A stretch of 64,000 nt of DNA, from the NCBI RefSeq assembly GCF_006345805.1, contig NW_021836142.1:196611-260610 (forward strand). Direction: 5' to 3'. Made by a program: the position numbers and the translations under genes. Each line of letters starts with the position of its first letter. The stretch's first letter is position 1. The notes below the pieces were generated by a model. That model had not been told where the DNA came from. It saw only the letters and a program-made list of their open reading frames with translations, and did not search any database. Of the stretch, positions 1 through 64,000 are shown piece after piece. The stretch comes from Octopus sinensis. Taxonomy: Eukaryota.

Positions 1-138
1 GACGAGCAATAGAGAGTTTATTGTCTTCATCTGATATCTTCCACATTTAATATGGTGACTGTAAAACTACAATTGCATCATGGAAGATACATTTTTAGTT
101 ACGTAAAACGCAAATTGATATTGATTTAGTAACAGTTC

Positions 139-538
139 GGCGCAGGAGTGGCTGTATGGTAAGTAGCTTGCTAACCAACCACATGGTTCCATGTTCAGTC
201 CCACTGCGTGGCATCTTGGGCAAGTGTCTTCTGCTATAGCCCCGGGCTGACCAATGCCTTGTGAGTGGGTTTAGTAGACGGAAACTGAAAGAAGCCTGTC
301 GTATATATATATATATGTGTGTGTCTGTGTTTGTGTATCTGTATTTGTCCCCCCAGCATTGTTTGACAACCGATGCTGGTGTGTTTATGTCCCCGTCACT
401 TAGCGGTTCGGCAAAATAGACCGATGAATAAGTACTCGGCTTACAAAGAATAAGTCCCGGGGTCGATTTGCTCGACTAAAGGCGGTGCTCCAGCATGGCC
501 GCAGTCAAATGACTGAAACGAGTAAAAGAGTAAAAGAG
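139..538 (+). mobile_element. tRNA-derived octopus-type SINE, family A (full length)
   Basis: A box TGGCTGTATGG, B-box-like GTTCAGTCCC, internal (TA)(TG) microsatellite, (GTAAAAGA)n tail; more than 20 copies in the window. Confidence 0.9.
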
Positions 539-888
539 TTGCTTAGCTGTAATGCCACATATTTCATGTGTGGGGATGTAGTATTTAGGAGGGTTGCATG
601 GGGCCAAGTCTAGAGAAGCTAACATTGGAAAGAAAGACATGAACAGTTGACTTGCTGTAGATGAAATATATGGATAGCCCAGCAGGAATGGGAGAAAGAA
701 TGATAGAGATCTGATGTCAGGGCATAGCCTTGAGGTACAAAAGGTACATAAAAAGAGAATAGGAAGACGGAGAATGAGAATCATGGATGATTGGTCTGGT
801 AGGTGGATGAGATGTATAAAATCATATCCACATATAGTTATATATCTAAATTTATATAAATATGGATAAGATCGTTAATTTAAATTAA

Positions 889-1109
889 CCCGTTAGTGTT
901 CGCATTATTCTGCCAAAATTAATCCTTTTTCATCCACATTGTTTTAAACTAATTAGGCATTATCTTGTAGCTATGAGATTTTGATGAGGTAGCTGTTAAT
1001 TTTTAAAACGATATTGTAGGATTGGTGTGAGAGACCAGATCTGGTCAGTTTGACCATAAAACAGGCAGAATACTTTTGGCCGGATATGGCCAGTTTAAAT
1101 GCTAAAGGG
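889..1109. mobile_element. piggyBac-type MITE
   Basis: TTAA on both sides (885-888, 1110-1113); TIRs CCCGTTAGTGTT / AATGCTAAAGGG. Confidence 0.8.
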
Positions 1110-1611
1110 TTAAATAACGATCTTATCAAGTGGTCAGTATGGAAATAAAAACCTTCAAAGGTAATAATTATTAAAATTATAACTTAGGGTATCTAATGAG
1201 GTATCTAACGAGGCAAAGCATTTCTAAATGCAAAACCAGAAATCCGGGATCTGGAATTATCCTGTAATTTTTTAATAGTTTTATTTTGTCTTTTTGTCTT
1301 CTCTCCTTGTGCTATATGAACACTTAATGTGGGTTTAGAGTCAGATCCTGGCTGCTATTTTCAGCATGGCAGTATCTCGTAGATACCCTAAGTTATAATT
1401 TTAATAATAATTATAGTTATATATCAATAAACATTGATGTATGTATCTGTGTGTATATCTGTAAAGAGGTGGGTTGAAGAAGGACATAGACAAGTGAAGA
1501 AAAAATAGGAGAGGCCACAGAAAGTTTCAAAGAAGGTAAACAGGGGAGTTAAGAGGGAAGTTATTAGACATCGGTTTGCGACTGTTAGAAAGGTTACAAA
1601 TTCCATGACTA

Positions 1612-2023
1612 TTCTTTTCTTTTATTCGTTTCAGTCATTTGACTGTGGCCATGCTGGAGCACCGCCTTTAGTCAAACAAATCGACACCAGAACTTATTCT
1701 TTGTAAACCTAGTACTTATTCTATTGGTCTCTTTGGCTGAACTGCTAAGTTACAGGGACGTAAACACACCAGCATCATTTGTCAAGCGCTGTTGGGGGAC
1801 AAACACAGACACAAAAACGTATAGACACACACACATGCATAAATATATATACATATATACGATGGGCTTCTTTCAGTTTCCATCTACCAAATCCACTCAC
1901 AAGGCTTTGGTTGGCCCGAGGCTATAGTAGAAGACACTTGCCCAAGTTGCCACACAGAGGGACTGAACCCGGAACCATGTGGCTCATGAGCAGGCTACTT
2001 ACCACACAGCCACTCCTATGCCT
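1612..2023 (-). mobile_element. SINE family A
   Basis: Reverse-complement match to the 139-538 copy. Confidence 0.9.
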
Positions 2024-2396
2024 ATGTTATCACATTTCATAAAATCTGTATTGAAAGATATTGTAGACAAACAAAGAGTTGAAGTAAAGAAATTAATGAT
2101 TTCAAATGCAAAGACCACAGGGTTCAACTGGGCTAAAGAGTCCTACAACAAGGAAGATAAGTCTTGGTTGCTGATAATATGTGATCTGACATGGTTTCCA
2201 ATTCAAGTGCGGTACAACAAAACTGAAACATTGGAGCTGGATTCTTTGCAAGGAACATTTAAACATGGAAGAACTTTTTACTGAAAATTATTTAAATAGC
2301 AATAATATATCTCTGAGCGCAGTGACTTTTCGTCACTGGAAAAACGATATATATTCGCAAAGGGAGGCCTACTTTTCATTGACAACCGTTGATTGT

Positions 2397-2441
2397 CACA
2401 AGCTGATGACGGGTCAATACTCAGAAACTCGAGTCCGTGTG
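2397..2441 (+). ncRNA. Minimal type-I hammerhead ribozyme (copy 1)
   Basis: CACAAG-CTGATGA-C-GGGT/CAAT/ACTC-A-GAA-ACTCGAGT-C|CGTGTG. The core is intact, helix III is the palindrome ACTCGAGT, the predicted GUC cleavage is after 2435, and stem I has 5/6 pairs. Confidence 0.85.
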
Positions 2442-2670
2442 TATCATAAGTTGAAGACGGGAAGGATGGCTTCCCTTTGCAAATACTGATAGGGCACAGA
2501 AAGTGTGTCTATAGCCAGCTGGAGGAAGTGTCCTCCTGGGGCTACAAGCTACAGTAGCATCCATCCTTAGTGGTTAGCCACATTTAAGTGGCAAATATAC
2601 TTTTCGTCACTGGAAAAACGATATATATTCACAAAGGGAGGCCTACTTTTCATTGACAACCGTTGATTGT

Positions 2671-2715
2671 CACAAGCTGATGACGGGTCAATACTCAGAA
2701 ACTCGAGTCCGTGTG
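2671..2715 (+). ncRNA. Minimal type-I hammerhead ribozyme (copy 2)
   Basis: Identical to copy 1 and 274 nt downstream; predicted cleavage after 2709. Confidence 0.85.
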
Positions 2716-3199
2716 TATCATAAGTTGAAGACGGGAAGGATGGCTTCCCTTTGCAAATACTGATAGGGCACAGAAAGTGTGTCAATAGCCAGCTGGAGGA
2801 AGTGTCCTCCTGGGGCTACAAGCTGCAGTAGCATCCACCCTTAGCGGTTAGCCACATTTAAGTGGCAAATATACTTCACGGTATTTAAATAACCCCAAAT
2901 ACTATCGAATACTTGATAAAAAGTCTATTACCCACCTTTTCTAATATAGGAATTGATAAGAAGACCACTATTTTTCAAGAAGCAATGCTATACAAACAAT
3001 GCTATACAAACAAAATATTACAAGAATGCAGAAGTCACAGAAACAGATATTTGAAAAATGGTCGCTCAAAGCCCCAATATCGACATCAGTAGAGCATGTA
3101 CTGGTATGACTTAATAGCAAATTGTGAGCAAGATGACCAAGCATTTCAGCAATTACAGAACTGTAAAAGGAATTGACTGAAAAGTGAATAAAAACAGAT

Positions 3200-3618
3200 C
3201 TCTTTTACTCTTTTACTCTTTTACTTGTTTCAGTCATTTGACTGCGGCCATGCTGGAGCACCGCCTTTAATCGAGCAACTCGACCACGGGACTTATTCTT
3301 TTGTAAGCCCAGTACTTATTTTATCGGTCTCTTTTTGCCGAACTGCTAAGTAACGGAGACATAAACACACCAGCATCGGTTGTCAAGCAATGCTAGGGGG
3401 ACAAACACAGACACACAAACACACACATGCATATATATACTTATATATATATATACGATGGGCTTCTTTCAGTTTCCGTCTACCAAATCCACTCACAAGG
3501 CTTTGGTCGGCCCGAGGCTATAGTAGAAGACACTTGCCCAAGGTGCCACGCAGTGGGACTGAACCCAGAACCATGTGGTTGGTAAACAAGCTACTTACCA
3601 CACAGCCACTCCTGCGCC
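3200..3618 (-). mobile_element. SINE family A
   Basis: Full-length match. Confidence 0.9.
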
Positions 3619-3834
3619 TATCAGTCAGTTATTGATAATGCAATCAAAATCATGTTTAATTGGGTAAAAGCTGTGATATTAGCTAAAGGTGAGGCTGGAA
3701 CTACAAATTACCAAGAGAGCATTTTATTCCTTTTGGATAAATTTTCATGATGATAATACCAGTTAAATTAATGTTACAGTTCAAGAGCTTCTGTATAAAG
3801 TTTGTGTAAGCAGCCACTATGTGTATGTGTGTAA

Positions 3835-4030
3835 GAAGTGGCTACATGGTAAGAAGTTTGCTTACCAACCACGTGGTGCTACTGCATAGGAACTTGGGCA
3901 AGTGTCTTCTACCATAGGTCAGGCCAACCAAAGCCTTGTAAGGGATTTGGTAGATGGAAACTGAAAGAAGCCCATCATTTATATATATATATGTATGTGT
4001 GTATATATATGTGTGTGTGTGAGTGTGTGT
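3835..4030 (+). mobile_element. SINE family A, 5' part
   Basis: Head through GGAAACTGAAAGAAGCCC. Confidence 0.75.
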
Positions 4031-4049
4031 ATATATATATATATGTTCT

Positions 4050-4200
4050 GGAGTAAGCACATAAATGTGAAACAAGGTGGAAAAAGAGTACTCAAATACC
4101 AGAGGTAGAGTAATATGCTTTATTTAAAAGCAGCAGAATGGGAATATGAAACTCTGAGTAACAGCTTTTGTTATATTTCTGCTGCTTTTAAATAAAGTAT
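4050..4200. repeat. Inverted pair of short repeat-end fragments with a truncated hammerhead 3' half
   Basis: Arms 4115-4138 and 4177-4200 pair at 23/24 positions. The spacer contains GAA-ACTCTGAGT-A-ACAG (helix III and cleavage site) but no CTGANGA. Confidence 0.55.
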
Positions 4201-4815
4201 ATATATATATATATATATTATATTATATTAAATTAGAGATAAAACTACTATTAGGCAAATCAAACAGTGAAAATCATAAACCAATACATAGAAATAAAAT
4301 TAATTAAAAATATATAAATAATATAAAATATAAAATATAAAAATCCAATTAAAATATTTAAATTAAAGTTAAAATTTTAAAAAATTATTTAAATTAATAA
4401 TTTAAACTTCATCATCATCATCATCGTTTAACGTCCGCTTTCCATGCTAGCATGGGTTGGACAGTTCAACTGGGGTCTGGCAAGCCCGAAGGCTGCACCA
4501 GGCCAGTCAGATCTGGCAGTGTTTCTACAGCTGGATGCCCTTCCTAACGCCAACCACTCCGAGAGTGTAGTGGGTGATTTTATAAATTATAAATATATAT
4601 ATATTTTTATTATTATTTTATTTAATTATTTTTTTATTTATATTTTTTATTTTTTTATATTTATATATTTATTTATTTATTTACTTATTTTTTATTATTT
4701 TAATTTTTTTTAATCTATCAAAAAGTATTAAAAGTTTAATATAAGATAAAGATAAATAAGATAAATACTTTTTGATAGTTTAAAAAATAAATAAATAAAT
4801 AAAATAATAAAAAAA

Positions 4816-4850
<35 letters not shown>

Positions 4851-5172
4851 AATAATAAAAAAATAAATAAATATAAAAATATAAAAATATAAAAATATAA
4901 AAATATAAAAATATTAAAAAAAAAAAATATTTTTTAAAAAATAAATAATTAAATAAGATAATAATAAAAATATATATATATTTATAATTTATAAGTTTAA
5001 ATTATTAATTTAAATAATTTTTTAAAATTTTAACTTCAATTTAAATATTTTAATTGGATTTTTATATTTATATATTTTTTAATTAATTTTATTTCTATGA
5101 TTTTATGATTTTCCCTGTTTGATTTGCCTAATAGTGGTTTTATCTCTAATTTAATATAATATATATTTATAC
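4200..5172. repeat. ~1-kb AT-rich imperfect palindrome (foldback), left arm interrupted by an RTE-tail repeat (4409-4578)
   Basis: 4200-4408 is the reverse complement of 4990-5172, 4577-4730 pairs with 4755-4990, and the centre is near 4740. Confidence 0.8.
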
Positions 5173-5276
5173 TATAAAATTAGATTTAATCCTAAATCTA
5201 ATTTTTCCCTGTAAGTTTGGATTTACTCCCTAATATTATTATTATCATTATATATATATATATATATATACACACA

Positions 5277-5942
5277 TGATGGGAAGTCAAAAATTATTTG
5301 CACTTTCACCATAACATATCTTCATTATTATCACACTGCCTTCTGCACGTGCATGCTTATAGTTGGTACTATAGTGGTCATGTGATCGAAGTTAGAGCAT
5401 AATGGCTCCATTTTTCTTTCTGGCTTTATAGTGTAAGCATGGCCACTCCACTACCAATGTGCACTAAAGAAGAACAAAGAACAGTGATCTGGTTTCTCTG
5501 GTTGGAAGGTGTGTCAGGTACTGAAATTCATTGGAGGCTTTTAGCACAATACGGGGACAGTGCAGTACCATGTAGAAGTGTGTATGAGTGGACTGAGAGG
5601 TTTAAAAGTGGCTGGACAAGTGTGACACATGAAGAGGGAGCAGGACACTCGTCAAGCTCCACCACTGATGGGAAGATTCAGCAAGCTCGGGAGATGGTAA
5701 TGGTGAACTGGTTCACCATTACCATCTTTTGGATCACTGCTTTATGTTCTTCTTTGCTGCACATTGCTAGTGGAGATGCCATGCTTACACTGTAAAGCCA
5801 GAAATAAAAATGGCACGATCAGGCTCAAACTTTGATCACGTAACCACAATAGTACCAAATATAAGCATGACTGTGCAGAAGGTGGTGTGACAATAAAAAG
5901 TATGTTATGGCAAAAGTGCAGATAATTTTTGACTTCTCCTTG
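5277..5942. mobile_element. Non-autonomous mariner derivative made of two left ends (foldback), containing the transposase N-terminal HTH fragment (5439-5710, +)
   Basis: MATPLPMCTKEEQRTVIWFLWLEGVSGTEIHWRLLAQYGDSAVPCRSVYEWTERFKSG matches the mariner HTH region. 5735-5942 is the reverse complement of 5277-5510, with a perfect 17-bp palindrome at 5692-5727 and TA at the right end. Confidence 0.85.
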
Positions 5943-5969
5943 TATGTGTGTGTATATGTGACTTTCTGC

Positions 5970-6176
5970 CTGTGTTTGTCCTTGATCACCACTTGACAAC
6001 TAGTTTTGGTGTATTTACATCCCTGTAACTTAGTAGTTAGGCAAAAAGGCTGATAGAATAAGTACCATGCTTTAAAAAACAAAAAACATAAGTTCTGGGG
6101 TCAATTTGTTCAACTAAAATTCCTCAAGGTGGTGCCCCAGCATAGCCACAGTCTAATAACTGAAACAAGTGATAGA
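5970..6176 (+). mobile_element. SINE family A, 3' part (diverged)
   Basis: TGTTTGTCC...GATAGAATAAGTAC...CTGAAACAAG. Confidence 0.7.
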
Positions 6177-6324
6177 TATAAAAGATATATAAAAAAAATA
6201 AATACACGCACACACACACATATATGTATGTATACAAATATTTATATACATACACACACACACACATACTCACATACATGAGAGTTATATGGAAAGTAAG
6301 GCAAAAGTAGGATAAAAAAATTGG

Positions 6325-6530
6325 TGGGGTGGGTAGCTGCCAGACAAAGTGCACCATGACATTTCTTCTACCTTATATTCTGAGTTCAAACTCCACAAAG
6401 GTTGACTTTGACTTCCATCCTTTTGGAGCCGATGAAATAAGTATCAGCAGAGCACTGGGGACAATGTAGTTGACAAGCTTCCTACTCCCAAAATTTCAAG
6501 CCTTGTGCCAATAGCAGAAGGGATTACCAA
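6325..6530 (+). mobile_element. SINE family B (diverged)
   Basis: TTCTGAGTTCAAA...GTTGACTTTG...CACTGGGG...AAAATTTCAAGCCTTGTGCC. Confidence 0.7.
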
Positions 6531-6607
6531 ATGATACAGGTTGTTCAAATTGCTCATCGCAGCAGAGTAACACTTTATCTATACAAAGATATTACTAAGG
6601 AGTTTCC

Positions 6608-7002
6608 AGCAGGAGTGGCTGTGTGGTAAGTAGCTTGCTTACCAGCCACATGGTTCCGGGTTCAGTCTCACTGCATGGCACCTTGGGCAAGTGTCTTCTA
6701 CTATAGCCTCGGGCTGACCAAAGCCTTGTGAGTGGATTTGGCAGATGGAAACTGAAAGAAGCCCGTTTTATATATGTATATATATGTATGTGTGTGTGTG
6801 TTTGTGTGTCTGTGTTTGTCCCCCCAACATCACTTGACAACCAATGCTGGTATGTTTAATCCGCATAACCTAGTGGTTTGGCAAAAGAGGCCAATAGAAT
6901 AAGTACAAGGCTTCCAAAGAATAAGTCCTGGGAGCGATTTGCTTGACTGAAGGCGGTGCTCCAGCATGGCCGCAGTCAAATGACTGAAACAAGTAAAAGA
7001 GA
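6608..7002 (+). mobile_element. SINE family A
   Basis: Full-length match. Confidence 0.9.
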
Positions 7003-7337
7003 ATAGCACTACTGATGCATTTGTACAATCATTGAACCTCCACCATTGATTCCTCTTTGAAATGGTTTCAAGTGTGAACAGTTCTAGCGTCTTTTTCACA
7101 GCCAATTTTTGACATGGTCCAATTCATCAAATACACTATCTGCAAGGACCATCCTTTATTAGATTGTGCACTTGGAAGTTGAAGAACACCAAATCTGGGC
7201 TGCATGGTTTGTGTGACCAGTAACCAGCCCTCTTTACTGATTGTCTAATTTGTTGCCAAATCTTTATGTGGTTGCCCACTATCTTAATCAACGTAGACCG
7301 TTTGCAGATTTTTGTCCAGTCTCTACCTCGTAATGGC

Positions 7338-7760
7338 TCTCTTTACTCTTTTACTCTTTTACTTGTTTCAGCCATTTGACTGTGGCCATGCTGGAGCACC
7401 GCCTTTAGTCGAGCAAATCGACCCAGGGACTTATTCTTTGTAAGCCCAGTACTTATTCTATCGGTCTCTTTTGCTGAACTGCTAAGTGACGGGGACGTAA
7501 ACACACCAGCATCGGTTGTCAAGCAATGCTAGGGGGACAAACACAGACACACAAACATATACACACACACACATATATATATATACATACATATATACGA
7601 CAGGCTTCTTTCAGTTTCCGTCTACCAAATCCACTCACAAGGCATTGGTCGGCGCGGGGCTATAGCAGAAGACACTTGCCCAAGATGCCACGCAGTGGGA
7701 CTGAACCCGGAACCATGTGGTTGGTTAGCAAGCTACTTACCACACAGCCACTCCTGCGCC
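7338..7760 (-). mobile_element. SINE family A
   Basis: Full-length match. Confidence 0.9.
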
Positions 7761-7924
7761 TAAGTTTTTGAGTATCTTTTTTCATCATTTGCTGTGCAAA
7801 GTATAGCCACTTACCAGAAAATTAAGAAGAATGATGCCCTTATCATCCCCAAAGACAATCATCATGACTTTCTGTGTTTATTGCTAGCTGTTGAAATTCT
7901 TAGGCCACAGAGAAGTGGTATGAT

Positions 7925-8287
7925 ACTATTCTTATTTCTTTACTGCCCACAAGGGGCTACACACAGAGGGGACAAACAAACAGATAAAGTTGATTATATC
8001 GGCGGGACGGCGCTTCGAAGCATCATTCCCGGGTCGGGTCCGCGCGTTCGCCGCGACGTTCGCGCCCTCCGGCGTTCCCGCTCCGACTCAGGTGTAGCAG
8101 GCGGCCGGGGACCCGAAAGATGGCGATTATATCGACCCCAGTGTGTAACTGGTCCTTATTTAATCAACCCCAAAAGGATGAAAGGCAAAGTCGACCTCGG
8201 CAGAATTTGAACTCAGAACATAGCAGTAGACGAAATACTGCTAAGCATTTCACCCGTTTTGCTAATGATTCCACTAGCTCGCCGCCA
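7925..8287 (-). mobile_element. SINE family B carrying the rRNA-like insertion
   Basis: The reverse complement has the head GGCGGCGAGCTAGTGGAATC, the B box GAGTTCAAATTC and the body GTCGACTTTGCCTTTCATCC. Confidence 0.85.
8002..8124 (+). pseudogene. 28S rRNA-like fragment (D3 expansion region into conserved core) inserted in a SINE
   Basis: 123 bp at about 72% GC, ending GGACCCGAAAGATGGCGA, close to the conserved eukaryotic LSU motif GGACCCGAAAGATGGTGA. The upstream AGGTGTAGCAG resembles AGGTGGAGCA of D3. Flanked by the 10-bp direct repeat GATTATATCG (7992-8001, 8125-8134). Confidence 0.6.
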
Positions 8288-8667
8288 TATGATACTCTTC
8301 TGTGCACTGAGCCTTCATTTTGAGATCAAAAACATATGCCCACATTTCCTCCCCTGTGTTATAAAAAAATGTCTTTGATGGCTTCAATGATTTCCAGTCG
8401 ATTAGAATAAACTTCCATTCTTCTCTCTTCCAAACCAGGTGGCAACTGCCAAGGTACATACTTTGCACACAATTTCTAATTCCCAAAGCCTTCCACCATC
8501 TTCAGTAATATGTTGTGGGAGCAGTCCAGTTGTGCAGAAAACTCATGGATTGTGAATTGTTTGTCTGCAGAAGGTAATTTGTGCACCCACTGACAATCAT
8601 TGTCAGAGGTCACGGCGTAAGGCTTTCCAACTTACTTTAAACTCCTTCATCTGTCTGTGAACATTGC

Positions 8668-9082
8668 TCTTACTCTTTACTCTTTTACTTGTTTCAGTCA
8701 TTTGACTGCGGCCATGCTGGAGCACCGCCTTTAGTCGAACAAATCAACCCCAGGACTTATTCTTTGTAAGCCCAGTACTTATTCTATCGGTCTCTTTTGC
8801 TGAAACGTTATGTGACGGGGATGTAAACACACCAGTATCGGCTGTCATGCAATGCAAGGGGGACAAACACAGACACACAAACATACACACAAATACATAT
8901 ATATATATATACATATATACGACAGGCTTCTTTCAGTTTCAGTCTACCAAATCCACTCACAAGGCATTGGTCGGCCCGAGGCTATAGCAGAAGACACTTG
9001 CCCAAGATGCCACGCAGTGGGACTGAACCCGGAACCATGTGGTTGGTAAGCAAGCTACTTACCACACAACCACTCCTGCGCC
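8668..9082 (-). mobile_element. SINE family A
   Basis: Full-length match. Confidence 0.9.
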
Positions 9083-9545
9083 TATTGCTGTTATCAGTGG
9101 TATTATCTCAATAACAACAACAACCTGTAGACTTCTCAGAATGCCAGACAAACTGTACCCTTTCATCAAGAACTCAATGATGGAACACTGGTTCTGCTTG
9201 GGATTTATTATTTGCCTGAAATCAAGAACAGGAAGAAGAGTTATAATAGAGAAATAGATACTCTACTCACATGAGCAATTTGATATGAGATACTGGTGAT
9301 GCCCCAGCTTGGCTACATCATTTGGGTTTAGATGCATAGAAAAATGAAAGAATAACTGTACACACACACACACTCACGTTTATATATATATATATATTTT
9401 TGGGGGGTGGCTAATTTTGAAATTAAATCGGCAGTTTATATTTACTGCTGAGTAAACCGTGCGAGCGTGGTGGATTTTGAAAATTTATAGCATATAGACT
9501 CGAGGCATGTTTATCGTCGCCTCGTGGATATATGTTAGTCCTTGG

Positions 9546-9631
9546 TTTTTCTGCTGACGAGGCAACGCCAGTGGTAAATAAATTAATTTTATTTACAAAA
9601 GATTGCCGAAACTATGCATAGTCCAGAAAGG
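9546..9631 (+). ncRNA. Type-I hammerhead ribozyme with extended helix II
   Basis: Stem I TTTTTCTG/CAGAAAGG (8 bp including 2 GU), core CTGACGA (9554-9560), stem II GGCAA/TTGCC enclosing a 9-bp AT hairpin, GAAA at 9608-9611, palindromic helix III ACTATGCATAGT, GUC site with cleavage after 9623. Confidence 0.9.
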
Positions 9632-9747
9632 AGAGGGTAAACGTTTTTATTTCTCTTTCCATTTCAGAATTACAACTATTAGTGGTTTGGAGTTTGGCTG
9701 CTCTTTCTAGTGAGTCGGATGTCCTATTATGGCCATCCCTTATATGT

Positions 9748-9784
<37 letters not shown>

Positions 9785-9799
9785 CATGGAGAGCGGACG

Positions 9800-11330
9800 T
9801 TAAATGATGATGATGATGATCATCATCATCATATCATCATCATTTAATGTCCATTTTGCATACCGGTATGGGTTGTACGGCTTGACAAGAACTAACAAGG
9901 CCAGAGACCACACCAGGTCCTATCGTCTGTTTTGGCTTGATTTCTACAGCTGCTTGCTCTTCCTAATGCCAACTACTTTACAAAGTGTACTGGTTGCTTT
10001 TTATGTAGCACCATCACCTGTAAATTTTACATGGTACCATGGTTTCAGGATGTCACGTCTGTTGTGAAAGGTGGGTCTTCTTGAGTACAGCAATGTACCA
10101 TATATCTGGATCTTTTGTCATTTCCTTCCTAAGAGTCAGCATCCTGAGATCAGCCTTCAATACTTAGTCCCATATCTTCCTGGGTCTCTCTCTTTCACAA
10201 ATTCCATCCACTTTAAGCAATCAGCACTTCGTTATTTAACTATTCTCATCCATCTGCATCACATGACCAAACCAGCTCAGTCTTTTCTCTTGCACACTGC
10301 ACCTAATTCCTCTTACGTGTAACTTTTCTCTCAATACACCAGCATTCTGTTGCACTGGTATTCTTTTATTTGTTTCAGTCATTTGACTGCAGCCATGCTG
10401 GGGCACCGCCTTTAGTTGAACAATCGACCCCAGGACTTATTGTTTGTAAGCCTAGTACTTATTCTATTGGCTTCCTTTGCCGAACCACTAATTTACAGGG
10501 ATGTGAACACACCAACATTGGTCGCCAAGCAATAGTGTGGGGACAAACACGGACACACGGACACACACACACACATATACACACACACATGATGAGCTTC
10601 TTTCAGTTTCCGTGTACCAAATTCACCCACAAGGCTTTGGTCAGCCCGAAGCTGTAGGAGAAGGCACTTGCCCAAGGTGCCATGCAGTGGAACTGAACCT
10701 GGAACCATGTGGCTGGTAAGCAAGTTACTTACCACACAGCCACTCCCCCGCACCTATATGCTGACATTGCACACCTAAAGGAGTATACCAGCTTCATTCC
10801 TCTCAAGTCTTCACATGTCTTCTACATTCAAGGCCCAAGTCTTACTACCATGTAGTATTGCAGTTCATACACATCATACAATCTTTCTTTCCCTCAAACA
10901 GAGACCTTTGATAGCCAACAGAAGCAAAAGTTCTCTGAATTTTCTCCATCCTATTTTGTTCTAGCAAATACATTTTTGCTACATCCTCCTCCATTGCTAA
11001 TGAGGTCAACTATGTAGCAGAAACTATCTTCTACTTCGAGAGAGCTTCTGAAATTTTTGAGGAAACCAGTTCCCTTTATATCGGTAGTCTTTATGGCTCC
11101 TGTGCATCTTCCACATACAAACATTACTTTCTCTGTTAACATTGATACTATTCTACTGCATTTTTTTCTGTGTCCTTAGCTTGCGCTGGTTACACCAAAT
11201 GGAATTTCTGCTCATACCTTTCCTGCATATCGAACAGGGCCATTTGCCTGAACAGGAAGGGTATTTTCTGTTTCCCTGCTTACTAGGACCTTGGTCTTTT
11301 CTCTAAGTTAACTTTTAGATCTTTTGTTTC
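9800..11330 (-). mobile_element. RTE-clade LINE 3' portion (RT C-terminus and 3' UTR), interrupted by a SINE at 10362-10753
   Basis: FVCGRCTGAI...LEVEDSFCY...ISNGGGCSKNVFART, FRELL...HGSKTWAL, QEKRLSWFGHV...GRP-like RPRKIWD, then a 3' UTR ending in (GAT)n. Confidence 0.8.
10362..10753 (-). mobile_element. SINE family A inserted in the RTE LINE
   Basis: Full-length match. Confidence 0.9.
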
Positions 11331-11407
11331 CAAGTTTTTTTTTTCCACATCCGGAATTTCTATTTTAATTACAGATTCTGTTATGATTCTCACACACAAA
11401 CACACAA

Positions 11408-11638
11408 CCAACCACATGGTTCTGGGTTAAGTCCCACTGTGTTTGTCCCCCCCAACATTGCTTGACAACCGATATTGGTGTGTTTACATCCCTGTAACTT
11501 AGTGGTTTAGCAAAAGAGACCAATAGAATAAGTACTAGGCTTACAAAGAATAAGTCCTGGGGTCGATTTGCTCAACAAAAGGTGGTGCTCCACCATGGCC
11601 ACAGTCAAATGATTGAAACAAGTTAAAAAATAAAAGAA
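11408..11638 (+). mobile_element. SINE family A with an internal deletion
   Basis: The head joins directly to the post-microsatellite body at AGTCCCACTG|TGTTTGTCCCC. Confidence 0.8.
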
Positions 11639-11662
11639 ATATACTCACATACATAAATGTAT

Positions 11663-11960
11663 AGGAGCATGGCTCAGTGATTAGAGTGTTGAGTTCACCA
11701 TCATGAGGTAGTGAGTTCAATTCATGGACTAAGCTGTGTATTGTGTTCTTGCGTAAGACACTTTATTTCACATTGCTCCAGTCCACTCAGCTGTAGAAGT
11801 GATTTGCAATATCACTGATGCCAAGCTGTATCAGCTTTTGCCTTTCCCTTGGCTAACATCGATGGCATAGAGACGGGAGCTGGGATGCATGGGCGACTGC
11901 TGGTCTTCCATAAACAAACTTGCCCAGGTTTGTGCCTTAGAAGGTAACTTTCTAAAGTTC
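11663..11960 (+). mobile_element. tRNA-derived SINE family D
   Basis: A box TGGCTCAGTGA, B box GAGTTCAATTC, central GTGTTCTTG.G.AAGACACTTTATTTCAC..TGCTCCAGTCCACTCAGCTG; related copies at 12630-12850, 27975-28235 and 29150-29445. Confidence 0.75.
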
Positions 11961-12548
11961 TGATATAAAATGCAAGGAATGGTATTTAACATTTTGGATA
12001 TCGTTTGCTTCTACTAAAGAACATGGCGCTCCCACCTTTCTGAGCCTGCAAGCCCATATTGGCACTGGATATTTTGCTGTGGCTTGTCCCTAAATCATGT
12101 TAGTAGGGTGGAGGGGGCCTGTGAGGTGCTGTACAACCCTTGATAGACCTAAAATTTTAGGCTGTGCAATTGTTGGTAAGGCAACTTTCCAATGCGGTGA
12201 ACGTGGAAGCTGAAGGCACAAATTGTTGGTGAAGCTGATTGTAGGTGAAATGACCTCATGTACAGACATTGCTAGCATTGTGAATGGGAAATAGTCAGTG
12301 ATGGTCTTCCTCCTGTCATGAGTAGACAGCAATCATCATAACCATATATATATATATATATTATATATATATATATATGTCAATATCATCATCGTTTAAC
12401 GTCTGTTTTCGATGCTAGCATGGGTTGGACGGTTTGACTGGGGTTTGGGAAGCCAGGAGGCTGCAACAGGCTTCAGAGTCTGATCTGGCAGTGGTTCTAC
12501 AGCTGGATGCCCTTCCTAACGCCAACCACTCTGTGAGTGTAGTGGTTG

Positions 12549-12593
<45 letters not shown>

Positions 12594-14177
12594 CATAATT
12601 ACATATATATGTATGTGTGTGTATGAAAGTGCCTAATGATTAGGGTGTTGTACTCATGATCTGAAGATTGTGGTTTCAATTCCCAGAACTGGCTATGTAT
12701 GGTATTCTTCAGCAAAACAAATCATTACAGATTGATCCAGTCTACTCAACTGTAAATAGAGTAACCTTGCAATGGATTAGCATCCCATTCAGGGGCATTT
12801 TGTGATTTCAGTCACTTACATCCTATGGAGACCCTGCAACCAGCCCTATGAATCCTTTCTATTTTTTCACTAGAGAAGGTCCATCGATTATTTATGCAAT
12901 ACAGTATCAGAACTCATTTCAGCAAATTTTATCAATTAGTTTTGTACAAGAAAATAGTTTTGTACAAGTGCTTGGAAAAACTAATCTTAGCACTCATCAG
13001 AAGGGCTGGTTTGAAAAGAATGGTGCAGGATCTTTGTCACAAGAGGTCAGAAGGCATGATATCTGGTTTCTAGGTGTGGTAATTTGTCAGAGCAAATGAA
13101 AGTGTTGGAGAAGTCTCACTGAGGGAACGTTTGTTTGTTAGAGTTACGTAATGATATGTGAGGTAATTGCTGTAGAGTGGAGTTTGGACTAGGATGCAGA
13201 TGGGATGGACTTATTATTGTAACTGCAGAGGAGGGAGTGGAAATGGGGTGGGTAATCATAAAATCATATGTGGATATGTACAAGTATGTGTGCTTCCATG
13301 TAATAAACCTGGCATGGCAAACCATGGGCACTACCAATAGTGGAAGCTCTAACATTTATATTCATAGAATTGTCTACCAGTCTCCAATGATATATCCGCA
13401 TTTATGATGACAAGTTCAATAAAGCTTACTTCTACAATTTAAGCGGGTGTCTAGGCAAAAGGAATTCTTTATTATAATTTAGCAATTTACATCATAGACC
13501 ATGATGGTGCTTTTTGATCCCTGTCCAAGGGACATAACGCTAATGAACAAAAGCTTACACTTTGTGTTTTCTCTTAGATATTTTATGACACTTGAAAATC
13601 TGATGTGACACTTTGTGACCTCCTGTAACAAAGAAACTACTCCATACTTTTCCAACAATTCCATACAATGAGTGCAGAATGAGTACAAAACTGATGGGAA
13701 AAAAAATTGGCTAAAACAGGGCTATAACACTGACTTGTATAAGTATGTATGGGTGTATAAATATATACATGTATATGTGCGTGTGTGTGTGAGCGTGTAT
13801 TGCTAGCATGGAAGGTGGATGTTAAATGATGATGATAATGATAAACAAAGTCGAACACACATACACAAGGCATGTCTGTTGTTAGTTTGTCATGTGGCAG
13901 TATTCTATAGGCATAAGAGAATATAATCTCAATGCCCTTGGTGTAAAATCACCCGAAAGCAGATCACAGCCAAGTGAGACCACTCAAACCAGATCCCGTT
14001 TTTGTGGAACGACAGACATCATTGTTTTGTCATTATTGTGACTTGTCAATACCGTGTACCAACCAAAGAGGTCAGCAGTGAGGTGTCCAACTGGCTATGA
14101 CTATATGCCAAATGGTTTAAGAACATGCCAAGCCATGGAAAAATTTTAAATATGGATTAGAAGCAGTTTGAGGTGTG

Positions 14178-14209
<32 letters not shown>

Positions 14210-16092
14210 CACGTGCATGTGTGTATGTATGAATATGTGTATGTGTGTGCATATATATATATTTATATTTACATATATGTGTGTGTGTGTCTGTGTGTAT
14301 GCATGCTGTATACACATACATATGTATATGCATATATAAAGAGTAACCAAATATGGAGAGAAGTTTGTGGAAGTGAAATGAAGTAAACTAGTTATCATAC
14401 ACACACACATCAATTCTAATTCCTAAGCATGGCTACACCCACTTGCTGAAGTAAGTGAAAATAGGTAAAAGTGTGAGTATGTATGTATATATATATATAT
14501 ATATATATATACATGCATGTGTACAAATATGCACGATCACACACACACACATATATAAATGTAGACACACAGAAACGTATTTCTGTGTGTTCATATATGT
14601 ATGTGTACACATATGCGTATGTGTGCGTGTATATATATATATGTATAAAGTGAAAATATATTTGTGATATATTTTAACTTCTAAAGGCAAAATCACTGCA
14701 GTTACCATGGAGAAAATTTCTTTTATTGCAAATGGTGTAAAAACACATCTGTCCAGTGCTGTCCTCTTTTGGATCCCCAGATACTGTGTTTCTAGCTTTT
14801 TAGCCATTGTCAATGAACAATATCAAAGATAGGTAACTCTGGACTAATCCATTGCTGTAGCTTTAACTAAAACAGTCAACATAAATATATTCCAACATAC
14901 AATGCTTGCAGCCCATCTCTAGAAATAATGCTAAGAAATAGTTTAAATGATGCAAAACCAGCAAGACAACTTTAAGAAATATATGTTTGGATTTGAGAAA
15001 TTATTTACAGAAAGTTAATATTTGGTTTGCTCTGAACATTTCCTCTTCCTTACGAGCAATAAGTTGTTTTGAACCCAGAAGAATTTATTGAAAGAATTGA
15101 ATAATATCTACTACCATACCATCTGAGAGAAAACTTAATTTGATTTAGGATTAATCCCAATATTTGATCAGAATATTAAGTTCATTAAATCATTAAGTAT
15201 TTACTAATGAATCCTAACTATAAACATTTCAAATTTTATTTTGCATTAAAATTTTATCCTATATGTATTCTGATTTTGCAGTAAGAATGCAAATTTTGAT
15301 TCTGTTATAAAATACATCAAAACCTTTTCTTTATCTTGTGTAAATCAATCCTACCTTTTACAAAAGAATGTATATGCAATAGTGAATATAATGTACATGG
15401 AAAAATCTGTCATTTTCTATTTAATTTGCCTGCCTATAGATAAATTACATCATTGTTTAATATATTATTTTTCATCATTGTTTAATCTATTATCTTTCAA
15501 AATATCTAAATTATCACTTACATTGGTCTGATTAAATTAAGTAACTTGAAATTTGTTGTCACTAATTTTACTGTCGCAAATCTTTAATCTATCACATAGG
15601 ATTACTTACCTTCATTATTAAATTAAAAATCATTGATTTAGATTAAAATTTCTTAGACTACATGAATACATATTACTTCCTGAAACTCACCTAAGAGCTT
15701 ATATTTTTCCTTTTCCAGCAGAGGTTATATATTTCTAGGGCAAATATATCAGCTTATGTTAAAGTGAGAAATGAGATGGTTAAGCTGCTTTCTAGAATAA
15801 TATGAATGAGTTTTCTGAGAAAATGTTACATAATAAATGAAGGTTGCATTGGAAAGCAACGCAAATGTGGGCATGAATTTTTTCTTAAGAGATGTAAGCT
15901 GTTCAAATTGCACATGCTGGTAGAGTAGCTCTTTCTCTACAGCATCTCTTCTCCTTGCTTTTCTTCATTACAGGCAAATAACAGGTTCCAAGCAGAAGCA
16001 ATATACCATCATTGAGTTCTTGACAAAGGAAGGATGCAGACTGTTCAACATCCACAGAAAGCTGCAGGTTGTTTGGGGAGATGATACTGTCT

Positions 16093-16321
16093 TGCAAACA
16101 ACTTGCACATGCAAGTGCTACCAGTCAAAAGCTCCGTATACCGGAAGCCAGCAAGTGTATGGGGTCATCAGGAGAGAATGCACGCCATTTCGGGGCCTAC
16201 CTCTCGACGGCATCAATGCGCACCGGCCCCCCTCACTGATATGAGGCCCCGCTTGCTAGATCAGCCGGTTATAAAGTTAAACTCAATATCTTTCTAGCCA
16301 TCGCTCATCGTCTCTTTTTAA
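16093..16321. other. Unidentified ~230-bp CpG-rich insertion within the mariner ORF
   Basis: The mariner frame breaks after GDDTV and resumes at KSSVHR. The intervening sequence is about 50% GC with about 13 CpG, has no similarity to repeats seen here and no recognisable ORF. Confidence 0.6.
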
Positions 16322-16404
16322 CTAAATCCAGTGTGCACAGATAGATGAAATTTAATGAAGGATAAACCAGCAATGAAGAGATACCATACAGAGTTCATAT
16401 ACAT

Positions 16405-16883
16405 CAGGGGTTCTCAACCTTTTTATATCTAGGGTCCCCTTTGATTATTGTTTTATCCTGGAAGACACCCATAGCCATTCAATGTTTCAAAACTAGATTT
16501 ATTAACTTGTGCAGGTTGGACAATATAAAATGTTAGAGAAAGAAACCTAACTGTTTCTTGCAATACATACCAATACATACATCATCATCATCATTTAGCG
16601 TCCGTTTTCCATGCTAGCATGGGTTGGACGGTTCAACTGGGGTCTGTGAAGCCGGAAGGCTTCATCAGGCCCAGTCAGATCTGGCAGTGTTTCTACAGCT
16701 GGAAACCCTTCCTAACGCCAACCACTCCGTGAGTGTAGTGGGTGCTTTTTACGTGCCACCCGCACAGATATCTAAACCAGAATTTTTTCAGGGGCCCTTA
16801 AAACACTATTGTGGATCCCCAATTTATTATTTTGTTGCATGGACTCCCAAAAATCTTATATGAACCCTAAGTAAGAACCACTT
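16405..16883. mobile_element. hAT-type MITE with a nested RTE-tail repeat (16580-16765)
   Basis: TIR CAGGGGTTCTCAAC / degenerate GTAAGAACCACTT; 8-bp TSD ATATACAT / ATATACAC. Confidence 0.75.
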
Positions 16884-16938
16884 ATATACACGAATCACCA
16901 GAAAGTGAAGGAACTGATTTGCATGGTTAGATAGATAG

Positions 16939-17358
16939 AGGCGCAGGAGTGGCTGTGTGGTAAGTAGCTTGTTTACCAATCACATGGTTCCGGGTTCAGT
17001 CCCACTGCCTGGCACCTTGGGCAAGTGTCTTCTACTATGGCCTCGGACCGACCAAAGCCTTGTGAGTGGATTTGGTAGAGGGAAACTGAAAAGAAGCCTG
17101 TCGTATATATATGTATATATATATATATGCGTGTGTGTGTGTTTGTGTGTCTGTGTTTGTCCCCCTAGCATTGCTTGACAACCGATGCTGGTGTGTTTAT
17201 GTCCCCGTCACTTAGCGGTTCGGCAAAAGAGACCGATAGCATAAGTACTGGGCTTACAAAAGAATGTCCCGGGGTCGAATTGCTCGATTAAAGGTGGTGC
17301 TCCAGCATGGCTGCAGTCAAATGACTGAAACAAGTAAAAGAGTAAAAGAGTAAGAGTA
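16939..17358 (+). mobile_element. SINE family A
   Basis: Full-length match. Confidence 0.9.
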
Positions 17359-17659
17359 AATAGATGCATCACTGTTATCGCAGTGCATTACTGAAGATGT
17401 TGGAAGACTGATCTAAGACGAAACGGTGTTGTATCTTTAGGATCTGAAAAAATGAAGGCTCAGTGCATGGAATAGCTTTGCACCTCTTCACTTCAGGTTA
17501 AGAAGTTAAACAGCCAGCAATTGAAACACAAAGGCATGGTAATTGTTTTATGTGTCATTCTTCTTAATTATCTGGAACGAACAAAATGCCCGTCCAATGG
17601 ACGATGCTGAGTTGTCAAATATTTAATCCAAATTTTCTCAAAACAACTTGTCTGACCGT

Positions 17660-17957
17660 CCCATAGGCCTCCCCTTTGAGAAACACTGATTTAACCTAAA
17701 TTTGAGACACCATGCATTTTTCTCGTGTACACGTAGCATCGATCACAAAAGCTGATGTACTTGCACGTACAAATTCACATTCCCACAGCTTTATCGATCG
17801 CATTCTCACCTGGAATCGATTTTTGTAATTTTTTCAAGACTTATACATGCCTTGATACCGTGGGTATCTACATATCAAATTTGAGCTCAATTGGCTGGAG
17901 GATGCCCGAGATCCTAGAAGACACACAGATAGACAGAATGGATTTTATATATTAGAT
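17660..17957 (+). mobile_element. Helentron/DINE-like non-autonomous element
   Basis: AAATTTGAGCTCAATTGG motif, CAGA(TAGA)CAGA microsatellite and a TTTATATATTAGAT end, typical of HINE/DINE elements. Confidence 0.45.
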
Positions 17958-18237
17958 ATGACTATACCATGGACAGCAAGAAGTACATTGGGACACCTAG
18001 AAGGAATACAAAAGCCATTAGGAAGAAGAAACTGAACAAGAATTTAAACTGGAAAAATGATCTACAAAACTTTTTTGTTTGCTCGTTGTGGTATCCATTG
18101 TGCAGTCTAGATATGATATTCAGTAACTTCTGTTCAGTCCAATGAAGGAGAGTCTTCGAGGACAACAATTTGTTGAAACATGAAGTGAAATTGATTTTGA
18201 AGAAGTGAGTATAACAGCTTACACAAGAACATTTTCA

Positions 18238-18581
18238 AAGTGGCTGTGTGGTAAGTACCCACTGCATAGCAACTTGAGCAGGTGTCTTCTACTATAGCCT
18301 CGGGCTGACCGAAGCCTTGTGAGTGGATTTGGTAGACAGAAACTGAAAGAAGCCCATCATATATATGTATATATATGTGTGTGTTTGTGTGTGTCCCCCC
18401 CCAACATCGCTTGACAACCGATACTGGTGTGTTTACGTCCCCGTAACTTAGCAGTTTGGCAAAAGAGACTGATAGAATAAGTACTAGGCTTACAAAGAAT
18501 AAGTCCTGAGGTCGATTTGCTTGACTAAAGGTGGTGCTTCAGCATGGCCACAGTCGAATGACTGAAACAAGTAAAAAGAGT
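18238..18581 (+). mobile_element. SINE family A
   Basis: Near full length, with a small head deletion. Confidence 0.85.
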
Positions 18582-21500
18582 ATGGCTTCAACGATTGCAC
18601 AAATATATTGCTTTTGATGGCGATTCTGTTAATATCTTTGTTTAGATGAAGAATAACTCTATTGGTGGGGCATGTGCAATTTGAACAACCAAAGTCAGTT
18701 AAGAAAAAAAGTTATGTACACTTTTGCATTATTCTGGTATAACTCTCATATGAATATGGGCAAACTTCACCATGCAACATATAAACAAAGGTATATGGAA
18801 CAAGTTATGAATACACATGAAAAAAGGCAATGCTAAAATAAACTCCAGAGATTAAAAAACATTCCATAGCAGCCAGAAAATCATCAAAGTAAAAAATAAA
18901 TGCAAAGCAAACATGTATACCAGGAAATGAAAATGCTTTATCAAAATAAAAATAATAAAGTGTGTAAAAATTATAATTTAGAAATGTATGAAATATCTTT
19001 GTATACAATATAGCATGCATATAACCACATCATGCACATATGTAGAAATAGTAATCTTTTTGATTTCTTTTTATATTCTTTATTTAAAGATTGTTGGAAA
19101 CCAAGTTGAAATGCTACAATGGAATAAAACTTGTATTAAAAATATTAACAATTTAAGTGATCTTAATTTTTCTTTTGAAAACTTTAGTTTCTAAAAACAA
19201 ATGTCTACACCTATATGTCACAAAATTTTATATTTTCACTTTGTAGTAGAGTGTAGCCTCCTGAAAATATAGTGTCTCTATGTTTATTGTGACCATATGT
19301 AAAGAGTTTAGATTGTCTTTTACAATTTAATTTTTTTTAGTAAGTCTTTAAACATTTTGTTTAATTTTAATATTGAAATATTAATATTTTACACGTTAAA
19401 GTGTAAAAAGTCAAAATGTTTGGATTTTAAACTGAAAGAAATGGACACAGAATGAGTATTAAATAAACAGAATAAATGAATAGAGTAAGTAAATAAACAG
19501 TGTCTTGGTAGATTTATTCCACCATTGAATGTAAGACAACTCAAGAAACAGCAAAGTATCAGATCGATTTTTTTTACTGTCATTCTGTTGTATGTTAATA
19601 TTTTTTTAATCTACTGCATTTTATATTAATACTTGAGTAAAAAGGAAAAGAAATCAATACAAATCAATCATGAATAATTATGATAAATAATTTGTCATGA
19701 TTATTAAAATTAAAAATAAAATTAGAATAAAACAAAAAAAAAAGGTAGTTGTTTTTTTTTTATTTATATTTGATCCAACGCTAACAATACAAAAAACGAT
19801 TTTGTTTGCTTTTGTATATTTCTTTAACAGCAACATGAAATAAAAATGGTAAAATCTGTTCAATAATAGCAAGCATTTCTTACTTGTTAAAGCAAACAAG
19901 GAACTGGCATTAACAAGCAACACACAATGAGAAATTGATACTGAAAATAGGAGCAAATTTCTCAAGAAAATTGATAGATTTAGGGAGCAAGCATTCCCAT
20001 AAGAGAGATTGTCATAATGCTTTTCCTGGTGGAAAGAAAATTTACGATATTTGTTCTTTTCATTAAACTTATGGTTGCTTGTTGTTGCATTTTTAAACTT
20101 TATTTAATTTTTTTAAATCAATCATTAAAAACATTCAGAAACTGATGAGAAGTTTCAAATTAAAGTTCAATTTAATGTAATTAAAATTCAAGCTTCCTTC
20201 ACCAAAGAAATATATAGGAAGTTGCTGTTTTCTTGCCTCTGACAAAGATTTCCTCATCACAGTTGTCATCAGCATAATCCTTATTATCCCCAAAATAATA
20301 CTGGTTGCCATCATTGCTTAGCTACTTTGCCTGCCACTTATAAATGAAAAGTATATGACTGAAAGTGACAGAACTTATATAGGCATCTATGTTTGCAATA
20401 CAAAGTTAGCGCACAAACATTTGACTGCTTTTCCCTGCCATTGGGATGTGAAATGTTGTTACTGCTATTATTTCTCCTATGAGGATGCTTCAGCAAAATA
20501 AAAATCAAAATAAGGATGAAAACATAATTACAAAGAGCAACAGAATATAGCTAATTTTTTTAATCCTAATTAATACAAAGTAAATGAATTTTAACCTGAG
20601 CCACATTGTTTAATTTCTAAATATATTTAAATCTAGCTTCGGTTCTTTTTCTTTTGCTAAAATTTCTTGAATCAGATGACTTTGAGGCAAACTAAAAAGA
20701 ACTTACAAAGACTATAATTTTAATAGTAATGTTTGTGTGTGTGTGTGTGTGTGTGTGTGCTAATGCATACATTTTTCATTGGGATGAATATCTAAGCAAA
20801 TAATTTTTATTTCCTAAGTGAATATCTATGCAGGTTTACATAGCTTACATAGCAAGGTGTACAAACTCACCAACAGAGTGGAATTTATAGATGCTAATAG
20901 TAGACAAACCCTGTTGAATATTGATACATAATTTTATTGTTGATTTCTGTAAAAGTGTATGCCTATAAAAATTTAATGAAATTTAAACAAAGTTAATGTA
21001 AATATAGATATTTCTCCTTTATGTATATAATATTCAAATTAATACATTATTTATGTTTTGGATATGCTCAAAATTTAAAACTTTGCACTATCTAAAACAA
21101 GCACTCTTACAATAATTTGAATATCACAATAAAAATTTTCCTTGTCTTTAAATCACCTGTAAAATATTTCAAAACACTTCTGGTCTATGATGAACATGAA
21201 TAACAAAAAGATGACTTAAGATAATCTGCTTAATACTATATCAAACACACTTAGTATAAAATTTCTTGACAGAGGCAAGAATATGCTAATCTGTTAATAA
21301 TAATATATTTCTAAGAAGGGGAATTACATAAAATAAGTTGGTGGAAAAGATATTTAAGAAAAAAAAAACTGAGCTAACTAAAAAAAAAAGGGTAAAAGAA
21401 AAATAAACTAAATATAAAAAATCCAAATTAAAAACAAAGGAAAATGCATGGTACAAATTTTGCATTCAGGAACAAACTACCAAATCGAAGAACCCACCCG

Positions 21501-21584
21501 TAGGTTATACACATACTATGAGAAATATCAAATTAAATGAAGGCAAACATTGAGAAGATAGTGTATATCACAAACAACACACAA

Positions 21585-21619
<35 letters not shown>

Positions 21620-21645
21620 ACTTATATACATATATACTTATATAA

Positions 21646-21706
<61 letters not shown>

Positions 21707-21787
21707 TATTTTCATATTTATATATTTTCTTATTTATCTATCTCACTACCTATCAGTCTATCTATTCTCTTACAAATATATATATAT

Positions 21788-21822
<35 letters not shown>

Positions 21823-22335
21823 GGGATTGTGGTTGAAAAGTTTGCTTCCCAACCCTGTGGTTTTGAGATCAATCCCACGGCATAGCTCAGAGTTGATAAA
21901 AGCCTTATGAGTGGATTTGCTGCTTGGAAACTGAAAGAAGCCTTTCATTTACTTATTTATGTCTTTATATGTGGAAGTTGTAACTGAATGTTACAATTTA
22001 AGAAGTGATGCAGTTCACTTACAATCTTCCATGGAAGCATGTCCGGCCTTAGGGGAAATATTACCTTGCTCAGAAACAGGTGAAAGTTGGCAACAAGAGG
22101 GGCATGTGAATACAGAAAATGTGCCTCAAAGGAATTATGATATATGTAAACATATACATTTATGAATATCTCGATAGGTATACAAACACTCACACACACA
22201 CATATATATATATATATATACATACACACACATATACATATATAAACATACATTTATATGAAAATGATACCTACAAATTTGAATGTGTGTGTGTGCAAAT
22301 AAATTAATAAATATATATATATAAGCAAAATATAT

Positions 22336-22722
22336 CCCCAGTGGCACTCCGTTAGTTATGACGATGTGGGTTCCAGTTGATCTGATCAATTGAACAGCTT
22401 GCTCATGAAATTAACGTGTAAGTGGCTGAACACTCCACAGACATACGTACCCTTAATGTAGTTCTTGGGGAGATTCAGCGTTACACAGAGGGTGACAAGG
22501 CTGGCTCTTTGAAATACAGGTACAACAGAAACAGGAAGAAAGAGTGAGAGGAAATTATGGTGAAAGAGTACAGCAGGGTTCGCCACCACCCCCTGCCAGA
22601 GCCCCATGGAGCTTTAGGTGTCTTCGCGCAATAAACACTCACAATGCCCAGTCTGGGAATCAAAACCGCGATCCTATGACCACAAGTCCACTGCCCTAAC
22701 CACTGGGCCATTGTGCCTCCAC
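22336..22722 (-). mobile_element. tRNA-derived SINE family C
   Basis: The reverse-complement head GTGGAGGCACAATGGCCCAGTGGTTAGGGCAGTGGACTTGTGGTCATAGGATCGCGGTTTTGATTCC carries A/B boxes. Confidence 0.8.
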
Positions 22723-24326
22723 TACAAAATATATTGTATACTAATATATACTTATATATGCCAATATATAAATTTGTGTATAAATTTTATATATATGTAT
22801 ATAAATAAATACACATACGTACATATTTATAGATATATGTATACATGCAAGGACACAGTCATTAACGCACGCATACACAGATATATGCTTACACACACAC
22901 TCATGTGCATGCACACACACACACACTCTTGTGTATGCACACACACACTCTTGTGTATGCACGCACACACTCTTGTGTATGCACACACACACACACACAC
23001 CAATTAGATAAACAATGCAGATCAGACTGAGCTGGCAGGAGACATGGATCTGAAACAAAGTGTATCATTTGAAACAACAAAAGAAGTTATTGATATTTTT
23101 GTGAAGTGCCTTCTGGAAAAATTATTTTTTCTTTTAAAAGTATTTCTCTGGTTATAAAAATTACAGATAACAGATGAATAACTCCAGAAAAGCTTTAAAT
23201 GTGTAACAACACTTATTAAAAACTTTAGGTTTTTGAGTTATTTCAACCAGAGAAAACAAATGAATTGTCAGTAAAATGGGAATATGGAGAAAGAATGATA
23301 AAATAAAGGGAAAAAAATGTAGAACTGATGAAAGAAAAATATGAAAGTATAGCAAAAGAGAAAAAGCAAACTATACAGTTAAGTAATACATAGAGGATTA
23401 TTCTTGGGACCCATTACTTACATCTAGGCAAACGCTGTTTTGGGTTTGTGGTAGAATTGTACATCATAGAATACTAAAGTTCCTCTCTTGTCTTTGATTT
23501 TACTGTGAAATGTAACTATAGCATGCAAGAGTTCTTGAGGAACAATCTATTCCAATAGGTGTAGATTTTACATTTTCTGCTAATATTCATTTACAGTTTA
23601 CAATTTTCCAAATTTTCTAGCCAATATAATGTATTTCCATCATGGGAGTCACAAACTAATAAACCTTTCAAACTATATATTCTTACTCAAAGAAAAAGCA
23701 GAGACAAGAGATTTGAAATATTTACACCGTGTATGCAAGAAAAGAAATATTTCCTTCAATACTGGACACATGTATTCTAAATCAAGCACAAATTTTGTCC
23801 ACATTTGTGATGTGAGTTTTGATAAAGCAGTTGACTAAAATTTACCTATATTTTAAAGATTTATTTTTCTTGTGTCTTTTTCTCTATTCCAAATACATTT
23901 ATGGGCAATAAAGTGGTTTCTTATATTAAAAAAATTTCCAAAGGACAACTAATTTTTCCAGGAGGTTCATGAGAATCAAAGAACTTCTTTTGTTATCAGA
24001 GATGATCTTATTTGATTCAGAAATATGTGATGTTCTTCCAATCAAATGGATAAAAGAAGTTTCCTAGTAATGTTCAAATTCACGGAAGAAATGCAATTGT
24101 GTGTGTGTGTATTCACACAGCACGAAGTTTTGTCACTGAACAGGTCATGGTCTCAAAGCAACAAAAATATTTTGACAAATTAAGTTTAAATGTTGAAGTG
24201 AATCTAACGGTTTTTGTGTGTTTCTTAAATGGCTTATAAACACCTTCCATGCTGCAATTGTTTTCGTTCCAGCACACAATCTCAGATCAGGTCACTTGCT
24301 ATGCAAGTACATCTCCGTAATATATA

Positions 24327-24413
<87 letters not shown>

Positions 24414-24739
24414 CTTTTACGTGTTTCAGCCATATAGCTGCAGTCATACTGGAGTACTACTGTGACTTTGTACCCTTTCCAAAGTTCTCTTATTTGTGGT
24501 TGATCTCTTCTGTGCGGTGGGATTTCATATTGCTACACTTGCATGTAATATTTTTTCCTGCTTGTTGGCTCATTTGATGTATGAAGGAGTTTGACACTAC
24601 TACCCTCGTCTGTAAGTCCTTTTGGGGCATTGTTCATGGATAAGAGAATGACATTTCTTTGTGAAGACATCCACACTGACATTGCATAGGTTACTTAATT
24701 CTTTTGGCAGAGCATTGAAGAGATGTGAGCCTTATTGTA

Positions 24740-24899
24740 GTACCTGACCCTCCCATTAGTTTGAAGTACCCTTAGTGTTCCAAAATGGTGCCTGGTAAGG
24801 TGATTTGTATAACTTTTGATGTTGAAATTAGTTACAACTCTTCCAGAATTTTCTACTGGTAAACCATTACATATTAACCGTGTCTCACTCCAGTGAAAA

Positions 24900-24934
<35 letters not shown>

Positions 24935-25275
24935 ACCCCCTTTGGTCATGAATGATCATGAGATTGCACCTAGAAAGTTCCCCTCCAAAGCACAAGTCTG
25001 GGCAAGATCGTTTATGGAAGACCAGCAGTTGTCCACACATACCAGCCTCCCCTCTCCATGTCACCAATATTGTCCAAGAGAAAGGCAAAGGCCAATACAG
25101 CTTGGCACCAGTTGCAACTCGTTTCTACATTTCTCCAGCTGAGTGAACTGGAACAACATGAAATAAAGAAAGTGTCTTGCTCAAGAACACAACACAAAGC
25201 CTGGTCTGTAAATTGAACTCACTACCTCATGATTGTGAGCCCAATGCTTTAACCACTCAGTCATGCACCTTTACG
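24740..25275 (-). mobile_element. SINE family D
   Basis: Reverse complement of the 11663-11960 type, with a (TA)n in the tail. Confidence 0.7.
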
Positions 25276-25848
25276 TAAAAAGTGTGGGATGCTTGTAGCA
25301 CATAGGTGTCCAAAGCAGTCACCCATCAAAGTACTTAACTAGGCTCAATGTTGCTTAATTTCAGTGATCGGATGAGAACTAGTACATTTAGTATATATAT
25401 ATATATATATATATATCCTTAAAATCCTTTAAAACTTTTGCAGCCCAAAGGCTGCAGCCATGCTGGGTCACCACCGTTGAATGACCTACACTAGTATGTG
25501 AAACCACCTCTGATACGTGGCACTTGATCAACAAGGGAGTTCAATGCCGCTGCCCGCATCTGTGTTTCCTGCCAAAGTTATATATAAACACACACAAACA
25601 CGTGTGTGTATGCATATATACTCACACAACATGTATGTTATTGTTTACATTCTTAGACTTTGCTTGCATGGGTCACTCAGAAAAGTGATATTCTTTATCA
25701 CTGAGACAAGCAGAAGAATAATGGCAAGGAATTTAAAGTCAATGAATTTGAAATGCCCCAAAATTAAGCAGATTCTTGTCTCTATAGGCCATGAGTTGAT
25801 ATCCTTTTTTATTTGTTCTTTACCACATTTCACTCTGATTTTCACTAA

Positions 25849-25887
<39 letters not shown>

Positions 25888-26517
25888 TGTGTGAGTATGT
25901 TTGTTTTATGTATGTATATGTCCCTACATTACACATGTATACACAAGTGTTTATGTATATGTATCCTCTGACTGTCTGTCTCTCACTCATATATACATAC
26001 ATTTATATATACATATATATATATATACATACATACATTTATATACATATATATATAATTCTTTTTTTTCCATAATGAGATAAAAAACCAAGGCTGTTAC
26101 CTCTCATAACCTATGTATAAATATATATCCTGGGTGACTTCTAATTAAATTATACACATTTGTTTTGTGTGTGAACCCTTAAACACGAGAAACACATTTC
26201 TGCATAAAGAATCTCATGACCTGAACCTAATACTCCTACATTAGACACATTTGTGTACAAATTTATTTCCATACTTGACTGAATTCTAACTAATAACTCC
26301 CACTTCAAACCAGGCAAAATCTTACATCAATAACTTTCTGTCAACCCACACTCCACAAACACATTTTATACCTACCCTATTCTGTTCCCCTTACCTAAAC
26401 AACTAATTCCAGACCAATATACCAGCCCAATTATCATTTCACATAACTCCACCTACCCCCAAAAAACAACTTGTCATAGACTACATAAAACCAAAAATAA
26501 CCCAAGTGTAGTACAAT

Positions 26518-26556
26518 CTGACGAAGGATAGCAGTCTGAAACTTTGAAGTTACAGA
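26518..26556 (+). ncRNA. Degenerate hammerhead motif (possible PLE pLTR remnant)
   Basis: CTGACGA-A-GGA/TAGCAG/TCT-GAA-ACTTTGAAGT-T. Core and near-palindromic helix III are present but stem I does not pair. AATAAA follows downstream. Confidence 0.45.
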
Positions 26557-26659
26557 CGCTTCTCTTCTTGAAATATTTAATAAACATACTTAACTAAAAA
26601 GTATAAATTCTTGCATTTAATGTTAACTTTATTCATAACTTGACATGAAAGCAGACATC

Positions 26660-26708
26660 AACACATTTATGTATATAAGTATGTATATATGTATATATAT
26701 ATACACAC

Positions 26709-26753
<45 letters not shown>

Positions 26754-26827
26754 AACATAGATATATATATATATACACAAACATACATACATATATATAT
26801 ATATATACACAAACATACATACATATA

Positions 26828-26876
<49 letters not shown>

Positions 26877-26905
26877 ATACATACACTCACACACACACAT
26901 ATATG
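26660..26905. repeat. Compound microsatellite array with repeated ACACAAACATA units
   Basis: ACACAAACATA(C/G)ATA...(TA)n repeated 4 times. Confidence 0.85.
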
Positions 26906-27608
26906 AATATTATTACATAAATATATTAACACAGAAGATATGTGCAAAACTAAATTTACATTTGTAAATAAATATATGCAAAAATATATAAATTTTTATG
27001 TATGCATAAATACATATGTGTATGTATACTGATTTGTATACATAAATACATATGTTCATATGTATGCTAAAAAAAATATATATATATATATCATTAGTAT
27101 TTAATGTCCTCTCTTCCATGGCCAGACATGTTTTTCATGGGAGACCGGAAACAAACATCACCTACATGATAGTGATGCTTGTTTACAATCACCATGTTAT
27201 ATTAAGACAAGGGTACACACACACATACATATATACAAATATGTGCATGTGTGTGCACTTACAATGGGCTTCTTTCAGTTTCCATCTATGAAACTTCACT
27301 CACAAGGTTTTGGTTGGGCTAGGGTTACATTTGAAGACACAGCATCTTGAGTAATTGTCTTTTACAATAGCTCAAAGAGAACTCAAACCTTCTAAGTGGA
27401 TTTGGTATATATATATATATATATATATGTTTGTCCCCTCTATGTTTTGCCCCTTGTGGGCAGTAAAGAAATATATATTTATATATATATATATATATAT
27501 ATATACATACAAAAATGAATGTGAATATACAAATGTGAATACATAAATATAAATACATACACAAATGTATATAGAAACATGTATGTGTATATATAAATAT
27601 ATACATAT

Positions 27609-27893
27609 ATATTCTGTTGTGTCTGGGGAGAGTAATTTTCTTTTTGTGCCTTATGATGTAACGCAATCACCGGTAAAATTTCTACTTATTTCTTATTTTT
27701 ATTTTCCTAAAATTTTCGTTGCGTCTTGAAACCTTTTCGATAGTCTTCAATAGTTTTTAGAGAGTCAAGACTATTGAAAAGATTGCAAGACGCAACGAAA
27801 ATTTTTAGAAAAATAAATAAGTAGAAATTTTACCAGTGTGTTACATTATAAGGCGCAAAAAGAAAATGACTCTCCCCAGACACAACAGAATAT
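27609..27893. repeat. Palindromic (foldback) repeat with ~130-bp arms
   Basis: ATATTCTGTTGTGTCTGGGGAGAG... / ...CTCTCCCCAGACACAACAGAATAT. Confidence 0.85.
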
Positions 27894-28532
27894 GTTTCAA
27901 CACACGAACTCATATAAAGAATCTTACAAACCAAATCCAAAAACGAAATGCATATATATTATATAATTTTGTGAGGGCGCATGGCTTAGTGGTTTCAGTT
28001 CCTAGACCGGGTGGTGCATTGTATTCTTGAGCAAAACACTTTATCTCAAGTTGTTCTGCAGTCACTTTGACACCTGGCGCATGTTACACAGAGCACCTGT
28101 TCAAATGATGTCAGTTTGATGGAGAGAGTGATCTGATACACAGGTACAAATATTTGATCGCTATAAACAAATCATTTGTGTAGGTCATTTGGTAAAAGGT
28201 GAATGCTTATATGTTGTCTTTGATGGGAGAGTCCGTTATTATATATTTTATTAATGATTTGTAACAGTTAGAGAATGACTTAAGGACCCAGAGTTTTGTT
28301 CCATGTGCACTTATCAAGACCCAGTGCATGAAGTTATAGTTACAACTTAACTTCAAGCAATTATTAATAAAAACAATATATACTCATGTTCTGAGATCTC
28401 CTTTGCTGGTTGCCTCACCAAACTAATATATGTATATGTGTGTGCACACATATATACATGCATACATATATATATATATATACACACACACACATTTGAA
28501 TTTATATATATATAATATACACAACCCATTGA

Positions 28533-28579
<47 letters not shown>

Positions 28580-28639
28580 ATATTGTTATATTTTGGAATG
28601 GTCATTTTGCAGTTTAGCCAATAAATATATAAATGTACT

Positions 28640-28932
28640 ATATACACATATATATGTATATATGTATGTATGTATGTATATATGTATGTATGTATGTATG
28701 TATATAGGTATGTATGTATGTATATATGTATATATGTATGTATGTATATAGGTATGTATGTATATATATATATATGTATGTATGTATATGTATGAATATA
28801 TATATATGTATGTATATGTATATATATATATGTATATATATGTATGTATGTGTATGTATGTATGTGTATGTATATATATGTATGTATATATATGTATATA
28901 TATGTATGTATGTGTATGTATGTATGTGTATG

Positions 28933-29003
<71 letters not shown>

Positions 29004-29018
29004 GTATATGTATGTATG

Positions 29019-29052
<34 letters not shown>

Positions 29053-29094
29053 TCTATGTATGTATATATATATGTATGTATATGTATGTATATG

Positions 29095-29137
<43 letters not shown>
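28640..29137. repeat. ~500-bp complex (TA)/(TATG) microsatellite
   Basis: Almost pure TATG/TA/TGTA units; the ORFs here are artefacts. Confidence 0.95.
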
Positions 29138-29140
<3 letters not shown>

Positions 29141-29553
29141 GATGTGAAGCCTACTGGTTAGGGTTTTGCACTCAAGATTGTTAAATTGTGGGTTTGATTA
29201 CCGGACTGGGTGTCACATTGTGTTCTTGAGCAAAACACTCCATTTCCTTTTGCTCCATTCCACTCAGCTGTAAATCGGCATAATTCTTAAGCTAAATTGA
29301 TGCAAAGCACATTATCGCCAGTGATGTATAACAACAACTGATAGTGTATACCAGAATATATGCATAGTTCGACTAAAAATAAATTCAAGGCAGTGCCCCA
29401 TCATGGTTGCAGTCTAATGACTGAAGTGAGTAAAAGATAAAAGTTATATATATATATAAATTATAATTATTACCTTTGAAGGTTTTTATTCCCATGCAGG
29501 CCACTTGATAAGATCGATAATTAAATTAACGGTCTTTTCTTATTTATATAAAT

Positions 29554-29600
<47 letters not shown>

Positions 29601-29654
29601 TATATATATAATATATATATATATATTTATATATGTATGTACGCATTGTATATT

Positions 29655-30215
29655 ATTTTATTCTTTTACTTGTTTCAGTCATCTGACTGTGGCCATTCTG
29701 AAGCACCACTTTAAAGGGTATTAGTGGAAAAAAGTAACTGACCCCCAGGACTTATTCTTTGTAAGCCTAGTACTTATTCTATCAGTCTCTTTTCCTGAAC
29801 CATTAATTTACAAGGACATAAACACACTAGCATTGGTTGTCAAGTGATGGCTGGGGAGGAGGGAGGCAAACACAGACACACACACTGCACTCACGGAGTG
29901 GTTGGCGTTAGGAAGGGCATCCAGCCGTAGAAACTTTGCCAGATCAGACTGGGCCTGGTGCAGCCTTCTGACTTCCCAGACCCCAGTTGAACTGTCCAAC
30001 CCATGCTAGCATGGAAAGCGGACGCTAAATGATGATGATGATGATATATATACACAACAGACTTCTTCCAGTTTCCATCTACCAAATCCACTCGCAAGGC
30101 TTTGGTTGGCCTGAGGTTATAATAGAAGACAATTTCCCAAGGTGCCATGCAGAGGGATTGAACTCAGAACCATGTGGTTAGGAAGTGGTTAGGAAGTAAG
30201 CTTCTTACCACACAG
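29655..30215 (-). mobile_element. SINE family A with an oppositely oriented RTE-tail repeat (29885-30045) inserted in its microsatellite
   Basis: The two SINE halves flank GTGGTTGGCGTTAGGAAGGGCATCC...(GAT)n. Confidence 0.8.
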
Positions 30216-30299
30216 TCACTAGTTTAAACTCAAGAGTTGTGGCCATGCTAGGCTACTGCCATTAGTTCTGCTACACTTTCATAACTTGAAACCTCCTCT

Positions 30300-31250
30300 G
30301 ATAATTGGTAATCTGCATTTCCTGTCACAAGGTAGGTTCATCTGGAACTCTTGACAGGAGGAAATCTAGTTTTGTTCTGAAAACACCAACATCCATCATG
30401 CATGTCTCTCAAGCTTTTCAGGAGAATATAAAGAATTGTGGGCCCTTGAAGCACCAACTTTCGCAGTGTCTGGTCCTGTACATTAATGACAATGTTGGGA
30501 TCTTTGGCACCCAATTCTGGTGTTTGTGTAAATTTCAGTGTAAAAGTCCTTCCAGGCTTTTCCATATGTATATCAATGCATATCTTTGACATCTTCATGG
30601 TAGGGAGTAGAGTCGACTTTTTCAGCCTTTCCCAGTAGCTAACCTGTTGCAGTGAAACAATCTTCTTTGTGTAGCTTCACTGGATTGCTTTGAGTTCCAC
30701 CATTAACTTTACACTGTGTGGGGACCATAGTTGGAAGCAGTAGTTTGACTGAACACAACTGTCCTTCAGAGGACCATCATGGTTTCTGTTCTCTTACCCT
30801 GAAAGTTCTAAGGATCCATCCGGCCAGCCACCAGCATTTTATTGGCAACTTTGTAATATGCACCTGGAAAGAGAGATAATTTCTCATATCAATGCCCAGG
30901 TTACACACTGATTTTAATTCAAAGATTGAAACCCCTTCCATGGCAATATATCCTATCTGAATTTCATTGAGCTTGATGTGCTGTTAGTAAAGGGCTTGGA
31001 ATTTTCCGTTATTAAACTGCATGTTATTGTTCTAAGCTCACCTATATACTGCTCTGAAATCCTGTGGCAGGTGCATAACATCTCCATGGTTTTTGTATTT
31101 TCTTACAGACTTTTGTATCATCTGCATAGCTAGCAAGGATGGCTATCGAGAGTATATCTGAGAAGGCCACCATGTGGCATTCCTGTGGAATACCACTCAC
31201 TGTTTTGTCTCAAAACATCTGATGCTTTGGATGGGTCTTACATGCCCTCA
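30300..31250 (-). mobile_element. Decayed CR1/L2-like LINE reverse transcriptase
   Basis: Minus-strand ASYADDTKV (YADD at 31117-31128), NNMQFN.GKFQ, GWILRTF, SYWERLK; many stops and frameshifts. Confidence 0.8.
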
Positions 31251-31581
31251 AGTCAAAGCATTATGAAATATATATATATGCAGGTGTGACCTTGTGGTTA
31301 GAAAGCTTGCTTTCCAACCACTTGGTTTCAAGTTCAGTCCCAATGTGTGAATCTTTAAACAAGTCTTTCTTTTGTTCTGTAGTCTCAGACAGACCAAAAT
31401 CCTGTGGGTGGATGTGATGAATAGGAACTGGAAGCAGCCTTATATATATATAGATACAAACATATACATACATACACACACATATATATACATATATTTA
31501 TATATATATACGGACATACATATATATACATACATATATATAAATACATACATATATATAAATACATACATACATATACAC

Positions 31582-31613
<32 letters not shown>

Positions 31614-31849
31614 ACGCACATATATTAACACATATATATATATATAATATATATATATATATATACACACACACATATATACGTATATATATTAACATAT
31701 ATATATGTATACATGTATGTACAGATTATATATTATTTTATTCTTTTACTTGTTTCAGTCATCTGACTGTGGCCATGGTGGAGCACCACTTCAAAGGGTT
31801 TTAGTCGAAGAAATTAATTGACCCCAGGACTTATTCTTTGTATATATTA

Positions 31850-31925
<76 letters not shown>

Positions 31926-32266
31926 CATATACATACATATATATATGAAGAAAGTATAATGGTTTTTTTAATACTTTCTGGATTAGCTGGAAGCTCTATT
32001 TAGAAGTTAGAAGCTTTCTTATATTCTTTATCTTTTTCTACCTCTGTACTACAATGCTTCAGCTACACATGTACATCTTTACACAGACACACAAACATAT
32101 ATATTTACATAAGAAATAGATGTAGGTATGACTGTGTGATAGGAAGTTTACTTGCCAGCTAGATTTTTCTGTGTTTTGTTCCACTGTGTCCATGTCTTCT
32201 CCTGTAGCCCCAGGCTGATCAAAACCTTGCAAGTGAAGTTGTTAAGCAGAATCTTACAGAAGCCTG

Positions 32267-32311
<45 letters not shown>

Positions 32312-32510
32312 CATGTATGTGTGCATATGAATCTTCTTGTAAATGATTGCCAGTCATCAAAGCAGTTTCAGTCATTCCAATCTTCTGTGAGTACATGTCT
32401 AGACATCGAGATATATTACTCTGCTTGGAACTAGGTGAGAGTTGGTGACAGGAAAGGCATTCAGCTGTAGGAAATCTAGCTCAATAAACTGTGGCTGTAT
32501 ATATATATAT

Positions 32511-32685
32511 ATATAAAATACAGTGTACATTTAAACACATTAAGAGGTTTCTATCATAGGAATCCTTTATGCTAGAAAGAACAGCTAAAGCCCAAACCAC
32601 TAATTAGGGATAAATTTTTTCTAGCATAAGGGATTCCAATGATGGAAACCTCTTAATGTGTTTAAATATACACTGTATTTTATAT
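32511..32685. mobile_element. Hairpin MITE with ~65-bp TIRs in TA context
   Basis: AAAATACAGTGTACATTTAAACACATTAAGAGGTTTC... / ...GAAACCTCTTAATGTGTTTAAATATACACTGTATTTT. Confidence 0.75.
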
Positions 32686-32848
32686 GAATAATATATAGTC
32701 TATTGACTAATTTTTCTATACACTAGGCAACTGGTGGTAAAAATTTTTTAAATCTTTATTACCCTGATATTATTAATTATATATATATATATATCATCAT
32801 CATCATCTTCATCACTGTCGTTTAATGTCTGCCTTCCATATTAGCATG

Positions 32849-32882
<34 letters not shown>

Positions 32883-32892
32883 AATACATATC

Positions 32893-33270
32893 TCTTTTAT
32901 CTGTTTAAGTCATTAGACTGTGGCCATGCTGGGGCACTGCCTTGAAGAACTCTTTAGTTGAATGAATTGGTCCCAGCACTAATATATTTTTTTAAAGCCT
33001 TGTACATATTGTACATCTCTCTCTTTGCTGAACAACTCAGTTATGGGGATGTAAACAAACCAATACCAGTTGTCAAGCAATGGTGGGAGACAAACATATA
33101 TATACGATTGGTTTCTTTCAGTTTCTGTCAACCAATCCTACTCACAAGACTTTGGTCAGCCCGAGGCTATAGTACAAGACTCTTGCTCAAGGTGCCACAG
33201 TGTGGGACTGAACTGGGAACTGTGTAGATGGGAAGCAAGTTTCTCACTACACAACCACGCCTGCACCTAG
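32893..33270 (-). mobile_element. SINE family A (diverged)
   Basis: Match along the full length. Confidence 0.8.
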
Positions 33271-33329
<59 letters not shown>

Positions 33330-33526
33330 AAGAGAAAAAGAGAGAGGCAGAGAGATTGTTGTAGATATCTAGATAGTTATAGATATATACACATAAATAT
33401 ATGAATTACATGAACATAGAAAGGACTGCATCCATTACGTAAACTTTCCTCAGTTAAAATATTTCAAGGTATGAACTTGTTGATGGAAATATTTCTACAT
33501 ATGGTCAGAGCATTTAGTTGGCTATA

Positions 33527-33565
<39 letters not shown>

Positions 33566-33899
33566 CTATATAATTAGGGTTCAGCAAGGATTTGCTTCAC
33601 CACATACCGAAGTTTAGAAATAGCAGTCAAAAAATCTTAGCTATTTCTTCTACTTTAAAGGGAGTTCCCAGAAAAAACAAAACACTTGAAAACAAACCAC
33701 GCAGGCAAAAGGGGAAAAAATGACGAAAATCATTCTATAAAATGTACGTCCGTTACCCACGGACGTACATTTCAGAATTAAGTCAGTAATTTCACCCTTT
33801 GTTTATGATATATATATGTGTGTGTGTGAGTATATCTGCATATCCATTAATATGTATATAGATATCTGTGTGGATGCATATATATATGTATATATATTT

Positions 33900-34145
33900 T
33901 CTTTTTATTTGTTTCTGTCATTATAGTGTGGCCATGCTAAGGCATTGCCTTGTAGAATTTTTTTTTCAGATCAAACGAATAAACCCCAGTGCTTATTTTT
34001 TAAAGCCTGATATGTATTTTATCAGCCTTTTTTTTTTTTTGCCAAACTGCTAAGTTCAGAGAATTGAACACCCCAACTCTGGCTGTCATGCAGTGGTAGA
34101 GGCTAAACACAAACACAAAGATACACACACACACGTATATATATA

Positions 34146-34176
<31 letters not shown>

Positions 34177-34347
34177 AGTGTGTGTGCAACAGGCTTCTCT
34201 TCAATTTCTGTTCACCAGATTTATTCACAAGGTTTTGGTTGACCTGATGCTATAGTAGAAGACACCCAAGGTGCCATGCAGTGGGACTGAACCTGGAACC
34301 ATGTAGTTAGGAAGCAAACTTCTAACCATACAGCCACATCTGTACCT
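33900..34347 (-). mobile_element. SINE family A (diverged)
   Basis: Match along the full length. Confidence 0.75.
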
Positions 34348-34405
34348 ATATATATATGTGTGTGTGTATCTCTTTCTTTCTGCATATACATACGCATACA
34401 TGCAC

Positions 34406-34463
<58 letters not shown>

Positions 34464-35028
34464 TATATACACACATATGGATGTAGATGTGTTGTATGTG
34501 TGACTATGATTGTGTATACACAAATATAGATATTTACTTAAGTACTTTGATTTTTCTCTCAGTTCCTTCAACAAAATGATAGACTCCCTCCAGCGAAAGA
34601 ATCAATCATTAACGTAAAGTACACAAACGATCTTCGTGTGTTATTTATGCTTTGTTATATTTGTACCTCGAAACATATTCTTTCATTCGTACACATATAC
34701 ACTTCTATGCATATATACATATATATACGCACACGTGTGCAAATGAAAAAATTATGAATATATAAATAAAGGTAATTGTATATGAGTATAGAAATATACA
34801 TGCATATATAATTTATATGCTTTATTAAATAGAACTGAACCATATACACCCTACTATGTGTATTCTATATGGAGAATATCTGATTCTCATCTATGAGCTA
34901 TATATAATTTATATATATATATATATAATATATATCATCATCATTTAACGTTTGCCTTACATGCTAGCATGGGTATACATGTATGTATATATCATATATA
35001 TATATATACACTTACATATACGTGTGTA

Positions 35029-35059
<31 letters not shown>

Positions 35060-36120
35060 CACACACATTCATATAATGTATATATTTTTATGTTTCAGCC
35101 CTAAGGTTGTGGCCATGCTGGAGCACCGTCAGTGTAATCATCTTTTCAATCTTGTGATTGGCATTTGATGAAGGAGGGAATTTGACACTGCTGCCCTCTT
35201 TCAATGCTATATATATATATATATATATATATATAGGCACGTAAAAAGCACCCACTACAATCTCAGAGGGGTTAGCGTTAGGAAGGGCATCCAGCAGTAG
35301 AAACTCTGCCAGATCAGATTGGAGCCTGGTGCAGCCATCTGGTTTGCCAGTCCTCAGTCAAATCGTCCAACCCATGCTAGCATGGCAAGCAGACGTTAAA
35401 CGATGATGATGATAATGATATATATATAGTTAGCCAAATATATGTGGTTGTATATATGAATGTATATATCTTCCTTGTCACTAAAATCACAATTATCTCT
35501 TACACTTTTTGCTAGTCAGATTTTAAGCATGTGAACCAAACCTATATGCATTATTTTTAATTGGGTCTTTTCTCCCTTTTTTTTTGTAATCACCTCCTTA
35601 TTCCAATCTACCCTGGACTTTCTGCTAGCTTCTGATTAAGGACTTCACACCTGTTACTCCACAACATATATTCCCCAGAAATCTGATTTTTATAAATAAC
35701 ATTCAGCTGGCATATTGGTCATTTAATTAGTTATTGCTTCAGGAAGCAAAGAGCTTTGCTTAGGTGGATAGGTTTGACAGCTTTCGGTGCTATTTGAGAG
35801 AAGCCTTCAGTGACCCCTTACATTCTTGTGTTTCTGTGTGTGTGTGAGCATACACATACAAACACACACACATTTACACAAGCATGAAAATGGTGACTGT
35901 CAAAAAGAACAGTGAAAACAATCAGACCTTAAATGGAGAGATTACTATATTATTTTACATTTTTCATTGTGTTACCCATACACATATGTGTGTGTGTATA
36001 TATCATGATCTATCTGTCTATCTATCTACATATATTTAGCTACATTTTCCTTTCTATCTCCTCTATCTTTATATATGTATCAACATTCCATTATATATAA
36101 TGATACACACATATATATAT

Positions 36121-36322
36121 TTTCTTTTACTTGTTTATCATTTGACTGTGACCATGCTGGAGTACTGCCTTTAGTCGAACAAATCGACCCCAGAACTTAT
36201 TCTTTGCAAGCCTAGTACTTATTCCATTGGTGTCTTTTGCTGAACTGCTAAGTTACAGAGACATAAACACACCAACATCTGTTGTCAAGTGATGGTGGGG
36301 GGACAAACACAGATACACAAAT

Positions 36323-36356
<34 letters not shown>

Positions 36357-36418
36357 TTGTTGTGCAAGATTTTTTATTGGTTAAACTGGTAATATGACCA
36401 TTCCGAAATATAACAATA

Positions 36419-36459
<41 letters not shown>

Positions 36460-36600
36460 GTCAGGCATCTTTCATTTTCCATCTACCAAATCCACTCACA
36501 AAGCTTTGGTCAACCCAAAGCTAAAGAAGTTACTTGCTCAAGGTGCCACACCATAAGACTGAACCCGGAACCATGTGGTTGGAAAGCAAGTTCCTTACCA
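36121..36600 (-). mobile_element. SINE family A with an expanded microsatellite
   Basis: Match along the full length. Confidence 0.8.
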
Positions 36601-36681
36601 TACATATATATGTATGTGTATATAATATATATATGTATGTGTATGTAATATATATATATGTCCTTGTGGAAGCTGTTGTGC

Positions 36682-36759
36682 GCGGCTGAAGAAGGCCAGA
36701 GACATACATTATGCATTGTTATAAATCTGTCTAATAAAGGCCCGAAACATATGTACCGC
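36682..36759 (+). ncRNA. Type-I hammerhead ribozyme
   Basis: Stem I GCGG/CCGC, core CTGAAGA (36686-36692), stem II GGCC/GGCC with an A.C first pair and an inner AGACA/TGTCT hairpin, GAAA at 36744-36747, palindromic helix III ACATATGT, GUA site with cleavage after 36755. Confidence 0.85.
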
Positions 36760-37445
36760 TGAATCCTTCGCATCATGTTTTTATATATATATATATATAT
36801 ATATCTTGGACTGCCCATGTTCAGTATACTGCAGGATGAAGGCCTCGGCATGTTATCTCCACCAACCACAGTCAGATGTGGTGGCCATAAATTTGAGCTT
36901 GAGATCATACTGGTTTGATGAGTTCACTGTGACAAACTGGCTTATTTATATATATATGTATGTATATATATATACACACATATATACATTATGCTAGAAT
37001 GGAAAACTGATGTTAAATGATGATGCACATAAATATATATCTTCGTGTATTCAGGGTACAGCATAACTCCTAATAGTCTCATGACTGACTAACCAATTTT
37101 GTTATACTTCAGAAAATGTAGAGCTAGCACATTTCATAAAGGATAATTTATATAGATATACAAATATATGAGGATACCTGACAAATTCACCAGGAATCTT
37201 CATGTCTGTAGTGTATGATTTGTTTAACATTAAAGACTGTCTGTACTTGAAATTTTCACAAACTATCAGAAAGTGATATTCTTCATACCACACACAAAAT
37301 TATATCATGCTCTACTTCTTTCATTTATACTAATTTATGCTATACATACACAAACACACATATATATATATATATATATATGATAATAATCATATACAGC
37401 ATGGCCACAGTCTAATGACTTAAACAGATAAAAGAGATATGTATT

Positions 37446-37479
<34 letters not shown>

Positions 37480-37645
37480 CATGCTAATATGGAAGGCAGA
37501 CATTAAACGACAGTGATGAAGATGATGATGATGATATATATATATATAATTAATAATATCAGGGTAATAAAGATTTAAAAAATTTTTACCACCATTTGCC
37601 AAGCGTATAGAAAAATTAGTCAATAGACTATATATACATACACAA

Positions 37646-37687
<42 letters not shown>

Positions 37688-37890
37688 ATATAACTATGTT
37701 CATATGGATATATATATATATATATATATACCCCAGAAACACATGCACGCAGATATATGCATACATATATACATGTGCACATGTACATGTATACATATTT
37801 TGCTTTGACTTACAGGCTCAAATATCTTCATATACATGAAAAAATAACATGCGTGGATAAAATCTGAAAAACTTGTAAAAACTTCCCTGG

Positions 37891-37925
37891 TTGAAGATGT
37901 TCGCAGAATGAAACTTGTACCAGTC
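37891..37925 (+). ncRNA. Degenerate hammerhead motif
   Basis: TTGAAGA-T-GTTC/GCA/GAAT-GAA-ACTTGTACCAGT-C. C3 is changed to T, helix III is a palindrome with one mismatch, and stem I is unpaired. Confidence 0.4.
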
Positions 37926-38955
37926 AATGTAAAAAGATGTATATATAGATATGTATATGCATATATACACATTCATGTGTGTGAATAATATATCTATATA
38001 TATCTTCATATACATACATATATATATATACAAATACATAGACATACATATATATATATATATATATATACATACATACACACATATATATATATACATA
38101 TATATACACACATATATATATATATATATATATAATCATACCACAGACACATATGTGTGTCATGATTATTATCATCATCATTTATTGTCCCACATTCCTT
38201 GCTGGTATGGATAGGATGGTTTGACAGGGTATGATGGATCTGAGGACAGCTTCAAACTCCAATGTCTTCTTTTGCATAGTTTTTGAGGCTCACTGCACTA
38301 TCAACCACTTTACAGTGAGTAATGGGTGCTTTTTTTCATGGCACTTTCCTTAATTGCCTTCCTATGTATATATAAATAACGTTCCCTTCATAGTATGTAT
38401 ATGGCACCACTAAATGTGTGTGTTTGTATATAAATAAATATATATATATATAAATACACATACACTTGAGTGTACATGTGAATATGTATATACACTTAGG
38501 TATATAGATGCATGTACACACATATTTATACATAACCATAATATACACATTAATAACACATATGTACGCACAAACTATATGCATATATGTATATTTATTC
38601 ATTCATTTTTATATGCTTTTTTTTTACCAACGTAAGATGGGCTATATAGATTTCTTTTTTACAATTGGTTACCTTTCTTGTTTGAACCCAATCATATATA
38701 TCAAGTAAACCTTCTTCCATTTCAATGGAAATTTATTTGATAGAGAAAGTGACAACAACATCACTCTTGTAATTGAAAGATTTTCAGACAAGTGCAGATG
38801 GAAACACAGTCACATACAGAGGTATGTGTCTACCTGTATTTTTATACGTACACATAGCATACTTCTATCAGTTTCCATTCATGAAATCCACTCGCAATTT
38901 TTTGGTCAATGGGCGCTATTTTACAAGGTGCTGGTCAAGAAGAGAGACAAAGAAT

Positions 38956-39070
38956 GAATGAGCAAAACTTGTGGTATCACTTTAGAGCATTAATTTATAA
39001 ACTATTCTGCACTATTTTGAAATTTTAAATTAAATCTTCTAAAGTGATACCACATTTTGCTTGTTCATTC
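38956..39070. mobile_element. Small MITE with ~30-bp TIRs
   Basis: TGTGGTATCACTTTAGA / TCTAAAGTGATACCACA plus degenerate outer arms. Confidence 0.6.
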
Positions 39071-39184
39071 ACTGCTTCTAATATATATCTAACTACTCAA
39101 CGAAGACCACTTCTACCTATCTTCGATAAGCAACTTCAATGCCCCCACTTTTCTTTTCAGTTGCAGTTCAAGCTGGAGTTTTGG

Positions 39185-39543
39185 TAGTAAAGCTGTGTGG
39201 TTCAGAAATTCACTCTGCATCCATGTGCTTTTGGATTCAGTCCCAGCGAGTAGCACCTTGGACATGTGTCTTCTTCTATGACCTGTGGCCAACCAATGCC
39301 CTGTGAGTGAATTTGATAGAGAGAAACTGTGCACAAGCCTTTTGTGTGTGCTTGTCCCACCTCAATTGCTTGACAGCTGGTGCAAGTTTATTTATGTTCC
39401 TAAAACTGTGCAGTTCATACCAAAGGAAGAAACCAATAGAATAAGCACCAGATCTTTAAAATGAATAAATAATACTGGGGTCAATCTGTTTGATGGTATT
39501 CCAGCACGATTGCAGTCCAATGACCGAAACAAGTAAAAGAGAT
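39185..39543 (+). mobile_element. SINE family A (old)
   Basis: Diverged match. Confidence 0.7.
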
Positions 39544-42500
39544 ACATACACACACACACACATATATATACCCACAAATATAATATTCACTCATACATAC
39601 GTATATTTTTTCATATATAAATGCACACATACATTTGTGAACACGCATATATATATATATGTATGTACACACACAGTTTTAGATATATAATTACAGTGGT
39701 GGAGTATCTGCACTTTTCGAAGATGAGGATTCACTTGCTTAATCAACTGAATCACCCCTTCCTGAATTAATATGTAAGTGGCTAAGGGTTCCACATACAT
39801 GCACACTATTAACATAGTTCACGGTCAGTATCAATGTGATACAGTATTTGATAAGCTTGTAGCTTTTGAATTTTAGGTACAATCCACCCAATAGGCTTTT
39901 ACATTTTTGGCGTCTATCAAATTTTACTCACAAATTATATATATGGTTGACCTGAAGCTACAGAAATATGACAATAGCTCAAGATATCATGCACTGAGAT
40001 TGAACCTCCGGGACTTTACAGTTGTGAAGTGAACTTTATAACCATTCAGTCATACTTGCACCTACAAACATATATATATATATCTGTATGTACATAGTCA
40101 TACTTGCACCTACATATATATATATATATATATCATATAAGCTGACAGTCTTGCCTCATATGTATGTTGTTCTTAGTACCAAAGTATGTTTTTATTGTTA
40201 TATTTATTAGTATGTAATTTATTTCAAAGTATATATTGTTTCATTATTCTCAATTTTTAGACGTGAATTTAATTTTTCATTGTATAGTTTGGTGTGGTTG
40301 GTTTGTGAGTTGGTCATAATTTGTTTCATATGTCTTATTTTTTGGTTATATTACGATTCTTAAGCTGAATTGCGATTATTTGTATGTTTTAGTTTTTGAC
40401 AATTTATGGTATTTTAGGAATAGGTATGTTCATAATTTGTGGTGAAAGTAGAAACATTTGCACTATATACTTCCAAACAGCAATGGATATTTTTCTAAGG
40501 TTGTTTGTCACCAATGGAAATAGTAATGCTGCTATTAGTTTGGAAACCAAGTCAATATCCATTGGACAGCAGATAAGAGGAATTCCTCAGCTGTATTAAA
40601 ATTGGATTCCTTGGTATTATTAGTAATGACAAAAATGGAAAAAAATACTGTTATATGTATAATGTGGCTTGAACTCTGCATGCTGGCTTATCCTGAGATA
40701 TGATGATTATAGACAGTGTGGAGGATAGGAGTCAATTGTGGAACTGTTTACTGAGCTTCAAAACTTTTGGTAATATACTGCACTTCCAGCAAGCTTTTAA
40801 ATATTTGTTTGTGTGTGTGTATGTATGTATACACATACACAGCTACAACCATACACTCATATTTTAATGAAAAATATGGATGATGATGATTTTAATTCAC
40901 ACTTCCTTAGCAGTGTCACTCACAGTATGGACTCTCATATTTTGTATAACAAACATAAGCATTAATTAGAGTGCTGAAAAGATTTATACTTTGAATTTGA
41001 AGCTGATGATTCCTTTCATTGATATTTTGGGTTTCCTGTTCTTGTGATTTCATTCTAGTGAACATACAAGGCAAGAAACTTGGATGGTGTATTGATGCAG
41101 TGAATCATTAGCTTTGAACCAATATTTAAACTTTACTCCATATATGAAGTACACTTTCTCCTTTACACACACACACACACATACACACACACCATGTAAT
41201 ATTTTTTTTCTTGAAATGTAAGTATATATTCATATTATGTATTAACACATACACAAGTATAATTCAAAAGGATTTCTTTAAGACAGTTTGAAAATTTTAT
41301 GAAACAGAAATCAATCTTTTTTTTTTCTTAATTTATTTTAACTGATTACACCCGAATATTGAAATGTTTTCATTTCTTTTTTTTTTTTGTTGTTTTTGGA
41401 TGAATTGAAACAATAGTAACTAAAGACATTTAAACAGATTGATTGTCATCCAATGAAAGAAGACCATATCTTTAAATGACATTAATTTTTAAACACTTAT
41501 ATTTAATAGTTTATAAAATAGTTCCATAGCATTTTCATCATTTATCATCTCTAACTTATTTTAACAATAACAAACCAGTGAATTATAACAAACAAAACAA
41601 TAACTGGCAGAAATATCAACCAACAGCTACCTTGAAGATCAACTGCCATGGTAAGATATAAAAATTCAGGAAGTTGAGAAGCAAAGATATGCAAATTTAA
41701 TTTCCTTTTTCTGATAGGAGTCTTGGAGAAATAAGTTTGCAAATGAAGTGCTAATTTTGTTAGGGTTTATAATTCTATGTATTTTACAGACATTCCACAA
41801 ATGATTTTTAATTTAAGTGCCTTTTACATGAAATACTTGACATGTATATCTTAAAGTCTATTTTGCAAATATTTATGAAATGCAAGGAACTTGTTCCATT
41901 TTAATCTCCACATCTATTGGATATATTTTTGCAGTTTATATATGTCGAAGCATTTCATTACTTTAATCTACCACGGGACTGTTACTGACAACTATATGTA
42001 GCCAAAGCACCCTTTAGAATCAACAAGTACTGATTTAGGAAAAGAGAGCAAAAGAGAGAGAGAGAGAGATTGAAGAAAAAGCATTCATCATAAGGCAGAA
42101 AGAAAGGAAATATATGTCTATTGTTTCATAAGGAGTGTTAAGCATGACAAACCTTTATTTACTAAATTTAATAAAAAATACATATTTATAGTATGTTATA
42201 ATATATTTCTCCTATAAAAACAACAAAATACATCAGATGTCTGGTATGTTGAAGGAGTTTAATAAACCTTAATGGTCAGCATTTATTTGATTTGTTATTG
42301 CTGTTAGATATCTAACTGTGAAACTTCATTTATGGAAGGAATTATGATAATATTATGTGAACATTTAGATACAAAAATAGAGAAAGAAGGAAAGAAATAT
42401 AAGGCAGAAACGAAAATAAACATAAAATCTAGTTTTCCAGCATTTCTAAAATGCTGCCACTTTTCTGTTATCTCTTTTTCTTCTTTTTTGATTTTTTACA

Positions 42501-45500
42501 TAGTTAGTTTACAGTGGCTCAACATAACACAAGGAAAAATTGCCTGATGTATAGAAACCTAACAAATTAACAATAACATCAACTACAACAAAATATTTGT
42601 TAATTAAAAGCCACTTATACTTAGTTCAGAGATAAAATATGACTATGAGGGGCAAAAAGAAAGAAGATGGGACTCAGCCAGTTACTTGTATTCAAATAAG
42701 TTGTGGCAGGAATATCTGGTCGTTCCATAAGTAACATTCCTTTATTTTTTTTTTTTTGGTTTTGGTTTTATTTCATGCACCTTTATTTACATGAAACAAT
42801 AAGAAATATTATCAAATAACCCTATATGGCAACTCATGATATGACCTGATACATTTGGAGAATGACAGGCAGGCAGACAGAAATTAAGTGAGAAAGAATT
42901 TATGGATTTTGAATATGGAAAAAAAAAAAAAAAATGTATCAAAGCCATTTTTCCTTAATATATTTTCATGCAAATAAACATTTCAAGCAAATTATCAAGC
43001 ACATTTCTTGGATGTTGATCAGATATTTCCATGTTTCTCATAAGTGATAGGTGTTCATTTTCTTTTAGTATTTATGTAGATTTTCTTTTCTTTATGTTGA
43101 ACAAAAATAAAACAAAACAAAAATAAATGAACAAAAAATTCCAAAGTGGAAGTTTTTTTATGACTATCATCCAGTCATATACATAGTGTTAAATTTGTCT
43201 TTATTTTAATTGTAGTCAAATATTTCTCAAAGGTTATTGCCATCAAATTGTCCAAATCAAGTTACCAGTGAAAGTAAATGTTGAATATGCTTATGTGTGT
43301 CTGCATATTACACAAGTAAACTTATGTAAGAGTGTATGTGTATGGATACCTGTAATAATATTGCACTTCAAGACCAAAATCATCACATACAAAATGCAAC
43401 AGTAATATACCATTCCAGTTTGTTAGGTAATATTTTTTCTCCCATATTTAAGAAGCACTTTACTCCAATTTGCTTGTTTTTATTTATTCTTTTCATTATT
43501 TTTCTATTTCTTTGTTGGTTGTTAGAATTCCATTCTCTTGTATAACAGAAATGGATTAAAAAAAAAAAAAAAAAAAAACACAAAGCATTATATTATTTTT
43601 TTCATCATTATCAACACCTTCAATGCCGATGTTGTCATTGTCATCAGCATCGTTGCTAACATTATCCCTTTATTATTAAGAATAAAAAGAAAATTTTAGC
43701 ATCTGTGAAGAAGCTAATGACTTTCCAGTAGTGTTCTGAGTTGGTTGAAGTTTCAACAATTCTTTAGATATATCCATCCAAGGACATCTGCTAGGAATAT
43801 CTGTGAGTGGGTGTGTGCATGTAATGTATGTTTATATATATATAATTCTACATTGTATATGTGTATATATATATATATACACATATATATATATATATAT
43901 ATACATACACATGTATGTGAATATTGCTATATGCTCACACATTAATACATCACACACACACACATGCATATATACATGTCACACATGCACACACAACCAC
44001 ACCCATACATATTTATATACATACACACAATTATATATATACAAAAAAAAACACAAAACAGAATACTCATGTAGTTCATGAGACCATTATTGATTTATTT
44101 ATTCTGTTTCACAGCGATATATTAAGCATTAGCATGCAATCTTTCTCTCGCTCGCTGTCTCTCATTCTTTTTATTTTGCTCTCTCTCTCTCCTACCTTGC
44201 CTCTCATTTATATATATATTATATATATATACATATATATTATATATATAATATATATACATATATATATATATATATGTGTATGTGTGTATGTATATAT
44301 ATATATATATGATGAATTTTAAATGTTAATATTATTGCTGATTATTCTTAATCTCCCTTCTCATTACACAGCTCTTATTCTTGTAATTGCTGTAGAATTT
44401 AATATTTAAAATTTCATGTTGTTTTGGAATGAATGAACACTGCAACTTCTCATTCTCCTTATAATCTAATTATTATTATCATTATAGTATCTTTGGCAAC
44501 TCTACATTGTATAAACAATACTTGGTATTTAGATACTCTTCAGAAACAGGTGTTTTATGTTCTATTGTCTAGCTGCTGTGTGTTCCATTTTCCTATTTTG
44601 TTTATAGTTGTGTTTGTGGATGCCAGTGATAGTGTTGTTGTTGTTGTTTGTTAATATTGCCATGGCAACTTTCACAATTGCTTAATTATTGAAACTGATA
44701 GAAAGTTTGCTCACTGACCATTATTTACTTTCTGCTTTGTGTGATGAAATTTACTTATTTTCACTTTATTATTAATATTATTATGATTATCGTTACTGTT
44801 ATTGTTATTGTTGTTGTTTGTATATGTTGTGGTGTTATTATTATTGTTGTTATTATCATAGAAATTCATGCTTAGTTTTAAATTTTTTCCTGTTCGTAAA
44901 TTGTATTTTTGTGTTGGCAAAAGCAAAATTGATTTGTTCTTCATGGGAGGAAAAACAAAATTTAAAAAAAAAAATGTAAAAGTCCATTACTTTCTTGTAT
45001 TTAGACTTTGAGTGGCGGCAGCAGCAGTAGCAGCAGCAGCAACATTTAAAAATCCAGTTGTTTAATAAAATGTACAAGCTGAAAAAATTGCATCACACTC
45101 CAGAGAGTAACTCAAGAATTGGCAATATGGTAATCAGAATTAAAATGGACGATGGCACTGTGTATAGAGAGGTTGCAGTATCTTTATAATGTCCTTCTGA
45201 AAATAGAAATAGAAAAATAATGAACAGAAAAATATCAAAGGGAAAATTTAAATGCTACATTACTTTTTTTTTTCTGTTATTGTTATTTTACTGTTATCAT
45301 CATCATAATTTCATTATCATTTTTTTGTTTGTCAACATTGGAGAGTGTGCAGCATTCAAAATATTTGAACAGTTTCCTTTTAGATTTCAGGGGAGGCATA
45401 AAATATCCTTCTAGCTTAAAAATCTTGTTCTTTTGAAGCTATTCAATATCATTTGCCTCCCTAACTAGCAGAGTAAACAGACTCTGATACTTCTATTGAA

Positions 45501-46735
45501 GGAAGTGAAAGTATGATCTTATGTAAATGTGATAAGAATCAGACTCCAGCCTAGCCTGTAGAAAGGCAATTGTGTTTCTATGTTAAATCCATAACAGGAA
45601 ATAAAAACAACTGCACTATGAGAGCTACTGCCAACAATAGTGGCTTTAACAGTGCCTATATTAATATTACAACGTAACTAATGAAGATACTATTAGAAAA
45701 ATTTCAAAAGACTTATATCAATAGCAAATTAGGAATAATCTCTTTACATAGATATCAAGTAGATGATGGATAGTGCTTAATCTAAGTAACTTGTCCTGAA
45801 ATGTAACTAAATGTTCTTGGATATAATAACTGGATAGAGCTGTCCTGAAAGATAAAGGAAACAGAACTATGTCCTTGGATATAGTTGCATAGAGTCTTAA
45901 GATAATTGAAAGGAAAGCTATCATGTGATGTATCATCTGCGTCCTTTTAAGTTCCTTCCACTAAAAGATAATTGACACACAGACCTGCAGAGTTATCACG
46001 TGTCGGAATGGGGATGGAAAACAAATGACATTCTTAAGACAAGAAACCTTAAGTAATGTAAAAGATACAGACCTTTTTCATTGTGGATATCAATGTGCAA
46101 AGAAAAACAGAAGTAATTCAGCACACAGGTGGCTAACTTTTTGTGTCACTTTTACGACATTAAGAGTTAAAATTACTAGGGATGTAATTGGCTGATAAAC
46201 TCTAGCTGGAAGTTTTCTTCAAAAGCAAAATAAGTGATGAGTGTAATCAGCAGGTTTTTCAAAAGACAACTAATCTAGTTTTAAAGAAGAGAGATTAACT
46301 TAAATATATCTTCTTCATGACACACTGGATTAAAGTAAGGAAGGGTAAATTGGAAGATAGGTGACTTATGTGTTTCGTAGGTGGAGGGAAATAAAAAAGA
46401 AAAATAATTGTAAAACAAACAACTGCAAATGCCACCATAACCAAAGAGCTGCAGGATTGCCTGTAGGTGGTGACCAAAGCACTTCTTGACAAAAACATAC
46501 AATGTAGTCAGAGTACACAAATAAAGTCAGGTGATGGGCCATAGAAGAATACTTTTCTTAATATAGATACACAAACCAACTAATTAACCCCCATGCAGCA
46601 ACTCAATTTTCATTTATTTTATATATATATATATAAAATGAGGGTGATAAATTGAATATTAATTTAATTAACATCAATTTAAAACCAGTGGCCTAGCAAA
46701 TAGAAAGATCTGAAAATTCAGAAAAGTTGTATTAC

Positions 46736-46862
46736 ATGCGTATAAGAAGGGATGACCAGTACGTGGACATCCAATATGCTAGAAATAGATCATCTAGATC
46801 GTAGGTGATCTATTTCTAGCATATTGAATGTCCACTTAGTGGTCATCCCTTCTTATACGCAT
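46736..46862. mobile_element. Hairpin MITE (~58-bp arms)
   Basis: ATGCGTATAAGAAGGGATGACC...CTAGAAATAGATCA / TGATCTATTTCTAG...GGTCATCCCTTCTTATACGCAT. Confidence 0.8.
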
Positions 46863-46878
46863 ATAATTATATATATAT

Positions 46879-47441
46879 AATGTGAAGAAACAAAAGACCT
46901 GGTAATTCAATCTGTACACATGACTCTGATTAGAGATGGATTTAAAGGGCAATTATAACATGATAGATTAAAAATGTATTAATACACAGACATTTAAAAA
47001 AAAAATCTGTAAGTAAAATAAATATATTAAAAATATATGTATAAAGTAATATATTTGAAAGAATCTCAGGATTCAGACATAAAAATGTTAAAACATGTAT
47101 GTATAGTTATTAAAAATATTGGAGAAAGTTTGAAGTGGTGATGGAAACAAACTAAAAGATACAATGAGGACAGAGTTAAAATTCAGACGTCAGACTTTCT
47201 CCAATATTTTTACTTATACATGCATATTTTAACGTTTTTTATGTCTGAATCCAGAGATTCTTTAAAATCTATTACTTTGCACATACATTTTTAATATATG
47301 TATTTAATTATAGACTTTAAAAAGAAAATGTCTGTGCATTAATAAATTTTTAATCTATCATGTATAGTTGTCCTTTAAATCCATCTCTAATTGGAGTCAT
47401 GTTTGCGGATTGAATTACCAGGTCTTTTGTTTTCTCACATT
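46879..47441. mobile_element. Old foldback element with ~250-bp inverted arms
   Basis: 46879-47132 pairs imperfectly with 47191-47441 (e.g. AAACAAAAGACCTGGTAATTCAATC / GATTGAATTACCAGGTCTTTTGTTT). Confidence 0.75.
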
Positions 47442-47542
47442 ACATATTTATAGCTTTCATCTCAAGTTACCCTTGAGCACTTCTAGGTCCAAATCTCTAT
47501 ATTGTGAGAGAATTTCTAATCAATCTTCTTTCTCAAAACAAT

Positions 47543-47583
<41 letters not shown>

Positions 47584-47759
47584 TTTCTATTTGTTGAGCC
47601 TGGCAGAAGGGGTAGTACTCATGGAATTTGTCGGCCCTCTAAGATCAGTGCACTTGATGCTGTTAATGTGTCATTTCAACCGTTGAGATCAATGCCTGCA
47701 GGAAGACATGAGCAGGGTAAGGTTTTCAGAGAGTTAATGTTCTAGGGAAGGTCTTGGCA

Positions 47760-48340
47760 CTGTCAACTGAGGGAACTGTAAGAAACAAAGGTAATGAGAG
47801 ATGAAGTTTGGTGTTGCTTGACTGGGGATGGTACAAGACCATTCCCCTCTGAGAAACAGAGGATTTATAGTAGTGACATTGAAAGACAGAAAGGAAAGAC
47901 AGCTTGCTTGTGGGTCAGAGGCTGAAGTTTGCCTGTTCGTGATTAAACACCAGTCAGTCAAGTGGTTCTTCTCTGGATGCTGTCCAGGATAACTGTATAT
48001 CACAGCAGCACCATCTCAGATTTGTAAGTAGTACTCCATTGAGGGTATCACTTGAACCTTCTAGAGTTCTGAAATATTTTATGGATCTGTAGAGAAGGGT
48101 CAGCTTTTTAGATGCAGTCCTAGTTGTACAAAGGATGTGCTTTCTCCAGGAGAGAATCCTGGTATTCTTGATACGAGTTGAGCATGATGTATTTTTGCTG
48201 TTAAATGTAATAAGGGAAGCATGACCTTACTGAAGGATGTTCTCAAGGTCTCCATGATGCATGTGAATGATGCATGGGGAGGAATGAAGGGTGGGGTGAT
48301 GAATTGCAAAATAGCAAGCACTGTTGAATGCAGTGACAAG
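47760..48340 (-). mobile_element. Decayed CR1-like LINE C-terminal fragment
   Basis: Minus-strand ASKKLTLLYRSIKYF and LDSIQRR-like segments, which are the post-RT region of CR1-clade ORF2 (by eye). Confidence 0.5.
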
Positions 48341-49454
48341 TAGGTCCAATTATTTTCAAGAAAATGTTACCCACTCAAATGCTTGTTCCCACAAGACTTA
48401 AATAGTTTATTTTCAAATTTTTATTTGTGCAGATTTACTAATTGTTTATTTTTTATTCTTAAAAGGTTTCAAAATAAACTCTTGCAGAAATGTGGTACAC
48501 TTTTAAAACATTTTACTGAGATGAATTTGAAAGATGAATACAACAGAGTAAAATCAAAAGTAAAATCTGATTCATTGTTCACTCACGTTCAATTCGAGAA
48601 CTTCCACTTGCAAAGGGAGTTGTCTTAGTCTGATGATTCCTCTGTGTTATAACAGGATATTGTGGATGTTTTCCAGAAATAAAGATTTCTCTGCCAGGTG
48701 TTCCTGAAGAACTGACTGTCGTAGACTTTGTGCTTGATATTCCAATTTCTGCAGGCAAAATATGTATTACAATTTGAAATCAAGGTATGTGTGTATGTAC
48801 AATTAAGTGTTCTAGTTTTAATTAGTTTAATTTACCTTTTTTTTTTTTGGTTAGTAAACTAGAATTCTATGGAAATCTGAATTTACATATTTCATGTTTA
48901 TTCAGTATTTTCATATGTAATTACACTTTGCAAAGTTTGTATATGTTTACATTTTTTTTTTGTATAAAAGTGAATCAAAAGTAAAATATCTGCCTTTAAA
49001 AAAAATATTATAAACATATTTAACATTCAAGCCTTGTTTATCTATTACTGCAAAGAAATAGAATTAAAAATCCAACAGTTGACATTAAATATTATAAAAA
49101 AAAAAATTATATGATTCCTTACAGGTGACTTGAATAAATTAGTTGCAGGTTCTTTGGTAATTTCTGTCTTAGAATAATAAGGAAAACATTTTACATCAAA
49201 TCTCCAATTTGACTGAACAACAACAGGAAGTATTTACTACACAAGATTGTTATTAATAAGAATGGAATGATTCTTGACTGGAATGATTCTATTAATGATA
49301 TCATTCTAATCTTATCAGTAACGATCTTGCATGCAGAACAGTAACACTTTACATTTGCGAATAGATATATGTCCATGCTGGCATGGGTTGGACAGTTTGA
49401 CTGGGCTGGCATGCTGGCAGGCTCCAGTATATATGAATATATAAATGTGTACTT

Positions 49455-49755
49455 ATCATCATCATCATCATCGTTTAACGTCCGCTTTCCATGCTAGCAT
49501 GGGTTGGATGGTTCAACTGGGCACTGGCAAGCCCGAAGGCTGCACCAGGCCAGTCAGATCTGGCAGTGTTTCTACAGCTGGATGCCCTTCCTAATGCCAA
49601 CCACTCCGAGAGTGTAGTGGGTGATTTTATGTGCCACCGACACAGGTGCCAGACGAGGCTGGCAGACGGTCACGCTCGGATGGTGTTTTTTATGTGCCAC
49701 CTACACAGGTGCCAGACGAGGCTGGCAGACGGCTACACTCGGATGGTGTTTTTTA
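49455..49755 (-). mobile_element. RTE 3'-tail repeat with an internal 63-bp tandem duplication (49625-49750)
   Basis: (CAT)n-CGTTTAACGTCCGC... family, also at 4409, 12385, 16580, 29885, 35235 and 61995; it shares its tail with the RTE LINE at 9800-10060. Confidence 0.8.
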
Positions 49756-50234
49756 TGAAAATACAAATATATCTGTGTGCATCTAGGTATCTCTGGATTA
49801 ACACTACTTGTCCAGCAATAAAATTTGTTCAGTCACAGTTAAGCGATATGTGCTCCATTTCAGTGGCTTGGTGTACCAAGATCATTTTGATGCTAAGTCT
49901 TATTTTTCCTAATTAAGATGTATCCACTGGTCTTCGTACATCAAACTACTGAAATACAGAGCATACTGTTTATCTGTGACTTCAACAAATGTTACTGCCA
50001 CCCAAGTAGTGTCAATTTGAAGATTTTCAACACTCCATTCCACAATCATATAGACGATGGACTTCCATATAAAATCTGCCCACACTTGTTTGCTCAAGAC
50101 ACACAAAGAAGTTGTGAGGTGAACTTCTTAACCCCACAAGAAGACAGATGTTTTCATATGGTTATGCTTCATCAGTTATTCACACTGAATCCATTACTTA
50201 TAACTTACTAAGAAGTGCTATTTTTATGTACAAA

Positions 50235-50386
50235 CTGCTGAGGTTGACTTTGCCTTTCATCCTTTCGAGGGTCGATAAAGTACCAGTGAAACACTGGGGT
50301 CAATGTAACTGACTAGTCCCCTCCTATAAAATTTCAGACCTTAGGCCTATAGTAGAAAGGATTATTATTATTATTATTGTTGTTGA
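50235..50386 (+). mobile_element. 5'-truncated SINE family B copy with a 12-bp TSD
   Basis: TTTATGTACAAA at 50223-50234 and 50387-50398; nearly identical to 53244-53400. Confidence 0.8.
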
Positions 50387-50948
50387 TTTATGTACAAATT
50401 TGCTGGCATGTGCAATGCTTTGGCAAGTCTAATGATGTCATCGATTGCCTAACTTGATGTGTTGTCACATACATTGTCTACAAAGAAAATTCTTCCTCCA
50501 AGACAGTTAATGCAATGAAGATATTTTCAATTTTCAGTGTACATGAAACTGTATACACATGTTTAGTTTAATCATTGTTGCTAAGAGAGTTTTAATTGAT
50601 CAATTACAGCTTGAAAAAGCATTGCACATGCCAGAAAATCTAGTTTTTGCAGTTCTTAGTGGGATATGAATGATGGATTCCGTATCTGTGATTGATGAGG
50701 TCTAACTACTCAGAAACAAAGGTTTTACAATCCAATGACATCATTCCTAGTCCAGCTCAGAGTATTTTCATATACACTGTCTGTAAGGATGATTCTTCCC
50801 AGTGACAGTTATTGCAGTGAAGATCTTTCTGAGATTGCATGTACATGTGATGTTAAAATACAAATGTACACAGCTTTAATTTAACCATTGCTGCTTAGTG
50901 AGCCTTTAATTAATACATAATACTGAAATTTAAAAAAAAAATCTCCAT

Positions 50949-51362
50949 AGGCATAGGAGTGGCTGTGTGGTAAGTAACTTGCTTACCAACCACATGGTTC
51001 CGGGTTCAGTCCCACTGCGTGGCACCTTGGGCAAGTGTCTTTTACTATAGTCTCGGGCCGACCAAAGCCTTGTGAGTGGATCTGGTCGACAGAAACTGAA
51101 AGAAGCCCATTGTATATATATGTGTGTGTGAGTGTGTGTGTATATATATATATGTGTGCATATGTTTGTGTTTGTCCCCCCAACATTGCTTGACAACAGA
51201 TGCTGCTGTGTTTACATCCCCGTAACTTAGCAGTTCAGCAAAAGAGACTGATAGAATAAGTACTAGGCTTCCAAAGAATAAGTCCTGGGGTCGATTTGCT
51301 CGACTAAAGGCAGTGCTCCAGCATGGCTTCAGTGAAATGACTGAAACAAGTAAAAGAGTATA
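50949..51362 (+). mobile_element. SINE family A
   Basis: Full-length match. Confidence 0.9.
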
Positions 51363-52929
51363 GAATACTCTTAATTATTAATTCTAACCAACTATAAGAC
51401 ACATACTAATTTTATTAGATAGCTGAATGATAATAAGCAATGATACTTTAAAATTGAATGGTTAGAGGTTAAAAGAGTATTCATCTTTAAAAACTCTGAA
51501 GGCCTATGTTAATATTGATGAAACAAGCCTGCAGTATTTTTACCTATGTTTGATAATTACATTAGTAGACTTTGCTTTCTTAGATAACCCTCAAACTAAC
51601 TCTGCTAAAGTGCTCTTTCAAAAAAGTTGAATATTTATTCTCTTCCTAACAGTCAAAAAGATTCAGTTTTTGCATTTATTAGCTTGGAGTAGGACTTGTA
51701 TGTTTGCTTTTGCCTCTTTGAGATAGACTATTATATACCATCATCCATTTATCCATCTTGTTACTTTAATAACCATCATTATTAATGTAGGTTGTGTAGC
51801 TTATATGCTCTGACAAATGTCTTTAATAATACACCAATTTTTAATTTCATTCACTCTCAGTTTGCTATTCAATTGCATGCTGTTTCATACCAAGGGGCAT
51901 CATTCATTTCCATTCCATGTCTATAGAAGCACATTGATCTTGCTTCCATATGGTAATTAATTCACTCTAAGTCCCAAATAAATATCATAACAGACAGGCC
52001 ATTTAAAATATTGGTTGATTTTAGAGATTCAGCAAAATTTCTCAACAATACAATAAGCAATTATTTATTGGACTATGGCACCTTGAAACTAAAATTCAAA
52101 ATTTATTTCTCTAGCTTTAAACATCTCACACAGATTTGGAAACTGCTATCATTTAATCAATGCTGCCTGTATGAATCAGGAAAAAAAAAAAAAAAGAGAC
52201 AATGTTTCTTCTTCCCCCTCCTTCTTAGTAATCTTAAACCTAAAATCAATTTCTTTCTCTCTCATACAGATTACAAAGTAGATGTAAGCAGATGGAACAC
52301 AAGTAATTATTCCTCTGAATATTATGGTAAGAAAAAAAACAAAACAAAGTGTTGAGAAAAAATATTATTCAAATTACTATTTTAAAATTCAAGAAAAATA
52401 CAAGGAATGTGTTATAGCAATTATAGCTGAAGGGAAATTGTCAGCTGATATGTGATGCATCATAGTCACTACACACCCAGTTGCACAAAGACACACTGAT
52501 GCACACGCATATGCATATTCACACCCACTGTAATAAAAATCAAGTCACAAAATCATATAAACTTTTATATCATATTGCAGTTTGAAGTTATAAGTTATTC
52601 AACTGCAGCAGCCTATGGAGAAACACAGCTGTGTTTGATATAGATTGACTGAAGGAAAATATTATTAGAAATAAAGCTAAAATGGATCATGATTTACTTC
52701 AATATTGGTCAGACAAATATTTACATTCTTTATTGAAAGTTTGTTGAAATGGATTCATAAATTGGCTTTTAGGTAAAATTGCTCCTGTTAAAACTCTTCC
52801 CAATATTTTGGGAGTGAGTTTTGTTTCAATAAAGTTGAGCTTTTCACTTTTTTAAGATGGTTTCTCTACAAACCTATATAATTCAAGCATTGGCTGAAAT
52901 CATTGAGAATTGTATGATTATTATCATTA

Positions 52930-53620
52930 TGGCAGAATTGTTAGCCCACAGGGCCAACTGCTTGGCGGTATTTCGGCACCTTTACTTTCTGAGTACAAAT
53001 TCTGCTGAAGTCAACTTTGCTTTTCCTCCTTTTGGGGTTGAAAAAATAAATACCAGTTGAGCACTGGGGTCAATGTAATTGACTAACACCCCTCCTTCAA
53101 ATTTGCTGGTTTTGGGCCAAAATTTGAAACCATCATCATCATCATCATCATTATTATTTATTAATTAAGACAACAAGCTGGCAGAATCATCAGCATGCTG
53201 GAGATATGCCAAGAGGTATTTTGTCCATCTGCATTTTCATATTCTGCTGAGGTCGACTTTGCCTTCCATCTTTTCGAGGGTCGATAAATAAAGTACCAGT
53301 GAAACACTGGGGTCAATGTAACTGACTAGTCCCCTCCCATAAAATTTCAGACCTTAGGCCTATAGTAGAAAGGATTATTATTATTATTGTTGTTGATTTA
53401 AAACATTATTACTATTACTATAAAAGGTAGCAAGCGAGAATGTATTTGTTTTGACTCCTTACATTTTGAGTTCAAATCTCACAGAGGTCAACCTACTTTT
53501 CACCCCACCTAGGATAAGTAAAATTAAGTACCAGTAAAGTACTGTGGTTGATGGTTTCAACTAAACCACTCCCCTGAATTCCAGTTTATATGTTAGAAAG
53601 AAATATTACTATTGTGATGA
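52930..53620 (+). mobile_element. Three head-to-tail SINE family B copies
   Basis: Copies at about 52930-53125, 53175-53400 and 53425-53600, separated by (CAT)n/(ATT)n tails. Confidence 0.75.
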
Positions 53621-56206
53621 CAATAACAATTTAGAATTAGACTGAATATTAGAGAATGGAAAAACAGTAACAATAATAAATGCAAACTTATTCAATTAAT
53701 TACTGAAACGTCAAATTTCTGAAACAAATGGAGAGATTATATAAGTATTTGTTGTCATCTTGGGGAGGAATAGCAATAAATTCAAGGAAGTATATAAAAA
53801 AGAAATAGAAAAAAAAAACCAATTGCAAATAAAATAAGAACGTTTTAGACATATTCAAAAGCCTTTAAAATGGAAAAGTTCTTGAGTTAATTTTTTAAAG
53901 CAGATTTGGATAGAGAAACACATCTTCCTCGGGTACTCTATACAAGCAACTACTACAACCAGATTTGAATCAGTACTAATTTTGCAAAGAGAAAGAGAAA
54001 ATACGACGAAGTATATAAGTAGCTGAAAAATGAAAACTCAGAAGGATAACATATGATATCACAACAAAGTGTGTTTTGAGCTTGATTAGAATCTGTATAG
54101 AACATATTGATTATGATTCTCTTGTTTCTAGCATGTAATGAAAAGGGTCCTGAAAAACCAGCTTATTATCAAAATACAACAAAATTTATCAAAAGTACAA
54201 GAACCTCAAAATTGAAATAATTAATGTGGCATATGAATACAGGCAATACTATTTACAATTGCTGCTTTATGCATGATAGAAAGGAACATGTACAAGCTTA
54301 TTGAAATATCCATAAGCTAAAAATAGCATTACTATGCATAGTGCACATTCTGTGCTGAACTTTCTCAACATAATAATGCATTTTTATACAAGACTCCAAT
54401 CTCAATAAAATAATACCTTGCAAAAAAAAAAGACGAAAACAAAAAAAAACAAACAATCAAAAGAAACCAACAACAACAAAGCACTGTAAATATAGTTCGA
54501 AAACCGCTTGCACAACATACATACACTCTAACACAAATACAATCTATCAAACCACTGGTATTAGAACTAAAAAATATTGATATCTTATTACCAATTAATA
54601 AAGGGTGTAGGCCTAAGCGGTTTTTTGGTTTACTTGAAATAGAAGCCAAATCTTCACATTTCACTCTACTATGTTGAAACGATAAGAAGACATATTACAT
54701 AATGTTATCAGGTAGGCAATAATCAAGAAAAGGATGGAATAATCATAGTTGGATCACATTTGATCATAGGTCTGGTGAAAGAGCTGACTTGGAGCTAAAC
54801 AACAACACTGTGATATACCTAGTGTTACAAGGGAAAAGATGCATGAAATGATGGAATGATATAAATAATAATGATTTCATCTGAGAAAGATAACAAAAAT
54901 GATATAGTAATTTCTGATTTAGGCACAAGCTAAGCAAATTCGAGGGAAAGTGAGATAGTCAGTGCCATCAAACCCAGTTTTTGACTGGAAGGATGACAAC
55001 TGAAGTTTAACTCAGCAAGATTTGACTCCAGAACAAATGCCACAAGGCATATGTCTCAATGATCTAGCAATTCTGCCAGCTGCACTCACAAACAACAAAA
55101 TGTTCACTTTGCAGGCATGACCTTCTAGGTTCAATGAGGATAAGTGTAAAGCTTTTCTGTAAATAAATAATTCTATTTGATAAAATCTTAATTCTCAGTA
55201 GTACACTACCTTGTAATATGGAACGCTTTAAACCTCTAATTCTCAGGTAGAAGAACATGTGTTGCAACCCTTTGGTTTTGAATATTTATATACATATGTG
55301 TGTGTGTGTATGGAAAGTGGACATTAAATGATGATGATATATATATACACATATACATAACTACTAGCAAACACACCCATCCTTTGGACAGTTTAATTTG
55401 CTTTGGTGGTATTTTTTTCATCAAATAATTGAACTACTGGGAGGGTTTATGAGTCATACAGCAGTCTGCATTTCCAATTAACCTAGGAATGGAATATCAA
55501 ATTGAAGGCTGGTTATTGTGGAGGTCCTTGCACTTTAATGATCATAGAACATATAAGTTTGCAAGCGATGCAAAGTGGAGCTACTGAAGTGTTTTGGGAG
55601 TAGATTACAAATATCGACTACAAAATATGATTGTTTTACATGAAAGCAAAATTTCTTGTCAGAAACAGCCACATAAATGGTGTACTGAAATTGAAGGAAG
55701 ACATTGAAACTTCCCCTCTGTGAGTTAATTTTTTTCAGCAGCAAAGGGAGCTATTTTTTCGGAGAGATAAGCTAACAAAAGCCCCTTTATTCTGTCTTCC
55801 TACATAGCCTGTACATAAACTAACAGCGAATGTTGTATAAAGTTAAATTGGTATGGAACTTTCTGAAAGATACATACAGCTTTCACCAGTGGAAGCAAAA
55901 CTATTATTTAAAGGTTGATTTTTTTGGGACGAATCATATGTGATTGTTTGGAAAAGGCTAGAATGACAATGCTAAAACATATTTGAAACAATGGACAACA
56001 GTCGAAATATCATAATGGATGGGTAAATAAGCATCCTTAAAGTGAAACAACGCATTGGTAGGTTAGCAATGGTATCAACAAATAGAAGAGAGGGAAGGGA
56101 ACATCACTTTTCAAGTAACTCAGAATAGGTAAGGTAAGCCTGCTAAAGTTTAATGCAGTTTAAATATGGAGATTAAGATTGTTTGGTATTGGATATTCAT
56201 CACGTA

Positions 56207-56555
56207 CAGTGTTCCTAGTCAATTTGATCACCATGGCAGGTGGGCAGTCAAAATAAATAAATAGACAAATCCTTTCACTTTTATAAAAAGATTAAAAAAA
56301 TATGAAATACCCTACATACAAAAAATATGTCCATTTAGGTACTTTTACACGGGAGATCTGGACAAAATGTTTAGTGCATGACCATCCTTGGGACATAAGT
56401 AATGTGTGTGTAAAATTTGGTGAAAATCGGTTGAGAATTGTGGAAATGTATGCATTCAGTATTCCTAGTCAATTTAATCACCATTGCTGGTGGACAGTGG
56501 AAATAAATAGACAAAATCCTTTCACTTTTATAAAAAGATTAAAAAAAGTATGAAA
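56207..56555 (+). repeat. ~100-bp direct repeat pair with 250-bp period
   Basis: TTCCTAGTCAATTT.ATCACCAT...ATCCTTTCACTTTTATAAAAAGATTAAAAAAA at 56207-56308 and 56457-56555. Confidence 0.8.
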
Positions 56556-57782
56556 GAGCAGCTGATTAAAGCAAATGAATAGGAATCATTTATTGTTGGT
56601 TTCCCATTGCTCTAGAAGCCCCAATATAGAGTTTTTAAAATCTAAGTAGCCTATGTTTGGGTCTAGGATATGAAGCAGCTATGTATAATTTTTTTAAGAA
56701 ATCAGATGAAAGATGTAGAAGTTATTGAGGTACATTAAATGTTTGTACACACATGCACAAACACACAGAAAACTAATTTTATAGATATTAGATTAGATTA
56801 GCTATACATATACATATGTATAGCGCCTCTATGGGAATCAGCTACCAAATACAGCAGGAATTCTCCTTTTACTGGATATACATGTGAAAATTCATTAATA
56901 TACACAGAATTCATATCAAAAATTATTAATACAAGATGGAAGAAACAGATTTTAATCTGAATCACTCACAATTGTTTTTGTGTGTTAGTATCAGTTGGTA
57001 ATTACTGAGTGCTTCACGCATTATACACATTCTTGCATTAATATGATCCAACAATATGTGTACCTGCAAATATTCAGGTGAATGGGCTTCCAGTGCACTA
57101 CTGGATCACCTATAGTTTCCCATTGTTTTATACCTATATACTATTTTTAGCATTCTAATGACAAAGAGTGACACAGAAATACAAAGAGATAAAAAGATAA
57201 AAATGTCAAAAACAAATTGATAGAAAAACAATCAAAAACATAAAATATGAAATAAACAGGCAAAAATAAATCAATGGAAATCAAAAATCAAAAATGTGCA
57301 ATGTAAAATGAACAAATCCCTTATTTAGTCCATTCTCAAGCACAGACATATCTCGACTTTTAAGAAGATAGATGAACACCCTAAGATTATAAAGTTGCAA
57401 ATATATAGGCTGGAAGAATTCCTTATTTCTTGTGTTTGTAAGCATTCTACTTCAAAGGAAATCATTGAAGGAATGATGATTATAATGGGAATAAAGAAAG
57501 CTAACTCTAACTTAAATTCCAATCTGCATAGCTCTATATCTTTAGTTACATCAATCTGTTGTTTACTTAAGCATGACAACAATTATGCTAACCTAATAAG
57601 CTTAATAAAGGTCACATCTTATAGTTTACTCTGGAGTTCAGATTACATGTAGCATCTAACATTACTAAAGAATTATTCTCCACATTAGATAGACATTTCC
57701 CTTAATCCTGTAGATACTATAAAATTTTTAACAGGCATATGATGAAACTGTCCTATGTAATGTCAAATGACCTCAAATATAC

Positions 57783-58196
57783 TCTTTTTCTCTTTTACTC
57801 TTTTACTTGTTTCAGTCATTTGACCGTGGCCATGCTGGAGCACCGCCTTTAGTCGAGCAAATCGACCCCGGGACTTATTCTTTGTAAGCCTAATACTTAT
57901 TCTATTGGTCTCTTTTGCCGAACCGCTAAGTGACGGGGATGTAAACACACCAGCATCGGTTGTCAAGCAATGCTAGGGGGACAAACACAGACACACAAAC
58001 ACACACACATACATATATATATACATATATACGACAGGCTTCTTTCAGTTTCCGTCTACCAAATCCACTCGCAAGGCATTGGTCGGCCCGGGGCTATAGC
58101 AGAAGACACTTGCCCAAGGTGCCATGCAGTGGGACTGAACCTGGAACTATGTGGTTGGTTAGCAAGCTACTTACCACACAGCCACTCCTGCGCCTA
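57783..58196 (-). mobile_element. SINE family A (young)
   Basis: Full length, with CpGs retained. Confidence 0.9.
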
Positions 58197-58524
58197 TAAA
58201 CTTCACAATAGGAAGCTGAATCTAGCAATTGCAAATTCTAAAAATACCTTCCAGAATAGCACGGGTGCAGAAAGGAGGAAAAGACCATAATGATGGACGG
58301 CAAAATCATGGTAGTCCAAATGATCCTCATATAAGCAGAAACATCAACTTTAGCATAGATAATATGAGTAACAGCAGGAGTGTTGTAAATATTAATGATA
58401 AAAATACTGAAAATGACAGTAATGAGAACAATGAAAACAAAAATAGTAACAATAACAACAATAATAATTCCACTTAGAAGAATATCACAAAGGATGACCT
58501 GGTTAAAAACAGTGATATAAAAAT

Positions 58525-58990
58525 GCAATTGTAGGGATAAGAAAGCATGTCCTTTGGCAAACAAGTGTTTGCATAAGAAAATTATATGCAAATTTACTGT
58601 AAGAACAGGTGCACATGTATATGCATATATAGGTGCAACAAGTGACAGCTTCAAGTGTCACTGATGGAACCACACAGTGTCATTTAAGAACAGCTGCAAA
58701 AGACAATGCATATCACTCATGGACCTTATATGGAAACTCAAAGACACAATACAGCATGACTGGAGAGTAATACGAAATGCATACCCATATAATGCATACT
58801 CCAAAGCATGTAACTATTGCTTGAAAGAAACACTAGAAATAGTATTATGCAATGATAACTTCATCAACAAGCACTTTGAAATTAATTTAATATGTTACCA
58901 CCGACTTAAAAGTTCATTTCTGGAATTTAGAAAGAATATGTGGTATTTAACATTATATCAATCCTTTATTTACTATAAAATGTAATTATA
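58525..58990 (+). mobile_element. Penelope-like element GIY-YIG endonuclease remnant
   Basis: CNCRDKKACPLANKCL..IICK...YAYIGATSDSFK...LIWKLKD...YPYNAYSKACNYCLKETLEI...INK...CYH. Confidence 0.85.
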
Positions 58991-59229
58991 GTATTTTGTT
59001 TTCTTTTCATCTTTGTTAGTATGATTATATTGTTGTTTACGTAAATTATACAATTTCATAATAATTTATATGTATGATTATTTAGTGTTATGAATCTGTT
59101 ATTTACTCAGAAATGCAATTATGAGACTTCATTATCATTATTAGTATGTTTAAATTGTTGTTTACCTAAATTGTATGCTGATATATGAAGAGAGAGAGAG
59201 AATATGCTACCAGCATAACTAAGTGATAA

Positions 59230-60065
59230 GTTAAGGCTTAATCATAATTAGGAGAGACTATAGAGACTTTGCATAACAGGCATAAGTGGAGCAAAATTTG
59301 TGCCTATATGAAAAGATTATATTGAAGAATCTTTTATGGTGGTGAAGGATAGTGAGCGATTCCCTTGAACACAATTTACAAACATGGTGGTTAATATTGT
59401 ATGGTGAAATCTCATAAACAATGGACCAGGATAAGGTATTGGGAATGGGACTTGAGTTTGTGTAGAGAGTTGAGTTAGAAAGTGTGGGGGCTTGATTTGA
59501 AAATGAATTCATGTGAACCCAGTAGTGATGCTTGAAATCAATAATGCTTCAAGCATAAATGCTAGCCTGGTTGGAACATAGTGATATTACCTGGCATTTA
59601 TATACGACACAATGGTATAAACAAAAATGATCGAATGGACAAAATTGGGAGCGTTGGGAGTTGTAGGTTTTCCTACTAATGGTGGGCTTAGGATTGATCC
59701 CTATTCTGGTTTGGCTCCTATGACCTGTTTCCTCAACGAAGGACCAGAGGTGTTATAATTACCAGTGTTGGGCTGGAAGAGGGCATGTGGTCAGGTTGTT
59801 AGTATCAGGGGTGTTGTTATTGTAGTATTATCAGATGGGTTGAGGAAGTGTCCAGGAGGATAGATCATAAAGCCCACTACAAGGAGGCTTAGTTTGTGCC
59901 TATAAGAGGAAGCAATTATAGTTCCCAAGTTTCGTGTTGTAGAATAGATTTTAATCAAAATTTTATTAAAGATGGAGTAGTATTTGTGTTATGGTGGAAA
60001 ACTGGAGCCCAGGATTTCTTGTATAAGTAAAGATATAGCCTGAAGAGAGAATAGTTGTGTGCACA
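59230..60065 (-). mobile_element. Penelope-like element RT-thumb/linker/GIY-YIG remnant
   Basis: SFPP*HKYYSIFNKILIKIYSTTRNLGTII ... DFKHHYWVHMNSF ... LSWSIVYEISPYNINHHVCKLCSRESLTIL. Confidence 0.8.
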
Positions 60066-60074
60066 ATAAGATCT

Positions 60075-60115
<41 letters not shown>

Positions 60116-61422
60116 GGGGGAAAAGAAAAGTTATGTGGAGGTGGTAGAGAAAAAAGTGGAAGTGAAAGCCAGATAAATGCAGAGATATAAAGGAGAAAAC
60201 ATAGGGATAAGGGAAACACAGAGTGAGAGAAACAGAGATACAGAATGATGGAGAGAGAAACTTATAGCTAGAAAGCAATACAATGGGTCAGGCAGAGACA
60301 CCTCAATGACAGCGATAAAAATTCAACCGGATTCCAAACACATGTTAATAAAATTTATCATTAGATACTGGGAAGAGACATTCTAAAGAAAGAACCTTCG
60401 TTTCTCTTCCCTTGAACCTGGCCAGAATAAAACATGACAAAATTCCCCACACTTTGTTATGTACTTACCTTAACCCAAGCACTAACCTAAATAAGCTGTT
60501 TTCATAAAATGTAAACAAACTTAACATTCCAAAATTTCCTATATTTGATATTTTCAGCAAACTACAAAATTGCATACAAATGAAACGTTCATTCAAGTTC
60601 AATATACAGAGTTTGTATTATGAGAGAAATGCAGTTGGATGTAGAGATCTAATCATATTCACTCAGCCATATGTTGATCCTTTGACAATGGTTATATTCA
60701 CTCAACCACATGCTGATCGAACGAAAGGCATATTTTATGTACAGTACACTGACAGTAATATATTTCAGTCAGAGACCACCTAAATTTCAGTTAAATCCTA
60801 TCTAATCACAAGTCTTCAAGGTTCTCTAGGAGCTGAGTTAATCACACGTTAACAAGCCAATGCCATCTTGTAATATAGATTCTCAGGTAATGTGTGTGTG
60901 TGAATATATATATATATAGTTCAAATTGACAGAAAACATGACAAAACACAGGTGAGGGAACAACAACCAGGTGTATATATATGCATTTATATACAAATAT
61001 ATGTATATAGATATGTGTATGTATGCATGTATATATATTCTTTATAACTTTGTTAGGGCATCCTTCTATGAGAAGGTAACTCAGGTAACTGGGATAACTC
61101 CGACATAAAACCTGCGGCTCAGTGGTTACTGATGATGTTGACTTGTTCTTTTCGGATTATGGCTGCTGTTGCTTAGTGAGTGGGATTGACTCAGTGCACA
61201 GCCTTTCCTCACTTTAAAAAAAATCTTCTTGTACAGGCATTGCACGATAACAATTTTGTTCATGATTGTTGATAGTGCTGTGAGTCTCAACTGAATGGCT
61301 GGCTGTAGCCTTAAAAAGCAAATAAAAGTCACATTCGATCACAGCACCAATAACAGTTAAGCTTCATGCAATGGCCATACTCGATAATGAGGGGGCAGCC
61401 ATCATCATATTCTTTATATCAT

Positions 61423-61782
61423 TACTTGTTTCATTCATTTGACTGCAGCCATGCTAGAGCACTGCTTTAAAGGGTTTTAGTCAAAGAAATTGACCCCAGG
61501 ACTTACTCTTTGTAAGCCTAGGACTTATTCTATCAGTCTCTTTTGCCAAACCACTCCATTACAGAGATGTAATCACACCAACATTGGATGACAAATGATG
61601 GCAGGGGGAAAAACACACAAACATACAATGGGCTTCTTTCAGTTTCTGTCTACCAAATCCACTCACAAGGCTTTGGTCAGCCCAAGGCTATAGTAGGAGA
61701 CACTTGCCCATGCCAGGGGACAGAGCCCAGAACCATGTGTTTGAGAAGCAAGCTTCTTACTACATAGCCATGCCTGCACCTA
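61423..61782 (-). mobile_element. SINE family A
   Basis: Match along the full length. Confidence 0.8.
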
Positions 61783-61922
61783 TGAATATATAATATATAC
61801 ATATATGTGTATATATACACGCACTGTCCCATTTTTTGTATTCCTTTATATATATATATGCATATGTACATGCATATATATGTATATACATATATGTATG
61901 TATATACATATATGCGTGTATG

Positions 61923-61955
<33 letters not shown>

Positions 61956-64000
61956 TATACATATATATATATATATTACACACACACACATATATCATCA
62001 TCGTCATTAATGTCCATTTTCCATGCTGGCATGGGTTGGACGGTTCGACTGGGGTCTGGGAAGCCAGGAGGCTGCACCAGGCTCAAGCCAGATACATACA
62101 CACTCACACATATTTACATATATATATATATGTAAAAACCACCAACCGATCGTGGCCATTGCCAGCGTCCCCTGGCACCTGTGCATGAATAGTCACAGTC
62201 CAAGTCAGTCCTTATTTGGTGTTACTGATGAGTTGGGAGAGGGAACCATGTCTTCCTCATATATTCCATCTTCACAGTTGTAATGACTGGATGCCCTTCC
62301 TAACATCAACTACTTTACAGAGTGTACTAAGTGCATTTCATTGCGGCATCGGCACTAAGGTAGTTGTCTTGTCCACAGCAAAACTACAGGGTCCTCTCTA
62401 CTGTACATTGCTCTTTTGCTAAGCACTTTACAGACTATTAAATGCAGTGTATTATAATACTAGCACTAAAGATATTGTCTTGTCCCCAGCAACACTAAAG
62501 AATCTTCTGTATTCAACATTATCTGAATTCATTCAAGGCAGTATGACTGACAAGATGAGTAAATGAGTTAGGGATAGAAGAGTGATTACACTAAGGGGGA
62601 AGGGGTACAAGCCAGAAAGGGAAGTAGAGGAGGTAGTAATAGAAGAGAGACAGTGATAGGAAGCTACATTTGGTTGTTAGTAAGGAGAATGAATAGAAAA
62701 ACAGTAGGAGTAGAGTGATGGGGAAAGAGAGACAGAGTGATCAGAAAAAGAGTAACAGAAAAGAGAAAAGAAGTGTAATGGGAGAGAGATACTTATATAT
62801 GTCAACAACAAATGATACAGAAAGTAATGTGTGGGAGTGATGGATAGGAAAAAAAAGACGGATGAAGGTAAGAGAGAATGATGTATCTCAGTAAGGATAA
62901 GTGATTGTAAGAGAGACTGATGGATGTCAATACAAGTAATAAGGAATTAATGCTTCAAAATAGATTTTCTTTCTAAGAAGAAAACTCACAAAATCTTTTG
63001 CTGTATATCTTGCATGATAGTGAAACAGTGAAAATAGAATGAGACAGATAGCATAATATCCACAACTGAATGAAAAAGTTAGAAAGAATAAATATTAAAG
63101 ATACATTTGACCAACTTTTAAAGCAGAAATGTTAATAATAAAATAGGAGACATCAAAGCTTTGGTTGTTCCACTAATATGCTACTGTTACAACGAACTAA
63201 ACTGGAATTAAGTGGAGAAAATAGATAGATAAATCAAGAAAGTAAGAGCAGACACCAAGAAAATATTGATTATGAACAGAAGAAGGCATGAAACCACTGC
63301 AATTAGAAAGTTATTTATAAAATAGCTTCTGTAGGATCAGAAAAATTATCTAATAAAGAATAGCAGCAAACCAATGGTAAGGAAAACACAACATAATGAC
63401 AAAAGATATACAATTTATGCATCCTCAGTAGTATAAACAGGAACTGAAGCACCAGATTACTGTAATGAAAATGAAGATTCTACAATACAAAAGATAAAAA
63501 TCTTGATAAAAAAAAATCTTACCAAAACCTCTTCATAGTCAATATCAGAAGAAAAGACTGTGGAGTGGAAGTAGATTAGTATGCCCAAGGCTGGAAGCTA
63601 AGACCAATCGGCATGCTAAATTGAAAACACTGATATTTATTTCCTTTCTCTAAGTCTATGAAACCTATATTATTTATTGAAGAATTCTAGATAAAACAAA
63701 ACTGTTATTACTTATATCTTTTGAAGAAGACTTCATTCCTATGGACACTTTTACTAAATCTTGTTATTTACCCATTTTATTGCTTTGAATGTAATAAATA
63801 TATCTCCAAGTTCACAGCTTCCATTTTCATTGAGTTGATGGATAGAATAGAAGATATAATTTTGTCACATGTTGACAACTAAATGTTTAGCATATTGCAC
63901 TTGGACACAAAGTAGTTAATAAACTACTTAAGGAAATTTCTAAAATAATAACAAAAAGAACAGCTTATCAGAAATGATACTGTATTAATAATTTCAGATA

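What the first reader, a model, noticed from the sequence alone, without database searches (positions are those of the whole stretch)
2299..2881. Retrozyme-like tandem dimer: 274-bp structured unit with one hammerhead per unit and a 10-bp TSD
Seen: two ~98%-identical 274-bp units head-to-tail, each with an intact type-I hammerhead core (CTGATGA...GAAAC TCGA GTC), cleavage sites at 2435 and 2709 exactly one unit apart, and helix III as the palindrome ACTCGAGT. The rest of the unit is packed with hairpins: an 18-bp stem (2352-2369/2468-2485) enclosing the ribozyme, TGACAA/TTGTCA, GGCACA/TGTGTC, GGAGGA/TCCTCC with TAGCC/GGCTA, GCTA/TAGC (copy 2 change keeps a GU pair) and GCCAC/GTGGC. TATTTAAATA flanks the insert, and its removal restores the host LINE frame. 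Established: minimal type-I hammerheads with palindromic helix III self-cleave as double hammerheads in tandem repeats (newt satellite 2, Penelope pLTRs), and metazoan non-LTR retrozymes are 150-400-nt tandem units that yield circular RNAs. Inference: a non-coding, self-cleaving, probably circRNA-forming mobile element copied by reverse transcription of a circle or multimer. The PLE remnants in this window suggest the kind of RT that could be borrowed. I cannot tell whether this family is already catalogued in octopus.
Basis: partly seen in the sequence, partly recalled or inferred. Interest (0 to 1): 0.92.

Follow-up and report, generated by a model that had tools for sequence, protein, structure and literature searches.

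The report
Retrozyme-like tandem insert, weak hammerhead
A 583-bp mobile-element insertion in an octopod genome consists of two copies of a highly folded 274-bp unit, each carrying a degenerate self-cleaving-ribozyme (hammerhead) motif; it fits a known class of parasitic elements (animal retrozymes), but whether its ribozyme works is unproven.

Summary
The sequence observation holds. Two 274-bp units lie head to tail (5 differences). Exact 10-bp TATTTAAATA copies flank the 583-bp insert, and that 10-mer occurs nowhere else in the window. Each unit has the hammerhead boxes in type-I order with a palindromic helix III (ACUCGAGU). Such a motif arises in only 7 of 60,000 shuffles of the unit.

"Intact hammerhead" is too strong. 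Rfam Hammerhead_1 scores 15.9 bits against a threshold of 34. Helix II is 4 weak pairs flanked by an unpaired C and an unpaired A next to G12. Its predicted pairing probability is about 0.01, against 0.94-0.97 for canonical hammerheads with the same helix III.

The "restores a host LINE frame" claim is unsupported. The "PLE remnants" claim is supported: decayed Hydra-clade-like endonuclease remnants lie at 57.6-59.7 kb, unrelated in sequence to the unit.

No other copy could be found, because the host genome (an octopod, not Argonauta hians) is not in the searchable collections.

Best reading: a non-autonomous retrozyme-type element, copied from a more-than-unit-length (circular or multimeric) RNA. 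It is a new member of a known kind. Ribozyme activity and circular RNA remain untested.

The parts
2289..2298 (.). Left target-site duplication TATTTAAATA (itself a perfect palindrome)
   Evidence: Read directly. This 10-mer occurs only twice in the window, both times abutting the insert.
2299..2324 (+). 26-nt 'head' that is not part of the repeat unit. With 2333-2358 it forms an imperfect foldback (CAGTGAC/GTCACTG plus an AT-rich arm).
   Evidence: It does not match the unit end. Its best semi-global placement anywhere on the unit is the adjacent inverted position. That placement gives p=13/5000 for this geometry but only 368/3000 unit-wide, and the local-alignment test was not significant. 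Suggestive only.
2325..2598 (+). Repeat unit 1 (274 bp)
   Evidence: TRF; blastn and direct comparison.
2599..2872 (+). Repeat unit 2 (274 bp), with 5 substitutions relative to unit 1 (4 transitions, 1 transversion)
2873..2881 (+). Start of a third unit (ACTT, 2873-2876) followed by 5 nt (CACGG) that diverge from the unit. This is the 3' end of the insert.
2397..2441 (+). Hammerhead-like motif 1. Helix I is 2397-2402/2436-2441 (5 of 6 pairs). The core CUGAUGA is 2403-2409. C2410 is unpaired. Helix II is GGGU/ACUC at 2411-2414/2419-2422, with loop CAAU. A2423 is unpaired. GAAA is 2424-2427. Helix III is AC/GU with loop UCGA, 2427-2434. The predicted cleavage is after C2435.
   Evidence: Own descriptor. 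Rfam Hammerhead_1 at 15.9 bits, full model 1-45, in this register.
2671..2715 (+). Hammerhead-like motif 2, identical in sequence to motif 1; predicted cleavage after C2709
2352..2485 (+). Long stem (2352-2369 with 2468-2485) that encloses the hammerhead domain of unit 1. The counterpart in unit 2 is 2626-2643 with 2742-2759.
   Evidence: Inverted-repeat scan, 89% and 83% complementary. Pairing probability about 0.6 in the two-unit transcript. Present in the MFE structures.
2882..2891 (.). Right target-site duplication TATTTAAATA
57613..58913 (+). CONTEXT, not part of the element: decayed remnant of a PLE-like RT/endonuclease ORF. The pieces are 57613-57930 and 58473-58913, split by a SINE-like insertion. 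The endonuclease carries the Hydra-clade signature CxCX5C.
   Evidence: tblastn with relatives. An exhaustive HMMER search found 1,734 relatives, best E=2.3e-17. Motifs compared with PMC8557442. Not recognised by Pfam or by PDB sequence search.
59333..59695 (-). CONTEXT: second, inverted copy of the same endonuclease-like remnant, tail to tail with the first
   Evidence: tblastn, E about 1e-7.

Best explanation
The 583-bp insert is one integration event of a small, non-coding, non-autonomous retroelement of the animal 'non-LTR retrozyme' type. These are hammerhead-bearing tandem units thought to be mobilised by Penelope-like elements (PLEs).

Proposed mechanism, with the basis for each step:
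1. INFERRED: a tandem master copy is transcribed.
2. INFERRED from the motif: adjacent units pair through the ACUCGAGU palindrome to form a double hammerhead and cleave after C17, giving 274-nt monomers. In this copy helix II is weak, so cleavage may be slow or absent.
3. ESTABLISHED for other retrozymes (PMC7229834), inferred here: a host tRNA ligase circularises the monomer into a highly base-paired circle.
4. INFERRED from the anatomy: a borrowed RT/endonuclease nicks an AT-rich target. It then copies more than two unit lengths of a circular or uncleaved multimeric template.
5. SHOWN: the result is a concatemer of 2 x 274 + 4 nt with a 10-bp target-site duplication.

Both cleavage-site junctions are intact inside the units. 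Both ends of the repeat fall at the same unit phase, 111 nt upstream of the cleavage site. The template was therefore not a linear, ribozyme-cut monomer.
For: - Tandem dimer and TSD.
- The hammerhead-like motif is strongly non-random: 2 hits against 0.047 expected per 64 kb, and 7 of 60,000 shuffles of the unit.
- The best Rfam family for the segment is Hammerhead_1, full length and in register.
- The motif has three of the four non-descriptor features listed for PLE hammerheads in PMC4209133: an extra nucleotide after A9, G10.1-C11.1, and a palindromic helix III/loop 3.
- The inter-unit helix III has probability 0.25 and costs only +0.4 kcal/mol to enforce in the two-unit transcript. It also appears in the cofold MFE.
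- The unit is 44.5% GC against 33.8% for the window, and folds with z about -3.4 to -3.6.
- There is no coding signal.
- The five differences between the units argue against an assembly duplication.
- Hydra-clade-like PLE remnants are present in the same window. That clade is reported in Mollusca, carries hammerheads and prefers (TA)n-type targets.
- The locus fits the operational definition of an 'active' dimer in bioRxiv 10.64898/2026.07.22.740005, provided a relaxed helix II is accepted.
Against: - The hammerhead is below the Rfam threshold (15.9 against 34 bits).
- An unpaired A sits directly 5' of G12, the general base (PMC6155905). I found no documented natural precedent for an insertion there.
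- Helix II pairing probability is 0.004-0.008, against 0.94-0.97 in canonical comparators with the same helix III.
- The monomer hammerhead fold evaluates at +0.5 kcal/mol, against an MFE of -9.4.
- No second copy exists in the window, and none was found in any searchable collection.
- The PLE remnant has no hammerhead and no similarity to the unit.
- The two hammerheads are identical, so there is no covariation evidence.
Confidence: 0.6

Rival explanations
1. A single-unit retroposed element (SINE-like or a PLE-derived solo fragment) inserted with the TSD. It was later duplicated in place at the DNA level by slippage or unequal exchange. The hammerhead boxes are an inherited relic with no present activity, and no circular RNA or rolling-circle reverse transcription is involved.
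For: - There are only 2.0 copies.
- The units have diverged by 1.8%.
- The hammerhead is predicted to fold poorly.
- No other copy is available to show multimers elsewhere.
Against: - The repeat runs 4 nt into a third unit, and both ends share the same unit phase. This is what more-than-unit-length copying gives and is not expected from an internal duplication.
- The duplication would have to cover 274 bp of an element only about 309 bp long.
- Dimers are the commonest multimeric state of described retrozyme families.
Confidence: 0.2
2. The insert is a severely deleted or 5'-truncated autonomous Penelope-like element, of which only tandem pLTR-type sequence with its hammerhead survives. It is not a dedicated non-autonomous family.
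For: - PLE insertions are partial tandems with variable TSDs, an optional 30-40-bp tail at one end and often an adjacent inverted truncated copy.
- The 26-nt head and its possible foldback resemble that signature.
- PLE remnants exist in this genome.
Against: - There is no ORF remnant between or beside the units.
- The two units are directly adjacent, whereas pLTRs flank an ORF.
- Helix II is 4 bp, whereas PLE min-hammerheads typically have 6-8 bp.
- The unit has no similarity to the PLE remnant in the window.
Confidence: 0.1
3. The locus is an ordinary tandem duplication or minisatellite in which a hammerhead-like string arose by chance.
For: - Rfam finds no hammerhead at its curated threshold.
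- A relaxed descriptor gives about 0.05 chance hits per 64-kb window.
Against: - The chance of the motif landing in this particular 274-nt unit is about 1e-4.
- The TSD 10-mer occurs only at the two insert boundaries.
- The unit has foreign base composition and an unusually stable fold.
- Helix III is an 8-nt perfect palindrome identical to that of canonical hammerheads found in other organisms.
Confidence: 0.05

Closest known systems
Metazoan non-LTR retrozymes (Cervera & de la Pena 2020, PMC7229834; Li, Clavereau & Pollet 2026 preprint, 10.64898/2026.07.22.740005)
   Same: Head-to-tail units of a few hundred bp (here 274), with one type-I hammerhead motif per unit. GC below 45-50%. No LTR, PBS, PPT or ORF. 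TSD longer than 4 bp. The RNA is predicted to be highly self-paired. PLE sequences co-occur in the same genome. The dimer is the minimal 'active' arrangement.
   Different: The hammerhead is below the Rfam threshold and has unpaired C and A flanking a weak 4-bp helix II. Copy number, expression and circularity are unknown. No cephalopod example appears in the searchable literature; the studied mollusc (mussel) has 350-390-bp units.
Dimeric ('double') hammerheads of newt/axolotl satellite 2 and PLE min-hammerheads (Cervera & de la Pena 2014, PMC4209133)
   Same: Helix III of 1-2 bp capped by a palindromic tetraloop, so that two copies can form an extended helix III (here 8 bp, ACUCGAGU). There is an extra nucleotide between A9 and 10.1, followed by G10.1-C11.1.
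   Different: There is an additional unpaired A between C11.1 and G12. Helix II is only 4 bp, whereas PLE min-hammerheads have 6-8 bp. The motif is not located in the pLTR of an ORF-bearing PLE.
Canonical type-I hammerheads with the same helix III found in metagenome contigs (Ga0126336 family, 18 contigs; L001, a 662-nt unit)
   Same: Identical GAAAC-UCGA-GUC helix III and loop, identical CUGAUGA box, and type-I topology.
   Different: Their helix II (GGUUC/GAACC or GGCC/GGCC) abuts A9 and G12 directly. They fold into the textbook double hammerhead with helix II probability 0.94-0.97, against 0.008 here. They share no sequence similarity with the unit outside the core.
Hydra-clade Penelope-like elements (Craig et al. 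2021, PMC8557442)
   Same: This is a candidate class of RT/endonuclease donor. Remnants with its endonuclease signature lie in the same window. The clade is reported from Mollusca, carries hammerheads and inserts into TA-rich targets.
   Different: The remnant here is decayed, has no detectable hammerhead and shares no sequence with the unit. The link is circumstantial.

Membership tests
Hammerhead ribozyme, type I (Rfam RF00163) | Conserved core boxes CUGANGA ... GAAA ... UH in type-I order, with helices I, II and III | tested here: met
   2403-2435 and 2677-2709. Helix I has 5 of 6 pairs, helix II 4 bp and helix III 2 bp plus a tetraloop.
Hammerhead ribozyme, type I (Rfam RF00163) | Score at or above the curated gathering threshold (34 bits) | tested here: not met
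   No hit at the gathering score or at E<=10 on 801 nt. 15.9 bits, E=0.12, when only 76 nt are searched.
Hammerhead ribozyme, type I (Rfam RF00163) | Helix II closes directly on A9 and G12 with a 10.1-11.1 pair | tested here: not met
   C2410 and A2423 are unpaired on either side of GGGU/ACUC. The strict descriptor gives 0 hits.
Hammerhead ribozyme, type I (Rfam RF00163) | Compensatory changes in the helices across homologues | not testable with these tools
   The two copies are identical in the motif, and no other homologue could be retrieved.
Hammerhead ribozyme, type I (Rfam RF00163) | Site-specific Mg2+-dependent self-cleavage | not testable with these tools
   Needs in vitro transcription. 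Thermodynamic prediction is unfavourable for helix II.
PLE-type / dimeric minimal hammerhead (PMC4209133) | [quoted passage not shown] | tested here: inconclusive
   C2410 followed by G2411...C2422 fits. A further unpaired A2423 before G12 is not part of the published consensus.
PLE-type / dimeric minimal hammerhead (PMC4209133) | Palindromic 15.2-16.2 and loop 3, allowing an extended helix III between two copies | tested here: met
   ACUCGAGU is a perfect 8-nt palindrome. The inter-copy helix appears in the cofold MFE and has probability 0.25 in the two-unit transcript.
PLE-type / dimeric minimal hammerhead (PMC4209133) | Located in the pLTR of an element encoding RT and GIY-YIG endonuclease | tested here: not met
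   No coding remnant in or beside the insert.
Metazoan non-LTR retrozyme | Tandem repeat of a few hundred bp with at least two consecutive units each carrying a complete type-I hammerhead | tested here: inconclusive
   Tandem 274 bp x 2.0 with one motif per unit. Whether the motif counts as 'complete' depends on accepting the unpaired C and A. RNAfold MFE of the motif is -9.4 kcal/mol, below the -5 cut-off used in the 2026 preprint.
Metazoan non-LTR retrozyme | Low GC (below 45-50%), non-coding, no LTR/PBS/PPT, highly self-paired RNA | tested here: met
   GC 44.5%. Circular MFE -82.6 kcal/mol, z=-3.4; linear z=-3.6. No protein homologues of any frame.
Metazoan non-LTR retrozyme | Target-site duplication longer than the 4 bp of plant retrozymes, when present | tested here: met
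   Exact 10-bp TSD.
Metazoan non-LTR retrozyme | Multiple dispersed genomic copies (monomers to multimers) | not testable with these tools
   None in the window. The host genome is not in the available collections; the nearest reachable DNA, 20 kb of Argonauta hians, has none.
Metazoan non-LTR retrozyme | Expression as linear and circular RNA of unit length | not testable with these tools
   No transcriptome access.
Metazoan non-LTR retrozyme | Co-occurrence with PLEs in the same genome | tested here: met
   Hydra-clade-like RT/EN remnants at 57613-58913 (+) and 59333-59695 (-). They are decayed, so they show only past presence.

The most novel reading that the evidence does not exclude
The unit represents an octopod retrozyme family whose hammerhead naturally carries a bulged C after A9 and an extra A next to the general base G12. 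It nevertheless self-cleaves, but only as an obligate double hammerhead held together by the 8-bp ACUCGAGU helix. The family would yield 274-nt circular RNAs and be mobilised by Hydra-clade PLEs through rolling-circle reverse transcription. This TSD-bounded 2.01-unit copy, with its foldback head, would then be a clean fossil of that process. That would add a new natural core variant to the hammerhead repertoire and a first cephalopod retrozyme with defined integration ends.
Probability: 0.15. Interest if true: 0.55.

Novelty: new member of a known kind. Interest (0 to 1): 0.4.

Why it matters
If confirmed, this would extend hammerhead retrozymes to cephalopods; none is described in the literature I could search.

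The locus is unusually legible. A single dimer sits between perfect TSDs. Its ends fall at the same unit phase, far from the ribozyme cut site, and it has a short non-repeat head. That anatomy bears on an open question for this class: whether integration copies a circular or an uncleaved multimeric RNA, and where reverse transcription starts.

The non-canonical junction of helix II would also be a natural test of how much the hammerhead core tolerates next to G12.

If the ribozyme proves dead, the locus is simply one more decayed repeat in a repeat-rich genome.

Tried and rejected
1. Finding other copies. All of these gave nothing:
- blastn of the unit against the window.
- A six-frame pseudo-protein of the unit against the 5.8-billion-protein collection.
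- Exact look-ups of the two unit-spanning ORFs.
- Exact and helix-II-tolerant hammerhead strings against viral, metagenome and prokaryote genome collections.
- 20 kb of Argonauta hians DNA.

2. 'Host LINE'. Pfam on all six frames of the reconstructed empty site found nothing, and there is no paralogous empty site in the window.

3. tRNA-derived SINE origin. ARAGORN finds no tRNA.

4. Other ribozyme families or a minus-strand hammerhead. Rfam at E<=10 and my descriptor find none.

5. 'The head is an inverted copy of the unit'. A local-alignment test rejected it. A semi-global test restricted to the adjacent position gave p about 0.003, but the hypothesis was post hoc and the unit-wide p is 0.12. 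I keep it only as suggestive.

6. 'One CpG-to-CpA hit broke a canonical helix II'. Reverting A2423 to G does not restore a hammerhead fold (helix II probability 0.02). Rejected.

7. Linking the unit to the PLE remnant in the window. The remnant's 3' region has no hammerhead and no similarity to the unit.

8. Linking hammerheads with the same helix III to Hydra-type PLEs. The metagenome contigs encode no such protein.

9. Naming the PLE-like relatives. Pfam and PDB sequence searches recognise nothing. The word-indexed search failed on the decayed remnant. Clade assignment rests on motif comparison with PMC8557442.
Full report
WHAT IS IN THE SEQUENCE

Tandem Repeats Finder reports a 274-bp period, 2.0 copies and 98% matches at 2325-2876. 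It is by far the highest-scoring long-period repeat in the window. Direct comparison gives 5 substitutions in 274 positions, 4 transitions and 1 transversion. Those differences also argue against a simple assembly duplication.

- a 26-nt head that is not part of the unit (2299-2324);
- two full units (2325-2598 and 2599-2872);
- four bases of a third unit (ACTT);
- five divergent bases (CACGG).

It is bounded by exact TATTTAAATA copies at 2289-2298 and 2882-2891. That 10-mer is a perfect palindrome and occurs nowhere else in the 64 kb. The target-site duplication is therefore real.

The unit is 44.5% GC in a 33.8% GC window. It has no other copy in the window.

THE HAMMERHEAD CLAIM

The conserved boxes are present in type-I order at 2403-2435 and 2677-2709. 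The predicted scissile bonds, after C2435 and C2709, are exactly one unit apart.

A descriptor I wrote required helix I with at least 5 of 6 pairs, CUGANGA, helix II of at least 3 bp, GAAA, helix III and UH. It finds only these two sites in the window. Random 64-kb sequences give 0.047 hits, and dinucleotide shuffles of the unit itself give a hit in 7 of 60,000. The motif is not a chance feature.

It is, however, not an intact canonical hammerhead:
- Rfam reports no hammerhead at gathering thresholds, or at E<=10 over 2200-3000.
- When only 76 nt are searched, Hammerhead_1 (RF00163) becomes the top hit. It is full length and in the same register, but scores 15.9 bits against a threshold of 34, with helix II left unaligned.
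- The reason is visible in the sequence: CUGAUGA-C-GGGU-CAAU-ACUC-A-GAAAC-UCGA-GUC.
- The C after A9, the G10.1-C11.1 pair and the palindromic helix III/loop 3 match features that Cervera and de la Pena list for PLE-associated hammerheads (PMC4209133).
- The unpaired A directly 5' of G12 does not. G12 is the general base (PMC6155905).
- Helix II has only four pairs, one of them G-U.

I calibrated the fold against real hammerheads. A general scan of metagenome contigs for CTGATGA-N(9-18)-GAAACTCGAGTC recovered two useful comparators. One is an 18-contig family from one sample (Ga0126336). The other is a 662-nt unit assembled 1.9 times at 100% identity (L001). Both have a canonical helix II and the same helix III.

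Folded the same way, two copies of these comparators give the textbook double hammerhead, with helix II probabilities of 0.94-0.97 and helix I around 0.9. The window's motif forms only the shared 8-bp inter-copy helix III. Its helix II probability is 0.008 and helix I is at most 0.35.

In the full 583-nt transcript:
- the inter-unit helix III has probability 0.25 and costs +0.4 kcal/mol to enforce;
- the long stem enclosing the ribozyme has probability 0.6;
- helix II has probability 0.004, because ACUC prefers to pair with GAGU.

Reverting A2423 to G, a plausible CpG-decay reversal, does not rescue the fold. The two units carry the same motif, so the defect, if it is one, was already in the template.

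THE REST OF THE UNIT

The 18-nt stem 2352-2369/2468-2485 is 89% complementary in unit 1 and 83% in unit 2, where the G2357-to-A change breaks a pair.

Overall the 274-nt RNA folds with z = -3.6 as a linear molecule starting at the cleavage site and z = -3.4 as a circle. The complementary strand folds about as well (z = -4.1).

No frame of the unit has any protein homologue, and there is no tRNA-like gene.

THE ENDS OF THE INSERT

The repeat-homologous part is 552 nt, which is 2 x 274 + 4. It starts and ends at the same phase of the unit, 111 nt upstream of the predicted cleavage site. Both cleavage-site junctions are intact inside the units.

A linear, ribozyme-cut monomer or dimer would have ends at the cut site. 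The template was therefore either a circle or an uncleaved multimer, copied for a little over two turns or units.

The 26-nt head is unrelated to the unit by local alignment. Its best semi-global placement is exactly the adjacent inverted position, giving a foldback with 2333-2358. For that geometry p is about 0.003; unit-wide it is 0.12. This recalls the tails and adjacent inverted copies described for PLE insertions (PMC8557442 and PMC11167929). The test was post hoc, so I treat it as unresolved.

SURROUNDINGS AND HOST

The claim that removing the insert restores a LINE reading frame is not supported. Pfam finds nothing in any of the six frames of the reconstructed empty site. The flanks 2030-3200 are unique sequence lying between two copies of a SINE-like repeat that has more than 20 copies in the window.

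A LINE-type RT remnant (SGIPQ...YADDTK) does exist, but near 30-31 kb.

The claim of PLE remnants is supported:
- 57613-57930 and 58473-58913 (+), and an inverted copy at 59695-59333 (-), match proteins with an RT-like block followed by a C-terminal nuclease.
- An exhaustive HMMER search finds 1,734 relatives, best E = 2.3e-17.
- Their motifs are CxCX5C, no cysteines between the GIY-like and YIG motifs, CxxC and CxH. This is the signature Craig et al. give for the Hydra clade. That clade is reported from Mollusca, carries hammerheads and inserts into TA-type targets.
- Pfam and PDB sequence searches do not recognise these proteins.
- The remnant is full of stops, has no hammerhead in its 3' region and shares nothing with the unit. 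It shows only that such elements have lived in this genome.

The conserved core of the SINE-like repeat matches a single database protein, from Argonauta hians at 78% identity. That 20-kb Argonauta locus holds only one partial core copy and no retrozyme unit. The host is therefore an octopod, but not that species. 'Octopus' is plausible but not proven here.

COMPARISON WITH WHAT IS KNOWN

Metazoan non-LTR retrozymes are defined by these features (PMC7229834):
- tandem units of about 150-450 bp, each with a type-I hammerhead;
- low GC;
- no LTR, PBS or PPT;
- TSDs longer than 4 bp when present;
- abundant, highly paired circular RNAs;
- co-occurrence with PLEs.

A 2026 preprint shows that vertebrate retrozymes are sister to PLE pLTRs. 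[quoted passage not shown]

This locus meets the architectural criteria. It fails the curated ribozyme threshold. It cannot be tested for copy number or expression with the tools available.

I found no cephalopod retrozyme in the searchable literature, but Repbase and Dfam were not available to me.

VERDICT

This is a genuine, TSD-flanked insertion of a retrozyme-type tandem element carrying a degenerate type-I hammerhead. It is best described as a new member of a known kind.

Confidence by claim:
- The mobile-element reading is well supported.
- The reading of rolling-circle or multimer reverse transcription is a reasonable inference from the ends.
- Self-cleavage and circular RNA are unproven.

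Noticed in passing
window 25290-25408 (-): A 5S rRNA match just above Rfam's gathering score (39.4 against 38 bits). Its 5' end is replaced by (AT)n, which suggests a 5S pseudogene or a 5S-derived SINE rather than a working gene.
   Followed up: no
window, more than 20 sites (e.g. 1618-2028, 3200-3621, 7337-7766, 57782-58197): A very abundant SINE-like repeat of about 0.5 kb, with copies 75-93% identical. It carries a conserved ORF-like core (…[27 protein letters not shown]…). Only the ~100-bp core is shared with Argonauta hians.
   Followed up: partly
window 57613-59695: Two tail-to-tail inverted remnants of a PLE-like RT/endonuclease with the Hydra-clade endonuclease signature (CxCX5C, no CC between the GIY-like and YIG motifs). 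The plus-strand copy is split by a SINE-like insertion. Pfam does not recognise this protein family at all, even in 813-aa relatives.
   Followed up: partly
window about 30000-31200 (-): A decayed LINE-type reverse transcriptase remnant (…SGIPQECHMVAF…YADDTKVCKK… and a C-terminal …LWSPHSVKLMVELKAIQ…SYWERLKK… block), seen in translation only.
   Followed up: no
window 5439-5795 (+): An intact 118-aa ORF with a Mos1-type HTH_48 domain (E=3.9e-7), the N-terminal piece of a mariner-like transposase.
   Followed up: no
L001 (metagenome contig Ga0049110_10014201, 1275 nt): The whole contig is a 662-nt unit repeated 1.9 times at 100% identity, which looks like a circular molecule assembled past its origin. 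Each unit has a canonical type-I hammerhead (helix II GGCC/GGCC, helix III ACUCGAGU). It is a candidate viroid-like or retrozyme circle.
   Followed up: partly
L007-L051 (18 contigs of metagenome Ga0126336): A dispersed family of single, well-conserved canonical type-I hammerheads (GGAGCAA-CUGAUGA-GGUUCACUGAAGAACC-GAAACUCGAGUC-UUGCUU) in about 40% GC contigs. This is presumably host (animal) DNA in a host-associated metagenome. They are not tandem, and no PLE protein is nearby.
   Followed up: partly
window 8473-8505 (-), 17391-17423 (+) and others: The hammerhead core string CTGANGA-N(6-30)-GAAA occurs 9 times against 3 expected (0 of 100 shuffles reach 9). Besides the two retrozyme copies, two sites share CTGAAGATGKTGGAAG and may belong to one repeat family. 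None passes the full descriptor.
   Followed up: no
window 49625-49757: A 63-bp tandem repeat, 2.1 copies, 94% matches and GC-rich relative to its surroundings, inside a 141-aa ORF.
   Followed up: no
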